Shown here piece by piece: positions 1-64,000 of a stretch of 64,000 nucleotides of DNA (its first letter is position 1; the number at the start of each line of letters is the position of its first letter). Below the pieces are notes generated by a model. That model saw only the letters and a program-made list of their open reading frames with translations, was not told the DNA's origin and searched no databases. Position numbers and translations under genes: made by a program. The DNA is from a virus (taxonomy: Duplodnaviria > Caudoviricetes). The stretch is from the IMG/VR virus record IMGVR_UViG_3300042883_001293; one strand, given 5' to 3'.

Positions 1-21
1 CCTTTGTCGTATAATGACTTT

Positions 22-399
22 ATGAAACAACCAACTCAAATGAAAGACCTTGAACTCGGACAAATGATTTTCGGTAATCCCACAGAGGAATATAGTGTTC
101 CTCGTGAGAAATGGATGGGTGGTCCATTCCAAATCCTAATTGATGCGATCACAGAAAAGACAGGAGAAAAGGATTATGGATACACTCCACATTTCTCCAA
201 CGACTTTTTTACTATGCGTCCTTATTATTGGGGTGATGAAGAAGATGAAATGGATAAACCTAACTTTGAAATCCCAAGTGAAAACTTCCGTTTGACTTGG
301 TATAAGTATCCTTTTAGGAGTTCTTATGCGAGTGAGAAACTTACTCCAAAGAGATGGAATGATTTGGTTCAAAAATGTATTAAGAGTTTGGAAGAATGA
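22..399 (+). CDS. hypothetical phage protein (probable start ATG 22, leaderless)
   Basis: ORF track 4..399; TATAAT at 10-15 places the transcription start on ATG 22. Confidence 0.75.
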   Translation: MKQPTQMKDLELGQMIFGNPTEEYSVPREKWMGGPFQILIDAITEKTGEKDYGYTPHFSNDFFTMRPYYWGDEEDEMDKPNFEIPSENFRLTWYKYPFRSSYASEKLTPKRWNDLVQKCIKSLEE

Positions 400-647
400 C
401 TAAACATCCAACCAACAACTGGAACTTTCACGATGACGCAGAGGATGCCTTTGTAAAGTGGTTTAATGACTTTTATAGTCCTTATACCTTTCGTTCTGAA
501 TGGTTTTACGGGGACTGTAAAGTAGAAGACGAAAAGACCCGTGAGGACATTATGTATGGTTGGATACACACATCTTTTGTTGCTGGTTGGGAAGCAGCAA
601 ACTATGCTAAACTGGAGGAGGAAGTAGGACTTACTGATAATGAGTGA
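396..647 (+). CDS. hypothetical protein
   Basis: 83 aa ORF, ATGA overlap with upstream gene. Confidence 0.75.
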   Translation: MTKHPTNNWNFHDDAEDAFVKWFNDFYSPYTFRSEWFYGDCKVEDEKTREDIMYGWIHTSFVAGWEAANYAKLEEEVGLTDNE

Positions 648-1437
648 TATAATTTACTACAAAAATGGTGAGGAAACATACCGTATTTCTCCTCCAACTC
701 CTGGAACCAAATGTCCTGAAACCAAACTTGAAATCAAAATGACTGAAACCGACATCTCAAAAGTTCTCATAGAGGGAGACTACGCAACCATTATGGGTGT
801 GAAGTATAAGAGAGTAGAAGAACAAGAATTCACACTTGAACTCACACTTGACGAACTTCACATGCTTGATAAGTATGTTGAATATTGTGAAGAAACAAAA
901 GAGTTTTTTGATAAACTCAAGAATGCTTATCCTAAACAAAAATCACCAGTAGAAGAAGCATATAAGAATACCTTTGGAGATTATCCTGATATGGTACATA
1001 ATCTCAATTCATTCTCAATATTCCAGAAGGGTTATGAGGCAGCACAATCAAAGAATGTTGAACCTTATTGTCCAGATGAACCTGATTGGTATGATGAAGT
1101 AGAACATGATGAGAAGGACAATCCTCCTTATCGTATCACTGATGAAGTTGTGAATAAAATGCTGAAGGAATGGGAAGAAAATCCCCCAGACTTTTTGAAG
1201 TTTGAAATGGGCAAAACTCTGGAAGATTTGATTACTCGGTGGTGGTTGGATATTCATACAGTCCATAAAGATTGGGATGTTCCAACTTATGTTGATGATT
1301 TGATTGACCAAATTCAGTTGTGGTTGCCGAAAGAACAATCGCACGAAGGAACACAAGATGCTTCTGTAATTGACTTGGTAGACGGATATAATGACTGCCT
1401 CACCAAAATCAAATCAAAATTGAGGAATAAAAAATGA
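640..1437 (+). CDS. hypothetical acidic, modular phage protein
   Basis: 265 aa ORF coupled to neighbours. Confidence 0.8.
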   Translation: MSDIIYYKNGEETYRISPPTPGTKCPETKLEIKMTETDISKVLIEGDYATIMGVKYKRVEEQEFTLELTLDELHMLDKYVEYCEETKEFFDKLKNAYPKQKSPVEEAYKNTFGDYPDMVHNLNSFSIFQKGYEAAQSKNVEPYCPDEPDWYDEVEHDEKDNPPYRITDEVVNKMLKEWEENPPDFLKFEMGKTLEDLITRWWLDIHTVHKDWDVPTYVDDLIDQIQLWLPKEQSHEGTQDASVIDLVDGYNDCLTKIKSKLRNKK

Positions 1438-1634
1438 AACTTCACGAACGACTTACGGAATGGTATTATACTCACGATGCCGTTCAATCTGGTGATGTAA
1501 TCGCAAATGAGATTGTGAATGTCGTGAAGGAATGGTTGAAAAACTATCATAAAGAAGACACCAACAAATACGATTTTGACTATTTCAGTGGATGGGCAGA
1601 TTGTATTGATATTTTAGAGAGGGATTTACGATGA
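1434..1634 (+). CDS. hypothetical protein
   Basis: 66 aa ORF with ATGA overlaps. Confidence 0.7.
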   Translation: MKLHERLTEWYYTHDAVQSGDVIANEIVNVVKEWLKNYHKEDTNKYDFDYFSGWADCIDILERDLR

Positions 1635-1822
1635 CTGAACGAAACTTTACAAAAGAACTCCTATACTCATATTATGCTGATATGGAAGGTGGAGATGATG
1701 TTGAGAGCATTGATTATCGTTCTTTGATACATATCATCACCGAACTTCATAGGAGGATTGAGAAACTTGAAAGGAAGTTAGAAAAGCAGGAAGAGTATGC
1801 TATGGAGCAAAATGAACAATGA
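1631..1822 (+). CDS. hypothetical protein with C-terminal coiled coil
   Basis: 63 aa ORF with ATGA overlap. Confidence 0.7.
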   Translation: MTERNFTKELLYSYYADMEGGDDVESIDYRSLIHIITELHRRIEKLERKLEKQEEYAMEQNEQ

Positions 1823-2390
1823 TATGCCGTGGGTCAATCTCACACAAGAAGAAGTAGAAGAACTCCGCAACAAAAAACACGAACTCACTGAATACGGCAA
1901 ACAGAGGTTGAAAGAACTTATCTACAAACAGGATATGAAAAAAATGGAAGATGCTGCAAAAAATCTTGTTCTTGAAAATCTCACGCATGAAGAAATGTTG
2001 GAAATTGCTGAAAAAAGAGAGGCAGAAAACAAAGCACTTGCTACTCTTGATGAACTTTATGAGAAGCACGGTGATGCCATGTTGAAACTTGCAGAGATTG
2101 AAAAGGATGAATGGGAACGTAGAGAACGTGCTGATACTGTCCTGCGACGATATAATCACTTTTATAATGAAGAATGTTCTGGTCTTCCTCACGGGACACC
2201 AATCACACCAGAACATATGCAGGCACTTACTCTTGAATGTATGATTGATGCTCTCATGTGCGAAAATCTAAATGTAGAGTATAATGTGATTGCGATTGAT
2301 GACATCAAGGATTTGATTGAAGGATTGTATCGGCAGAGTGATGAGTTTTTGGAACGAGTGAGGAAACTGAAAGAGCAGAATAATGGATGA
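1812..2390 (+). CDS. hypothetical coiled-coil protein
   Basis: ORF track 1797..2390; ATG 1812 is the likelier start. Confidence 0.75.
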   Translation: MNNDMPWVNLTQEEVEELRNKKHELTEYGKQRLKELIYKQDMKKMEDAAKNLVLENLTHEEMLEIAEKREAENKALATLDELYEKHGDAMLKLAEIEKDEWERRERADTVLRRYNHFYNEECSGLPHGTPITPEHMQALTLECMIDALMCENLNVEYNVIAIDDIKDLIEGLYRQSDEFLERVRKLKEQNNG

Positions 2391-2676
2391 ATCATACTAT
2401 CAGTATTATGTGATTGATTATTATGCGACTGGAGAAGGTCGTTCCATTTGGTTGATGATTTGTCCGAATAACTCTCCATCATATCCACAGGATTATCTAC
2501 AAAACCGATGGGAGAAGTTTGTAAATGTAGAGTACTATTTGTACGGGACAGAAAAACTCACAGAAGAAGAGTTTATGAAGAAGTATCGTGTGTTTATGCC
2601 AGGACACATTAAGAATACTATTGAAGAGAAAAGTATGAGTATCTGGCAATCACATTATCATTTTAATCGTTCATAA
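2383..2676 (+). CDS. hypothetical protein
   Basis: 97 aa ORF. Confidence 0.75.
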   Translation: MDESYYQYYVIDYYATGEGRSIWLMICPNNSPSYPQDYLQNRWEKFVNVEYYLYGTEKLTEEEFMKKYRVFMPGHIKNTIEEKSMSIWQSHYHFNRS

Positions 2677-2880
2677 TGAAACCACTACCAGATAAAAGAG
2701 AATTGGATATTATGTGGACTGTTGCCACCTCAACCAGTATTGAAACTGGCACAAGACCCCACCACGGTTTCGCAAAAATGGAAATGTCTTGAAACTGGTT
2801 ATGTTAGTAATGCTGGTGGACTTTCTCAATATCAAAAGGCACGAGCAATAGATACTTCCAAAAGAGTTAGAATATCATAA
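2676..2880 (+). pseudogene. chimeric remnant: truncated small ORF (2676-2792) joined to a homing-endonuclease-like C-terminal tail in another frame (2773-2880)
   Basis: Hand translation: MKPLPDKRELDIMWTVATSTSIETGTRPHHGFAKMEMS* and an ATG-less frame QKWKCLETGYVSNAGGLSQYQKARAIDTSKRVRIS*. Confidence 0.45.
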
Positions 2881-2938
2881 GGACACTTCCCAAACTGGAA
2901 CAAGGGCACTTGAAACCTAGTGCTTTTTGTTGTATAAT
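2880..2938 (+). promoter_or_regulatory. early-type promoter with upstream 22-bp dyad and -35 inside a hairpin
   Basis: AGGACA-N10-TGGAAC, 8 nt, TTGAAA(2910)-17-TATAAT(2933). Confidence 0.75.
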
Positions 2939-2944
2939 GATTTT

Positions 2945-3184
2945 ATGAAAGATAAACCACCTATGGAAAAAAAGTTATGTGTTAGTTGCAAGTATTATCG
3001 TAAGGATTGGTTGGGTCATCTATTTGGATTTGGACACCGACACGATACTTGCACTTCTCCAAATACTTCCACAAATCTTGTAACTGGCAACGAAAGTAGG
3101 TTTTGTGATATGCTCCGTGCTAAATGCTGGGAATCACTTGATTATTCTTGTGGTTCTGATGGTAAGTTCTGGGAGGCAAAATGA
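2945..3184 (+). CDS. Cys-rich hypothetical protein (leaderless, ATG 2945)
   Basis: CxxC plus further Cys; in frame with ORF track 2927..3184. Confidence 0.7.
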   Translation: MKDKPPMEKKLCVSCKYYRKDWLGHLFGFGHRHDTCTSPNTSTNLVTGNESRFCDMLRAKCWESLDYSCGSDGKFWEAK

Positions 3185-3351
3185 AAGCATTTAAGATATG
3201 TTTTGAGTTGTGGAAACAACTGATGACTTATGATGGTCGTGACCCTGAATGGGACTTTGAAGATTATCAAGGTATTTTTTGGGATTATCTAAACTACTCT
3301 TACATTAGAACAGAGTGGAGTATCAAGAGTGAATGGAAGTGGAAGAAATGA
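3181..3351 (+). CDS. Trp/Tyr-rich small protein (56 aa, missed by track)
   Basis: Hand translation MKAFKICFELWKQLMTYDGRDPEWDFEDYQGIFWDYLNYSY...; ATGA overlaps both ends. Confidence 0.65.
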   Translation: MKAFKICFELWKQLMTYDGRDPEWDFEDYQGIFWDYLNYSYIRTEWSIKSEWKWKK

Positions 3352-3530
3352 ACGACGAAAAGAACCCTGATGAGATTGTCGTCAAGGACATAGATATGAT
3401 ACACTTTGAGATGATGGATGATGGGTTCTTATGGTGTGGAATCTATCATAAGAATGGTCAGGTTGATCATTTCAACATCACTGCAAAGAAAAACAAACTC
3501 TCTACTATCTGGATGCCTAATTGTGGATAA
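3348..3530 (+). CDS. hypothetical protein
   Basis: ORF track 3333..3530, ATG 3348 overlaps upstream stop. Confidence 0.65.
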   Translation: MNDEKNPDEIVVKDIDMIHFEMMDDGFLWCGIYHKNGQVDHFNITAKKNKLSTIWMPNCG

Positions 3531-3825
3531 TCTCCTACAACGATATAAAAACTACACCCGCAAGCAGTATAATCGTTACTGCTATGATGGTGATTTTGAA
3601 CCTCACTTCAGGTGGAACCCATTTGATACAAATAACGATTGGGTGTATGATAATGAGAAGTGGAGACACTTTATCTGGGGATTTCAAAATATAGCAAATG
3701 CTTGGGAGGCGTGGTCTTATTGGATGAGAGATAAGAAGTATTCTTATAAACTTCCTTATGCGATGTGGTCAGAACTAAATGATGGTTGGATGTATATGTA
3801 TGAATATTCTTGGACAAAAAAATGA
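3523..3825 (+). CDS. Trp/Tyr-rich hypothetical protein
   Basis: ORF track 3418..3825; GTG 3523 likely start; motif WSELNDGWMYM. Confidence 0.65.
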   Translation: MDNLLQRYKNYTRKQYNRYCYDGDFEPHFRWNPFDTNNDWVYDNEKWRHFIWGFQNIANAWEAWSYWMRDKKYSYKLPYAMWSELNDGWMYMYEYSWTKK

Positions 3826-4145
3826 ACTTCCATAAACTAATCATATCAAATAGATTTCTACGTTACACACCATTTTGGTGGTGGTATAGGTTGATGTCGC
3901 ATGAAGGATTTCGCTTTGATGATTATCACATTTGGGGAGAATTTTGGCACTCTCTGAATGGTGGATGGTTGGATATGAACTACAAATATGAGTTTGAGAA
4001 GTTTTGGGGTAAAGGATCTTATCCACCAGAAAAGATTATTCTATCAAAAGAAAACTTTGATGCTCTTGTAGAAAAACTCAACGAACCACCACAATACAAC
4101 GAAAAGATCGCTAGAGTATTACAACGGAAAGCACCATGGGATTGA
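3822..4145 (+). CDS. Trp/Tyr-rich hypothetical protein
   Basis: motif WHSLNGGWLDM; ATG 3822 overlaps upstream stop. Confidence 0.7.
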   Translation: MNFHKLIISNRFLRYTPFWWWYRLMSHEGFRFDDYHIWGEFWHSLNGGWLDMNYKYEFEKFWGKGSYPPEKIILSKENFDALVEKLNEPPQYNEKIARVLQRKAPWD

Positions 4146-4152
4146 ATAAATA
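4146..4152 (+). promoter_or_regulatory. T4-type late promoter
   Basis: ATAAATA 14 nt upstream of ATG 4166. Confidence 0.6.
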
Positions 4153-4165
4153 CTTCCAAAAAGTC

Positions 4166-4369
4166 ATGATTACTTTCAAACAGTTTTTAGAAGAAGCAAA
4201 GAAAAAAGAAGTAGAAAAAATTCAGTCTAAAACTGGTAAACTGTCGAAAAAACAAATCATGAAAGTATTAAATTCTCAAGGTGGAATTGGTGGTGGATCG
4301 GTGAAGAAGTATGTTGATAAAAATCCAGATCGTGGTCCTCAACATTATAATTTAAGAGATAAAATGTGA
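4166..4369 (+). CDS. small basic protein with T4 internal-protein-like N-terminus (candidate head internal protein)
   Basis: MITFKQFLEEA resembles T4 capsid targeting sequence; late promoter upstream. Confidence 0.55.
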   Translation: MITFKQFLEEAKKKEVEKIQSKTGKLSKKQIMKVLNSQGGIGGGSVKKYVDKNPDRGPQHYNLRDKM

Positions 4370-4538
4370 ACGAAAAGGCAAAAATTTATTATAATGTCTG
4401 GTGTTGTGCATATCAACGCAGACATTTGTATCGTGACACACCCAGAGAACAGAGAGAACATGCTACAATACTCATGTGCCTCCAAATGAAAGACGCCAAA
4501 TGGTATCAATTTGACACTGAAAAACCAAAACATTTAAA

Positions 4539-4733
4539 ATGATCTCAATTTATGATATAATGTATGATGAACGTAAATATGGTTGGGTTGTAGATAAACG
4601 CTATGACTGGATCAATATGCTTAATAAAATGCAAAAGAGTAATCCGCAAAGATTTGTGGAGTTCAAATACTCGCAGGAAACAATTTATCATCACATAGAT
4701 AGGTTGCAACAAGAACAAAACCTTTATGATTAA
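4539..4733 (+). CDS. hypothetical protein
   Basis: 64 aa ORF; exact start uncertain. Confidence 0.65.
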   Translation: MISIYDIMYDERKYGWVVDKRYDWINMLNKMQKSNPQRFVEFKYSQETIYHHIDRLQQEQNLYD

Positions 4734-4737
4734 TTAA

Positions 4738-4929
4738 ATGCCTAAACCAATTAAAGAAGAGTTTCCACATCCTGGATTCCCAATTAAAATTGTCCATAAA
4801 GATGGAAAGGACCTAAAGGATAAAAAAACTTGTTATTTTCAGTGTGATGCACATGCCAAAAAATACATAGAGAAATCTAAATTCAAGAAAAAAGACTACA
4901 TTATTACTTACCAAGAGGATACCAAATGA
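4738..4929 (+). CDS. hypothetical basic protein
   Basis: 63 aa ORF. Confidence 0.7.
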   Translation: MPKPIKEEFPHPGFPIKIVHKDGKDLKDKKTCYFQCDAHAKKYIEKSKFKKKDYIITYQEDTK

Positions 4930-5090
4930 CAACACGAACTTTTGTTGATAAGAATGGAAATTCCTGGGAGTGGGAAGAAACTCCAGAAACTGCTAGGGCA
5001 GTAGAAGAACTTTCAAAATTTGCAGGTAATTATCAGGGACCTCTGTATGCACCTCATCCTGACATAAAAAATGGAAAAAAAACTAATTGA
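4926..5090 (+). CDS. hypothetical protein (54 aa, missed by track)
   Basis: Hand translation MTTRTFVDKNGNSWEWEETPE...; ATGA overlap. Confidence 0.6.
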   Translation: MTTRTFVDKNGNSWEWEETPETARAVEELSKFAGNYQGPLYAPHPDIKNGKKTN

Positions 5091-5280
5091 CGACTGCTTT
5101 TACATTCAACAGAAAAAGTATGGACTCTGGTATTCAACCGATCTTGAAGAAACCGAATTGGTTACATCTCTCACTGAAGAGCAATGTGTATCAGCGACCC
5201 GTTATGTACTTAAAGGACGGCAGGAAGGTTTCCCTGAACCCCAAAAAGTTCACGAAGGAATAGTAGGTGGAAAACTCTGA
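5071..5280 (+). CDS. conserved-looking cyanophage hypothetical protein
   Basis: 69 aa ORF. Confidence 0.7.
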   Translation: MEKKLIDDCFYIQQKKYGLWYSTDLEETELVTSLTEEQCVSATRYVLKGRQEGFPEPQKVHEGIVGGKL

Positions 5281-5293
5281 TTATTCATATCAT

Positions 5294-5431
5294 GTGCTAG
5301 ACCCCACTATACCCTGGTATGAGTGGTTGTGCTACTGTGAAATCTACTGCTAATTAAATGTTGAGGGGCAATTAAATTGGAACAGATTTATGAGGTATAG
5401 AAATTACTTGAAAGAAGTTGGTGTATCATGA
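5294..5431 (+). pseudogene. small ORF interrupted by in-frame TAA at 5351
   Basis: VLDPTIPWYEWLCYCEIYC*LNVEGQLNWNRFMRYRNYLKEVGVS*; frame continues 25 codons past the stop and ends in an ATGA overlap. Confidence 0.5.
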
Positions 5432-5631
5432 ATTGGTTTAAAAAATGGGGTTTTGACGAAGAAGTTCCAATGGATAATATCTATGAGAAACTTTATGAGA
5501 TGGAAGACCGAATTATTAAGTTAGAAGAAGAAAATATAGAACTTACAAATGAATTGTATCGTATGGAAAACTCTCTTGATTCCCGTATAGATATTCTTGC
5601 TGAACGTTGTAGGATTAATTACGATGTATGA
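5428..5631 (+). CDS. coiled-coil hypothetical protein
   Basis: 67 aa ORF. Confidence 0.7.
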   Translation: MNWFKKWGFDEEVPMDNIYEKLYEMEDRIIKLEEENIELTNELYRMENSLDSRIDILAERCRINYDV

Positions 5632-5824
5632 AACTTTAACTGAATTTGAAAGAGCACTTGCTCGTTTTGGGGATAAAGTAGGACTGATTGCTGGAATGGA
5701 AGTATCTGATAAGATTTCTCCAGAAGAAGCATATCAGATGATTAAAGAAGAATATAAAGAACTCAAATCTCTTCGCAAAATTGAAAAGAAAACTTGGGTA
5801 AACGACACAGAAGTTGACATGTGA
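5624..5824 (+). CDS. hypothetical protein
   Basis: ORF track 5597..5824; ATG 5624. Confidence 0.7.
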   Translation: MYETLTEFERALARFGDKVGLIAGMEVSDKISPEEAYQMIKEEYKELKSLRKIEKKTWVNDTEVDM

Positions 5825-5982
5825 TGGAAGATACTCTTAAAATAACAGAGAACGAGGACGGATCGTTCACCATGGACTGGGACCCAAAAGACCCAAAATG
5901 GAAGTTTCTTAATGGGTTGACAAACAAAGAGATCCAGGTTATAGTGGAGCAAGCAATCAAGGACTACATCAATGACCTTTGA
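5824..5982 (+). CDS. hypothetical protein (52 aa, missed by track)
   Basis: Hand translation MEDTLKITENEDGSFTMDWDPKDPKW... Confidence 0.6.
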   Translation: MEDTLKITENEDGSFTMDWDPKDPKWKFLNGLTNKEIQVIVEQAIKDYINDL

Positions 5983-6601
5983 CTACAAGAAGTATTCTCT
6001 TGAAAATCTTGAAAACTGGATGCACGATGCAATGTCTTGTGCGGAAGCAACACCTCAAGAAATCTATGATGTGATTAAAGGTGTTGTTGAGGACAACTAC
6101 TATACGTACAAGCATCAAGCATCTCAAGCATATGAACTTCTTGCTCTTCTGAATGGTAATGGTAAGGGTCATATTGAAGCATATGACGCTGTAATGCGTG
6201 AGAAAGAGTATTATGAACCTTCTATGCCTCCTTGGGGACATAGTGACATGGAAGCACTTCAATACACAGAAGAAGAAATGGATGCTATGTGTGATGCTGC
6301 TAAAAAACAGGAAGATCAACGTCAAATGACATATGATGAAGCAATTGCTGCTGGTTGGACTATGACTGCTGATGGTTTCTGGATCAAAGAATCTCCCAAA
6401 CTTAAAAAAGATAAAGTTGTAAAGTGGCAACTTCCTGTTGAAATTGATGGTCCAAGTGGAGAATACTTTATTTGCTTCCCTGATGACCTGCTAGAAGCAG
6501 CAAATCTGAAAGAAGGTGATCAGGTAAATTGGGTTGACAATGGTGATGGATCTTACATCTTGACTAAAGTAACTGAACCACTTGGTATGGATGAGTGTTG
6601 A
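5972..6601 (+). CDS. modular protein with C-terminal AbrB/MazE-like swapped-hairpin domain
   Basis: C-terminus VEIDGPSGEYFICFPDDLLEAANLKEGDQVNWVDNGDGSYILTKV fits the SpoVT/AbrB pattern. Confidence 0.6.
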   Translation: MTFDYKKYSLENLENWMHDAMSCAEATPQEIYDVIKGVVEDNYYTYKHQASQAYELLALLNGNGKGHIEAYDAVMREKEYYEPSMPPWGHSDMEALQYTEEEMDAMCDAAKKQEDQRQMTYDEAIAAGWTMTADGFWIKESPKLKKDKVVKWQLPVEIDGPSGEYFICFPDDLLEAANLKEGDQVNWVDNGDGSYILTKVTEPLGMDEC

Positions 6602-6757
6602 TGATTGAAACTCTTCTTTGTGGTTACAATTTACTCTGCCATGTAAGAAACGTGGTAGAATATCCAAAAATACAAACGCCTGTGATAAAGTATTACGAAC
6701 CAGGCAAATCCTGTTATGTAAACGGAACCTTTTATACTAAATGTGAGGACAGATTAA

Positions 6758-6988
6758 ATGGCATTAAGTGAATCGGTGGAGCAAAGTTTAAAAGAAGCTG
6801 AAGCAAATCTTCGTAATGCACTTGCATATGCTGCTCGTCAAGAACGACCAATGGTTTGTAGTGTAATTGCAGATATTATCAGTCGTATTGAATCTCTACA
6901 GGCAACTGATTCTATTCTTGATAAACTTGAAAATCGCAAGTCTGGTGACAGTGGGTTTTTTGGATCTTTCTTTGATGGTAAAGATTAA
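6758..6988 (+). CDS. hypothetical protein
   Basis: 76 aa ORF, GAGG SD upstream. Confidence 0.75.
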   Translation: MALSESVEQSLKEAEANLRNALAYAARQERPMVCSVIADIISRIESLQATDSILDKLENRKSGDSGFFGSFFDGKD

Positions 6989-7083
6989 TCATTAAGTGTT
7001 GTAACGCGATCCCAAAGAAAACATTAAGTTTCTAGATATTAATGTATTGGAATGCTAATATTGGGACACATCGCAAAAACACT

Positions 7084-7260
7084 ATGACCCTTGCAAAAAC
7101 TGGAACTGCAAACCTCACTACCGAAGAATGGAATGAACTAATTGCACTAAAAGAGGCAATTAGTTATGCTCCTCAAACAGTTTCTGCAGAGAAAATGGAA
7201 AAATTCGTAGAACTTATGGTCCGCTCTCTTGAAGGAAAAGGCGATTGCACACCACGATAA
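7084..7260 (+). CDS. hypothetical protein
   Basis: ORF track 7042..7260; ATG 7084. Confidence 0.65.
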   Translation: MTLAKTGTANLTTEEWNELIALKEAISYAPQTVSAEKMEKFVELMVRSLEGKGDCTPR

Positions 7261-7263
7261 AAA

Positions 7264-7270
7264 ATAAATA
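7264..7270 (+). promoter_or_regulatory. late promoter for cp12
   Basis: ATAAATA upstream of ATG 7291. Confidence 0.55.
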
Positions 7271-7290
7271 AGTATTATCAAAATACAAAA

Positions 7291-7503
7291 ATGGAAAACA
7301 TCGACCAACATATTCAAAAAGATAAAGAACTTCTGGAAGATCCTATGATTTCTCCACAAGCAAGAAGGCATACTGAGGAAGAACTTGAAGCACTGAGATC
7401 CTATAAAGAGCATCACCCTAATGATAATCATGATCCAACTGCATTAGAATTGTACTGCGATGCTAATCCTAATGCCCTTGAATGCAGAGTTTATGAAGAC
7501 TGA
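7291..7503 (+). CDS. cp12: CP12 Calvin-cycle inhibitor (cyanophage type)
   Basis: C-terminal DPTALELYCDANPNALECRVYED with the conserved Cys pair of CP12. Confidence 0.9.
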   Translation: MENIDQHIQKDKELLEDPMISPQARRHTEEELEALRSYKEHHPNDNHDPTALELYCDANPNALECRVYED

Positions 7504-7589
7504 GACCTAAATTAAATCCTTAAAAAAGACCCTCCTACACGACCATGCAGGAGGGTTTCATGCTATAATACCTGAAACAAACAAACATT

Positions 7590-8921
7590 ATGAAATTAAA
7601 CCTTTTCATTTTAGGAGAAGAACAAGCGTCTCTTGAAATTATGACGGTTATATCTTGGTGGATTAAATCTCCTTTGAGTGTAGATGTTAATAAAGTAAGG
7701 TTTATTCCTGTTCCGATTTATGGCAACCTTTTCTTCAAAATTGAGGGAGTTGCTCTTGAACAATATCATTCTGTTTATTATGGAATTATATCAAAAACTG
7801 GTAATAGTTTTGTAGATTATCTCATATACGAAGGTAATACTATTCCTGAAGAGGATTCTCTTCCTGTTGCTGCACTAGAAGCAACTAAGAATGACGGAAA
7901 AGAATCTGGAAATATGTCAGATCAACGTGCTGGTAAAAGTATTGCTCTTCGTTCTAAGTGGGAAAATATTCCATTTGGTTACTTGATCAATCACCCAAAC
8001 CCAATTAGCAAAACTGTTAAAACTTTTGGTTTGGGTCATAACTGTGCATTTGCTACTATGAAAGCACTTAGAACTGATGTTATTATTGCACAAACAGACA
8101 AAGTAGAATTCAAGAAATATGACAATCCTATCACTTATGATTCCATTGAGAGTGTCATTGTAGCAGAAAATTCCAAACAGAAAAGGGCAGGAACTCCTTG
8201 TAGGGTGAATCGTGTTGGAAATAAGATTCAAATTCAGGCAAAATTGATTAAAAATGGTGGTAAACATGATCCTAGTGAAGGATATGTTGCTAGTCGTGCA
8301 TGTTTAATTCGACATCTTGATTCAAATATTACGATTGAAATTGTCAATCACCAGCAGGACCTTCGTTACTTTCAGAGAAAGAACAATAAATTTATCAATT
8401 GCTTAAAGAAAGTTGGTGTTACTGTCATATTTGACGATTCTTCTTATGTAATTGAGCGTGAAGATAATGTGTATGAGAAATCTTATTGGAGATACTCAAA
8501 AACTGGTGAGAAAATGTGCAGCATTGTGTTAGAGCACATTTTGATTAGTAAAGGGCACCAAATTATTTTTACGAATCATGCTGGTTGTGGTAAATCGTGG
8601 AAAAAAATCAATGGAGAATACTTCCCGACCAAGAAATCGAAAGGTATTCCCGACCTCGTATCTTACAATCCCACAAATGCAACTCTGTATGTAATTGAGG
8701 CAGAAACCACTAAAAACTATAAAAAAGGATTGGCACAGGTGCGTGATCAAAACTTTGATACTTTTATTGAAAGGGAATTTCTTCCACACTTCCCAAAAGA
8801 TACTAAAGTTTTGAAGTATCTCTGCACTTATGGACAATATAATCAAGAACCAGAGGTTCTGTTCAACTTGACAGGGGACTTTCAAATGAATTATAATGAG
8901 AATGCTGAGGTGATTCAATGA
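7590..8921 (+). CDS. putative restriction endonuclease with two PD-(D/E)xK-like motifs
   Basis: N-terminal VDYLIY...LEATK...ESGN..DQR; C-terminal E...IPDLV...IEAE...GLAQ; coupled (ATGA) to two MTases. Confidence 0.55.
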   Translation: MKLNLFILGEEQASLEIMTVISWWIKSPLSVDVNKVRFIPVPIYGNLFFKIEGVALEQYHSVYYGIISKTGNSFVDYLIYEGNTIPEEDSLPVAALEATKNDGKESGNMSDQRAGKSIALRSKWENIPFGYLINHPNPISKTVKTFGLGHNCAFATMKALRTDVIIAQTDKVEFKKYDNPITYDSIESVIVAENSKQKRAGTPCRVNRVGNKIQIQAKLIKNGGKHDPSEGYVASRACLIRHLDSNITIEIVNHQQDLRYFQRKNNKFINCLKKVGVTVIFDDSSYVIEREDNVYEKSYWRYSKTGEKMCSIVLEHILISKGHQIIFTNHAGCGKSWKKINGEYFPTKKSKGIPDLVSYNPTNATLYVIEAETTKNYKKGLAQVRDQNFDTFIEREFLPHFPKDTKVLKYLCTYGQYNQEPEVLFNLTGDFQMNYNENAEVIQ

Positions 8922-9886
8922 GATACATTGGTAACAAAACTAAATTACTTGATTTTATTCATGGAGAGATTCAGTCTGTCTGTGGAGATATCTCTACGTC
9001 TAAATTTTGTGATTTGTTTTCTGGATCTGGTTCTGTAGCAAGATATTTTAAGCAGCATTGTGCCGAAGTTATTGCTAATGATCTTGAAGATTATAGTTAC
9101 GTTTTGTGTCAAAATTATATTGGTAATAATGAGGTGTTTGAATATCAAAAATTGATCGATTACCTTAATAGTCTTCCTGGAGTAAAAGGAAGGTTCTATG
9201 AAAACTTTTCTCCAGCAGCAGGACGCTCATTTTTCACAGAGCATAATGCACAAAAGATTGACGCAATCCGAATGGAGATTGAGAATCTTAATTTACCCAA
9301 AAATCAATACTATTTTTCCCTTGCTTCATTGATAGAAACTGCAGATTCATATGCTAATACCACTGGTGTTTATGGAGCATACTTAAAGAGTTTTAACGCC
9401 AGATCTAGTAAAAATATGAGTTTAGTTGCTCACCCTCATGTTCCTGGCGGAATAGGTAAGGTCTATAAGAAAAACGCAAACGATCTTATTCATGAGATTA
9501 ATGGAGATATTCTTTATCTTGATCCTCCATATAACACTAGACAGTATGGTGCCAATTATCACATTCCAAATTACATTGTAAATTACTTTGATTTTGATTA
9601 CAATCAAGACTCAAAGACTGCTCTTGGAACTTACAATAAATCTGAGTTTTCGCAAAAGAAGTCCGTTAAGATTGCATTCGAAGATTTGATATCTAATGCA
9701 AAATATAACTATATCTTTGTTTCGTACAATAATGAAGGTATTCTTTCCTTTGCTGATATTGAGAAGATCATGACGAAATATGGGAAATATGATCTTAAAG
9801 AAAAGGAGCACAAAAGATACAAATCAAATACAAACAATTTGCAACAATCAAAAGTAGTTGAACACCTTCACGTATTGATAAAATGA
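8918..9886 (+). CDS. N6-adenine DNA methyltransferase, D12 class (M.NlaIII / N-half of M.FokI type)
   Basis: MRYIGNK, DLFSGSG (motif I), GVYGAYLK, LYLDPPYNTRQY (motif IV), SYNNEG. Confidence 0.9.
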   Translation: MRYIGNKTKLLDFIHGEIQSVCGDISTSKFCDLFSGSGSVARYFKQHCAEVIANDLEDYSYVLCQNYIGNNEVFEYQKLIDYLNSLPGVKGRFYENFSPAAGRSFFTEHNAQKIDAIRMEIENLNLPKNQYYFSLASLIETADSYANTTGVYGAYLKSFNARSSKNMSLVAHPHVPGGIGKVYKKNANDLIHEINGDILYLDPPYNTRQYGANYHIPNYIVNYFDFDYNQDSKTALGTYNKSEFSQKKSVKIAFEDLISNAKYNYIFVSYNNEGILSFADIEKIMTKYGKYDLKEKEHKRYKSNTNNLQQSKVVEHLHVLIK

Positions 9887-10824
9887 CTTTTACAGAATTT
9901 GTGCTATCTCATGAGATAGTTAAGAATCCCAAAGTTAAAACAAGAACAAATACTGCTTCTCCATTTATTCAGTGGGTTGGAGGAAAACGTTCTCTGATAG
10001 AGAAATATAATCCTTTTATACCAATAGAATTTAATCGTTATTTTGAACCATTTTTGGGTGGTGGTGCAATGTTTTATCATATGCACTCCAAATATGGAAA
10101 TACAAAAGAATACTTTCTTTCCGATTTAAACGAAGAACTTATTTTAGTTTATAATACTGTAGTTTCAAATCCAAATGAAATTGTACAATTAATTAATTAC
10201 ATGAGCGTAAGACACTCTAAGGAGTTTTATTATTCTGTACGCAATTATGATAGGATTGAATTGGCACCTAAGAAATATCAAAAGAATTTTGATATTATTC
10301 AAGTTCTGACTCCAATAGAAGTTGCTGCAAGATTTATCTATTTGAATCTAACATGCTTTAATGCATTGTATAGAGTCAACAAAGATAATTTGTTTAATGT
10401 GCCAATCGGAACTTCACTTAAAAAAGACATATCTGATAATGGATTATTAAAAGCATGTTCTGAAGTTTTATGTAATGCAACAATCAAATATCAATCTTAC
10501 CAATCTATGACACCAGAGAAAGGTGATTTTGTATTTCTTGATCCACCTTATGCACCAATTTCTGCAACTTCAGATTTTACTTCTTATACTACAGAAGGTT
10601 TTGGGTTAGAGAATCAAAAGGAGTTGAAAGAGTATTGTGATAATTTAAATTCCAAAGGTGTAAAGTTTATTCTTGCAAATTCTAACTGCGAATTTATCCG
10701 TGAATTATATAAAAATTATACACAACACACTTTTTCATTGAATAGAACACTGAATTCAAAAAAGGAATTGAGAAAGCAAACCACAGATAATGAGATTATG
10801 GTGACTAATTGTGACACTATTTGA
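9883..10824 (+). CDS. N6-adenine DNA methyltransferase, Dam/DpnM family
   Basis: WVGGK, EPFLGGGA (motif I), FLDPPY (motif IV); specificity not determinable. Confidence 0.9.
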   Translation: MTFTEFVLSHEIVKNPKVKTRTNTASPFIQWVGGKRSLIEKYNPFIPIEFNRYFEPFLGGGAMFYHMHSKYGNTKEYFLSDLNEELILVYNTVVSNPNEIVQLINYMSVRHSKEFYYSVRNYDRIELAPKKYQKNFDIIQVLTPIEVAARFIYLNLTCFNALYRVNKDNLFNVPIGTSLKKDISDNGLLKACSEVLCNATIKYQSYQSMTPEKGDFVFLDPPYAPISATSDFTSYTTEGFGLENQKELKEYCDNLNSKGVKFILANSNCEFIRELYKNYTQHTFSLNRTLNSKKELRKQTTDNEIMVTNCDTI

Positions 10825-10893
10825 ACTGTCCACTCTGCCCTCGACTCTGCCCCACTCTGCCCTATACTAAAAAGGTAATCAACGAAACGCCTC
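10811..10893 (+). promoter_or_regulatory. early promoter cassette (dyad, TATACT, GGTAATCAAC leader)
   Basis: GTGACA-N10-TGTCCA 10811-10832; TATACT 10863; leader shared with 12372, 15777 and 17401. Confidence 0.7.
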
Positions 10894-11307
10894 ATGGCAA
10901 CCCGCTCCCGCATTGGTATCGAACTCGCTGATGGTTCTATTCTTTCTGCGTATTCTCATTGGGATGGTTATCCTGAATGGATGGGACGCATTCTTCGCAC
11001 TCACTATAACACCAAAGAGAAAGTAGCAGAACTGATTGATGGTGGTGATATGAGTTCTCCTTGGACTACTTCCCGTTGGGATACTAAACTCAACGAAGAG
11101 TATGGTCCCGAATACTATTCTCAACGTGGTGAGAATTGCCCTCCTCGCCTTGATGCTGATCTGGGTGAGTATCTGCTCCCCGATAATAGTGAAGAGTATG
11201 CTTATGTCTTCCGTAATGGTGAATGGGTGTGCTACAATATGAATCAGTTTGACGATTCAAAACTCCCTGAAATCGTTGAAATCCCTTCTGCTGCTCTTGC
11301 TGTTTGA
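10894..11307 (+). CDS. conserved phage hypothetical protein (HWDGYP family)
   Basis: MATRSRIG...YSHWDGYPEW motif. Confidence 0.8.
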   Translation: MATRSRIGIELADGSILSAYSHWDGYPEWMGRILRTHYNTKEKVAELIDGGDMSSPWTTSRWDTKLNEEYGPEYYSQRGENCPPRLDADLGEYLLPDNSEEYAYVFRNGEWVCYNMNQFDDSKLPEIVEIPSAALAV

Positions 11308-11522
11308 TAATGATTGATCAAAAACCTGTCACGATGGAATTCACTTTTGAAGAGCATGATTTTCTGAATGACATCTTGTGCCATGCATCAGACGGAATAT
11401 ATGTGGCATGTCCAAATCTTCATGAAATGCCAGAAGACTCTGAAATTCGCCAACGTTTTAGAATGCTTGAACAAATGAGGCATAAATCTAATCAACTTTG
11501 GAAAAACCGTTTTGATAAATGA
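11304..11522 (+). CDS. hypothetical protein
   Basis: 72 aa ORF. Confidence 0.65.
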   Translation: MIMIDQKPVTMEFTFEEHDFLNDILCHASDGIYVACPNLHEMPEDSEIRQRFRMLEQMRHKSNQLWKNRFDK

Positions 11523-11794
11523 CTATGAAATTCACTGATCTTGATTTCCATTCACACAACATTATGCCAGATGGTATTGCTGCACGACACTTTTTTCAGA
11601 ATGGATATGGTATGAGCGTGGTGAGTTTTCCTGGTTCATATGGTGCCGAAGAAGGACTGTATGAGGTGGCAATTCTCAAAGGACTTGAAGAGGACTGGGA
11701 AATCTGCTATGATACTCCCGTCACGGATGATGTAATTGGTTATCAATCCGTGGAGGATATTGATAATCTTCTTTCACAAGTTGAATCTCTTTAA
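11519..11794 (+). CDS. conserved phage hypothetical protein
   Basis: NGYGMSVV...GLYEVAIL...TPVTDDVIGY motif. Confidence 0.75.
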   Translation: MTMKFTDLDFHSHNIMPDGIAARHFFQNGYGMSVVSFPGSYGAEEGLYEVAILKGLEEDWEICYDTPVTDDVIGYQSVEDIDNLLSQVESL

Positions 11795-11796
11795 TT

Positions 11797-12330
11797 ATGA
11801 CACAACAATTTAATATTGGTGATATTGTCACCAAAAAACATGGTAAAAAACCTGCTGAAATTGTCAGTAAAGGTTGGTATACGTCAGATTCTTGGACTTG
11901 TCGGTATCTTCATTCCAAACAATCTTTTACTGAATATGCATCTGATCTAAAACTTTACGATGAGGAAACTGAAATGACTGCTGACACTAAAACTCTCTAT
12001 TCTTTCACTGTTGATGGTGCTGTTGCCTATGGCACTCACATCGGCACTAACAGTAGCAACCAATACCTGATTGAAGAAAAAGGTACTGGTAAGATTCACG
12101 TCTTTGATAAGAAAGACCTGGAAGAAGTTGTGCCTTATACTTTCAGTGCAACTATGGGTGGTAAAGAAACCCATTATGTTGGTACTCCTGGTGCTCTGAA
12201 CAAAGGTGATGTGCTACTCTACACTGGTTCCAGCACTCCCCAGGTTGCCGTGGTAACTGGTGTGGATACCAAGAACAAAAGCGCCCGATCCAAGTTCAAG
12301 GGTGCTAAACTGGTGACTGAGGCAATCTGA
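11797..12330 (+). CDS. hypothetical protein with SH3/KOW-like N-terminus
   Basis: FNIGDIVTKK start; 177 aa. Confidence 0.7.
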   Translation: MTQQFNIGDIVTKKHGKKPAEIVSKGWYTSDSWTCRYLHSKQSFTEYASDLKLYDEETEMTADTKTLYSFTVDGAVAYGTHIGTNSSNQYLIEEKGTGKIHVFDKKDLEEVVPYTFSATMGGKETHYVGTPGALNKGDVLLYTGSSTPQVAVVTGVDTKNKSARSKFKGAKLVTEAI

Positions 12331-12400
12331 AAACTGGCACAGGGGCACTTCACAGGTGCCCTTTGATGCCTTATAATACACAGGTAATCAACGAAATCCA
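12319..12400 (+). promoter_or_regulatory. early promoter cassette
   Basis: GAGGCA-N10-TGGCAC, 8 nt, TTCACA (in loop of GGGCAC/GTGCCC hairpin)-17-TATAAT 12372. Confidence 0.75.
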
Positions 12401-12580
12401 ATGAAACTTGTCGGTCTTGCTTTTGGTGTAATTGTCCTTGCTGTTGCAGGACTATTCTTTGAAGCATGGTTGCTTGGAGTGATTCTGTCTTGGTTTGGTG
12501 TGACACTGACATTCTGGCAGAACTTTGCCATTATCTTCCTTGCTAATCTTATTTTCAAGTCTAACGTATCTTCTAAATGA
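12401..12580 (+). CDS. small two-TM membrane protein (59 aa, missed by track)
   Basis: MKLVGLAFGVIVLAVAGLFFEAWLLGVILSWFGVTLTFWQNFAIIFLANLIFKSNVSSK. Confidence 0.75.
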   Translation: MKLVGLAFGVIVLAVAGLFFEAWLLGVILSWFGVTLTFWQNFAIIFLANLIFKSNVSSK

Positions 12581-12882
12581 AACCTCTTCTTGCTATTGTA
12601 GGTGGTGTTGCTCTTCTTTGGGGTATTGCCTACCACCAACTTATCTTCACTGCGTTCTTTGGACCTAAGTTTGAGAATGTTCGCAGGAATACTTTTGAGC
12701 AATCAAAGTCTTTCCGAACTGGTGCTGTTCAAGAACTGCAAAATATGCAGTTTGAATACATCAAAGCATCACCTGAACATAAGAAAGCACTTGCTGATAT
12801 TATTCGGCATCGTGCTACTGAAGTTCCTGCCGATGCTATGCCTTCTGACCTCCAATCTTTTATCTCTAATCTTCCTAACTGA
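12577..12882 (+). CDS. membrane-anchored protein
   Basis: N-terminal hydrophobic helix; ATGA overlap. Confidence 0.8.
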   Translation: MKPLLAIVGGVALLWGIAYHQLIFTAFFGPKFENVRRNTFEQSKSFRTGAVQELQNMQFEYIKASPEHKKALADIIRHRATEVPADAMPSDLQSFISNLPN

Positions 12883-12884
12883 TT

Positions 12885-13370
12885 ATGAAACCTTTTGTTG
12901 CTCTTGCTTCAATCGCACTTTTGAGTGTAACTCTTGTTGGTTGTGAAGAATATGGAGATTCTGATGATAAGCAACGTGCTCAACAAGAACGCATTCTACA
13001 AGAAGGCACATCACAAACTGGTATGCCTGCCATCAAGAACTTTCGTGAACGCAAACTCTTGAAGCAAATTATTGAGATGCGTGACCAGGATGGTTTGGTG
13101 ACTTATACTTATACTGTTCCTGAAACTACTGGTCGTCCAGTGTTCCTGTGCAACTCTATTGGTTATGGTCTGCCTGCTGCAACACAATATACCAGCCCAG
13201 AAAAAGTAGAGTATCAGGGAACAACTCTTCCACAGGCAGATCCTAATGGTCTCTTCTCTCCTGATAGTGCTGAAGGAACTTGGGTGATGTGTTCTGATCC
13301 TAGTGGTAGTGGTAAGACCCGCCCTGTTTATGTTGAACCTCGTATTATTGTTTCTCCCTTTAAACTCTGA
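12885..13370 (+). CDS. lipoprotein
   Basis: signal peptide with lipobox LVG-C. Confidence 0.8.
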   Translation: MKPFVALASIALLSVTLVGCEEYGDSDDKQRAQQERILQEGTSQTGMPAIKNFRERKLLKQIIEMRDQDGLVTYTYTVPETTGRPVFLCNSIGYGLPAATQYTSPEKVEYQGTTLPQADPNGLFSPDSAEGTWVMCSDPSGSGKTRPVYVEPRIIVSPFKL

Positions 13371-13375
13371 CTATT

Positions 13376-13783
13376 ATGCAACAAGATAATACTATGCGTA
13401 ACGCCACAATTATTGGTGTTTCGTTCATTCTCTCTCTGTTTATTATCAACGCAGTGGTTGGTCCTCTCTATAATGTGTGGGCACAATCACTACAAGGTAA
13501 GGCAGAACTGCAAAAGGCAGAATATACTCGCCAGGTTGCAGTTCTGGAAGCACAAGCAAAGAAAGATTCTGCACAACAACTTGCTGATGCTGAGGTGATT
13601 CGTGCCACTGGTGTTGCCAAAGCAAACCAAATCATTGGTAATTCGTTGAAAGACAACCGTGAGTATCTGCAATACCTGTATATCACTGGTCTGGAAGAAG
13701 GATCCAACAAAGGTAATGTGACGATCTATGTTCCTACGGAGAATGGTCTTCCTGTGCCAACTCTCTCCTACGATAGGAAATAA
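13376..13783 (+). CDS. membrane protein with SPFH/prohibitin-like C-terminal coiled coil
   Basis: TM helix then AE...AQAK...A.AEVIRATGVAKANQII..SL..EYLQYL. Confidence 0.65.
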   Translation: MQQDNTMRNATIIGVSFILSLFIINAVVGPLYNVWAQSLQGKAELQKAEYTRQVAVLEAQAKKDSAQQLADAEVIRATGVAKANQIIGNSLKDNREYLQYLYITGLEEGSNKGNVTIYVPTENGLPVPTLSYDRK

Positions 13784-13792
13784 ATAATAATA

Positions 13793-13844
13793 CCTGATTT
13801 GACCGCAATCTATCAGGATGGAGGAGAGAAATCTCCTCCTTTTT
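13793..13844 (+). terminator. two-hairpin element ending in an intrinsic terminator (possible ~50 nt late sRNA)
   Basis: CCTGAT/ATCAGG hairpin; GGAGGAGA-GAAA-TCTCCTCC plus T run; ATAAATA just upstream. Confidence 0.65.
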
Positions 13845-13846
13845 AA

Positions 13847-13854
13847 TATAAATA
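13847..13854 (+). promoter_or_regulatory. late promoter of the GIY-YIG gene
   Basis: TATAAATA exact T4 late consensus. Confidence 0.75.
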
Positions 13855-13878
13855 TATGTGCGGTCAAATTAGAGTAGA

Positions 13879-14454
13879 ATGAAAGGCACTATCTATTGTG
13901 TCCATTGTATTTCAACAGGAAAGAAATACATAGGACAAACAATACAAAAATTACAATACAGAATAAATGACCACTTTTGTAGGTCTTCTAACTCACAATA
14001 TAAATTCCATCGTGCTATAAAAAAGTATGGTAAAAATAACTTCATTTATGGTGTGATTGAAGAATGTGATTTTGAATTGATAAACGAAAAAGAAATGTAT
14101 TGGATAAGAATTTATGATACATTTAAGAATGGATATAATAGTGATACTGGTGGAATGAATGGTAGGTTGCTTTCAGAAGAAACTAAAAGTAAAATACAAA
14201 AGAAAGCACATAAACAAAACAACCCAAGATATGGAGTAAAACTTGATAATGATTTGAAGGAAAAAATAAGAGAATCAAATGCAGATTATGAATATTGTAT
14301 AGTGGAACTTGAAAACAACATCACACATAAAACAAACAGTTTAAGAGATTTTTGTAAAAGATATGATTTAAAAAGAGCAAATCTAACAAGAACTTTTACT
14401 GGAAAATATAAACAGCATAAAGGTTTTAGAATGGTAAGTAAGGTGCCACTTTAA
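13879..14454 (+). mobile_element. free-standing GIY-YIG homing endonuclease (Seg-like) with NUMOD3 and HTH tail
   Basis: GTIY...KYIGQT...R..DH...E..WI...GYN; LSEETKSKI repeat; C-terminal SLRDFCKRYDL. Confidence 0.85.
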
Positions 14455-14501
14455 GAACTGGCACACTACACTCCCACAAGACCCTCCTAATGCACTATAA
14501 T
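14443..14501 (+). promoter_or_regulatory. early promoter cassette
   Basis: GTGCCA-N10-TGGCAC 14443-14464; TATAAT 14496. Confidence 0.7.
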
Positions 14502-14523
14502 ACATTCATACAAAACAAACCCA

Positions 14524-14667
14524 ATGACTGACCCACAAATCACTGACGAACAAATCAAAAAGATTTTTGAAGACTTTTGTGAGGAAGATGGTACTATGGA
14601 CTTTGGAAACTTTCGTATGGCAGTAAGAAAAGTACAACATACAATCGGACAAAATGCACTCAAATGA
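14524..14667 (+). CDS. hypothetical protein (47 aa, missed by track)
   Basis: MTDPQITDEQIKKIFEDFCEEDGTMDF... Confidence 0.55.
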   Translation: MTDPQITDEQIKKIFEDFCEEDGTMDFGNFRMAVRKVQHTIGQNALK

Positions 14668-14707
14668 CCGAAGGTGGGATGCCTGTTCCCACTTTGCAAA
14701 TGAACAA

Positions 14708-14765
14708 GTGACACTTTGATTAGTGGCACACTAGGGCATCTGGAGCGATCTGAATGCCCTATAAT
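14708..14765 (+). promoter_or_regulatory. early promoter cassette
   Basis: GTGACA-N10-TGGCAC 14708-14729; TATAAT 14760. Confidence 0.7.
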
Positions 14766-14790
14766 ACTTTCATACACAAGGGAACACCCC

Positions 14791-15240
14791 ATGAGCACCA
14801 CGACCTTCGCTGATTACGCTGCTGCTTCTGAGGCACGTAAGGACATTGCTGCTGCTGTTCTGTCGCATACCTATGCTCTCTGTGAGGCATTGCGCCAGAA
14901 CTTCATTGATTATTCTATTCGTAGTCATCAGAAGTTTGTTGATGATGCCGATACTCATGAGTATCATCAGAAACAAATTGATAAACTGAAGCAAGGCACT
15001 TGTGATTATGATTATGATTTCTACCCTGAAACGGGTCGCAAGTATCATAAGATCATTATGAATGCGAATGGTAGCAGAAGCGTTCATTGCTTTATCGACA
15101 AGAAAACAGGACAAATTTACAAAAGCGCCAGTTGGAAAGCACCTGCCAAAGGTGTTCGGTATGATCTTCGCATTATTGAGCAACGTGAATGGTTGTTTGA
15201 GAATGCCGATTGGTCTGGTGGATACTTGTACGCAAAATGA
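14791..15240 (+). CDS. conserved phage early protein
   Basis: GRKYHKI...SVHCFIDKKTGQIYKSASWKAPAKGVRY motif; ATG 14791. Confidence 0.8.
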   Translation: MSTTTFADYAAASEARKDIAAAVLSHTYALCEALRQNFIDYSIRSHQKFVDDADTHEYHQKQIDKLKQGTCDYDYDFYPETGRKYHKIIMNANGSRSVHCFIDKKTGQIYKSASWKAPAKGVRYDLRIIEQREWLFENADWSGGYLYAK

Positions 15241-15304
15241 ATATGACATCAACTGATAAACTTATCTTTGTTTCTTCGTTCATTTGGTTTTTGCACTGGG
15301 GTCA

Positions 15305-15781
15305 ATGTCTGTTCTTAAAATTAGCGGATACGGTTATCACAAGCGCACCTGTGAGGATGTTGCCTCTTGGTTTCTGAATAAGTTCTTTCCACGACATAAA
15401 ATCTATGTGGAGATTGTACATCGTGGATTGAGGCGTGAGGGTGTTCATGGATGGTGCGATGTACTGGAAGGAACCTATCGCCCCAGAGAGTTCATTATTG
15501 AACTGAATACCCATATGCATGAAGAGTTGTATATAAAAACTCTTTTGCACGAACTGACGCACTTGCGGCAGTGGGTGGTGGGTTCTCTCCGCCAGAAACG
15601 TGGAAAAATGTATTATGGTAAAGAATGCGTTGAAGATATTGAGTATTGGTTTCAACCACATGAAATAGAGGCACGGGAGCAAGAAGAAACACTATATCTG
15701 GAGTACCTGCTGGAAACACGGGGTGTGCCAGTCCCACAAGTGGTACATTTCTTTCCCAACCGCCTGCTGCAGGCAGTATAA
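15305..15781 (+). CDS. HExxH metallopeptidase-like protein
   Basis: TLLHELTHLRQW and PHEIEA. Confidence 0.7.
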   Translation: MSVLKISGYGYHKRTCEDVASWFLNKFFPRHKIYVEIVHRGLRREGVHGWCDVLEGTYRPREFIIELNTHMHEELYIKTLLHELTHLRQWVVGSLRQKRGKMYYGKECVEDIEYWFQPHEIEAREQEETLYLEYLLETRGVPVPQVVHFFPNRLLQAV

Positions 15782-15805
15782 TTACAAGGTAATCAACAAA
15801 CGCTC

Positions 15806-16003
15806 ATGATCACACGCCAGTAAATGATTGCAAACATCGAAAAAATGGTTGAAGCAAACAAATTGTATCATTCCATGGATAATGAGGATCAACAAGAACT
15901 TCTTGAAAATTTCTACTCTGAAGATTGTCACGGTAATATTTCTTGGGATGATTATGTGTTTTCAAATTGCTTTCTGAACGAACTCACCGAAGGTAACAAC
16001 TGA
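15806..16003 (+). CDS. small ORF with in-frame TAA after codon 5 and immediate ATG restart (15824)
   Basis: ATG ATC ACA CGC CAG TAA ATG ATT GCA...; preceded by promoter cassette 15725-15782. Confidence 0.55.
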
Positions 16004-16005
16004 TC

Positions 16006-16164
16006 ATGATTACCGACACCACTCAAGACAAGCAGATTCGCCGCTCTATTCTGAAAGCAGTTGAATCCATGGATCTGCGCCTGCTGCAACGTATTGCTTA
16101 TGAGGTACGTTGCGAAGAAATGGGTATTTACCCTGATGGTTGGAAACTTTACCCCGAAAACTGA
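16006..16164 (+). CDS. hypothetical protein (52 aa, missed by track)
   Basis: MITDTTQDKQIRRSILKAVESMDLRLLQRIAYEVRCEEMG... Confidence 0.65.
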   Translation: MITDTTQDKQIRRSILKAVESMDLRLLQRIAYEVRCEEMGIYPDGWKLYPEN

Positions 16165-16166
16165 TC

Positions 16167-16370
16167 ATGCAACTCTCTGCTCAATCTGTCTCCAAGATCG
16201 CTGATGCACTCAAACCAGCAGTGTTTGAGTACATCTATGCTGATGAAGGATTTGTTGAATATATGCAAACTGCTGTAGTTGATGCAATTCGAACCACAAT
16301 GGGTGATATGGACGAAGATTTACTTTTTGAACTAGGTATGTTAATCTTTGATAGGATCGAACTGAAATAA
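16167..16370 (+). CDS. hypothetical protein
   Basis: ORF track 16140..16370; ATG 16167. Confidence 0.7.
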   Translation: MQLSAQSVSKIADALKPAVFEYIYADEGFVEYMQTAVVDAIRTTMGDMDEDLLFELGMLIFDRIELK

Positions 16371-23607: not shown

Positions 23608-23943
23608 ATGAACCTCACCAAATCCTTCCCCCCTGCTGATGATCTGCTCGTGCAATTTCAGCAGGTTGACTATCAGAAACTCTACGCCGATGTGCGGAGT
23701 TTCGTTCTCACCGTGGCAGCATTTGTTGCTGTGGTTGCTACTATCCTCTGGAACAAGATTCAAACCATGCGATTCAAAACCCCCGAAATGATCACCCAAT
23801 TCTTCTACCTGGGTGTGAACATGATTGGTGAACCTGGCGATGAAATCGTTGGGTTGAGTGTAGGCAACCGCTACGTTGGTTTGTATAGCAACGGCATCGC
23901 TTGGGGTGTGCTCAACGAGCAGGGTGCCCTGACCAATCAGTAA
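23608..23943 (+). CDS. membrane-associated hypothetical protein
   Basis: ATG 23608 in ORF track frame; central hydrophobic helix. Confidence 0.7.
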   Translation: MNLTKSFPPADDLLVQFQQVDYQKLYADVRSFVLTVAAFVAVVATILWNKIQTMRFKTPEMITQFFYLGVNMIGEPGDEIVGLSVGNRYVGLYSNGIAWGVLNEQGALTNQ

Positions 23944-24011
23944 ACTGGCACACAGGGGGTTGCGTTGCTGCTGCCCCCATGCCAAACTACGTTTGTTCCT
24001 GAAACACACCC

Positions 24012-24140
24012 ATGGACACCTACTTCTTTGAGATCCAAGACGCCCCGGGTGAGATCTATGACATCGAGGATCTGCAGCAGGAGGATGACGATGAGGATCA
24101 ATCCTTCAACCAAATGCTCAACAGCAACTACACCCTGTGA
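24012..24140 (+). CDS. very acidic small protein (42 aa)
   Basis: MDTYFFEIQDAPGEIYDIEDLQQEDDDEDQSFNQMLNSNYTL after cassette 23930-24011. Confidence 0.6.
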   Translation: MDTYFFEIQDAPGEIYDIEDLQQEDDDEDQSFNQMLNSNYTL

Positions 24141-24286
24141 TGACACTCACGCACCTCAACTATCAGGAGATTGATACCCTCCTCGCTATTCTTGAGACTA
24201 GCGACTGGCACTACCTGACAGAACTTACAGAGGCGGACATTCCGCTTCTGTATGACAAACTCACTGAAATGAGGGATGAGATCTGA
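24140..24286 (+). CDS. acidic small protein (48 aa)
   Basis: TGATG coupling; MTLTHLNYQEIDTLLAILE... Confidence 0.6.
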   Translation: MTLTHLNYQEIDTLLAILETSDWHYLTELTEADIPLLYDKLTEMRDEI

Positions 24287-24459
24287 TGAACCGTTCTGAA
24301 CTGCAAGATGCTCTCATTCAGCAGATGCTGGATGACATGGACCTCAAGACAATGACCCAACTCTGTTATGACTACCTGGATGAGGGTTATGCAAAGTATT
24401 CTGATGAAGAATTGATCACCGAGTGTGAAGAATACTACCCCGAACTGCTAGAGGGGTGA
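24286..24459 (+). CDS. acidic small protein (57 aa)
   Basis: MNRSELQDALIQQMLDDMDLKTM...YYPELLEG. Confidence 0.65.
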   Translation: MNRSELQDALIQQMLDDMDLKTMTQLCYDYLDEGYAKYSDEELITECEEYYPELLEG

Positions 24460-24514
24460 CGATCTGACAACTGGCACACAGGGGGTTGACCCCACCCCCA
24501 ACCCGTGCCATAAT
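24456..24514 (+). promoter_or_regulatory. early promoter cassette
   Basis: GTGACG-N10-TGGCAC, 8 nt, TTGACC-17-CATAAT. Confidence 0.8.
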
Positions 24515-24584
24515 TGATTCAACAAGCGGGGGTGAAGCATCCCGCTCAAAACACTTCACTCAACCCTTTACTTTTTTTAACATC

Positions 24585-24803
24585 ATGTTCAAGTTCCAAT
24601 CCAGCGCCATCGAAAACATCTCCGATGTGCAAAACGGTCAAGTGACTGTTACTTTCAACGGTGGTCGTGACTATACCTACGGTGTGCAAGATGTGGAGCA
24701 ATTCGTTGCTCAACTCTCCGAAGTGATCACTAAGAGCGAATCTGTGGGTCGCTTCATTAACACCGCAATCCGTAGCGAGCAACTGACTCAGGTTGCCGCC
24801 TGA
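24585..24803 (+). CDS. KTSC-like domain protein
   Basis: SSAI...VTVTFNGGRDYTY...SVGRFIN. Confidence 0.6.
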   Translation: MFKFQSSAIENISDVQNGQVTVTFNGGRDYTYGVQDVEQFVAQLSEVITKSESVGRFINTAIRSEQLTQVAA

Positions 24804-24920
24804 GGCACACGGGGGGCATCCTGCCCCCCTTTCTTGTGCCACTTGATCAACCTGCACACACCCCCACCCTAAGGGGTCTGCTGCTGCTGTATGATTCGAT
24901 CAACGCCAACCACCCCACCC

Positions 24921-25535
24921 ATGGCACACACCGATTCCATTCTCGCAACCTACTTCCAGAGCAGTGTTTATGATCGGCAAGTTGGGATGCAATGGTACAA
25001 CAACGCCTTTCAGGTTTGTGTTACTTTAGGCGAAAAGTACGGTGTCCATTCTGACATTGTGGCAGGCGTGATTGCTGCACTTTCTCCCAACAATAAGTGG
25101 GAATCTAACATTATCGACGCTGAAATCATGCTGCGTGCATGGGCAGCAGAGATCGCATACAGCAGTGTTAAAGTTTCCACCTATTTCAACAATAAGGATA
25201 AAGCAGCAACAATCCTTGATTGTCAACTAACCCGCGAACAGATTGTAACTGTTTTGCGTGGCAATAAGACGGTGGCGTTCTTCCTTTGCATCGCGTCTAA
25301 TGGTGACAGCGACACGCCCTGTATTGATGGTCATGCTTACAACGTGTGGAACGGAACTGTATCTACACTCAAGGAAGTTCCCTCTATGAGTGACAAAACC
25401 TACCGCCACATTCAAGACGCTTACCGTGACGCTGCTAAGATTATCTCAGGCGTGACGGGTTCCTATCATTCAGCGGCACAAGTTCAGGCGGTGACTTGGG
25501 TAGCGTACCGCAGGATGCACAAAGGTCTGCTGTGA
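24921..25535 (+). CDS. conserved phage protein with HhH-GPD glycosylase-like IDGH motif
   Basis: WY...AGVIAALSPNNKWESN...CIDGHAYNVW...QVQAVTW. Confidence 0.55.
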   Translation: MAHTDSILATYFQSSVYDRQVGMQWYNNAFQVCVTLGEKYGVHSDIVAGVIAALSPNNKWESNIIDAEIMLRAWAAEIAYSSVKVSTYFNNKDKAATILDCQLTREQIVTVLRGNKTVAFFLCIASNGDSDTPCIDGHAYNVWNGTVSTLKEVPSMSDKTYRHIQDAYRDAAKIISGVTGSYHSAAQVQAVTWVAYRRMHKGLL

Positions 25536-25613
25536 CGCTCTGAGAACCGCACACTGGGGGGCACCGTTGCCCCTCTCTGCCCTCTATACTGATCTCAGTT
25601 CGCAAGCAACCCG

Positions 25614-25787
25614 ATGACCTTCATCTCCTGGAGCGCCGCCCCCAAGGGCACTGGCATGGACCACGCGGAGTTCTTCACCAGCGAAGCACACGCCGTGGAT
25701 GTTGCCTTTGACTGGAGCATCGAACTCGGTGGCGCTCCCGTGGTGATCTACTGCAACGAACAGGAATGGATGGAGATCACTGCCTGA
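25614..25787 (+). CDS. hypothetical early protein (57 aa)
   Basis: after CTATACTGATCTCAGTTC leader. Confidence 0.65.
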   Translation: MTFISWSAAPKGTGMDHAEFFTSEAHAVDVAFDWSIELGGAPVVIYCNEQEWMEITA

Positions 25788-26139
25788 AGTGGCACACAGG
25801 GGGCAACCTGCCCCCTTTTTTATGGTGCCCCTTTTTTTATTTCAAGGCTGCCCCCGTGACGACTGTTGACATCAACAGGGCTACCCCGCCCCTCCTTCGC
25901 TTGTGACCGTATTATAGGCAATGGATGCCCCGCAAAACCCGCATCGTGTGCCACTTGCTGAACCGTCTAGAACTGCTGCCACCGCCTCTCAGCACCCTGT
26001 ATGGTGACAATACGCCGCAACCTCACCATGCGCTACATGATCGCCGCCGTGCTGCTGTGCCTGCTATGGGAACCGATCCGCCCCGTCCGCAGTGTGACAG
26101 CTCAGGCACTGTACACTGCAGGCGACATGATCGCCCGCT

Positions 26140-26511
26140 GACCCCCTATACTGATCTCAGTTCACCACCTGAACCCATGGCAACCGCAACCCGCACCCAC
26201 CAGACCAACCTGCTGGATGTCACCTACAACGGTTGGACTAATTACAAGACCTGGAATGTTGTTCTCTGGATTGAGAACGATGAGGGCATTCAAGACTACA
26301 TTCAGGAGCATCACATCTGCTGCTATGAGGAGATGATCGAAGCACTCTATGAGTGTGGCAGCACTGAGACCCCCGATGGGGTGAAGTGGAACGATCCTGA
26401 GATCAACCGTGCTGAGATCAACGGCGACGTGTTCGATTTCTAAACTGGCACACGGGGCGCCCAGCGCCCCTCCCCGACCCCCTATACTGATCTCAGTTCA
26501 CCACCTGAACC
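26140..26511 (+). repeat. 36-bp identical promoter-leader direct repeat (26140-26175, 26476-26511)
   Basis: GACCCCCTATACTGATCTCAGTTCACCACCTGAACC. Confidence 0.9.
26177..26443 (+). CDS. conserved phage protein (YNGWTNY motif)
   Basis: YNGWTNYKTWNVVLWIEND; ATG 26177. Confidence 0.75.
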   Translation: MATATRTHQTNLLDVTYNGWTNYKTWNVVLWIENDEGIQDYIQEHHICCYEEMIEALYECGSTETPDGVKWNDPEINRAEINGDVFDF

Positions 26512-26515
26512 GACC

Positions 26516-26692
26516 ATGACCCAACAGCAACTGCTCCAGAACGCCCGCAACGTGATCATCGGCATGACCGATGCCCAGCGCACCTGCCTGAAGACCGCCG
26601 CCATCGCCAAGGGGCGCACCGCCCAGCAGGTGAGCAAGGCAGGCACCATGCGCCTGGCGCTCTGGGTGAGCAAGGGCACCAGCGCAATCTGA
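26516..26692 (+). CDS. basic small protein (58 aa)
   Basis: MTQQQLLQNARNVIIGMTDAQR... Confidence 0.65.
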   Translation: MTQQQLLQNARNVIIGMTDAQRTCLKTAAIAKGRTAQQVSKAGTMRLALWVSKGTSAI

Positions 26693-26758
26693 CCCCTACG
26701 GGGGGCGCTCCTGCCCCCCCTTCCATGCTACAATTCTCTCAGTTCAAACGACCCCACC

Positions 26759-26920
26759 ATGCGCTTCGAAGTCCGCTACCAGACCCCCTACGGTGAGCAG
26801 CAGTGGCGCTCCCAGTGGTTCAAAGACCTGGAGGAGGCAGAGCGTATGGTAGACTTCTACCGCTCCTGCGGATCGCCCTCCCACATCGCTCCCTCCTCCC
26901 TGGCACAACTGGAACGCTGA
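26759..26920 (+). CDS. hypothetical early protein (53 aa)
   Basis: MRFEVRYQTPYGEQQWRSQWFKDLEEAERMVDFYRSCGSP. Confidence 0.65.
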   Translation: MRFEVRYQTPYGEQQWRSQWFKDLEEAERMVDFYRSCGSPSHIAPSSLAQLER

Positions 26921-26977
26921 TCAACGGGAATGGGTGCGCCCTTAAAGACGCCCAGCAACTCTAATCCTGAAACCACG

Positions 26978-27127
26978 ATGACACGCGACCTTGCGCTTTC
27001 TCTCCTCCGCTCTGGCAACAACGGCGCACAAATCCTCCAAATTCTTGACTCTATTGTTCTGGGGGATAGTGTTGACGAATGTGATGAGTATGGTGCAGAC
27101 CCTACACTTGATGCCATCGACTTCTGA
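26978..27127 (+). CDS. small protein (49 aa)
   Basis: MTRDLALSLLRSGNNGAQILQILDSI. Confidence 0.6.
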   Translation: MTRDLALSLLRSGNNGAQILQILDSIVLGDSVDECDEYGADPTLDAIDF

Positions 27128-27226
27128 TCAGACTGTGCCAACCCGCTAGGCGGCACAGCGGAGGGCACCGCCCCTCCCCTTTGCCCCCTGATCTGCTACA
27201 ATTCTCTCAGTTCACCACCTGAACCG

Positions 27227-27469
27227 ATGACCGACCCCACCCCCCTGAAGACCATCCTCTGCCCCACCCGCTACCCGTTCGCTGTTGCCTACGTGAAGGA
27301 CGGTAAGATCGCCAGCACCATCGCCTACGCTACCACCCTGGAGGACTGCTACTTCCAGGTGCAGGGATGGCGCAGCAGCATGGGCAGCGCCGACTACATC
27401 ATGGCAGAGCAGAAGGAGATCGGTGAGGAGACCCCCGATCGGGTGAACACGTACTGGGTGGCGGTCTGA
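27227..27469 (+). CDS. hypothetical early protein
   Basis: 80 aa ORF, strong GC3 bias, own cassette. Confidence 0.75.
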   Translation: MTDPTPLKTILCPTRYPFAVAYVKDGKIASTIAYATTLEDCYFQVQGWRSSMGSADYIMAEQKEIGEETPDRVNTYWVAV

Positions 27470-27527
27470 TCCGCCAGGGGGGCACACCCGCCCCCCATGC
27501 TACAATTCTCTCAACCGCAACCGACCG

Positions 27528-27713
27528 ATGACCGTGACCCTGACCCCCATCTCCACCAAGGCGAAGAACCGCCTGGCAAACCAGATGGCAGGCGACCCCG
27601 TGGTTGTGGTTGAGCAGCGCGACGGCAACGACCTGTTCTGCGTGAGCAGCAACGGCACCTGGTGCGCCTGGGTGAACTGCCTCACCGATCCGAACTGGGC
27701 AGTTCGCTTCTGA
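27528..27713 (+). CDS. hypothetical early protein
   Basis: 61 aa ORF, own cassette. Confidence 0.7.
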   Translation: MTVTLTPISTKAKNRLANQMAGDPVVVVEQRDGNDLFCVSSNGTWCAWVNCLTDPNWAVRF

Positions 27714-27752
27714 CCTGCTACAGTACCCAAGCAACCGACACCCCCCCCCCCC

Positions 27753-27932
27753 ATGGCGATCTTCTCCCAGTGCTCCGACCTGCAGACCCGCGAAACCATG
27801 TGGGTTGCCCGTAAGACTGACGATGCCCCTCAGGATCGCTTCGCTGGGCAGATCAACCCTGCCGAAGGGTACTGGTGGGCAGCACGTTACGCCGAACGCT
27901 ACGCCGACAACGTGGTGCCCCTGGAGGGTTGA
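27753..27932 (+). CDS. hypothetical early protein (59 aa)
   Basis: MAIFSQCSDLQTRETMWVARK... Confidence 0.6.
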   Translation: MAIFSQCSDLQTRETMWVARKTDDAPQDRFAGQINPAEGYWWAARYAERYADNVVPLEG

Positions 27933-27982
27933 CCTCCTGCCCCCGACCCTGTAGAATTCCAGAGCAAACCGCACCGCACCCG

Positions 27983-28207
27983 ATGACCACCGCCCTCCGC
28001 GACTGCCTCAACGTGTACGCCCCTGGCACCACCTTCTCTGACATCCTGTGGGATTGCTCCCACCCCGCCAACGACACCATCGCTTGGCACATTGCCCTGG
28101 AGTCTGCAGAGATGCACTCCTGCCTCTACGACTTCCGCAAAGACTACGGGCACCTGCAGGGTGAGCGCATCGACTGCGGTGAGTTCCTCTCCTGGTTGGG
28201 GTACTGA
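27983..28207 (+). CDS. hypothetical early protein
   Basis: ATG 27983 after TAGAATTCCAGAGC leader. Confidence 0.7.
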   Translation: MTTALRDCLNVYAPGTTFSDILWDCSHPANDTIAWHIALESAEMHSCLYDFRKDYGHLQGERIDCGEFLSWLGY

Positions 28208-28213
28208 TCCCTA

Positions 28214-28654
28214 CGGGGCACCTTGACGGGTGCCCCACCCACCCTGTAGAATTCCAGAGCAAACCGCAACGCACCCGATGCCTGCCACCATCGCCACCGC
28301 CTTCACCCCCGACCAGATGCTCTACCTGGGGCACTCCGTGTTCAGCAGCGCCATGCGCTCCTGGGCACTGGTGATGAACAACGACAACGATGCCGAACTG
28401 CTGGTCCTGTTCAACAGCAGCGACACCGTGTACCGCTACGCCTTCCGCGCCTGGGAGGATGCCCGCAACTGGGATGAGATACGCAAGCAGGGTGAGGAGG
28501 AGGATGCCGACCGCATCTCCTGGGGGCGCTGCTTCCACCGCTTCCTGAGCGAAGGGGCGATCCTGCCCATCGCCGCCTGAACCCTGCGGGGCACCTTGAC
28601 GGGTGCCCCATCCACCCTGTAGAATTCCAGAGCACACCGCACCGCACCCGATGC
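28214..28654 (+). repeat. 68-bp promoter/stem-loop/leader direct repeat (28214-28281, 28587-28654; partial third copy 27946-27985)
   Basis: 65/68 identical; GGGGCACC-TTGACG-GGTGCCCC hairpin, TAGAAT. Confidence 0.9.
28278..28580 (+). CDS. second KTSC-like protein
   Basis: SSAM...LLVLFNSSDTVYRY...SWGRCF. Confidence 0.5.
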   Translation: MPATIATAFTPDQMLYLGHSVFSSAMRSWALVMNNDNDAELLVLFNSSDTVYRYAFRAWEDARNWDEIRKQGEEEDADRISWGRCFHRFLSEGAILPIAA

Positions 28655-28911
28655 TCACCTCCATCATCCGCACCGCGATCCGCACCCGCCTGATCAACGA
28701 CGGCCCGATGACCTGCAGCGACCTGGTTCGCGCCATGGGCATGGACCCCCGCCGCCATAAGGGCACCATTCACGCCCTCATGGTTGACATGGAGAAGGCA
28801 GGCACCCTGGATGCCACCCGCAGCGACAGCGGCAAGCGCGACCTCTGGTTCATCGTGCCCACCGCGATCCGCAAGCGTGATCGCCTTGCCGCCGCCATGG
28901 CAGGAGTCTGA
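28651..28911 (+). CDS. winged-helix-like DNA-binding protein
   Basis: GPMTCSDLVRAMG...TIHALMVDMEKAGTL. Confidence 0.55.
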   Translation: MLTSIIRTAIRTRLINDGPMTCSDLVRAMGMDPRRHKGTIHALMVDMEKAGTLDATRSDSGKRDLWFIVPTAIRKRDRLAAAMAGV

Positions 28912-28983
28912 TTCGTTCGTGGGGGTGGGTTGACTCCTGTCCCCCTACCGTCTACAATACGAGAGCACACCGCAACCGACCTG

Positions 28984-29280
28984 ATGGATTTCACCGTTAC
29001 CCGCCTCCGTCGCCGTGGTCCCCGCAAGGGCGAGACTCTGACCCGCAACGCCCAGCACGGTGCTGGCGCCGCCGTGGGTTCTGTTCGTGATTCTGACCTG
29101 CCCGCTGGTGGCGCCTCTCATGCCGTTGGCGCTGGCAAGGGCGTGACCATCACCCGCGTCGTGGGACTGGGCAGGCAGTGGGTTGGCGATAAAGACGCCA
29201 ACGCCTCCCGCTTCGCCGCCCAGGCGAAGGCAGACCGAATCGCTGCTGCCCGTGACCGCCTGGCAGAGCGGCAGGGGTGA
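28984..29280 (+). CDS. basic Gly/Ala/Arg-rich protein
   Basis: ATG 28984 in ORF track frame. Confidence 0.7.
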   Translation: MDFTVTRLRRRGPRKGETLTRNAQHGAGAAVGSVRDSDLPAGGASHAVGAGKGVTITRVVGLGRQWVGDKDANASRFAAQAKADRIAAARDRLAERQG

Positions 29281-29525
29281 CAGTTCGTGGGGCGGCACAC
29301 CCGCCCCTCATTCGTTCGTGACAGGGGCAGTTGTCGTTATAACGTTATCGTTATGGCGGCGGGCCGTGTTTTAAAAATCGATGGGTCCCACCAGTCTACA
29401 AAGTGTTACGAAAGGCATCGATATAATAGACGAAAACAAAAAAAATTCCCAGGTAAAAAAATTGCAGAAAACCTTTAATAAAAAATTATAAATCATATAT
29501 AATTTCAAAAGAAATATCTATAAGA

Positions 29526-29702
29526 ATGAAAAAAAATTTCGGAGAGGAAAAACGCCCCATACAGATTGATCCAATTAGTGGTGAGTATTACATTACTATT
29601 CCAGAATGGATTATGAATGACTTGTCTTGGTACGAAGATACAGAGATTAATTTTTTAGTAGAAAACAAAGACATTATTCTTTCAGAGTCCACAGGTCTTT
29701 GA
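29526..29702 (+). CDS. AbrB/MazE-like small protein (58 aa, missed by track)
   Basis: IQIDPISGEYYITIPEWIMNDLSWYEDTEINF. Confidence 0.65.
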   Translation: MKKNFGEEKRPIQIDPISGEYYITIPEWIMNDLSWYEDTEINFLVENKDIILSESTGL

Positions 29703-29706
29703 CATT

Positions 29707-29874
29707 ATGAAAGTTTATAGCATATACGCCAAAGAGAAATGCTTATATCATCTTATAAGTGAACAAGAGTTTGAAATTACATGGAAAACACTCAAAAATA
29801 TGGTCGGTTTAATGAAGACCGACTACAGTGTTGAGGACCTTTCATATGAAGAGGCGTTCATTGACATTGTATAG
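29707..29874 (+). CDS. hypothetical protein (55 aa, missed by track)
   Basis: MKVYSIYAKEKCLYHLISEQEF... Confidence 0.65.
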   Translation: MKVYSIYAKEKCLYHLISEQEFEITWKTLKNMVGLMKTDYSVEDLSYEEAFIDIV

Positions 29875-29889
29875 ATAATATTGTATGAT
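29861..29889 (+). promoter_or_regulatory. sigma70 promoter
   Basis: TTGACA-17-TATGAT. Confidence 0.7.
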
Positions 29890-29911
29890 ATGATTGTAAC
29901 TACTTTCAATT

Positions 29912-30667
29912 ATGGCAAAAGGATTTACTGTTAAGGCAAAGGCACCACTTACAAGCCAAGAACCTGAATGGGATTACGACAAAGCAAGAGAAATGATCAG
30001 AGGCAAAAGCATTGTATTTTGCCTTCCTGGAAGAGGAGTTTCATATACTTATCTGAAAAATTTTGTACAACTTTGTTTTGATCTTGTTCAGTCTGGTGCA
30101 AGCATTCAAATTTCTCAAGATTATTCTTCCATGGTGAATTTTGCTCGTTGCAAATGCCTTGGAGCAAATGTACTTAGAGGTCCTGATCAACTCCCCTGGG
30201 ATGGAAAATTACAATATGACTATCAATTATGGATTGATAGTGACATTGTATTCAACACTCAGAACTTCTTACAATTGGTTCTGATGGAAAAAGACATCGC
30301 AGCTGGTTGGTACTGTACAGAAGACGGTATGACGACTTCTGTTGCACACTGGTTAGAAGAAGATGATTTCAGAACAAATGGTGGTGTGATGAATCACGAA
30401 ACCATTGAAACCATGAGAAATCGTAAAAAACCATTTACAGTTGACTATACTGGATTTGGTTGGCTTTTAATCAAGCACGGAGTCTTTGAGAACTCCGAAA
30501 TGAAGTATCCATGGTTTGCACCAAAAATGCAAGTCTTTGAATCTGGTGAGGTTCAGGATATGTGTGGAGAAGATGTAAGTTTCTGTCTGGATGCAAAGGA
30601 AGCAGGATTTGAAATTTGGTGCGACCCACGGGTACGAGTCGGTCACGAAAAAACAAGAATTATTTGA
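29912..30667 (+). CDS. GT-A (family 2-like) glycosyltransferase-fold protein, conserved in cyanomyoviruses
   Basis: LWIDSDIVF DxD motif, TGFGWLLI, GEDVSFC. Confidence 0.75.
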   Translation: MAKGFTVKAKAPLTSQEPEWDYDKAREMIRGKSIVFCLPGRGVSYTYLKNFVQLCFDLVQSGASIQISQDYSSMVNFARCKCLGANVLRGPDQLPWDGKLQYDYQLWIDSDIVFNTQNFLQLVLMEKDIAAGWYCTEDGMTTSVAHWLEEDDFRTNGGVMNHETIETMRNRKKPFTVDYTGFGWLLIKHGVFENSEMKYPWFAPKMQVFESGEVQDMCGEDVSFCLDAKEAGFEIWCDPRVRVGHEKTRII

Positions 30668-30835
30668 ATGTCTGACAATACACGCTATAATGTTTTTTGT
30701 AAGGGTCGGAAGATTTATTCCGACTTAGATCAAGAGTCATTCTTTGACGTGATGGAGGATCTGGCACAATCATTTTATGAGAGTGGCACACCAGAACCTT
30801 CTGATATTACTACAGAACTTATTGGAGAAAATTAA
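30668..30835 (+). CDS. hypothetical protein (55 aa)
   Basis: hand translation, tight coupling. Confidence 0.65.
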   Translation: MSDNTRYNVFCKGRKIYSDLDQESFFDVMEDLAQSFYESGTPEPSDITTELIGEN

Positions 30836-30991
30836 ATGGCAGTGAAAGCAAAAGGTGGTTTGAATAAGAACTCTTCTTATATTCCCGGACCACCGAAGAA
30901 ATCTCGTCAAGGAGATGGTGCAGGTACTAAATACGCAGCGACTTCTCGTAATGGAGCACGTAAAAAGTATAGGGGACAAGGTAAAGGATGA
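30836..30991 (+). CDS. small very basic protein (51 aa)
   Basis: MAVKAKGGLNK...ARKKYRGQGKG. Confidence 0.7.
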   Translation: MAVKAKGGLNKNSSYIPGPPKKSRQGDGAGTKYAATSRNGARKKYRGQGKG

Positions 30992-31599
30992 GTTACTTCC
31001 TGGATGTCAACGAAGAATGGAATCAAATAAACCCTAAAGACATCTGGGCATACAATAAATTATCATTGAGTCGGATTTTGGAGTATCAATGTGGTCCTAC
31101 AGGCACCACAGTTCCAAAGTCCGACTTTTATATTGTCCGTCCATGCATTAATTTGCTTGGTATGGGTCGTTTGTCTCGTAAAGAATGGATAGAAGATAAG
31201 ACTAATCACTTTCACCCTTCGGAATTTTGGTGTGAAATCTTTCAAGGACCACATTTAAGCGTTGATTTTTATGAAAAAAAGTCAAAATTGGTGGTTTTAG
31301 GTGAAAAAAATGCTGATGATCCATTATACAAGTGGCGTAAATGGACTAGAATAGATGTAGAAGTAGATTTTCCTTCAATTTTATGCGATTTGGTTGGTAA
31401 TTATGAATGGATTAATTGTGAATTTATTGGAAATCACTTAATTGAAGTGCAATTTCGCCAAAATCCCGACTTTCGTTATGGAAATTCAGTCGCAATTCCT
31501 ATTTGGGAGAAAAAACACATTAAAAATATTCAAAATTATAAATTTATAAATGATAATGAGTACGATGCTTATTTAAGAAAAGGATTTTATGTCGATTAA
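30988..31599 (+). CDS. hypothetical protein, possibly ATP-grasp-like
   Basis: YIVRPCINLLGMG...FWCEIFQGPHLSVDF...NCEFIGNHLIEVQFR. Confidence 0.6.
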   Translation: MSYFLDVNEEWNQINPKDIWAYNKLSLSRILEYQCGPTGTTVPKSDFYIVRPCINLLGMGRLSRKEWIEDKTNHFHPSEFWCEIFQGPHLSVDFYEKKSKLVVLGEKNADDPLYKWRKWTRIDVEVDFPSILCDLVGNYEWINCEFIGNHLIEVQFRQNPDFRYGNSVAIPIWEKKHIKNIQNYKFINDNEYDAYLRKGFYVD

Positions 31600-31651
31600 G
31601 GGATAGAAACCCCTTAAAAAGTTCTGATATTAACCTTTTAGAACAAAAACA

Positions 31652-31903
31652 ATGGCAATCAATCCAAATCCAGACAGAAATTCTGATTATATGTACAAAA
31701 TGTGGGGAACAACGAAATTAGTAACAGATTATGATATGCTTGATGGTAAAAAAGTCATTCAAGAAATTATGCATGACGAAATTCCGACAAAAAAACACCA
31801 TTTGAAAGAGCAATCTCAACTTCATAAAACAATTCGTAATGATGAAAACTATGACGATTGGGAGTACGGAACGGAACCAAATTATGGAGAAACTTGGGCA
31901 TAA
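31652..31903 (+). CDS. hypothetical protein
   Basis: 83 aa ORF. Confidence 0.75.
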   Translation: MAINPNPDRNSDYMYKMWGTTKLVTDYDMLDGKKVIQEIMHDEIPTKKHHLKEQSQLHKTIRNDENYDDWEYGTEPNYGETWA

Positions 31904-31906
31904 ATA
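31900..31906 (+). promoter_or_regulatory. late promoter
   Basis: ATAAATA upstream of gp25. Confidence 0.7.
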
Positions 31907-31933
31907 AAATTAATGTAAAGTCTTGTTTGATAA

Positions 31934-32338
31934 GTGGCACAGGTACAGAGAATATCTCAATCATTTAAAGACATTAGTTTATCTCTTGATGTGCATCCAA
32001 TTACAAAGGATCTTTTAATATTAAAGGATTCCGATGCAATTAAAAGATCAATACGAAATTTAATACAGACAATTCCAGGAGAAAGATTTTTTAATTCTTC
32101 TTTTGGATCTCAACTTAGGACAAGTTTATTTGATTTCGTAGATTTTGGTACTGCATCTGTGCTACAACAACAAATTGAAATTGCAATTTCAAATTATGAA
32201 CCAAGAGTTGAAAATGTAGAGGTTGAAGTTATTCCAAGACCTAATGACAATAACTTTGAAATTACAGTCTACTTTGATATTATCGGACAAGACTTTCCAG
32301 CTCAAGAATTCAATTACATTTTAGAGGCAACAAGATAA
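31934..32338 (+). CDS. gp25: baseplate wedge subunit gp25
   Basis: DAIKRSIRNLIQT..GERFFN..FGS...YEPRV. Confidence 0.92.
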   Translation: MAQVQRISQSFKDISLSLDVHPITKDLLILKDSDAIKRSIRNLIQTIPGERFFNSSFGSQLRTSLFDFVDFGTASVLQQQIEIAISNYEPRVENVEVEVIPRPNDNNFEITVYFDIIGQDFPAQEFNYILEATR

Positions 32339-32339
32339 A

Positions 32340-34202
32340 ATGCCTTTTACCAAATTCACAAACCTAGATTTTGACCAAATAAAGACATCCATTAAGGATT
32401 ATCTCCGTGCTAACTCCAATTTCACGGATTATGACTTTGAGGGATCAAATTTTTCTGTTCTTATTGATACTCTTGCATATAATACTTACATAACGGCATT
32501 TAACTCAAACATGGCGGTAAATGAATCCTTTTTGGATTCTGCCACAGTAAGAGAAAATGTGGTTTCTCTCGCAAGAAACGTTGGTTATGTTCCAAGATCA
32601 AGAACCACGGCAAAAGCAACAATATCATTTTCAATAGAAACTTCAAGTACAGAAGCTCAACTTATTTTAAAAGCAGGTTTAGTTTGTGTAGGTAACGTAG
32701 ATAATAGTTCTTATGTTTTTTCTGTTCCAGAAGACATTACTGCACCCATTATCAATGGAATTGCAACTTTCAGCAACATTGAAGTTCATCAAGGAGTATA
32801 TTTAACAAAACAGTTTACTATTGATAATTCAATCAATCAAAGATTTGTTTTAGATAATTCTAATATTGATACTAATACATTAGTTGTAAAAGTTGGAACA
32901 AGAGAATATAGAAAAATAGATAATATTTTAAACTTAGACGGAGATTCTGAAATATATTTAATTCAAGAAATTACTGATGAAAAATATGAACTTTTATTTG
33001 GCGATGGTATATTAGGAAAAAAACTTACAAGTGGAGAAACAATAAGAGTAAGTTATATCACCACAGATGGAAGAGAAGGTAATGGACCTTCCTTATTTTC
33101 TTACTCGGGGACAACTGTAGATTCTCTTGATAGAGTTGTATATCCAACAAATACTGTTTCTATAACAACTAATATAAGAGCAAATGGCGGTGGTGATATA
33201 GAACCAATTGAATCAATAAAGTATTTTGCACCGAGAGTCTATTCTTCACAATATCGAGCGGTAACTTCAATCGATTATGAAGCAATTATTCAAAAAATTT
33301 ATCCAGATACAGAATCAGTTTCTGTAGTTGGTGGTGAAGAATTAGATCCTCCACAATATGGAAATGTATTGATTAGTATCAAACCTAAAAATGGAACGAC
33401 TCTTTCAGATTTTACCAAAACTAGAATTTTAACAGACTTAAAAAAATATTCTGTATCTGGAATTAATCAACAACTTATAGATCTTAAATTACTTTATGTT
33501 GAAATTGAAAGTTATGTTTATTACAATTCTTCTTTGGCATCGAATGCTAACGATGTGAAAACTAAAATATTATCTACTTTAAGTAAATATGCAAAATCTA
33601 TAGATTTAAATAAATTTGGTGGAAGATTTAAATATAGTAAAACACTACAAATAATTGATAATGTAGATTCTTCAATAACGTCGAATATTACTCGCGTTAA
33701 AATGAGAAGAAATATGAATTGTGTTTTAAATACTTTTGCACAGTACGAAATATGCTTTGGGAACAAGTTTCATAAAAATATAGGTGGTTATACGATAAAA
33801 AGCACAGGATTTAAAATATTAGGAGATCAAGACACTGTTTATTTTGTTGACGTGCCAATTGAAAATAGTAATGTAGGAACACTTTCAATTGTAAAACCTA
33901 ATGAAGATTTTACAAATTATCAAATTGTTAAAAAATCAATAGGAACCGTAGATTATGTTAAAGGAGAAATCATAGTAAATACGATAAATGTTGTATCTAC
34001 AGAGTTAGATAATGGTGTTATAGAGATTCAAGCATATCCCGAATCTAACGATATTGTTGGATTAAAAGATCTTTATTTAATTTTTGATATTTCAAAAAGC
34101 ACCATAAATATGGTAAAAGATACTATTGCGTCTGGTGATAAAATATCTGGTGTAGACTTCTTAGTAACTTCAAGCTATTCAAACGGAAAAATAACGAGGT
34201 AA
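32340..34202 (+). CDS. gp6: baseplate wedge subunit gp6
   Basis: LDFDQIK...DYDFEGSN..VLIDTLAYNT...FLDSA; RAVTSIDYE. Confidence 0.93.
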   Translation: MPFTKFTNLDFDQIKTSIKDYLRANSNFTDYDFEGSNFSVLIDTLAYNTYITAFNSNMAVNESFLDSATVRENVVSLARNVGYVPRSRTTAKATISFSIETSSTEAQLILKAGLVCVGNVDNSSYVFSVPEDITAPIINGIATFSNIEVHQGVYLTKQFTIDNSINQRFVLDNSNIDTNTLVVKVGTREYRKIDNILNLDGDSEIYLIQEITDEKYELLFGDGILGKKLTSGETIRVSYITTDGREGNGPSLFSYSGTTVDSLDRVVYPTNTVSITTNIRANGGGDIEPIESIKYFAPRVYSSQYRAVTSIDYEAIIQKIYPDTESVSVVGGEELDPPQYGNVLISIKPKNGTTLSDFTKTRILTDLKKYSVSGINQQLIDLKLLYVEIESYVYYNSSLASNANDVKTKILSTLSKYAKSIDLNKFGGRFKYSKTLQIIDNVDSSITSNITRVKMRRNMNCVLNTFAQYEICFGNKFHKNIGGYTIKSTGFKILGDQDTVYFVDVPIENSNVGTLSIVKPNEDFTNYQIVKKSIGTVDYVKGEIIVNTINVVSTELDNGVIEIQAYPESNDIVGLKDLYLIFDISKSTINMVKDTIASGDKISGVDFLVTSSYSNGKITR

Positions 34203-34203
34203 T

Positions 34204-37200
34204 ATGATTACAACTGGTTTTGATACTAGAGTAAAAATACAACAAATTGTTGAAAATCAGTTACCTGAATTTGCCTTAACGGAAAGTCCAAAACTTTCTG
34301 AATTTTTGAAGCAGTATTATGTGTCACAGGAATACCAAGGTGGTCCAGTAGACATTATAGAAAATTTAGATCAATATATTAATTTAAATAATTTAACACC
34401 AGATGTTCTTTCTGGTATAACGAGTGTAAGAACGAATATTTCTTCAACAGATAAAACAATATTTGTAAACACCACAAAAGGGTTTCCTAAAGAGTATGGA
34501 TTATTAAAAATTGATGATGAAATCATTACCTATACGGGAATAACCACAAACTCTTTCACTGGTTGTGTGAGGGGATTTAGTGCTATTTCTTCTTATAAGG
34601 ATTCTTTAAATCCGAATGAGTTAGTATTTTCTTCCACAAATTCCGAATCCCATAAAGTTAATACTAAAATTGAAAATTTAAGTGCTTTATTTTTAAAAGA
34701 ATTTTACAAAAAAATAAAAACTTTATTAGCACCGGGGTTTGAAAATTTAGATTTTGTTCCAGATCTAAATGTTAATAATTTTATTAAACAAATAAAAACA
34801 TTTTATCAATCAAAAGGAACTGATGAATCTTTTAGAATACTTTTTAATGTCTTATATGGCGTAAATCCAAAAGTTATTAATCTGGAAGATTTTCTAATAA
34901 AACCTTCTTCTAGTGAGTTTATAAGAAGAGAAATTCTAGTAACTGAAAGAATTTCCGGAGATCCAAATAAACTGGTAGGTCAAACAATTAATAGATATGA
35001 TGATTCTGCTTCTGGACCTGTTTCCGAAGTTGAACTAATAACTAGAAATAATAAAGTTTATTATAAAATTCAACTATTTGCAGGTTACAATGATAAGACT
35101 GCAATAGAAGGTCAATTCAATATAACAGGAAAAACAAAAGTAATTGATTCAGTTTCAATTGGTTCTTCTAGTATTACAGTTGATTCAACAATTGGATTCC
35201 CAGAATCTGGAGTTTTATATTGTGGTGACAATGTAATTACATATTCAGATAAATCTATTAATCAATTTTTTGGTTGCTCCGGAATTACAGAAACAATAGG
35301 TTCAGCAGATGAAATTAGGTCTAATGATACAATATACGGTTATGAAAATGGAGATTTAAATAAAAAAGTAGAATTAAGAGTGACAGGTGTACTTTCTGAT
35401 CTAGAAGGTAAAGAAGACGCATTTCTTTTTTCTAAAGGAGATACTATTCAAATAAAAAGTATTGGTGAAAAAATAAAAAATCCAACTGGATCAAAAACTT
35501 ATAAAGAAGAAGTATTTAATTCTTGGATTTATAATACTTCTTCTAGATATGAAATTGAGTCTTTTTCTAATAATACGATAGATTTATTTGAAATTCCAGA
35601 TAAGTCAAGTTTAAAGATTGGAGATATAGTAGATATTTTAGATAGAAATTCTGAGGGCATAATTTTAAGTAGTGCTACAGTTTTGAGTATTAATTTGAAA
35701 AGAGTAATATTAAACTTAAGTATTACTGGTATCAATTTAACCAGGGAATTAAGTCTTAGAAGAAAATTAAGATATGCTTTTAGTTCTGGTGTACCGTTAA
35801 AGTATTCTAACATAACTTCTAATATACAAAATACTTACATTGAAGAAAATAATTATATTGGTGTTGCCGCAAATTCTCTACCAGATTATTCGATAGGAAT
35901 TAATTATTTACGTTCTTCTATAAACATAACTCCCTCTTCAAATTTAACTAATATATTCCAAGGATATGATGAGGGAGATTTAACATACTCAATTATATCT
36001 TTTTCTGAAAATGTTTCATTTATTGATGGTGATGCTGTTGTTTATTCTGGATCTAAAAATCCATTAAACAATTTAACATTCGGTAGAACTTACTATGTTC
36101 AAGTTTTAGTTGATGGAACCTCAAAAAATAAAATACGTCTTTACAATTCAAGATCTTTTATAGGAACTAATAATTATATTAAATTTGAACTAATTGAAGA
36201 TTACAGTGGAACACACACATTTACATTAGAATATCAATATGGAAAAGTTATTGAACCTAAAAAACATTTTATAAAACTACCATTACAACAAAACATAGAA
36301 TCCGGAACTAATATTTCTACACCAGTTGGATCTACTGGTATTTTAATAAATGGCGTGGACATTGTAAATTATAAATCAAACGACAAAATTTATTTTGGTC
36401 CATTACAAGAATTAAAAATTTATAATTCTGGAACAGACTATGATGTAATAAATCCACCAAAAATTAGCATTTCTTCTCCGGGAGTTGGGATAGGATCTAC
36501 TGCATATGCAGATGCTGTTATCAGTGGATCTATAAAGGAAGTGATAGTAGATCCTAATGAAGTGGATTTGGTAAGAGTTGTCTCTATAAATGTTTTGGGT
36601 GGGAATGGTACAGGATCCGTATTAGAACCTGTTTTAGAAAAAACTTTTAGGGAAATTGAATTTAATGGGCAAGTATCAACCCTTGGTGGTGGAATAAGCA
36701 TAGATAATGATACTATTACATTTTTAAAAAGTCATAATTTAAAAACTGGGACTCCAATTGTTTACAGTAATAATGGAAATAACTCTATTGGAATAGGATC
36801 TTTTGGTGGATCAAATACAAATCAAAATTTATATTTACTTAATGGTGAAACTTATTATCCCGAAATAATTAATACCAGAGCAATAAAATTATATCAAACT
36901 ATTTCAGATTTAAATACTGGTATTAATACTGTAGGATTTACTACAATTAATACCGGAGGAACACACAAATTTAGACTTTTAGAAGGAAAAACTGTATTAA
37001 AGGAAGTCAAAGTTATTAATGAAGGTATTGGATATGAAAATAGATCCCTGAAAGTTAATTATTCTGGAATTTCAACTATCAATCATACCATAACCTTCTT
37101 CAATCACAACTTTAAAGATGGTGATTTGGTTGAATATCAATCAACAGAAACACCTATTTCAGGTCTAAGTACAGAAAAACAGTATTATATTTTAAAGGTT

Positions 37201-40200
37201 GATAATAATTCATTTAGAGTTTCTGATGCTGGATATGTTGGAGTTGGTGCTGCAAAAACTGATTACTTAAGAAAAAAATATGTAAAATTTGAAAGCATCG
37301 GATCAGGATATCAAATATTCTCATATCCAAAAATTAAATTATCATTAAATGTTGAATATGCTGGGTTCATAGGCACAATAACTGCAACACCAGTAGTTCG
37401 TGGAAAATTAACTGATTGTTATCTATATGATAGCGGATCACAATACGGATCAAAAATTTTAAATTTCCACAAAAAACCAAAGGTATCTGTAGTAAATGGT
37501 ACTAATGCCCAGATAAAACCAATTGTAAGTAAAGGAAAAATCATTGGCGTTGAACTACAAAATGGGGGCAAAGGATATTATTCTGTTCCAGATTTAGTTA
37601 TAAAAGGAAATGGTATTGGTGCAAAGTTAAGAGCCGTTATTTCAAATGGATCGATAGTTAAAGTTATAATTATTAACCAGGGAATAAATTATGATAAAAA
37701 GAATACTTCTATAGTGGTAATTTCTGCAGGAAGAAATGCTATCATAGATTCTTTTGTAAAACCTTTATCTGTTAATAACTTTAGCAGATTTTCCAATGAA
37801 ATGCTACAAGAATTTAATAATAACTTATCATATGGCATAGTTGGATATTCCTCAATAACTCAAGGTAATTCTTTTATAGATCCAGACCCAGATACAAATC
37901 ATTCTAGAATCATTGGTTGGGCATATGACGGAAATCCAATTTATGGACCATTTGGATTTTCTGATCCCAATGATAATAATTCACAAATAAAAAGATTAGA
38001 AACTGGATATATTTTGGATGTAAATTCAGTAAATAGTAGACCTTCTGTTAATGAATTTGAAGGAGGATTTTTTGTAGAAGATTATAGATTTAATAATGGT
38101 GGTGATCTAGATATTCATAATGGAAGATTTGCAAAGACTCCGGAATTTCCACAAGGAATTTATGCTTATTATGTAGGATTAACTACAGATTTTACTACTA
38201 ATACTTTAGTTCCCAAATTCCCATATTTTATAGGAAATTCATATAGATCAAGTTTGGAAAATACAAGCATATTAGACCAATCTTTTGATTTTAATTCTAC
38301 AAAATTGGTAAGAAATACTTTTCCATATAGATTAAATGAATCAAATTCTGGTAATGATTTTATAGATGAAGCGAATGATACGACAAATCAAATTTCAATT
38401 GTAAATTCTACTACTACGGGAAAAATTGAAGAAATAGAGATAAAAAATTCTGGCGAAAATTACAAAGTAAATGAAAATATTACCTTTGATACAAGTAGGT
38501 CTGGTGGAGGAGGATCTTCTGCCATTGTTAAAAGTATTAAAGGAAAAGAAATATACGATTTACAAACAACATACCAAAAATATGAAAATGTTGTATTTTC
38601 TTGGTTAGACGAAAATAATGTTTTAGTAACAGTAAAACCATATCATAATTTAATAAATGGAGATAATGTAGAAGTATCTGGATTATCTACTTATATTAAA
38701 AATTTAAACGGGTTTAAGATAGTTGGAGTTTCTTCTATCGTAACAAGTTTAGCAAGTTCAATTTCGCAAAATGCAACTTCTGGAATTATTACAGATATAA
38801 AATTATCTTCCCCAATACCACAATTAAGTATAGGGAGTACCATTGGTGTAGGAACAGAAACTTTTTCTGTTCTTAATATTTTTAATCCAGAAAATGTTTT
38901 ACGAGTTCGTAGAGGAGTGTCTGCTGGACATTCTGAAGGTTCTATGGTTACTCATTACTCAAATACTTTTGAAGTAACTACAAAAACTCCATATTTTAAT
39001 TCAAAAGTCAATGATATTGTATATTTCAATCCTAATATTTCTGTAGGTTTGGGCACAGAAATAGGAAAAAATACAACTGTTACTTTCCCAATAGGAAATT
39101 CTAATAAAATAATATCAGTACCTAATCAAAATATATACGTTCCAAATCATCCATTTAAGGATAATCAAAGAGTATTACTTTCAATACCTTCTTCATCTAC
39201 AGCATTAGTAGTTAAAAATACTCCGTCAAGTTCCACATTTAGTTTACCTTTAAGTGGAAGTAGTCAATATGTTTATATAATTAATAAATCTAAAGATTTT
39301 ATTGGAATAGTTACTCAAGTTGGACTTACTTCTTCAACAAATGGATTATATTTTACAAATAATGGATCTGATAATTATCAATATAAATTAGAATCAGATT
39401 TTAGCCAAATTACAGGAACTATTAAAAAAGTTGAAACAAAAGTTTCATTATCAACTTATCATAGTTTATCTTATGGGGATAATATTCAATTAACAGTAAA
39501 ACCAAACACATCCGTTGGTATTGGAACTTCTTTAAGTGTAAAATTAAAGTACAATCAAGTATATGATAAATTATTAGTTAATCCTATTGGTTTTACTTCT
39601 ACTGTTGTAAACATTAATACGAATTCATTTGAAATATCACAACATAATTTAAAAACGGGAGATAAAATTTTATATACCTCTCAAGATTTAGTTTGTAGTG
39701 GATTATCGAGTGGTGGATATTTTGTACTTAGAAATAATGATAACTCAATTAGTTTATGTGATACTTATGTGGACTCAATTTCTAATCCTCCAAATATAGT
39801 AAGTATTGCTAGCACAGGAGGAAGTAAACAAGAAATAGCATTAATAAATCCACAAATAACTTTCTTTAGAAATAATAATCTAATTTTTGATACCACAGAT
39901 TCTAGTTTACTTAATTGCGATTTAAAAGTATTTTATGATAAAACTTTAAGTAATCAATTTATTTCTATAGGCAAAACGGAGACATTTTTAATTGAAAAGA
40001 CGGGAATAATTGGAATAGGAACAATCTTAAGTGAATCAAATATTAAATTATCTTATAATGACGAAATACCAACTAAGTTGTATTATTCAATTGAAAAAAA
40101 TGGTACATTAATTTCTCAGGACAACGAAGTTAATAATTATTCGGAAATTTTATATGATAATAGTTTTTATAATGGATCATACAACGTTTATGGAATAGGA

Positions 40201-43200
40201 TCTACAACTTTTAATATTACTTTGAAAAATATTCCAGAAAAACTATCTTATTTAAAATCGGAGTGTTTTGATTTATCATATACCACAAATTCCAATTCTG
40301 ATGTTGGTCCAATAGATAAAATATCAATAATTTCTGGTGGATTTGGATATCGTAGTCTTCCAGCATTTACAGGAATTTCTACTCTATCTTCTGGTAAAAA
40401 TGCTATTATAAAATCAAAATCAACATCCATAGGAAAAATAAATGATCTTAGAATTATTAACGAAGGTTTTGAATATTCATCTGATAAGACATTAAGACCT
40501 AAAGCAGAAGTTCCAAAGGTTTTGCAGTTAAACAATACAGATAAAATAACTTCAGTTTCTGTTTTAGACGGAGGAAGAAATTTCTTATCTGCTCCTATTT
40601 TAGAAATTGTAAATAACTATACTAGAAAAAAAGTAAATAGTGGTTTATTAAAACCAGTTGTAAAAAGCAGTTCTGTTGTATCGGTTGAAGTTATTGAAGA
40701 ACCTTTAGGTCTTCAATCGGTAGATCATACTATCTTCACGATTAATAATAGCAATGGAGTTCAAGTTTCTAGAATTCTTTCATATACAAATGGAATTGTA
40801 GAATGTGAACTATTAACACCAGCTATCGATGGATTTTTAACGCCACCTTTTGAATCTGGTGATAATATATTTGTAGAAGGTTTAAGAAAACAAACATTCA
40901 CTAATGAAATTGGAATTAGCTCATCTCCAGGAAATGGATTTAACTCTCAAGATCATGGATACAACTTTTTTAAAGTAATAGAATTTATAAATTCAAATCC
41001 AGCAGTATTGAAATATAGTATAAGTGACTTTACTAATAACGCTGGTGTTCCTGTAGAAATACAAAATACTTTTAATTCAATTGTAAATCAAAAGAATTAT
41101 CCTATATTTAAAATAACAACAGTTTTAGGAGAGTTTTATGAAAATGAAAAATTATTAGTTAATGGAAATGAAACAGATCTAATCGTAAAATCAAAAAATT
41201 ATGATATTATTAAAGTAACTGGCGACTATCCAATTTCTGCTGAAGACACCATATATGGTCAATTCTCTGGAAATGCAGCAACAGTTAGTTCTATAAATTT
41301 ATTTGAAAGATATTTTAATGTAGATTATTCAAATAAGAGAAATTTTGATTGGAAAAATGACATTGGAAAATTAAACAATGAAACTCAAGTAATACAAAAT
41401 AGTGATTATTACCAGTCACTTTCTTATACTATTAAAAGTCCAATATCTTATGAGGAATCAAAAGATCCTGTAAGTAGAATAGTTCATCCAGTTGGAATGA
41501 AAAATTTTGCTGATATGGATATATTTTCGAACAGTAATGTTTCAATTGCGGCAACTCAAAATCTTTTACAAGTTCTTGATTTTATATCTGAAGAAAGAGT
41601 AGATACAATTAGAAATTTTGATTTGGTAGTTGACTATGAACCTTCTGAAAACTATTCAAATTATATAAAATTTAGAAGTAAAAAATTAGCAGACTACATT
41701 GAGTGTAGATCCAATAGAGTTTTACAAATTGATGATATTAGTGGAAGATTTTCTAGCCAAGAATTTAATAGAGATGATTTTGTTGAAGCTTTTGAATATC
41801 CTATTACTGATTTCTATTCTAAGTTTTTAGTCCAAGTTCACGATGAGGATAAAACAAGTTACCAAATAAGTGAGATAGTTATTCTTAATAATTTCGATAA
41901 TACATTTACACTTAATAAATCAGATTTATATACTTTAGAAAAATTAGGAGATTTTACTGGAGATTTCGGAGATCCAGGAGATCCTGTTTTAAGATTTACA
42001 CCAGCAGATCCATACACGACAAATTATAATATTAAAATTTTCAGAGAAAGTTTTTCTCCAAACCCATTCAATATTGGAGTAGGTTTTACTGAAATAGGAT
42101 TTGTTAGATTATCATCAAAAACTGAAAGATTAACACCATTAACAGGAATAAAAACTGACGTTTTTAGAGCATTATCTTCTTCATATAATACAATTTACTC
42201 TAATATTTTTGTTATGAATGAAGATACTTATGATATGAATTATTTTGAAGTTGTTGGTTTTTATGATGGCGAAAATAGTTACATATCTGAATTTTATTTT
42301 GATACTTATCCTTCAATTGGAGGTTTATCGCAAGGATTTATAGGAACATTTGGATTATCTGTAGAAAGTGGAATTATCAAATTAGGATTCACAAAAAATA
42401 ATAGCGTATCAAATGCTTTAATAAAAGCAAAAGTAGTTGGATTTGGAAGTACTTCTGCTGGAATAGGAACATACACATTTTTAGTAGACGATCAACTTGA
42501 GGGATCAGAAAAAACTTCTAGATTAGAGTCAAAATATTACAATGGTTCCGGAATAACCACGTTTATATCGTATAACTCTGAAATTGAATCTAGTGTTAAA
42601 TCTCTCGTTAAGATTGGTATAGGAACCACTGTAACTTCTCTGCAGCAAGTTTTAGTAGTATCTGATCTTAATCGCGTTAACATTCAACAATACCCATTTG
42701 TATCTGTTGGTAGCACTTCAGGAATTGGAACATTTGGTGCAGTATTAGACGGTAGTATTGTAAAGGTATCATTTTATCCAGATTTGAAATATGCTACTTC
42801 GCAGTACACTATTCAAACATTTAATAATTTTATGTATTATGAGATCGATGAATTTAATATTCCAGAAGATCTGACTTATGGTACAGCGAAAGAATCATTT
42901 AATATTTCATTCTATGGTTCACTAAATGAATTTGGAAAGGATAGATTAGATTTTGATTTAAATTATGAAAGAATTCCAATTTTCGAAAAAACATTTAATC
43001 CAAAAAATTCAAATGTTTTAAATCTCGAAACTGGTGTATTTACAATTAATAATCACTTCTTCCAAACTGGAGAAGAATTAATATACACTCCAACTTCTAC
43101 ATTAACAGGTGTTCCTGCACAATCAGTTGGAATAGGATCAACATTAGTTAGTGGTGTTTCTGTAATTGGAGATATGATTGTTGGATTTGCAACTATAACG

Positions 43201-46200
43201 GGAGTTGGATCTTCAACTGGCATAAGCACAAATGGAACTATAATTTCTGGACCATCTATTCCATATAACACTCAAATAATTGGAATAGGAAGAACTTATA
43301 GTTATTTTATTGGTAATGTAGTTTCTTCTGGATCTTCGATAATAACAGGAATTGGTAATACTACGTTATTAAAAGTTGGTTCTGGAATTTACTCTGGAAA
43401 TAATACTTCATTAGGAAATATAGTATCAATTGGAATTAATTCAATAACATCTTCTACTACCATAACTGGTGGAGATGATAGATTGTACTATTCCACTGAT
43501 ATTAATGTATCTCTTACTTTATCTAATGTTGCAACTGCCACAACTATTAGACAAAATTATGTTTCTGGAATAGTAACGGATATTTGTCCAGAAAAAGTTT
43601 ATGCTATTAAATTGAGTAAAGATACTTTCAAATTAACTGGTACTTTGGGTGAGACTGGTGTTGGATTTACTTTCAGAAATATTGGATCTGGAAATATTCA
43701 TAAATTAGAAATGAAGAAAAAATTAGAAAAGTGCTTAATAACTGTAGATGGTGTAAACCAGTATCCATTAATTTATACTCCGTTAGAATTTTCAATTGTA
43801 AATAATGGAGGATCTATAGGATCTGGTGTTAGTTTTATTTCACTATCAGGAATTTCTTCAATATCACCTAGGGATCTATTCAAGTTAGAAGATGAATTTT
43901 TGTACATAGTTAATGTTGGATTGGCAACAGAAAATAATGGTCTTGGTCCAATAACTGGAATAGGAACAGTTCCAGTTATTGAAGTTAGACGTGGATGGGT
44001 TGGTACAGCAGCCACAAGTCATTCTGACGGTATATCAGGAAGAATTTACAAGGGATCTTACAATATTTCTGGTAATAAAATATGGTTTACAGAAGCTCCT
44101 GACGGAAAGGGGAATAATGATAGATTAGACGCAAGTTCTCTATTTTTACCCAAATCTACATTTAATGGAAGAGTATATTTAAGACAAGATTATACAACTA
44201 ATAAAATTTATGATGATATATCTACAGAATTTAATGGTATTGGAAGAACATTTACTATGAAAAAAGATGGGCAAACAACTTCAGGTATAGAACCTGGAAG
44301 TGGTTTAGTTTTCATCAATGATGTTTTCCAAACTCCAGATACTGAGAATAATGCAGGCAATAATTATACTTTTATAGAAACGACGGGAATAACAAGTATT
44401 ACCTTTAGTTCAATTAGAAATTCAACTCCTCCTTATGATATTTTAGTTTCCGATTATGATGTAAATCAAAATCAACTTCCAAGAGGTGGAATTATTGTTT
44501 CTCTTGGATCAACTGGAGGACTAGGATATGCTCCTCTTGTTGGTGCTTATGTTACTGCTATATTGAATTCTGGATCAATTGTTTCTATTGGAATAGGAAC
44601 TTCTGGATCCTTTGGATCTGGATATAGAGGAAACGTATCCATAGGAGTTACAGATTCAACAGGAAATGGAGCAAATGTAACAGCTTCCGTTGGTGCAGGA
44701 GGAACTTTAATCTTTAATGTTGTTTCCGGTGGAAATGGATATTCAAGTCCTCAATTTATTGTTGATGATCCTTCTTATGTGGATTTACCTGTTATTGGAG
44801 TATCTAGAGTATCAACTGGAAATACAACTAGTACTGGAATAGGATTATCAATGACAATTGATATTGGTCCTAGTAATACTGTAGGAATAGGAACTAGTTA
44901 TTTTGAGGTTAAGTCCTTTAAAGTTTCAAAACCAGGATATTCCTTTAGACTTGGAGATGTTTTTGAAGTTGTTGGATTAGTAACAGATTCTAGATTGAAT
45001 TCTCCAATAGAACCTCTAAGATTTACTGTAACAGATGTGTTTACTGATTCTTTTGCTTCTTGGAAAATGGGTGAATTTGATTATATTGACAACATTAAAA
45101 ATTTACAAGATGGATCTAGAACTAGATTCCCACTTTTTAGAAATAATCAACTATTAAGTTTTGAAAAAAATAGATTAGATATTGAGTCATCTCAAATAGA
45201 TTTTGATACTGTATTATTAATTTTTATAAATGGAGTAATGCAAGAACCAAAAGTATCCTATACTTTTGATGGGGGAACAACCTTTAGATTTAAAGAACCA
45301 CCAAAAGAAGAAGATAATGTAGCTATTTTCTTCTACAGAGGAACTAGAGGAGTAGATAGTGATGTTATTAATGTAAATGAAACTATAAAAGTAGGTGATA
45401 CTCTTAAAATAAACAAAAATAATGATATTCTAGGTACAATACCACAAGAAGAACGTATTGTATCATTAATACAATCAGCTGATGTGGTTGAAACCGGGAT
45501 TTATCTTGGTGACGGTATCGATGAAAACAATTTTAAACCAGTTGATTGGTCAAAACAAAAAAGAGATTTAATCATAAGTGAAAATTTTGAATATAAATCT
45601 AGAGATTCCTTGGAAACAATGGTATTTCCAAGTGCAAAAGTAATAAAAGATTTAATCACAACAGATATTAGTATTTTTGTTGATGACGCAACATTATTTA
45701 ATTATGAAGAAAATGAATCTACGGTAGAAATACAAAAGTTTTCTGCTATAGTTTTACCTCATTCTAATTTTTCAGAAGGTAAAGTTACTGCTACTGTTAA
45801 CAGCAACACAATGATTAATTCTCTGTCAATTGAAGACGCTGGAAGTGGGTATACTGGTAATACAGTTACACTAAAATTCGCTAATCCAAAAAGAATTGGA
45901 GTTGGAATAGGAACTACAGCAACTGCTACAGTAACAGTGTCAGCAGCTGGAACTTTAACAACTCCAATAACTATAATAAATCCTGGATTTGGATATACTT
46001 TTGCACCTTCAATTATTATACCTTCACCCCCAACAATTAGTGAAGTAATTGAAAATGTTCAATTTGTTGAGGGATTTGCGGGAATTATAACTGGAATTAC
46101 AACTAGTGTTGGTACAAACGGAAATCCATTAGCTATTAATTTTCAAGTAAAATTTGATCCTGATAGTGTTACTAGTAGTTTATTAGTTGGATATCCAATA

Positions 46201-46587
46201 ATTGTTTTTGATACTACAGTTGGAAATGGAATTACTTCCATAGACAATAATAATTCAAGTGTGGTTGGAATTGGAACAACTTTTGTAGATAATATCTACT
46301 ACGTTCATAATATTTCAGTAAACAATTTGGAGGGGGTAATTACAAGTAATATTTTATCAACTACAAATCATGTTGGAATAAGTACATTTAGTACAAATAA
46401 TGTTGGTAGATTTTCTTGGGGAAGACTAAGTGGATTTACTAGATCTTCTACAGATCCAATTTCAATTGGTATTACTGGATATACTATCAATTCCGGACTA
46501 ACAACTTTTCCAACAATACAAAGAAGAAAGTATGGATTGAGAGACAATGGATCTTTAATAAAAGAATTTCCTAAAGATACTATATGA
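34204..46587 (+). CDS. gp7: very large baseplate wedge/structural protein (cyanophage gp7 type, 4127 aa)
   Basis: position between gp6 and gp8; FYQSKGT, IIGWAYDGNPIYGP, HPVGMKNF; Gly/Ser/Thr-rich beta repeats. Confidence 0.8.
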   Translation: MITTGFDTRVKIQQIVENQLPEFALTESPKLSEFLKQYYVSQEYQGGPVDIIENLDQYINLNNLTPDVLSGITSVRTNISSTDKTIFVNTTKGFPKEYGLLKIDDEIITYTGITTNSFTGCVRGFSAISSYKDSLNPNELVFSSTNSESHKVNTKIENLSALFLKEFYKKIKTLLAPGFENLDFVPDLNVNNFIKQIKTFYQSKGTDESFRILFNVLYGVNPKVINLEDFLIKPSSSEFIRREILVTERISGDPNKLVGQTINRYDDSASGPVSEVELITRNNKVYYKIQLFAGYNDKTAIEGQFNITGKTKVIDSVSIGSSSITVDSTIGFPESGVLYCGDNVITYSDKSINQFFGCSGITETIGSADEIRSNDTIYGYENGDLNKKVELRVTGVLSDLEGKEDAFLFSKGDTIQIKSIGEKIKNPTGSKTYKEEVFNSWIYNTSSRYEIESFSNNTIDLFEIPDKSSLKIGDIVDILDRNSEGIILSSATVLSINLKRVILNLSITGINLTRELSLRRKLRYAFSSGVPLKYSNITSNIQNTYIEENNYIGVAANSLPDYSIGINYLRSSINITPSSNLTNIFQGYDEGDLTYSIISFSENVSFIDGDAVVYSGSKNPLNNLTFGRTYYVQVLVDGTSKNKIRLYNSRSFIGTNNYIKFELIEDYSGTHTFTLEYQYGKVIEPKKHFIKLPLQQNIESGTNISTPVGSTGILINGVDIVNYKSNDKIYFGPLQELKIYNSGTDYDVINPPKISISSPGVGIGSTAYADAVISGSIKEVIVDPNEVDLVRVVSINVLGGNGTGSVLEPVLEKTFREIEFNGQVSTLGGGISIDNDTITFLKSHNLKTGTPIVYSNNGNNSIGIGSFGGSNTNQNLYLLNGETYYPEIINTRAIKLYQTISDLNTGINTVGFTTINTGGTHKFRLLEGKTVLKEVKVINEGIGYENRSLKVNYSGISTINHTITFFNHNFKDGDLVEYQSTETPISGLSTEKQYYILKVDNNSFRVSDAGYVGVGAAKTDYLRKKYVKFESIGSGYQIFSYPKIKLSLNVEYAGFIGTITATPVVRGKLTDCYLYDSGSQYGSKILNFHKKPKVSVVNGTNAQIKPIVSKGKIIGVELQNGGKGYYSVPDLVIKGNGIGAKLRAVISNGSIVKVIIINQGINYDKKNTSIVVISAGRNAIIDSFVKPLSVNNFSRFSNEMLQEFNNNLSYGIVGYSSITQGNSFIDPDPDTNHSRIIGWAYDGNPIYGPFGFSDPNDNNSQIKRLETGYILDVNSVNSRPSVNEFEGGFFVEDYRFNNGGDLDIHNGRFAKTPEFPQGIYAYYVGLTTDFTTNTLVPKFPYFIGNSYRSSLENTSILDQSFDFNSTKLVRNTFPYRLNESNSGNDFIDEANDTTNQISIVNSTTTGKIEEIEIKNSGENYKVNENITFDTSRSGGGGSSAIVKSIKGKEIYDLQTTYQKYENVVFSWLDENNVLVTVKPYHNLINGDNVEVSGLSTYIKNLNGFKIVGVSSIVTSLASSISQNATSGIITDIKLSSPIPQLSIGSTIGVGTETFSVLNIFNPENVLRVRRGVSAGHSEGSMVTHYSNTFEVTTKTPYFNSKVNDIVYFNPNISVGLGTEIGKNTTVTFPIGNSNKIISVPNQNIYVPNHPFKDNQRVLLSIPSSSTALVVKNTPSSSTFSLPLSGSSQYVYIINKSKDFIGIVTQVGLTSSTNGLYFTNNGSDNYQYKLESDFSQITGTIKKVETKVSLSTYHSLSYGDNIQLTVKPNTSVGIGTSLSVKLKYNQVYDKLLVNPIGFTSTVVNINTNSFEISQHNLKTGDKILYTSQDLVCSGLSSGGYFVLRNNDNSISLCDTYVDSISNPPNIVSIASTGGSKQEIALINPQITFFRNNNLIFDTTDSSLLNCDLKVFYDKTLSNQFISIGKTETFLIEKTGIIGIGTILSESNIKLSYNDEIPTKLYYSIEKNGTLISQDNEVNNYSEILYDNSFYNGSYNVYGIGSTTFNITLKNIPEKLSYLKSECFDLSYTTNSNSDVGPIDKISIISGGFGYRSLPAFTGISTLSSGKNAIIKSKSTSIGKINDLRIINEGFEYSSDKTLRPKAEVPKVLQLNNTDKITSVSVLDGGRNFLSAPILEIVNNYTRKKVNSGLLKPVVKSSSVVSVEVIEEPLGLQSVDHTIFTINNSNGVQVSRILSYTNGIVECELLTPAIDGFLTPPFESGDNIFVEGLRKQTFTNEIGISSSPGNGFNSQDHGYNFFKVIEFINSNPAVLKYSISDFTNNAGVPVEIQNTFNSIVNQKNYPIFKITTVLGEFYENEKLLVNGNETDLIVKSKNYDIIKVTGDYPISAEDTIYGQFSGNAATVSSINLFERYFNVDYSNKRNFDWKNDIGKLNNETQVIQNSDYYQSLSYTIKSPISYEESKDPVSRIVHPVGMKNFADMDIFSNSNVSIAATQNLLQVLDFISEERVDTIRNFDLVVDYEPSENYSNYIKFRSKKLADYIECRSNRVLQIDDISGRFSSQEFNRDDFVEAFEYPITDFYSKFLVQVHDEDKTSYQISEIVILNNFDNTFTLNKSDLYTLEKLGDFTGDFGDPGDPVLRFTPADPYTTNYNIKIFRESFSPNPFNIGVGFTEIGFVRLSSKTERLTPLTGIKTDVFRALSSSYNTIYSNIFVMNEDTYDMNYFEVVGFYDGENSYISEFYFDTYPSIGGLSQGFIGTFGLSVESGIIKLGFTKNNSVSNALIKAKVVGFGSTSAGIGTYTFLVDDQLEGSEKTSRLESKYYNGSGITTFISYNSEIESSVKSLVKIGIGTTVTSLQQVLVVSDLNRVNIQQYPFVSVGSTSGIGTFGAVLDGSIVKVSFYPDLKYATSQYTIQTFNNFMYYEIDEFNIPEDLTYGTAKESFNISFYGSLNEFGKDRLDFDLNYERIPIFEKTFNPKNSNVLNLETGVFTINNHFFQTGEELIYTPTSTLTGVPAQSVGIGSTLVSGVSVIGDMIVGFATITGVGSSTGISTNGTIISGPSIPYNTQIIGIGRTYSYFIGNVVSSGSSIITGIGNTTLLKVGSGIYSGNNTSLGNIVSIGINSITSSTTITGGDDRLYYSTDINVSLTLSNVATATTIRQNYVSGIVTDICPEKVYAIKLSKDTFKLTGTLGETGVGFTFRNIGSGNIHKLEMKKKLEKCLITVDGVNQYPLIYTPLEFSIVNNGGSIGSGVSFISLSGISSISPRDLFKLEDEFLYIVNVGLATENNGLGPITGIGTVPVIEVRRGWVGTAATSHSDGISGRIYKGSYNISGNKIWFTEAPDGKGNNDRLDASSLFLPKSTFNGRVYLRQDYTTNKIYDDISTEFNGIGRTFTMKKDGQTTSGIEPGSGLVFINDVFQTPDTENNAGNNYTFIETTGITSITFSSIRNSTPPYDILVSDYDVNQNQLPRGGIIVSLGSTGGLGYAPLVGAYVTAILNSGSIVSIGIGTSGSFGSGYRGNVSIGVTDSTGNGANVTASVGAGGTLIFNVVSGGNGYSSPQFIVDDPSYVDLPVIGVSRVSTGNTTSTGIGLSMTIDIGPSNTVGIGTSYFEVKSFKVSKPGYSFRLGDVFEVVGLVTDSRLNSPIEPLRFTVTDVFTDSFASWKMGEFDYIDNIKNLQDGSRTRFPLFRNNQLLSFEKNRLDIESSQIDFDTVLLIFINGVMQEPKVSYTFDGGTTFRFKEPPKEEDNVAIFFYRGTRGVDSDVINVNETIKVGDTLKINKNNDILGTIPQEERIVSLIQSADVVETGIYLGDGIDENNFKPVDWSKQKRDLIISENFEYKSRDSLETMVFPSAKVIKDLITTDISIFVDDATLFNYEENESTVEIQKFSAIVLPHSNFSEGKVTATVNSNTMINSLSIEDAGSGYTGNTVTLKFANPKRIGVGIGTTATATVTVSAAGTLTTPITIINPGFGYTFAPSIIIPSPPTISEVIENVQFVEGFAGIITGITTSVGTNGNPLAINFQVKFDPDSVTSSLLVGYPIIVFDTTVGNGITSIDNNNSSVVGIGTTFVDNIYYVHNISVNNLEGVITSNILSTTNHVGISTFSTNNVGRFSWGRLSGFTRSSTDPISIGITGYTINSGLTTFPTIQRRKYGLRDNGSLIKEFPKDTI

Positions 46588-46594
46588 TATTGAG

Positions 46595-46602
46595 TATAAA
46601 TA
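46595..46602 (+). promoter_or_regulatory. late promoter
   Basis: TATAAATA upstream of gp8. Confidence 0.8.
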
Positions 46603-46625
46603 TAGAAAAAAGCTAACAATATAAA

Positions 46626-48182
46626 ATGTCGGCAATTGTAACAGACCAATTTAGAATTTTAAATGCTAGTAATTTTGTAGAATCTGTACAAAATCCTAAT
46701 AACTCTTATTATGTATTTTTAAGTTTACCTAACCCAACAGCTGTAGGATTTGGTAGATCTGATGAATGGAACGATAATGTACCTAATCCTACTGATAATC
46801 AAGATTATTTAAGTCACACAAAAGATACTATTATATTTGGTAAAAAAGTATCGCCAAATGATATTAGAAGATTGATAAGAAGAGTTGATTGGAAACAAGG
46901 TACAATTTATGAAATGTATAGACATGACTACAGTATCACAAATACTTCACCTCAAACTAATTCTACAAGATTATATGATTCAAATTATTATGTAATTAAT
47001 AGTGATTATAGGGTTTATCTTTGCATTAGTAATGGTTCTAGCGCAGCAAATACTTTGGGGAATTTTTCTCAAGATGAACCCACTTTTATTGATTTGGAAC
47101 CTTCTAGAGCAGGAGAAAGTGGAGATGGTTATGTGTGGAAATATCTTTTTACAGTTTCTCCTAGTGATATAATAAAATTTGATTCTATTGAATATATTCC
47201 GGTTCCAAATGATTGGTTAACAACTAATGATTCTCAAATACAAGCAATAAGAGAAAATGGCAATTCTGATGTAAATGAAAATCAAATAAAAACAGTTTAT
47301 ATTGCAAATCAAGGGTCTGGATATAATACTACTGACGCGGAATTGGATATTATTGGTGATGGAAGTGGTGCAAAAGTTATTGTTGACGTTGTTGGTGGAA
47401 AGATAACAAATACAACAGTATCATCTGGTGGAAAAGGTTATTCTTATGGTAGAGTCGATTTGTCCTCTATTAATTCGGGTGCAACTTCTTTTGCAAAATT
47501 AATTCCCATTATTCCTCCAGAAAAAGGACATGGTAGTGATATATACACTGAATTGGGCACTGATAGAGTTTTAGTTTATGCTCGTTTTGATGATTCAACT
47601 AAAGATTTTCCAATAGATACAAAATTCTCTCAAATTGGAATAATTAAAAATCCTTGTCGTGTTGGATCTTCTTCATCAATATTTTTAGAAAATCAATTTT
47701 CTGGATTGTATTCTCTCAAAATGTCAACCGTGTCTAATCCAGAAGACGCGATACCTGGTAATAAAATATATCAAACTATAAGTGGTGTTGGAACTGCTGT
47801 TGGATATATAGCTTCATATGATACAGAAACAAAAGTTTTAAAGTATTTTACTGATAGATCTCTTTTTTATAATGCTACTTCGTATGATCAAAAAGATTCT
47901 AGAATAGTCTCTATTGAGGCAACTAAGATAAACTTTTCATCTTCTGCCGGAACTATAGTATCCGATAATAATTTTAGTGGATCTATTGATTCTTCTTTTA
48001 CCGGAATTACAACTACAGTATCGTTAACTAGAAGAGTAAATTTAGCAACTAATTTTACAAATGGAATATCTTTTCCGGAGATAAATAAATCAACAGGACA
48101 AATTATCTATATTGATAATAGGCCCGTAGTCTCTAGGAACCCAAGACAAAAAGAAGATATTAAAATCATCCTGGAATTCTAA
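46626..48182 (+). CDS. gp8: baseplate wedge subunit gp8
   Basis: RRVDWKQGTIY, YRVYLC..N, DGYVWKYLF, R..RQKEDIKIILEF. Confidence 0.9.
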   Translation: MSAIVTDQFRILNASNFVESVQNPNNSYYVFLSLPNPTAVGFGRSDEWNDNVPNPTDNQDYLSHTKDTIIFGKKVSPNDIRRLIRRVDWKQGTIYEMYRHDYSITNTSPQTNSTRLYDSNYYVINSDYRVYLCISNGSSAANTLGNFSQDEPTFIDLEPSRAGESGDGYVWKYLFTVSPSDIIKFDSIEYIPVPNDWLTTNDSQIQAIRENGNSDVNENQIKTVYIANQGSGYNTTDAELDIIGDGSGAKVIVDVVGGKITNTTVSSGGKGYSYGRVDLSSINSGATSFAKLIPIIPPEKGHGSDIYTELGTDRVLVYARFDDSTKDFPIDTKFSQIGIIKNPCRVGSSSSIFLENQFSGLYSLKMSTVSNPEDAIPGNKIYQTISGVGTAVGYIASYDTETKVLKYFTDRSLFYNATSYDQKDSRIVSIEATKINFSSSAGTIVSDNNFSGSIDSSFTGITTTVSLTRRVNLATNFTNGISFPEINKSTGQIIYIDNRPVVSRNPRQKEDIKIILEF

Positions 48183-48184
48183 AA

Positions 48185-51100
48185 ATGACCCAAAAAACAA
48201 ACTTAAACGTTTCACCATATTATGACGATTTTGATGAAAATAAAAATTATTATCGAGTTCTTTTTAAACCAGGATTTCCAATTCAGTCAAGAGAACTGAC
48301 CACATTACAGTCTTTACTTCAAGACCAGATTTCTTCTTTTGCAGACCATATTTTTAAAGATGGGTCAGTTGTTATACCAGGAAATATTTCTTATGACTCA
48401 GAATATTATGCTGTTAAGCTTAATTCTAAACATTTAGGATTAGACTTGGGATTATATATTAATGAACTAGTAGGAAAAAAAATATCTGGTCAAAGTTCTG
48501 GTATAACTGCAATTGTTAAAAATATTTTATTAAGTACAGAATCAGAGCAAGGATATTACACATTATATGTTAAATATTTAACTTCAAATTCTTCATTTGA
48601 GATTGGATCATTTTTAGACGGTGAAACTTTAATAACTCAGGAAACATTTAATTATGGAAATACAAGCATTGTTTCTGGTCAAACAATAGCAAGTTTAATT
48701 AGTTCCAATGCAACCTCTACTGGATCTGCAGTTTCAATTTCAAAGGGTGTTTATTATATAAGAGGAACTTTTGTAAATATAAATGATCATACATTAATTT
48801 TAGATCAATATACTAATGTACCTTCATATAGGATTGGATTAGAAGTAATTGAAGAAATAGTAGATTCTCAATCTGATAATAGTTTGTATGATAACGCAAG
48901 AGGATTTGCTAACTTTTCAGCCCCAGGATCAGATAGACTAAAAATATCTGCTATTTTAAATAAAAAATCTTTAACTGATTATGAAGATAGAGACTTTGTT
49001 GAAATTTTAAGAGTTAGTAATGGCGAAGTTAAAAAAATACAAGATACCAACACATATTCTTTAGTAAAGGAATACATATCCAAAAGAACTTATGAAGAAT
49101 CTGGAGATTATTCTTTAATTCCTTTTGATATTGAAATTAATGACTCTCTAAATGACAGAGTTTCTTCAAGTGGATTATTTTTTAGTAATCAGAAAACTGA
49201 GCAAGGAAATACTCCAGATGATAATTTACTGTGCGTTAAAGTTTCCCCAGGGAAAGCTTATGTAAAAGGATTTGATATTGATAAATCAGGGACTTCTATT
49301 ATTGACGTTGAAAAACCAAGAGATACTGAATTTGTAAGATCTTTTGGAATTCCTTTTGAAATGGGAAATTTACTTAAAGTGAATAATGTATCTGGATCGC
49401 CATTAGTAGGATTAGATAATAATTATTATGTCAATTTACAAAATCAAAGAAAATCATCGACTACTGTTGGTTCTGGCACAACAATAGGAAACGCTAGAAT
49501 TTATTCCTTTTCACTTTCAGATTCTCCATATTCAAATGAATCTACAGAATGGAATTTATATTTATTTGATATACAAACTTATTCAGTACTAACTCTTAAT
49601 CAAACTGTAAGTTCAACAGATTCTCCAGAAACTTCATATATTAAGGGTCTAAGTAGTGGTGCTTCTGGATATGTTGTAGGTTCTCCTAACGGATTTGAAT
49701 TAACAATTAGTCAGACATCTGGATCATTTTCAGTTGGAGAACAAATATCAATTAATGGAAGTATTTTACCTTCAAGAACTGTTTCTAAGGTTGTAGCATA
49801 TTCGGCGCAAGATATTAAATCAGTATATCAAAATAAAAATATCACCGGTCTAAGTACATCATTTGTAGCAGACACTGTATTACAAAGAAAAATTGGTTCT
49901 AATTTCAATATAACCGATCAAATTCAAATATCTGCTTCTGGAATAGGATCATGTGCAGGTAGAAATTTTGTTGGAGTAAAGAGTGACACTATACTAAGAT
50001 ATCAAAGAGTTGGATTTTTAACAGAGACTTATAATAGAGTTGTATCAGTTTCTTCTGACGGTTTATATTTAACTCTTGCTGGTGTAAGCACGGTAAATAA
50101 AGTTTGTGACGGAGGTTTGCCAACTTCAATAACTAATGCACCTTTTTCATTTGGTGATCCAACTATTTTAGAACCAGAAAAATCTTCATTGTATGCACCT
50201 TTAGGTAATAAAAATATTTCTGATGTTAATTTATCTAATGCAAATATAAAACTTACTAAACAAATAACAGGAAAATCTACAACTAGTTTAGGATTTTTAA
50301 ATTTAAATATTTCAGATGTTGGTCTTAGTAGTGCATTTTACGAATCATACGATTCAGAAAGATACTCAATTTTTTATGAAGACGGATCTGTAGAAAAATT
50401 AAATAGTAGTAATATAACCTTAGACGGTGGTTCGACATTATTAGCAATTTCTGGATTAAAACCAAGTCAAAATAATTTAATAATTAATACTACGGTTCAA
50501 AAAAATTCTATTAGTAGCAAACAAAAAATATATATTAGAAGTGAAAAAATAGAAGTAGATAAAATATCAACAGGAATTTCTACTTCAATTTCCGGGTTAA
50601 GTACTAGTAAATATTATGGGTTAAGAGTTGATGATAAAGAAATATCTTTAAATATACCAGATGTAGTTAAAGTAATTGCTGTTTATGAATCCTTAAATAG
50701 TTCATCTCCAATATTAGATAAATTATCTTTTAGTAGTGGATTAAATTTAGACAGTGCTTCTATTCTTGGAGAAAAAATTATTGGATCTACAAGTGGTGCA
50801 GTTGGGCAAATTGTTACTAGATATTCTTCAACCGAAGTTGAATTTGTTTATTTAAATACTAACAAATTTATTATTGGGGAGACAGTTAACTTCCAAGAAT
50901 CAAATATTTCTGGATCTATACAGTTTGTTAGTATCGGAAATTATTTAGATAGAACTCAAGATTATACTATTGATAAGGGGCAGAGAAATCAATATTATGA
51001 TTATTCCAGAATAATTAGAAAAAATGATTTTAATATTCCATCTAGAAAATTATTAATAATTTATGATTACTATGATGTTCCAACAAATGATTCTGGTGAT

Positions 51101-54100
51101 GTTTATACTGTACAGAGTTATGGTAAAGAAAGATATACAAAAGATATTCCTATTTTAAATGGTAATACTAGATTAACTGATGTAATTGATTTTAGACCAA
51201 GAGTTTCTAGATTTTTAAGCTCTTCTTCTTCCCCATTTGCTTTTTCTTCTAGAAATTTTTCCATTTCCGGATTAAATCCTTCAATAGTTATTTCTCCAAA
51301 TGAAAGTTCAAATATTGGATATTATTATTACTTACCAAGAATAGATAAACTTGTATTAAATAAAAATGGCAATTTTTCTTTAATAAGAGGAGTTTCTTCT
51401 TCAAAACCAAAAGAACCTTCTTCTATTGATGAAGCAATGGACGTGGCAGTAATTGACCTTCCAGCATATTTATTTAATCCTTCTGACGCTAGAGTTAAGT
51501 TAGTTGACAATAAGCGTTATACTATGAGAGATATCGGAAAATTAGAACAAAGAATAGAAAATTTAGAAACTTTATCTGCTTTGTCTCTATTGGAAGTAGA
51601 TACAAAATCTTTAGAAATAAAAGATTCTGATGGATTTTCTAGATTTAAATGTGGATTTTTTGCAGATGGTTTTAAAAATACAAGTTTTATAGACGATTCA
51701 AATTCTAAATTTTCAATTAACTTAGAATCTCAAGAATTGGAATCAAATATTGGTTTATATTCTTTAAAATCTGAAATTTCTCCTTCTTCAACAGTAAATA
51801 TAGAAACAGCAGATTTTTCTACAAATTTACCTTTATCAGATATTAATGTTAAAAAAACAGGTGATTTAATTACTCTGAATTATTCAGAAGTTGAATGGAC
51901 AAACGTTTCTCAAAATCTCGCAACAAAAGACGAGTTTGTGAATCCATTTTCTGTTGTTAATTATAATGGTTACTTGAAATTATATCCTTCCTCAGATACT
52001 TGGGTTAGAACTGTTTTAACTGAAAGTGGAGTTGTTTCTAGAACAGAAGGAGATTGGAAAAATAGTTATATTTCAAATCTTACTACAGCAGAATCTCATT
52101 CAAATTACATGAGATCTAGAAATGTAGAATTCTTTGCAAGTGGTTTACAACCTTCTACACAATATTATGGATTTTTTGATGGAAATGGAAACATAGATAT
52201 AATTCCTAAATTATTACAGATTTCTATGTCTTCTGGTGTTTTCCAAACAGGTGAAGATGTTAATGGTTATATTGGAAACGAGTTAGTTTGTTCACTTAGA
52301 CTTGCTTCACAAACCCATAAATTTGGAGCATATAACTCTGCTTCAGAGTCTTATTTGGAAAATCCATATAGTCCCTCTGCAAGTTTTACAAGTTATTCTT
52401 TCTCTTCTACAATTTTAAATATTGATACTAAATCTCTTGCTGATGATTCTGCAGGTAGATATTTTGGATATACACCCAGTGGAATGGTATTAGTTGGAAA
52501 AACAAGTGGAGCACAAGCAACAGTAATTACACAATCTTTAATTTCAGATAGTGTTGGTGATCTAATAGGTTGTTTTTATATTAGAAATCCATTAAGTAAT
52601 CCCACTCCTCCATTACTTTTCACAAAAGGATCTAAAACATTTAAATTATCTTCAAGCTCAACAAATTCCAGTTCTTTATCAGTCAGTTATACTGAAACTA
52701 CATTCTATGCATCTGGAATTTCCAATCAATCTACTTATTCAGAAAGTGTTGTAGTTAGAAAGTCACCTCCTTCTTTACCATTAAATGCTCTAAGAAGAGA
52801 TCCTCTTTCTCAAACATTTAGAACTGATAATGAAGGTGGATTTTTAACAAGTGTTGATCTTTTCTTCTCAGATAAAGACTCTACTGAAAAAATATTCATT
52901 GAAGTTAGAGAATGTGATATTGGAGGAACTCCAAAAGATAAAATAATTCAGGATTTTGCTAGAACTGAAGTTTTACCATCACAGGTAGCAATTTCTGCAG
53001 ATGGTTCAGTTCCAACTAATGTAAAGTTTAAATCTCCATTATATCTTCAACCAAATAAACAGTATTCTTTATCAATTCTTTGTCCAACTTCTTCAAAATA
53101 TAAACTTTGGACTGCAGAAACGAATAAACCAACTGTAGACACAGCACTATTACCTTTTGCTCTGCAAAAGATATATTCAAATAATTATACTGGAGGAAAT
53201 CTCTACAAACCACAGAATGGATCCATATGGTTGTCAAGTTTGTCTGAAGATTTGACTTTTAAATTATATAAAGCACAATTTGTATCCAATTCTGGAACAG
53301 TATATTTCCATAATCCTACTTTGTCTATCGGGACTACTTATGGTAGATATGATTCAAATATTCAAAAGTTAGTAAAAAATCCCATAAGATCTTTACCAAG
53401 AAAACTTATAGTAGGAATTATAACTTCTTCTAATGTTACTAATGTAATTTCTGTTGGAACAAAAATTATTGAAGGATCATCTTATGGATATATTGAAAAA
53501 ATTGGCGGAAATATAGGTGTTGTTACGACAACAAATACTGGTATTGGTTATTCAAATGGATCTTTTTCGTCTGTTCCATTATATTCAATAACAGGATCAG
53601 GAAATGGAGCCACTGCAAATGTAACTTTTGTAGATTCAAAATTAAACTCAATATCTATTGCAAATACTGGTTCTGGATATGTTACTGGAGATCTTCTTGG
53701 AATTACCACAAGTTCAGTTAACAAAGGATCTGGTGCAACAGTAACAATATCTTCTAGTATAAATGCTGATACTTTGTATTTGACTAATGTTCAAGGAGAA
53801 CAATTTACTCAAGGTAATAGTATTTCTTACTATAACGGTTCTACAAACGTTTCTTTATCGGGAACTACAGTTAGCAAACAAACATACGTTCCTAACAATT
53901 TGTATACAGGAAATGTATTTGAAGTCACACATTATGATCACGGTATGCATTCTGACAACAATATTGTTGTCATTAATGGAGTATTTCCAGACACTATTCC
54001 CATATTATTAACTTCCAGTTTATCATCAAGTAGTGTAGCAATATCTGTTGCAAATACCGCAAACTTTGTTAACTTTGAGGGCACTAATGTTAGTGTATCC

Positions 54101-55234
54101 AATCCTGGATATGTTTTAATAAACAATGAAATAATATCATATACTGGTATAAATGTTAATAGTTTAGTAATCAATAAGAGAGGAGAAAATGAATCTATTA
54201 CTAGAGATCATGCGGTCAATGACTTAATTTACAAATATGAGGTAAATGGAATTTCTCTTACTAGAATTAATACTAAGCACAACATGCCAACAGATTCATT
54301 ATTGAAATCTTCTAAAGATTTAGACAAATATCATATTGAATTTATTAGATCAGATAAACCTCAATTAAGTTTTATAGAAGAAAAAACATTTGGTGGATTT
54401 AATTGCCAATCTACTCAAAATTACCAATTTAATTCTATAGTTCCACATTTTAACGTAATTTATCCAGAAAATACCAATGTTTCTGCAACATTGAGAACAA
54501 TTTCTGCAACAAGTTGTTCTGGAAATGAAGTTTCCTTCTTGGATCAAGGATTTGAAAGTATTGAATTAAATAGAGTAAATAAATTATCTTCTCCTAGAAT
54601 GATATGCTCAAGAGTGAATGAAGTTAATAGACTTTCAAGTTCTTCTTTCTTAAATAGCAAATCTCTAACTTTAGGCATTAGATTAGAAACTACTTCACCT
54701 AATGTTTCTCCCGTAATAGATACCTCCGAATCTTCAACATTTGTTCTTTTGAGAAATAGAATTAATAGTCCGGTTAAAAATTATGCTTCAGATTCTACAA
54801 CACACGATATTACATTTGATCCACATCAATTTGCATATGTTTCAAAGAAGATATCTTTGAAAAAACCAGCGACATCTTTAAAAGTAATATTAAGTGCTTA
54901 TAGAAGTTCAAGTAGTGACTTTAGAGTGCTTTACAGATTGTTTAAATCAGATTCTGATCAAATAGATCAATCTTACAGATTGTTCCCAGGGTATAATAAT
55001 TTGATAGATACCAATGTTGATGGTATTGGAGATGAAGTTGTAAATCAATCTCTAAATGACGGATTATCTGATATGTTTGTTAGACCAAGTGTTTCTGATG
55101 AATTCTTAGAGTATCAATTTACTGCTAATGATTTAGAAGAATTTAATGCGTTTTCAATTAAAATAGTTGCGAGTGGTACAAATGAATCTGATACTCCAAG
55201 ATTTGCAGATATTAGAGCAATTGCATTAGTTTGA
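48185..55234 (+). CDS. VrlC-like large virion structural protein
   Basis: PYYDDFD..KNYYRVLFKPG..IQSRELTTLQ; RTYEESGDY; DPLSQTF. Confidence 0.85.
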   Translation: MTQKTNLNVSPYYDDFDENKNYYRVLFKPGFPIQSRELTTLQSLLQDQISSFADHIFKDGSVVIPGNISYDSEYYAVKLNSKHLGLDLGLYINELVGKKISGQSSGITAIVKNILLSTESEQGYYTLYVKYLTSNSSFEIGSFLDGETLITQETFNYGNTSIVSGQTIASLISSNATSTGSAVSISKGVYYIRGTFVNINDHTLILDQYTNVPSYRIGLEVIEEIVDSQSDNSLYDNARGFANFSAPGSDRLKISAILNKKSLTDYEDRDFVEILRVSNGEVKKIQDTNTYSLVKEYISKRTYEESGDYSLIPFDIEINDSLNDRVSSSGLFFSNQKTEQGNTPDDNLLCVKVSPGKAYVKGFDIDKSGTSIIDVEKPRDTEFVRSFGIPFEMGNLLKVNNVSGSPLVGLDNNYYVNLQNQRKSSTTVGSGTTIGNARIYSFSLSDSPYSNESTEWNLYLFDIQTYSVLTLNQTVSSTDSPETSYIKGLSSGASGYVVGSPNGFELTISQTSGSFSVGEQISINGSILPSRTVSKVVAYSAQDIKSVYQNKNITGLSTSFVADTVLQRKIGSNFNITDQIQISASGIGSCAGRNFVGVKSDTILRYQRVGFLTETYNRVVSVSSDGLYLTLAGVSTVNKVCDGGLPTSITNAPFSFGDPTILEPEKSSLYAPLGNKNISDVNLSNANIKLTKQITGKSTTSLGFLNLNISDVGLSSAFYESYDSERYSIFYEDGSVEKLNSSNITLDGGSTLLAISGLKPSQNNLIINTTVQKNSISSKQKIYIRSEKIEVDKISTGISTSISGLSTSKYYGLRVDDKEISLNIPDVVKVIAVYESLNSSSPILDKLSFSSGLNLDSASILGEKIIGSTSGAVGQIVTRYSSTEVEFVYLNTNKFIIGETVNFQESNISGSIQFVSIGNYLDRTQDYTIDKGQRNQYYDYSRIIRKNDFNIPSRKLLIIYDYYDVPTNDSGDVYTVQSYGKERYTKDIPILNGNTRLTDVIDFRPRVSRFLSSSSSPFAFSSRNFSISGLNPSIVISPNESSNIGYYYYLPRIDKLVLNKNGNFSLIRGVSSSKPKEPSSIDEAMDVAVIDLPAYLFNPSDARVKLVDNKRYTMRDIGKLEQRIENLETLSALSLLEVDTKSLEIKDSDGFSRFKCGFFADGFKNTSFIDDSNSKFSINLESQELESNIGLYSLKSEISPSSTVNIETADFSTNLPLSDINVKKTGDLITLNYSEVEWTNVSQNLATKDEFVNPFSVVNYNGYLKLYPSSDTWVRTVLTESGVVSRTEGDWKNSYISNLTTAESHSNYMRSRNVEFFASGLQPSTQYYGFFDGNGNIDIIPKLLQISMSSGVFQTGEDVNGYIGNELVCSLRLASQTHKFGAYNSASESYLENPYSPSASFTSYSFSSTILNIDTKSLADDSAGRYFGYTPSGMVLVGKTSGAQATVITQSLISDSVGDLIGCFYIRNPLSNPTPPLLFTKGSKTFKLSSSSTNSSSLSVSYTETTFYASGISNQSTYSESVVVRKSPPSLPLNALRRDPLSQTFRTDNEGGFLTSVDLFFSDKDSTEKIFIEVRECDIGGTPKDKIIQDFARTEVLPSQVAISADGSVPTNVKFKSPLYLQPNKQYSLSILCPTSSKYKLWTAETNKPTVDTALLPFALQKIYSNNYTGGNLYKPQNGSIWLSSLSEDLTFKLYKAQFVSNSGTVYFHNPTLSIGTTYGRYDSNIQKLVKNPIRSLPRKLIVGIITSSNVTNVISVGTKIIEGSSYGYIEKIGGNIGVVTTTNTGIGYSNGSFSSVPLYSITGSGNGATANVTFVDSKLNSISIANTGSGYVTGDLLGITTSSVNKGSGATVTISSSINADTLYLTNVQGEQFTQGNSISYYNGSTNVSLSGTTVSKQTYVPNNLYTGNVFEVTHYDHGMHSDNNIVVINGVFPDTIPILLTSSLSSSSVAISVANTANFVNFEGTNVSVSNPGYVLINNEIISYTGINVNSLVINKRGENESITRDHAVNDLIYKYEVNGISLTRINTKHNMPTDSLLKSSKDLDKYHIEFIRSDKPQLSFIEEKTFGGFNCQSTQNYQFNSIVPHFNVIYPENTNVSATLRTISATSCSGNEVSFLDQGFESIELNRVNKLSSPRMICSRVNEVNRLSSSSFLNSKSLTLGIRLETTSPNVSPVIDTSESSTFVLLRNRINSPVKNYASDSTTHDITFDPHQFAYVSKKISLKKPATSLKVILSAYRSSSSDFRVLYRLFKSDSDQIDQSYRLFPGYNNLIDTNVDGIGDEVVNQSLNDGLSDMFVRPSVSDEFLEYQFTANDLEEFNAFSIKIVASGTNESDTPRFADIRAIALV

Positions 55235-55452
55235 TTATTATGTTACAAATAGAAGGACATAAAAATTTATTCCGCGATGAAAATACTGGTGCAATTATAA
55301 ACTGTGATAATTTTGAGTATGAACAATACATTAAAACAAAAAATGAAAGAAAAAGTCAAAAGGAAGACATAAAAAAATTAAAAGACGATGTAAACTATTT
55401 AAAATCTTTATTAGAGGAATTTATCAATGAATCCAGAAGAAATAAAACTTGA
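55231..55452 (+). CDS. small coiled-coil protein
   Basis: IEGHKNLFRDENTGAIIN. Confidence 0.8.
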   Translation: MIIMLQIEGHKNLFRDENTGAIINCDNFEYEQYIKTKNERKSQKEDIKKLKDDVNYLKSLLEEFINESRRNKT

Positions 55453-55603
55453 AAGTATTGATAAACTTTTTGAGTATGAAAAACAAGTTAGAATGATAGA
55501 TGAATTAGATTTAAATGATCTTAAAAATTTTGCAAAGTTATATTGCAAACTTTATCTTAAACAACAAGAAGTAATTTCTTCTTTAGGAATGTTAGAGGTA
55601 TAA
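55427..55603 (+). CDS. NblA-like small helical protein (58 aa, missed by track)
   Basis: MNPEEIKLESIDKLFEYEKQVRMIDELDLNDLKNFAKLYCKLYLKQQEVISSL aligns without gaps to the NblA helix-loop-helix pattern by eye. Confidence 0.45.
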   Translation: MNPEEIKLESIDKLFEYEKQVRMIDELDLNDLKNFAKLYCKLYLKQQEVISSLGMLEV

Positions 55604-55606
55604 ATA
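55599..55606 (+). promoter_or_regulatory. late promoter
   Basis: TATAAATA. Confidence 0.75.
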
Positions 55607-55645
55607 TATTTTAGATATTAATAAATTATTAGAGGTTTTTAATTT

Positions 55646-55798
55646 ATGTCGAGTGAAATTGATGTTAGTTCTTTAGTTTCTATTTACAATCAAAAGATTT
55701 CTTCTTTGATTAATGAAAATATTATTTTAGAAGCAAAGTTACTATTAGCAACTAAAGAATTAGAAAATTTAAAAAAACTATTAGAAGAAAAAAAATAG
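55646..55798 (+). CDS. small coiled-coil protein (50 aa)
   Basis: MSSEIDVSSLVSIYNQKISSLINENIILEAKL. Confidence 0.65.
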   Translation: MSSEIDVSSLVSIYNQKISSLINENIILEAKLLLATKELENLKKLLEEKK

Positions 55799-55836
55799 TA
55801 ATAGTTAAACCAATATAAACGATATAGGTTGTATTA

Positions 55837-56682
55837 ATGGCAAAACCATCAAGTAGACAAGAATTAATTGATTATTGCCTTAGACGTTTAGGTGCTCCAG
55901 TATTGGAAATAAATGTAGATGATGATCAAATAGATGATCTTGTCGATGACGCACTACAATATTTTAATGAGCGTCATTTTGATGGTGTCGAAAAGATGTA
56001 TTTAAAATATAAAATTACGGAAGAGGATATTACTAGAGGTAAAGGATCTATATCAAATGGATCTGGTGTTGGTATAACTACAACAACAGCAACAACTAAT
56101 ATAAATGGTGTTGCTACTTCCTTTAATTTTTATGAAAGTTCTAACTTTATTCAAGTTCCCGATTCTGTAATAGGAATAGAAAAAGTTTTTAAATTTGATA
56201 CTAGTGATATTTCTGGTGGAATGTTTAGTATTAAATATCAGTTATTTTTAAATGATTTATATTATTTTAATTCTGTTGAACTTTTACAATATGCTATGGT
56301 TAAATCATATCTTGAAGATATTGATTTTTTACTCAAAACAGATAAGCAAATAAGATTTAATAAAAGACAAAATAGATTATATTTGGACATTGATTGGGGA
56401 GCTCAGAAAAAAGATACCTATTTGGTTATAGATTGCTATAGAGTCTTGGACCCCAATGATTTTACCAAAGTATATAATGATAGTTTTTTAAAGAAATATT
56501 TAACCTCTCTTATTAAAAAACAATGGGGACAGAATTTAATTAAGTTTAGGGGAGTTAAACTTCCAGGTGGAATTGAACTTAATGGTAGAGAAATATACGA
56601 AGACGCAGAAAGAGAATTAGAAGATATTAAATCTAGAATGACATTAGAATATGAAATACCTGCTCTTGATTTTATAGGATAA
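55837..56682 (+). CDS. gp13: neck protein gp13
   Basis: LRRLGAPVLEINV...KQWGQNLIKF.GVKLPGG. Confidence 0.93.
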   Translation: MAKPSSRQELIDYCLRRLGAPVLEINVDDDQIDDLVDDALQYFNERHFDGVEKMYLKYKITEEDITRGKGSISNGSGVGITTTTATTNINGVATSFNFYESSNFIQVPDSVIGIEKVFKFDTSDISGGMFSIKYQLFLNDLYYFNSVELLQYAMVKSYLEDIDFLLKTDKQIRFNKRQNRLYLDIDWGAQKKDTYLVIDCYRVLDPNDFTKVYNDSFLKKYLTSLIKKQWGQNLIKFRGVKLPGGIELNGREIYEDAERELEDIKSRMTLEYEIPALDFIG

Positions 56683-58073
56683 TGGCATTAAATCCATTTT
56701 TTATACAAGGTTCTAAATCTGAACAAAGATTAGTTCAAAACTTAATAAATGAACAATTAAAGATTTATGGTGTTGAAGTAACTTACATACCTAGAAAATT
56801 TGTAAAGAGAGATAACATACTCAGAGAAATTACGTCTTCTAAATTTGACGATAGTTTTTTAATAGAAGCTTATGTTAATAATTATGAGGGATATGGTGGA
56901 GCAGGAGATATCATGACTAAATTTGGAATGTCACTGAGAGACGAGGTATCTCTTGTAATTTCCAAAGAAGTTTTTGAAAACTTTATTGCACCATTTTTAA
57001 TAGCAGAAGTCGATAATGAAATTCCAGAAGAAGTTGCACACAGACCAAAAGAGGGAGATCTAATTTATTTTCCATTAGGTAAAAGGTTGTTTGAAGTTAA
57101 ATTTGTAGAGCATGAACAACCTTTTTATCAATTAGGAAAAAATTATGTCTATGAATTGAAGTGTGAATTATTTGAATATGAGGATGAAGTTCTTGATACT
57201 ACCATTGAAGAGGTTGATGATCTCTCCGAAGGTTCTATTACAACATTAAATTTAATAGGTATTGGCAAAACTGCAACAGCTTCTGCGACGATTGGAACTG
57301 GTTATGTTAGAGAAATATTTCTCAACAATGACGGAAGCGGATTTACTTATACACCAACAATAACGTTTTCACCTTCACCAGTCAGTGGTGGAACTGCTAT
57401 TGGAGTTGGTATTTTAACCACTGTAGGTGGTGTAACTTCTTTAGAAAAAATACTTTTAACAAGATCTGGATATGGATATACAATAGCACCTTCTATAAAA
57501 ATTTCAGAAGGTGGTGGATCTGGAGCCGCTGCAACTTGTTCAATAGAAACATCTAGAAGTGGAATTACTTCAATCTTTGTTACTGACCCTGGAGATGGTT
57601 ATCCTTGCAATCCTATAGTTACTTTGTCAACTCCTTTAGACGGAGTTGGTTATGGAATAACTGCAACCGCAGTTTCAATAATTAATAATTTAACTAATGA
57701 TCTTTCTTCAATAAAAATATCCAATCCAGGAATTGGATATTCACAAGCACCAACAGTCACTGTTGCAAATCCACCAATAATTAGTGGAATTGGAACATAT
57801 AGATTTAATGAAATAGTTATTGGATCTACTTCTGGTGCAAAAGGGCGAGTTAAATCTTGGGATATAGTTACAGGTGAATTAAAAATTTCAGTTACAGATG
57901 GGAAATTTATTCCATGTGAACTAGTTGTTGGAACTGCCTCATCTGCAACGTATTCAATTGATACATATGATAAGAGAGATATATATGATAAATATAGTCA
58001 AAATGATGAGATTGAAGAAGAAGCAGATCTCATATTAGACTTTTCACAATCAAATCCATTTGGTAGTTATTGA
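56682..58073 (+). CDS. gp14: neck protein gp14
   Basis: EQLKIYGVEVTYIPR, RPKEGDLIYFP, FYQLGK. Confidence 0.92.
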   Translation: MALNPFFIQGSKSEQRLVQNLINEQLKIYGVEVTYIPRKFVKRDNILREITSSKFDDSFLIEAYVNNYEGYGGAGDIMTKFGMSLRDEVSLVISKEVFENFIAPFLIAEVDNEIPEEVAHRPKEGDLIYFPLGKRLFEVKFVEHEQPFYQLGKNYVYELKCELFEYEDEVLDTTIEEVDDLSEGSITTLNLIGIGKTATASATIGTGYVREIFLNNDGSGFTYTPTITFSPSPVSGGTAIGVGILTTVGGVTSLEKILLTRSGYGYTIAPSIKISEGGGSGAAATCSIETSRSGITSIFVTDPGDGYPCNPIVTLSTPLDGVGYGITATAVSIINNLTNDLSSIKISNPGIGYSQAPTVTVANPPIISGIGTYRFNEIVIGSTSGAKGRVKSWDIVTGELKISVTDGKFIPCELVVGTASSATYSIDTYDKRDIYDKYSQNDEIEEEADLILDFSQSNPFGSY

Positions 58074-59122
58074 TGTTAGGAACTTATTTTTATCACGAAA
58101 TTATTCGCAAAACAGTTGTTTCTTTTGGAACACTTTTTAATCAAATTTATATAAAACACACAGATTCAGATTCTGATGTTATTAGCGAACTAAGAGTTCC
58201 TTTGGCATATGGTCCTATGCAAAAATTCTTAGCTAGGATAGAGCAACAACCAAATTTAAATAAACCGATTCAAATTACTTTACCTAGAATGTCATTTGAG
58301 TTAAATGGCATTGAATATGATCCTTCCAGAAAAAGTACAGTAACTCAAACATTTTCTGCCGTTGGAAGTAATGATAAGATTAGAAAAGTATACATGCCGG
58401 TTCCTTATAATTTAAAATTTGAATTAAATATTTTAACCAAGTTAAATGACGATATGCTTCAAATAATAGAGCAAATATTGCCATTTTTTCAACCTTCATT
58501 TGCATTGACAGTTGATTTAATAGACTCTATTGGAGAAAAAAAAGATATTGCTATTGTTTTAGACGGAATTAATATACAAGACGACTATGAAGGAGATTTA
58601 ACCACAAGAAGAGCTTTGATTTATACTTTGCAATTTACTGCAAAATCCTTTATGTTTGGACCAATTGCAAACGATCCAGAAGGTCTTATTCGTAAGGTTC
58701 AGATTGATTATCATTCAAATACAAATATTAATACTTCAAAGAGGGAGATAAGGTATACAGTTACTCCAACTGCAATGAAAGATTATGATTCTGACTCTTC
58801 TGCTACGTTGCAAGAAAATTTAAATACCTTAGAACAATCTGTGAATGTTAATAATGCATCTACAATTTCTATTGGAGATAGAATTATAATTGATAATGAG
58901 ATTATGTACGTTAAATCAAAATCAGAAAATACCATAATTGTTAATAGAGGATATGATAATACCTCTCAATCTGAGCATAGTCAAGGAGCAATTATTAATA
59001 TTTTATCTTCTTACGACAATTCTCAAATAGTTCCTGGGGACGATTTTGGGTTTAGTGAAGAAACCCTATTTTTTAATAACAGTGCAACATATAGTCCCAC
59101 TAGAAAAATTGACGTAGAATAA
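58070..59122 (+). CDS. gp15: tail sheath stabilizer gp15
   Basis: YFYHEIIRKTVVSFGTLFN, VPLAYGP, EQILPFFQP. Confidence 0.93.
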   Translation: MMLGTYFYHEIIRKTVVSFGTLFNQIYIKHTDSDSDVISELRVPLAYGPMQKFLARIEQQPNLNKPIQITLPRMSFELNGIEYDPSRKSTVTQTFSAVGSNDKIRKVYMPVPYNLKFELNILTKLNDDMLQIIEQILPFFQPSFALTVDLIDSIGEKKDIAIVLDGINIQDDYEGDLTTRRALIYTLQFTAKSFMFGPIANDPEGLIRKVQIDYHSNTNINTSKREIRYTVTPTAMKDYDSDSSATLQENLNTLEQSVNVNNASTISIGDRIIIDNEIMYVKSKSENTIIVNRGYDNTSQSEHSQGAIINILSSYDNSQIVPGDDFGFSEETLFFNNSATYSPTRKIDVE

Positions 59123-59123
59123 T

Positions 59124-59558
59124 ATGACTGATAATTTTAAATCCATTAGTGAAAGTCTTAATATAAAAAATGATTTTGGAGAAGGGAATATAATAAAATC
59201 TTCAGAAAATGCTGAAGTTATAAAATCAGAAACTTTTGATATTCAAAAAGATTATGATTATACAAGAGCAAATTTATATTCTTTAATAGAAAAAGGTCAA
59301 GAAGCAATTAATGGAATTTTGGAGTTAGCTGGTGAAGGTGGTAGTCCTAGGGCATATGAAGTTGCTGGTCAGTTAATTAAAAGTGTAGGTGATGTTACTG
59401 ATAAATTAGCAGATTTGCAGAAAAAAATGAAGGATCTTGAAAGTTCTAATACTAAAACAACAAATAATGTGACAAATAATGCTTTATTTGTTGGTTCTAC
59501 TTCAGAACTATCAAAACTACTAAAGCAAGGTTTTCTAAATAATAAAGAAGATTCTTAA
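59124..59558 (+). CDS. gp16: terminase small subunit gp16
   Basis: DYDYTR, SPRAYEVAGQLIK, FVGSTSEL. Confidence 0.92.
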   Translation: MTDNFKSISESLNIKNDFGEGNIIKSSENAEVIKSETFDIQKDYDYTRANLYSLIEKGQEAINGILELAGEGGSPRAYEVAGQLIKSVGDVTDKLADLQKKMKDLESSNTKTTNNVTNNALFVGSTSELSKLLKQGFLNNKEDS

Positions 59559-59563
59559 ACCTC

Positions 59564-61468
59564 ATGAGTTGGTCTGAAAAATATAAGAGATCAATAGATT
59601 GTGATAATCCGAAAGGATTTTCTCAACGTGCCCATTGTCAAGGACGTAAAAAATCTCTAAAAGAGCAATTAAAGTCATTTAAAACTGTACAGCAAATTGC
59701 AAAAAAACATAGACTAAGTGTAACTTTTATCCAAAAACAATTGGATATGGGAGAAAAAATTGAGCATGAGCATACAAAAAATCATGAACTTGCTAGAGAA
59801 ATTGCTCTTCAACATCTTGATGAAATTCCAGATTATTATACTCGTTTGAAAAAAATGGAAGCAGATGCTAAAAAGCATCATAAAAAATTTAAAGATGTAT
59901 CTGAAGGTACTTTATTCCATTGGTTTCAAGGATCTAGTGGAAAAACAAAAACTGGAAAAAAAGTAAAGGGATGGGTTCAATCAGATGGATCTCCATGTGC
60001 TAATGAACCAGGTGAAACTGGAACTCCAAAATGTTTTAGTAGCGGTCGTTTAAGATCATTAAAAAGAAAAGGTAAAAAAGGTATTTCATTAATAAAATCT
60101 GCAGTTAGACGTAAAAGGCAAAAAGATAAAGGACAACAATCAAAATCTGGAGCTGCAGCACCAACTAATGTTCCAACATTTGCAAAGGGTAAAAAAGACC
60201 CCAATTATGTAAAAGCAGAACCAACAATTAAAGAAACAATGGAACTTAAAGAAGCAAGAAAAGATAGACCTGGAAAAGGTAGCGGCACCAAAGACGCCTG
60301 TTATCATAAAGTAAAAGCAAGATATGACGTTTGGCCAAGTGCATATGCTTCAGGAGCACTTGTTAGGTGCCGTAGAGTTGGTGCTTCAAATTGGGGAAAT
60401 ACAAACGAATCTGTAGACGGTAGTGCTTTGTCATATGATTGGAATTCGCCAATATATGAAAATGAACAACGGTATTGTCCAAAATGTAATAAAATGGAAC
60501 TTTCTAATGAATGCAAATATGGACCTAAGTATTGGTCAATGTTTTCATTACCAATAGAACCTTCAAATCAAGAAAAATTTAATATTGCACAAGTTCATCC
60601 TGCCAATGAGGAAAAAGATCACGAATATTCCATGGCTCGATCTGAACTTTCAACAATTATTTCTGCAGCTAAAAGATTGAGAAAAAAAGTGAAAGGAGAG
60701 GGTGGTATTGAGGCATGGGTTCAATCAAAAATTACAAAAGCAGCAGATTATATTGATACTGCAGCAGACTACTTGGAAAGTGGAGAACATAAGGTAGAAT
60801 CTGTTTCTATTGAGGATTCTAATGGAAGGCACTACGCAGAATTTATTGATATAATTAAGGTAGAACCACTAAAGCCCTCAAGAGGTATAGGTAGTAGACT
60901 TCTTGGAGAAGGATCTAAAAAATGCTGGAAGGGATATGAAAAAAAGGGATCACAAGAGATATTTGGGAAAAGATATAATAGATGTGTTAAAAAGGAAGAA
61001 TATTCTGACTGGAGAAAAGAATTACTTGAGCAGGGAAATTATGTAATGCCTAGTGCAAGTCAATCTGGTGCTTACTCTGGTGGAATTAAAGGTCGTGCTT
61101 ATAAAGTAGGAGACACAATTCCGGCGAGTGCTACAAAACCAAAACCGCAATTAAATTTAAAGGCAATTAGAGATGCTGGTGATAAGTATGGAAAATCTGC
61201 ATTTGGTGAAGACTGGCAATCAGTAAATCGTAAAGATAAAACTGATGGTCTAAGTCAAGCAGCAGTTGATGCTTATCGTCGTGAGAATCCTGAATCAAAA
61301 CTTCAAACTGCGGTTACTGAAAAGAAACCAAAGGGCAAAAGAGCAAAGCGTCGTTCAAATTTTTGTAGTCGTATGTCTGGAATGAAGGACGAACTCACTT
61401 CTGCAAAAACTGCAAGAGATCCAGATTCGAGAATCAACAAAGCATTACGCCGTTGGAGGTGCAACTAA
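59564..61468 (+). CDS. multi-module basic protein, candidate head internal polyprotein
   Basis: series of short modules separated by xxE junctions; CTAAATA late-like promoter at 59535. Confidence 0.7.
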   Translation: MSWSEKYKRSIDCDNPKGFSQRAHCQGRKKSLKEQLKSFKTVQQIAKKHRLSVTFIQKQLDMGEKIEHEHTKNHELAREIALQHLDEIPDYYTRLKKMEADAKKHHKKFKDVSEGTLFHWFQGSSGKTKTGKKVKGWVQSDGSPCANEPGETGTPKCFSSGRLRSLKRKGKKGISLIKSAVRRKRQKDKGQQSKSGAAAPTNVPTFAKGKKDPNYVKAEPTIKETMELKEARKDRPGKGSGTKDACYHKVKARYDVWPSAYASGALVRCRRVGASNWGNTNESVDGSALSYDWNSPIYENEQRYCPKCNKMELSNECKYGPKYWSMFSLPIEPSNQEKFNIAQVHPANEEKDHEYSMARSELSTIISAAKRLRKKVKGEGGIEAWVQSKITKAADYIDTAADYLESGEHKVESVSIEDSNGRHYAEFIDIIKVEPLKPSRGIGSRLLGEGSKKCWKGYEKKGSQEIFGKRYNRCVKKEEYSDWRKELLEQGNYVMPSASQSGAYSGGIKGRAYKVGDTIPASATKPKPQLNLKAIRDAGDKYGKSAFGEDWQSVNRKDKTDGLSQAAVDAYRRENPESKLQTAVTEKKPKGKRAKRRSNFCSRMSGMKDELTSAKTARDPDSRINKALRRWRCN

Positions 61469-61779
61469 TGAAAAGTTTTCAACAATTTCTATCAGAAAGC
61501 GTCAATATTGCCGGCGATTTTAACGGCAATCTTTATATGAATTCTTCTCAACCAGAACAAGCAAGTGAATCTTTCTTTGCAGATGTTGTTTGGGAAGGAA
61601 AATTATATCGTATGGAAGTTGAAGGGAAGGAGATGACAAGAAATGAACTTGCAGAACAACTTCAAGATGAATATCCTGGCGCAATTGTTCATAACATTTA
61701 TCCAGCATCCAACCAAAGTTCTTTAAAAATTAAAAACACACAAAGATATCAACCAGAAAAATTATCGTGGGGTGAATGA
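61468..61779 (+). CDS. protein with T4 internal-protein-like N-terminus
   Basis: MKSFQQFLSES; ATG 61468 overlaps upstream stop. Confidence 0.7.
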   Translation: MKSFQQFLSESVNIAGDFNGNLYMNSSQPEQASESFFADVVWEGKLYRMEVEGKEMTRNELAEQLQDEYPGAIVHNIYPASNQSSLKIKNTQRYQPEKLSWGE

Positions 61780-61782
61780 TTA

Positions 61783-63378
61783 ATGGCACAGTGGAATAAG
61801 AATACACAGGACTTTCTAAACCAAGAAAGGACCCTTTTTGAAGTACCTATGATTGCCACAAAAGATGGCAGTCCAGTTTCTTTTGAGAACCCATTTCCAG
61901 TATCTCTTGGAAGTTCAAATATTACAATTAATGGCGATGTGAGTATTGGAGCAACTGTAGATGTTTCAAGTACTCCGGAAAATCCAGTTCATACTCACAT
62001 CACAGAAGTTGGGATAAGCAGCATTTTAACTGTTCCATATCTCCCAGTTGGCATTTCAACATTACTGAATACTGTAAGTATTGGAACTACTGGGCAAGTA
62101 TCAATCAACCTCAACAATTCACCAGTCAGCACTTCAAATCCATTTCCAGTTACTGGATCAGTTGATATTGAATTGCCACCAATAGCAACTGATGCATTTG
62201 GTAGACAAAGAATGTCTACCCCACTCACACTTTTTGATAGTTCCCACAGATACAGGGACAATAATCTTTGGAGTGGTTTAGTTGTAGGAACTGGTTCAAC
62301 AGTTGGATTTGTAACAGCACAAGGTTTAGTCAATATTAGTATAGGAACTACTGCCGGATGTTCTGTGATTAGGGAAACCACAAAAGTATTCTCTTATCAA
62401 CCAGGAAAATCATTACAGGTATTGAATACATTTATAATGGACCCAGCAAAAGCAAATCTTCGTCAAAGAGTAGGATACTTTGGTGAAGATAATGGAATGT
62501 ATCTGGAACTTGATGGAAGCACTTTATATTTTGCGGAAAGAAGTTTATCTACTGGAATAACAACACAAATTTCGCAAAATAACTGGAATATTGATACAAT
62601 GCTTGGTGCAGGACATCTCAATCCATCTGGTGTCACATTAGATATTTCCAAAGCACAAATTATGTGGATGGATATTGAATGGTTAGGACTTGGAACAGTT
62701 AGATTGGGTTTTGTAGTTGATGGGAAGTTTATTCACTGCCATTCATTCCACCACGCAAACTTAATCACATCAACTTATATCACAACAGCATCATTACCTT
62801 TGAGATATGAGATTGCAAATACTGGAATTACAACCAGTGCAAGCACACTTAAACAAGTTTGTTCTACTGTAATTTCAGAGGGTGGTTATGAACTTCGTGG
62901 AATACAGCAGGCAGTAGGAACACCAGTCCAAACACCAGTTGATTTAACAACAGCAGGAACTTATTATACAGTTGTATCAATTCGTCTTAAAGCAACACCA
63001 AATAGATTAGATGCAATTGTAATTATGACTGCACTTTCTATTCTAGGCATTACAAATAATGCAACTTATAACTGGCAAGTAAGAGCATCTGGAACATCTA
63101 GTGGTGCAACTTGGACTGATGCTGGTGTTGATAGTGCTGTTGAATATAAGATTGGTGGAGGAACTTATACTGGTGGAAGAATACTAGCATCTGGATATAC
63201 ATATGGTTCCAATCAAGGTTCAACATCAGTAGATATTCTCAAGGAGGCATTATTTAAGTTTCAGTTAGAAAGAGATGCACTAACTGGAACACCTTATGAA
63301 CTTTCTATTGTATGTGCCTCTAATGCTAATGGTGCAGATATTCACGCTTCTATGGACTGGGAAGAAATTAGTAGGTAA
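61783..63378 (+). CDS. virion structural-like beta-rich protein
   Basis: NPFPV repeats, DAFGRQR motif, 531 aa. Confidence 0.75.
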   Translation: MAQWNKNTQDFLNQERTLFEVPMIATKDGSPVSFENPFPVSLGSSNITINGDVSIGATVDVSSTPENPVHTHITEVGISSILTVPYLPVGISTLLNTVSIGTTGQVSINLNNSPVSTSNPFPVTGSVDIELPPIATDAFGRQRMSTPLTLFDSSHRYRDNNLWSGLVVGTGSTVGFVTAQGLVNISIGTTAGCSVIRETTKVFSYQPGKSLQVLNTFIMDPAKANLRQRVGYFGEDNGMYLELDGSTLYFAERSLSTGITTQISQNNWNIDTMLGAGHLNPSGVTLDISKAQIMWMDIEWLGLGTVRLGFVVDGKFIHCHSFHHANLITSTYITTASLPLRYEIANTGITTSASTLKQVCSTVISEGGYELRGIQQAVGTPVQTPVDLTTAGTYYTVVSIRLKATPNRLDAIVIMTALSILGITNNATYNWQVRASGTSSGATWTDAGVDSAVEYKIGGGTYTGGRILASGYTYGSNQGSTSVDILKEALFKFQLERDALTGTPYELSIVCASNANGADIHASMDWEEISR

Positions 63379-63383
63379 TTTTT

Positions 63384-64000
63384 ATGAGTGACAACATTTA
63401 TCTGGGCAATCCTAATCTAAAAAGAGCAAATACACAAATTCAATTTACGGAAGAACAAATTATAGAGTTCTTGAAGTGTAAAGAAGATCCTGTATATTTT
63501 GCAAAGAACTATATTAAGATTGTTTCTCTGGATCACGGTCTTGTTCCTTTTGAGATGTATCCATTTCAAGAGAAACTTGTAAGAAACTTCCACGAGAACA
63601 GGTTTAATATTTGTAAGATGCCACGGCAGACTGGCAAATCAACCACCTGCGTATCCTACCTGCTCCACTACGCAGTTTTTAACGATAATGTTAATATTGC
63701 CATTCTAGCGAACAAAGCATCTACTGCAAGGGATCTTCTTGGAAGACTGCAACTTGCCTATGAGAATCTACCCAAGTGGATGCAGCAGGGTATTATATCT
63801 TGGAACAAAGGATCACTTGAATTAGAAAATGGATCAAAAATTTCATCAAACTCTACTTCTTCATCTGCTGTCCGAGGCGGATCCTATAATGTCATCTTTT
63901 TGGACGAATTCGCGTTCATCCCGAATCACATTGCTGATGACTTCTTTGCCTCTGTTTATCCTACTATTTCTTCTGGTCAAAGCACAAAGGTAATTATTGT
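63384..64000 (+). CDS. gp17: terminase large subunit gp17 (5' part, runs off the window)
   Basis: hand translation MSDNIYLGNPNLKRAN...; Walker A MPRQTGKST, Walker B IFLDEFAF. Confidence 0.95.
   Translation, partial: MSDNIYLGNPNLKRANTQIQFTEEQIIEFLKCKEDPVYFAKNYIKIVSLDHGLVPFEMYPFQEKLVRNFHENRFNICKMPRQTGKSTTCVSYLLHYAVFNDNVNIAILANKASTARDLLGRLQLAYENLPKWMQQGIISWNKGSLELENGSKISSNSTSSSAVRGGSYNVIFLDEFAFIPNHIADDFFASVYPTISSGQSTKVII

What the first reader, a model, noticed from the sequence alone, without database searches (positions are those of the whole stretch)
7510..10824. Complete restriction-modification-like operon in a lytic phage: two-active-site nuclease candidate plus a split FokI-type MTase pair
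Seen: three ATGA-coupled genes behind their own TGCTATAAT promoter and bounded by early cassettes. The 443-aa protein has two nuclease-like motif sets: VD...EATK...ESGN..QR and E...PD-x13-EAE...G..Q. MTase 1 has NlaIII/FokI-N-half motifs and MTase 2 has Dam/DpnM motifs. Known: FokI/StsI use this MTase pairing, one per strand of an asymmetric site, and Mva1269I/BsmI-type enzymes carry two catalytic domains in one chain. Inference: an uncharacterised asymmetric-site system used to degrade host DNA or exclude co-infecting phages. Lytic T4-like phages usually carry orphan MTases, not a cognate nuclease.
Basis: partly seen in the sequence, partly recalled or inferred. Interest (0 to 1): 0.78.

Follow-up and report, generated by a model that had tools for sequence, protein, structure and literature searches.

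The report
BtsCI-type restriction-modification cassette in a cyanophage
A freshwater T4-like cyanophage carries a complete, apparently working restriction-modification system of a known type: a cutting enzyme with two active sites related to BtsCI and BsmI, plus two strand-specific adenine methylases. This is rare in lytic phages, but the same cassette turns up in many lake and ocean phage contigs.

Summary
Three genes overlap by ATGA: 7590-8921 (443 aa), 8918-9886 (322 aa) and 9883-10824 (313 aa).

- **Nuclease.** The 443-aa protein is a full-length homologue of the Type IIS enzyme BtsCI (GGATG 2/0): 27% identity, E 2e-27, hhalign probability 99.9. Its AlphaFold model (pLDDT 90.5) matches only BsmI over its whole length (Z 13.1). 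Both catalytic sites shown by mutagenesis in BtsCI are conserved: E97, Q112 and R113; and D355, E370 and E372.
- **Methylases.** Both are intact D12 m6A enzymes. They also occur naturally fused in the same order, as in FokI-type methylases.
- **Linkage.** The trio recurs in every homologous locus with enough sequence, in different genomic neighbourhoods.
- **New here.** A perfect TTGACA-N18-TATAAT promoter lies inside the nuclease gene, 21 nt before methylase 1. It is conserved at synonymous sites in six relatives. This points to strong methylase and weak nuclease expression.

The recognition site is not established. I infer a GATG/CATC core, and GGATG is the leading candidate. The biological role (host DNA degradation, excluding rival phages, or a selfish cassette) is inferred only.

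Verdict: a new member of a known kind in an unusual host. Earlier in this scan, BsmI/BtsCI-like systems were noted on other DNA (a bacterial island and a CPR prophage), but not this phage clade.

The parts
7527..7558 (+). Stable hairpin just upstream of the cassette. It is probably the terminator of the preceding gene unit.
   Evidence: RNA fold -16.4 kcal/mol, z -3.3, with 0 of 200 shuffles folding as well. A 12-pair stem was also found by the terminator scan.
7561..7569 (+). Extended -10 element TGCTATAAT, 21 nt before the nuclease start. It is a candidate weak early promoter with a poor -35.
   Evidence: Read. The pattern is not enriched in the window. Homologous cassettes carry 11-12/12 sigma-70 matches at the same place.
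7590..8921 (+). Type IIS restriction endonuclease, 443 aa, of the BtsCI/BsmI family. N-terminal site: E10/E11, D76, E97, Q112, R113. C-terminal site: E315, D355, E370, E372. No Shine-Dalgarno sequence precedes it.
   Evidence: PADLOC REase_II PDLC03445, 9.2e-24. BLASTP to BtsCI (ACZ62642.1) gives 27% identity, E 2e-27, full length. hhalign probability 99.9. AF2 pLDDT 90.5. BsmI match: Foldseek 1.1e-9 and VIA Z 13.1 over 394 residues. Invariant residues are listed.
8868..8897 (+). Perfect sigma-70 consensus promoter (TTGACA-N18-TATAAT) inside the 3' end of the nuclease gene. It would drive the two methylase genes.
   Evidence: It is the only perfect match in the 64-kb window (0.13 expected). 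It is identical and at the same offset in L002, L006, L010, L013, L016 and L020. The four codons that form the hexamers are invariant in 7 of 7 sequences, while the same amino acids in neighbouring columns vary in codon.
8907..8914 (+). Strong Shine-Dalgarno-like GAGGTGAT, 3 nt before the start of methylase 1.
   Evidence: Read. GAGG/GGAG-type motifs occur at the same place in homologues.
8918..9886 (+). Methylase 1, 322 aa, a D12-class m6A enzyme of the FokI-N-half / HpyI-NlaIII kind. Motif I (FSGSG) and motif IV (DPPY) are intact.
   Evidence: PF02086 5.9e-43. PADLOC PDLC03257 8.4e-102, and residues 1-333 of the 646-aa fused model PDLC03287 at 1.8e-65. phrog_27806 8.8e-62. Phage homologues are annotated 'ulcer associated adenine specific', 'LlaI methylase' and 'fokIM'.
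9883..10824 (+). Methylase 2, 313 aa, a Dam/DpnM-family D12 m6A enzyme. Motif I (FLGGG) and motif IV (DPPY) are intact. Q30 replaces Dam K9, and the Dam R124 equivalent is kept.
   Evidence: PF02086 6.3e-52. TIGR00571 1.1e-70. DpnM (2dpm) 1.4e-52 and E. coli Dam 2.5e-30. Alignment of nuclease-linked MTase 2 homologues.

Best explanation
This is a complete, self-contained Type IIS restriction-modification cassette of the BtsCI/BsmI kind. It is carried in the accessory region of a freshwater T4-like cyanomyovirus.

**Components.** The 443-aa enzyme is a monomer with two different PD-(D/E)XK-type active sites. By analogy with BtsCI and BsmI, the N-terminal site nicks the bottom strand and the C-terminal site nicks the top strand. 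Both cuts fall at or right next to an asymmetric recognition site. The two methylases each put m6A on one strand of that site. MTase 1 would read the ...ATG strand and MTase 2 the ...ATC strand. This implies a GATG/CATC core, and GGATG/CATCC is the most likely full site.

**Expression.** The layout is built for a phage that arrives already methylated. The nuclease comes first, with a weak promoter and no ribosome-binding site. The methylases have their own perfect sigma-70 promoter and a strong ribosome-binding site, and they are translationally coupled to each other. Methylation should therefore outrun cutting on replicating phage DNA. Unmethylated DNA in the cell, whether the host chromosome or a co-infecting phage without the cassette, would be cut.

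**Shown:** the family, the fold, the catalytic residues, the linkage of the three genes, and the conserved internal promoter. **Inferred:** activity, the site, strand assignment, expression levels and biological role.
For: **Homology.** PADLOC REase_II, 9.2e-24. Full-length BLASTP to the characterised BtsCI gives 27% identity, E 2e-27. hhalign probability is 99.9.

**Fold.** The model has pLDDT 90.5. BsmI is the only whole-chain PDB match: Foldseek 1.1e-9, and VIA Z 13.1 with 394 residues aligned at rmsd 4.1. Each half separately matches PD-(D/E)XK nucleases.

**Catalysis.** BtsCI E128, R145, D388, E403 and E405 give strand-specific nickases when mutated (PMC2831314). They align to E97, R113, D355, E370 and E372, all invariant in 20 homologues. 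The BsmI metal ligands are D9/D91/E109 and E470/D528 (PMC11889245). The invariant E10/E11, D76, E97 and E315, D355 have the corresponding order and motif positions in this protein; residue-level equivalence to BsmI was not output by any tool.

**Linkage.** Nuclease plus two D12 methylases occur in every homologous locus with enough sequence. The surroundings differ and the layouts vary: R-M1-M2, R-M2-M1, convergent, and fused M1-M2.

**Regulation.** A perfect promoter at 8868-8897 is conserved at synonymous sites. Strong sigma-70 matches lie upstream of the nuclease gene in homologues.

**Intactness in nature.** Near-identical cassettes occur in lake and freshwater metagenomes of at least 8 studies, with no indels listed inside the cassette in the four runs laid.

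**Site inference.** Q replaces Dam K9, and the R124 equivalent is kept, in all close nuclease-linked MTase 2 proteins. R124 reads the fourth base pair, and the first-base-pair contact is not conserved in the Dam family (PMC4417163).
Against: - No activity data exist, and no RNA run holds the stretch.
- Identity to BtsCI is only 27%, so the specificity may differ. This superfamily also reads GAATGC, ACTGG, GCAGTG and GCAATG.
- BtsCI D121, which is important in mutagenesis, aligns to S90. The adjacent D89 is not conserved in the phage clade.
- MTase 2 matches the C-half of the FokI-like fused model only weakly (47 bits).
- GGATG is not avoided in the 68-kb record (78 observed, 102 expected). This is neutral.
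- The nuclease's own promoter is only a consensus match.
- That K9 of E. coli Dam contacts the first base pair is my recollection of Horton et al. 2006. I did not read it in a paper here.
Confidence: 0.85

Rival explanations
1. The cassette is mainly a selfish mobile element. The nuclease cuts unmethylated genomes of co-infecting relatives that lack the cassette. Recombinational repair or exclusion then spreads or maintains it, much as homing endonucleases spread in T4-type phages. It need not help the phage against its host. This is a rival on biological role only; the molecular identity is the same.
For: The cassette sits in different neighbourhoods in different phage contigs. It carries its own promoters. 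Its flanking genes are covered far more deeply than the cassette in lake metagenomes. Two contigs join the flanks without it: 7239->11315 in X9 and 7240->10956 in X18. It is absent from the roughly 360 cultured cyanomyoviruses that share the flanking gene. Its G+C is slightly below that of its neighbours. The same genome holds several homing-nuclease genes.
Against: The joints rest on single contigs with short sides, at 85% likeness, and what lies between is unknown. The clade is old and diverse (31-78% identity) with all three genes kept intact. That fits a lasting benefit as well as selfish persistence.
Confidence: 0.3
2. The two methylases are the functional part, acting against host restriction. 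The nuclease is then either inactive or only a nicking enzyme kept for another purpose, such as DNA processing.
For: Orphan methylases are common in phages (143 solitary MTases in 831 phages, PMC4176335). The methylases are more conserved than the nuclease (65-75% against 52-55% identity). BtsCI D121 is not conserved. The methylases have their own promoter.
Against: All other catalytic residues of both sites are invariant over 31-78% identity. The nuclease is full length without indels in independent metagenomes. It is never seen without the methylase pair, and MTase 1-type genes are rare in phages otherwise (12 records). MTase 2 is under 38% identical to other phage Dam-family genes in the collection, among them those of 187 Synechococcus phage records.
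Confidence: 0.08
3. The system is a real R-M system, but its site is not GGATG. It could be another GATG/CATC-core site such as GCATC or CCATC, or a different asymmetric sequence altogether.
For: Identity to BtsCI is only 27%. MTase 2 is only weakly like the FokI-type C-half. The most under-represented pentamer in the record is CAATG/CATTG (114 against 169, z -4.2). It resembles sites of the same superfamily, such as BsrDI GCAATG.
Against: The methylase architecture is colinear with the FokI-like fused model. The BtsCI paper judged 33%-identical homologues with two separate methylases to be likely GGATG enzymes (PMC2831314). CAATG holds no ATC for a Dam-type enzyme.
Confidence: 0.5

Closest known systems
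BtsCI (GGATG 2/0), Ureibacillus thermosphaericus; REase ACZ62642.1, 465 aa
   Same: Full-length homology (27% identity, E 2e-27) and similar length. The N-terminal E-X14/15-QR site is the same. The BamHI-like C-terminal PD-X14-ExE site has identical spacing (D388/E403/E405 against D355/E370/E372). Two D12 m6A methylase activities are linked to it.
   Different: BtsCI's methylase is one fused protein 62% identical to M.FokI; here there are two separate genes. A 31-residue insertion of BtsCI before the N-terminal site is absent here. BtsCI D121 aligns to S90. The host is a thermophilic bacterium, not a phage. The site of the phage enzyme is unknown.
Cup_ORF1489 (Campylobacter upsaliensis) and Nfl_ORF1032 (Neisseria flavescens), putative BtsCI isoschizomers named in PMC2831314
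   Same: They are 463-472-aa BtsCI homologues, each accompanied by two separate methylases that match the two halves of M.BtsCI. This is the same split arrangement as here.
   Different: They are bacterial and chromosomal. Their C-terminal motif is PD-Xn-EXK, whereas the phage enzyme has ExE like BtsCI. I could not fetch their sequences, so no direct comparison was made.
BsmI / Mva1269I (GAATGC 1/-1); BsmI structures 9f38, 9ezd
   Same: BsmI is the only whole-chain structural match (Z 13.1, 394 residues). The plan is the same: an N-terminal bottom-strand domain, a central domain, and a C-terminal top-strand domain in one monomer.
   Different: BsmI has 676 residues and 12-14% identity. Its C-terminal motif is EXK, and its recognition site differs.
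Chlorovirus R-M systems (for example R.CviAII/M.CviAII of PBCV-1)
   Same: A lytic virus encodes both a site-specific nuclease and its cognate adenine methylase. The viral DNA is methylated, and host DNA is degraded early in infection (established knowledge, not tested here).
   Different: Those are eukaryotic algal viruses with Type IIP palindromic enzymes of unrelated folds and single methylases. Host DNA degradation has not been shown for this phage.
Streptococcus prophages Javan102/105/108/112
   Same: They are the only records in the phage collection with a homologue of the nuclease (23% identity, 88% cover). It lies next to an MTase 1-like methylase ('ulcer associated', 36%) and a Dam-type methylase.
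   Different: They are temperate prophages of a Gram-positive host, with three methylases on the opposite strand. They lie inside a defence-type island next to RloC.

Membership tests
BtsCI/BsmI/Mva1269I group of monomeric Type IIS endonucleases with two catalytic sites | Full-length sequence homology to a characterised member | tested here: met
   BLASTP to BtsCI: 27% identity over residues 1-430, E 2e-27. hhalign probability 99.9, 409 columns. The profile of the phage clade retrieves BtsCI at 5.3e-45.
BtsCI/BsmI/Mva1269I group of monomeric Type IIS endonucleases with two catalytic sites | N-terminal (bottom-strand) site: (P/S)D-Xn-E-X14-QR | tested here: inconclusive
   E97-X14-Q112-R113 is present and invariant. 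D76 is invariant and conserved in BtsCI. It fits the PD Asp of BsmI (D91, PMC11889245). However, the residue aligned to BtsCI D121 is S90, and the neighbouring D89 varies within the clade.
BtsCI/BsmI/Mva1269I group of monomeric Type IIS endonucleases with two catalytic sites | C-terminal (top-strand) site: PD-Xn-EXK, or EXE as in BtsCI | tested here: met
   P354-D355-X14-E370-A-E372 aligns residue for residue with BtsCI D388/E403/E405. It is invariant in 20 homologues.
BtsCI/BsmI/Mva1269I group of monomeric Type IIS endonucleases with two catalytic sites | Three-domain fold with two nuclease domains in one chain | tested here: met
   The AF2 model (pLDDT 90.5) aligns to BsmI over residues 2-440 at Z 13.1 and Foldseek 1.1e-9. 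The N half matches XPF/Hef-type nucleases. The C half matches SdaI/Hjc/VRR-NUC-type nucleases at Z 5-8.
BtsCI/BsmI/Mva1269I group of monomeric Type IIS endonucleases with two catalytic sites | Monomer that cuts both strands at or next to an asymmetric site | not testable with these tools
   This needs the purified enzyme, gel filtration and run-off sequencing of the cut sites.
FokI-type two-domain D12 methylase (here split into two genes) | Two D12-class m6A domains, each with an AdoMet motif and DPPY | tested here: met
   PF02086 hits for both proteins. FSGSG and DPPY in MTase 1, and FLGGG and DPPY in MTase 2, were read.
FokI-type two-domain D12 methylase (here split into two genes) | Colinear with fused two-domain enzymes | tested here: met
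   P0209 (670 aa) is 46% identical to MTase 1 in its N half and 49% identical to MTase 2 in its C half. It lies next to the same nuclease family. It matches positions 1-642 of the 646-position fused model PDLC03287 in one stretch.
FokI-type two-domain D12 methylase (here split into two genes) | Both halves closely related to the M.FokI halves | tested here: inconclusive
   MTase 1 scores 220 bits on the N half of PDLC03287. MTase 2 scores only 47 bits on its C half and is far closer to Dam/DpnM models. That PDLC03287 represents M.FokI is my guess from its length. No M.FokI sequence was available.
FokI-type two-domain D12 methylase (here split into two genes) | Each domain methylates one strand of one asymmetric site | not testable with these tools
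   This needs a methylome of DNA modified by each enzyme alone.
Dam (GATC) methylase, for MTase 2 | Dam-family sequence signature | tested here: met
   TIGR00571 scores 238 bits against a cut-off of 114.85. DpnM 1.4e-52.
Dam (GATC) methylase, for MTase 2 | Equivalence to E. coli Dam and retention of its GATC-reading residues | tested here: not met
   The equivalog model PRK10904 scores 130 bits against a cut-off of 441. Dam K9 is Q30, and R137/Y138 are T/S, while R124, L122, N120 and P134 are kept. MTase 2 is therefore not filed as a GATC Dam.

The most novel reading that the evidence does not exclude
A whole clade of aquatic T4-like phages has domesticated a Type IIS R-M system as an offensive weapon. 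The genome is injected already methylated. This allows a nuclease-first gene order with no control protein. A conserved consensus promoter inside the nuclease gene keeps methylation ahead of replication. The nuclease then shreds host DNA for nucleotides and destroys co-infecting rival phages. This would be the bacterial-virus counterpart of chlorovirus R-M systems, and a functional replacement for T4's modified-base and EndoII/EndoIV logic.
Probability: 0.4. Interest if true: 0.75.

Novelty: new member of a known kind. Interest (0 to 1): 0.55.

Why it matters
Complete R-M systems are nearly absent from virulent phages. Here a full Type IIS system forms a diverse, conserved clade in lake and ocean phage contigs. 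It would give lytic cyanophages a way to tell their own DNA from host and rival DNA without exotic bases. This bears on how cyanophages recycle host nucleotides and how co-infecting phages compete.

The conserved promoter buried in the nuclease gene is a testable example of how an R-M system is re-tuned for a viral life cycle. On the practical side, the clade offers mesophilic relatives of BtsCI with two separable active sites. These could be turned into strand-specific nicking enzymes, possibly with new specificities.

Tried and rejected
**Nuclease, no family hit.** Pfam, NCBIfam and PHROGs gave nothing for the nuclease. A sequence search of the PDB gave only a chance hit.

**Searches for relatives.**
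- Megablast of the cassette against phages found nothing.
- A pattern scan of 185,579 species-representative bacterial and archaeal genomes with the phage-clade alignment found no relative. This says little, because the patterns were clade-specific.
- A search for longer relatives of MTase 1 returned many fused forms but none with a REBASE-type name. No direct comparison with M.FokI, M.BtsCI, M.StsI or M.NlaIII was possible.

**K-mer statistics.** In the 68-kb record, GATC shows no avoidance (576 against 575). GGATG (0.77), GCATC, CCATC and GGATC show no informative avoidance. Site avoidance therefore does not reveal the target. The mild CAATG/CATTG deficit was noted but not trusted.

**Expression.** No RNA holder was listed among public runs, so expression could not be examined.

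**Metagenome contigs.** Parts of the stretch without contig cover, and the low-likeness joints, were not used as firm evidence.

**Literature.** Searches for a described cyanophage R-M system of this kind found none. This does not prove that none exists.

**Rejected readings.**
- The two methylases as independent CATG and GATC orphans. They travel together with the nuclease everywhere, they occur fused, and MTase 2 lacks Dam K9.
- The nuclease N-terminus as a T4-type capsid-targeting peptide. E10/E11 belong to the invariant catalytic helix.


Full report
**What is there**

The stretch holds three same-strand ORFs: 7590-8921 (443 aa), 8918-9886 (322 aa) and 9883-10824 (313 aa). The ATGA stop/start overlap is present at both junctions.

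Upstream lies a stable hairpin at 7527-7558 (-16.4 kcal/mol, z -3.3). It is followed by TGCTATAAT at 7561-7569. That extended -10 is only a consensus match. The pattern is as frequent in the window as in shuffles (7 against 6.2), and its -35 is poor.

The record is an IMG/VR viral contig of 67.9 kb, estimated about 32% complete. Its baseplate genes resemble those of Synechococcus myoviruses. The genes flanking the cassette have homologues in 362 and 124 phage records, nearly all of them cyanomyoviruses. An earlier follow-up in this scan also called it a freshwater T4-like cyanophage.

**The nuclease**

Pfam, NCBIfam and PHROGs are silent on the first protein. The PADLOC model REase_II PDLC03445 matches residues 85-428 at 9.2e-24.

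An alignment of 20 homologues of 31-78% identity shows two invariant residue sets:
- E10, E11, D76, E97, T99, K100, G107, N108, Q112, R113
- E315, P354, D355, E370, E372, G380, Q383

With this alignment AlphaFold2 gives a confident model (pLDDT 90.5, pTM 0.88). Its only whole-chain match in the PDB is BsmI, by Foldseek at 1.1e-9 and by VIA-align at Z 13.1, with 394 residues aligned over 2-440. The two halves separately match PD-(D/E)XK nucleases. The N half matches XPF/Hef/Mus81. The C half matches SdaI, Hjc and VRR-NUC.

A profile search of 1.8 billion representative proteins found 302 related clusters. One of them is BtsCI itself (ACZ62642.1). Direct comparison gives 27% identity over the full length, E 2e-27. 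hhalign probability is 99.9.

BtsCI (GGATG 2/0) is a monomer. Mutating D121, E128 or R145 abolishes bottom-strand cutting. Mutating D388, E403 and E405 abolishes top-strand cutting. Its C-terminal motif is the BamHI-like PD-Xn-ExE (PMC2831314). In the alignment:
- E128, R145, D388, E403 and E405 correspond to E97, R113, D355, E370 and E372, with identical D-to-E spacing in the C-terminal site.
- D121 corresponds to S90, next to a non-conserved D89.

The BsmI crystal structures place the metal ligands at D9/D91/E109 and E470/D528 (PMC11889245). The invariant E10/E11, D76, E97 and E315, D355 fit these positions, so D76 is the likelier N-site aspartate. I file the protein in the BtsCI/BsmI group, with that one feature left open.

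**The methylases**

Both are D12-class enzymes (PF02086, 5.9e-43 and 6.3e-52) with intact AdoMet and DPPY motifs.

MTase 1 matches the N half of a 646-position fused methylase model. It matches a 343-position stand-alone model still better. Its few phage homologues are annotated as HpyI-type ('ulcer associated'), LlaI or FokI methylases.

MTase 2 is Dam-family (TIGR00571, 238 bits) and closest to DpnM among solved structures (1.4e-52). It scores only 47 bits on the C half of the fused model. It is under 38% identical to any other phage Dam, including those of cyanophages.

A natural fusion exists. P0209 (670 aa) is 46% identical to MTase 1 in its N half and 49% identical to MTase 2 in its C half. 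It matches the fused model end to end and lies directly after a nuclease of the same family. 'Split FokI-type pair' is therefore right as architecture. Close kinship is shown only for the first half.

**Linkage**

Every homologous locus with enough sequence has the nuclease plus two D12 methylases. These include freshwater contigs of 72-218 kb, a 156-kb NCBI contig, Tara ocean contigs and a 356-kb viral contig.

The order is usually R-M1-M2 with overlapping stops and starts. It is once R-M2-M1 and once convergent. The neighbouring genes differ from locus to locus.

The only hits among 50,697 phage records are four Streptococcus prophages. There a 23%-identical nuclease again lies beside MTase 1-like and Dam-like methylases.

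**A conserved internal promoter**

The single perfect TTGACA-N18-TATAAT in the 64-kb window lies at 8868-8897, inside the nuclease gene and 21 nt before the MTase 1 start (0.13 expected per window).

The same perfect promoter sits at the same offset in L002, L006, L010, L013, L016 and L020. The four codons that make up the hexamers (Leu TTG, Thr ACA, Tyr TAT, Asn AAT) are invariant in all seven sequences. The same amino acids in neighbouring columns use several codons. This indicates selection on the DNA itself.

A strong Shine-Dalgarno-like GAGGTGAT follows at 8907-8914. The nuclease gene has none. Homologous cassettes also carry 11-12/12 sigma-70 matches upstream of the nuclease gene.

I read this as an autonomous early unit with weak nuclease and strong methylase expression. 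This is an inference from sequence, not a measurement.

**Recognition site**

The site is not established.

MTase 2 keeps the equivalent of Dam R124, which reads the fourth (C:G) base pair of GATC. The first-base-pair contact is not conserved in the Dam family, whose ancestor may have read ATC (PMC4417163). In all close nuclease-linked MTase 2 proteins, Dam K9 is Q or N. From memory of Horton et al. 2006, K9 is the first-base-pair contact. So MTase 2 probably reads xATC rather than GATC.

MTase 1 belongs with enzymes for CATG and for the GGATG strand, which share ATG. One duplex that offers ATG on one strand and ATC on the other has a GATG/CATC core. With the BtsCI homology, GGATG/CATCC is the leading candidate (my estimate about 0.4).

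The record holds 78 GGATG sites and shows no informative avoidance. The phage would therefore depend on its methylases.

**Ecology and mobility**

Near-identical copies occur in lake and freshwater metagenomes of at least eight studies beyond the possible source samples, dated 2017-2024.

In four of these runs the cassette is covered at a flat 5-12x, with no indels listed. The flanking genes reach hundreds to thousands, coming from related phages. Two contigs join the flanks across the cassette. This hints at presence/absence polymorphism, but the evidence is weak.

Complete R-M systems are rare in phages: 9 in 831 genomes, against 143 solitary methylases (PMC4176335).

**Verdict**

The system is a new member of a known kind: BtsCI-type Type IIS R-M with split methylases, as already predicted for Campylobacter and Neisseria homologues. 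The unusual points are its carriage by lytic T4-like cyanophages, the size of the aquatic phage clade, and the conserved promoter inside the nuclease gene. Its role (host DNA degradation, exclusion of rival phages, or selfish persistence) remains open.

Noticed in passing
whole 67.9-kb record (window 1-64000 plus 3.9 kb upstream): All four RGCY tetranucleotides are strongly depleted against a Markov expectation: AGCC/GGCT 16 against 137, GGCC 10 against 97, AGCT 64 against 194. TGCA, GTAC, TCGA, CCGG and CATG are also low. This looks like avoidance of a CviJI-like (RGCY) activity and other four-base restriction activities in the hosts.
   Followed up: no
window 10832-10868: Three direct copies of ACTCTGCCC (10832-10840, 10844-10852, 10854-10862) lie at 10-12-bp spacing just after the MTase 2 stop. 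They run into a TATACT -10-like hexamer ahead of the next gene at 10894. This may be an operator or promoter element.
   Followed up: no
window 6500-7500 and 10900-11800: In lake metagenomes the conserved flanking genes are covered 10 to 400 times more deeply than the cassette. The reads are 85-95% alike, so many related cyanophages in the same lakes share the flanks but not the R-M cassette.
   Followed up: partly
L008:2009-4536: A homologous cassette lies in a phage-like contig next to a GIY-YIG/NUMOD1 homing-type nuclease, a class I tRNA-synthetase-like gene (PF00749) and a further Eco57I-type methylase gene.
   Followed up: no
L001 (Streptococcus phage Javan105, record 4.5-12.3 kb): The prophage homologue of the nuclease sits in a defence-type island. 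The island has three methylases on the opposite strand and an RloC anticodon nuclease directly upstream.
   Followed up: no
whole record: CAATG/CATTG is the most under-represented pentamer (114 against 169 expected, z -4.2). The cause is unknown.
   Followed up: no
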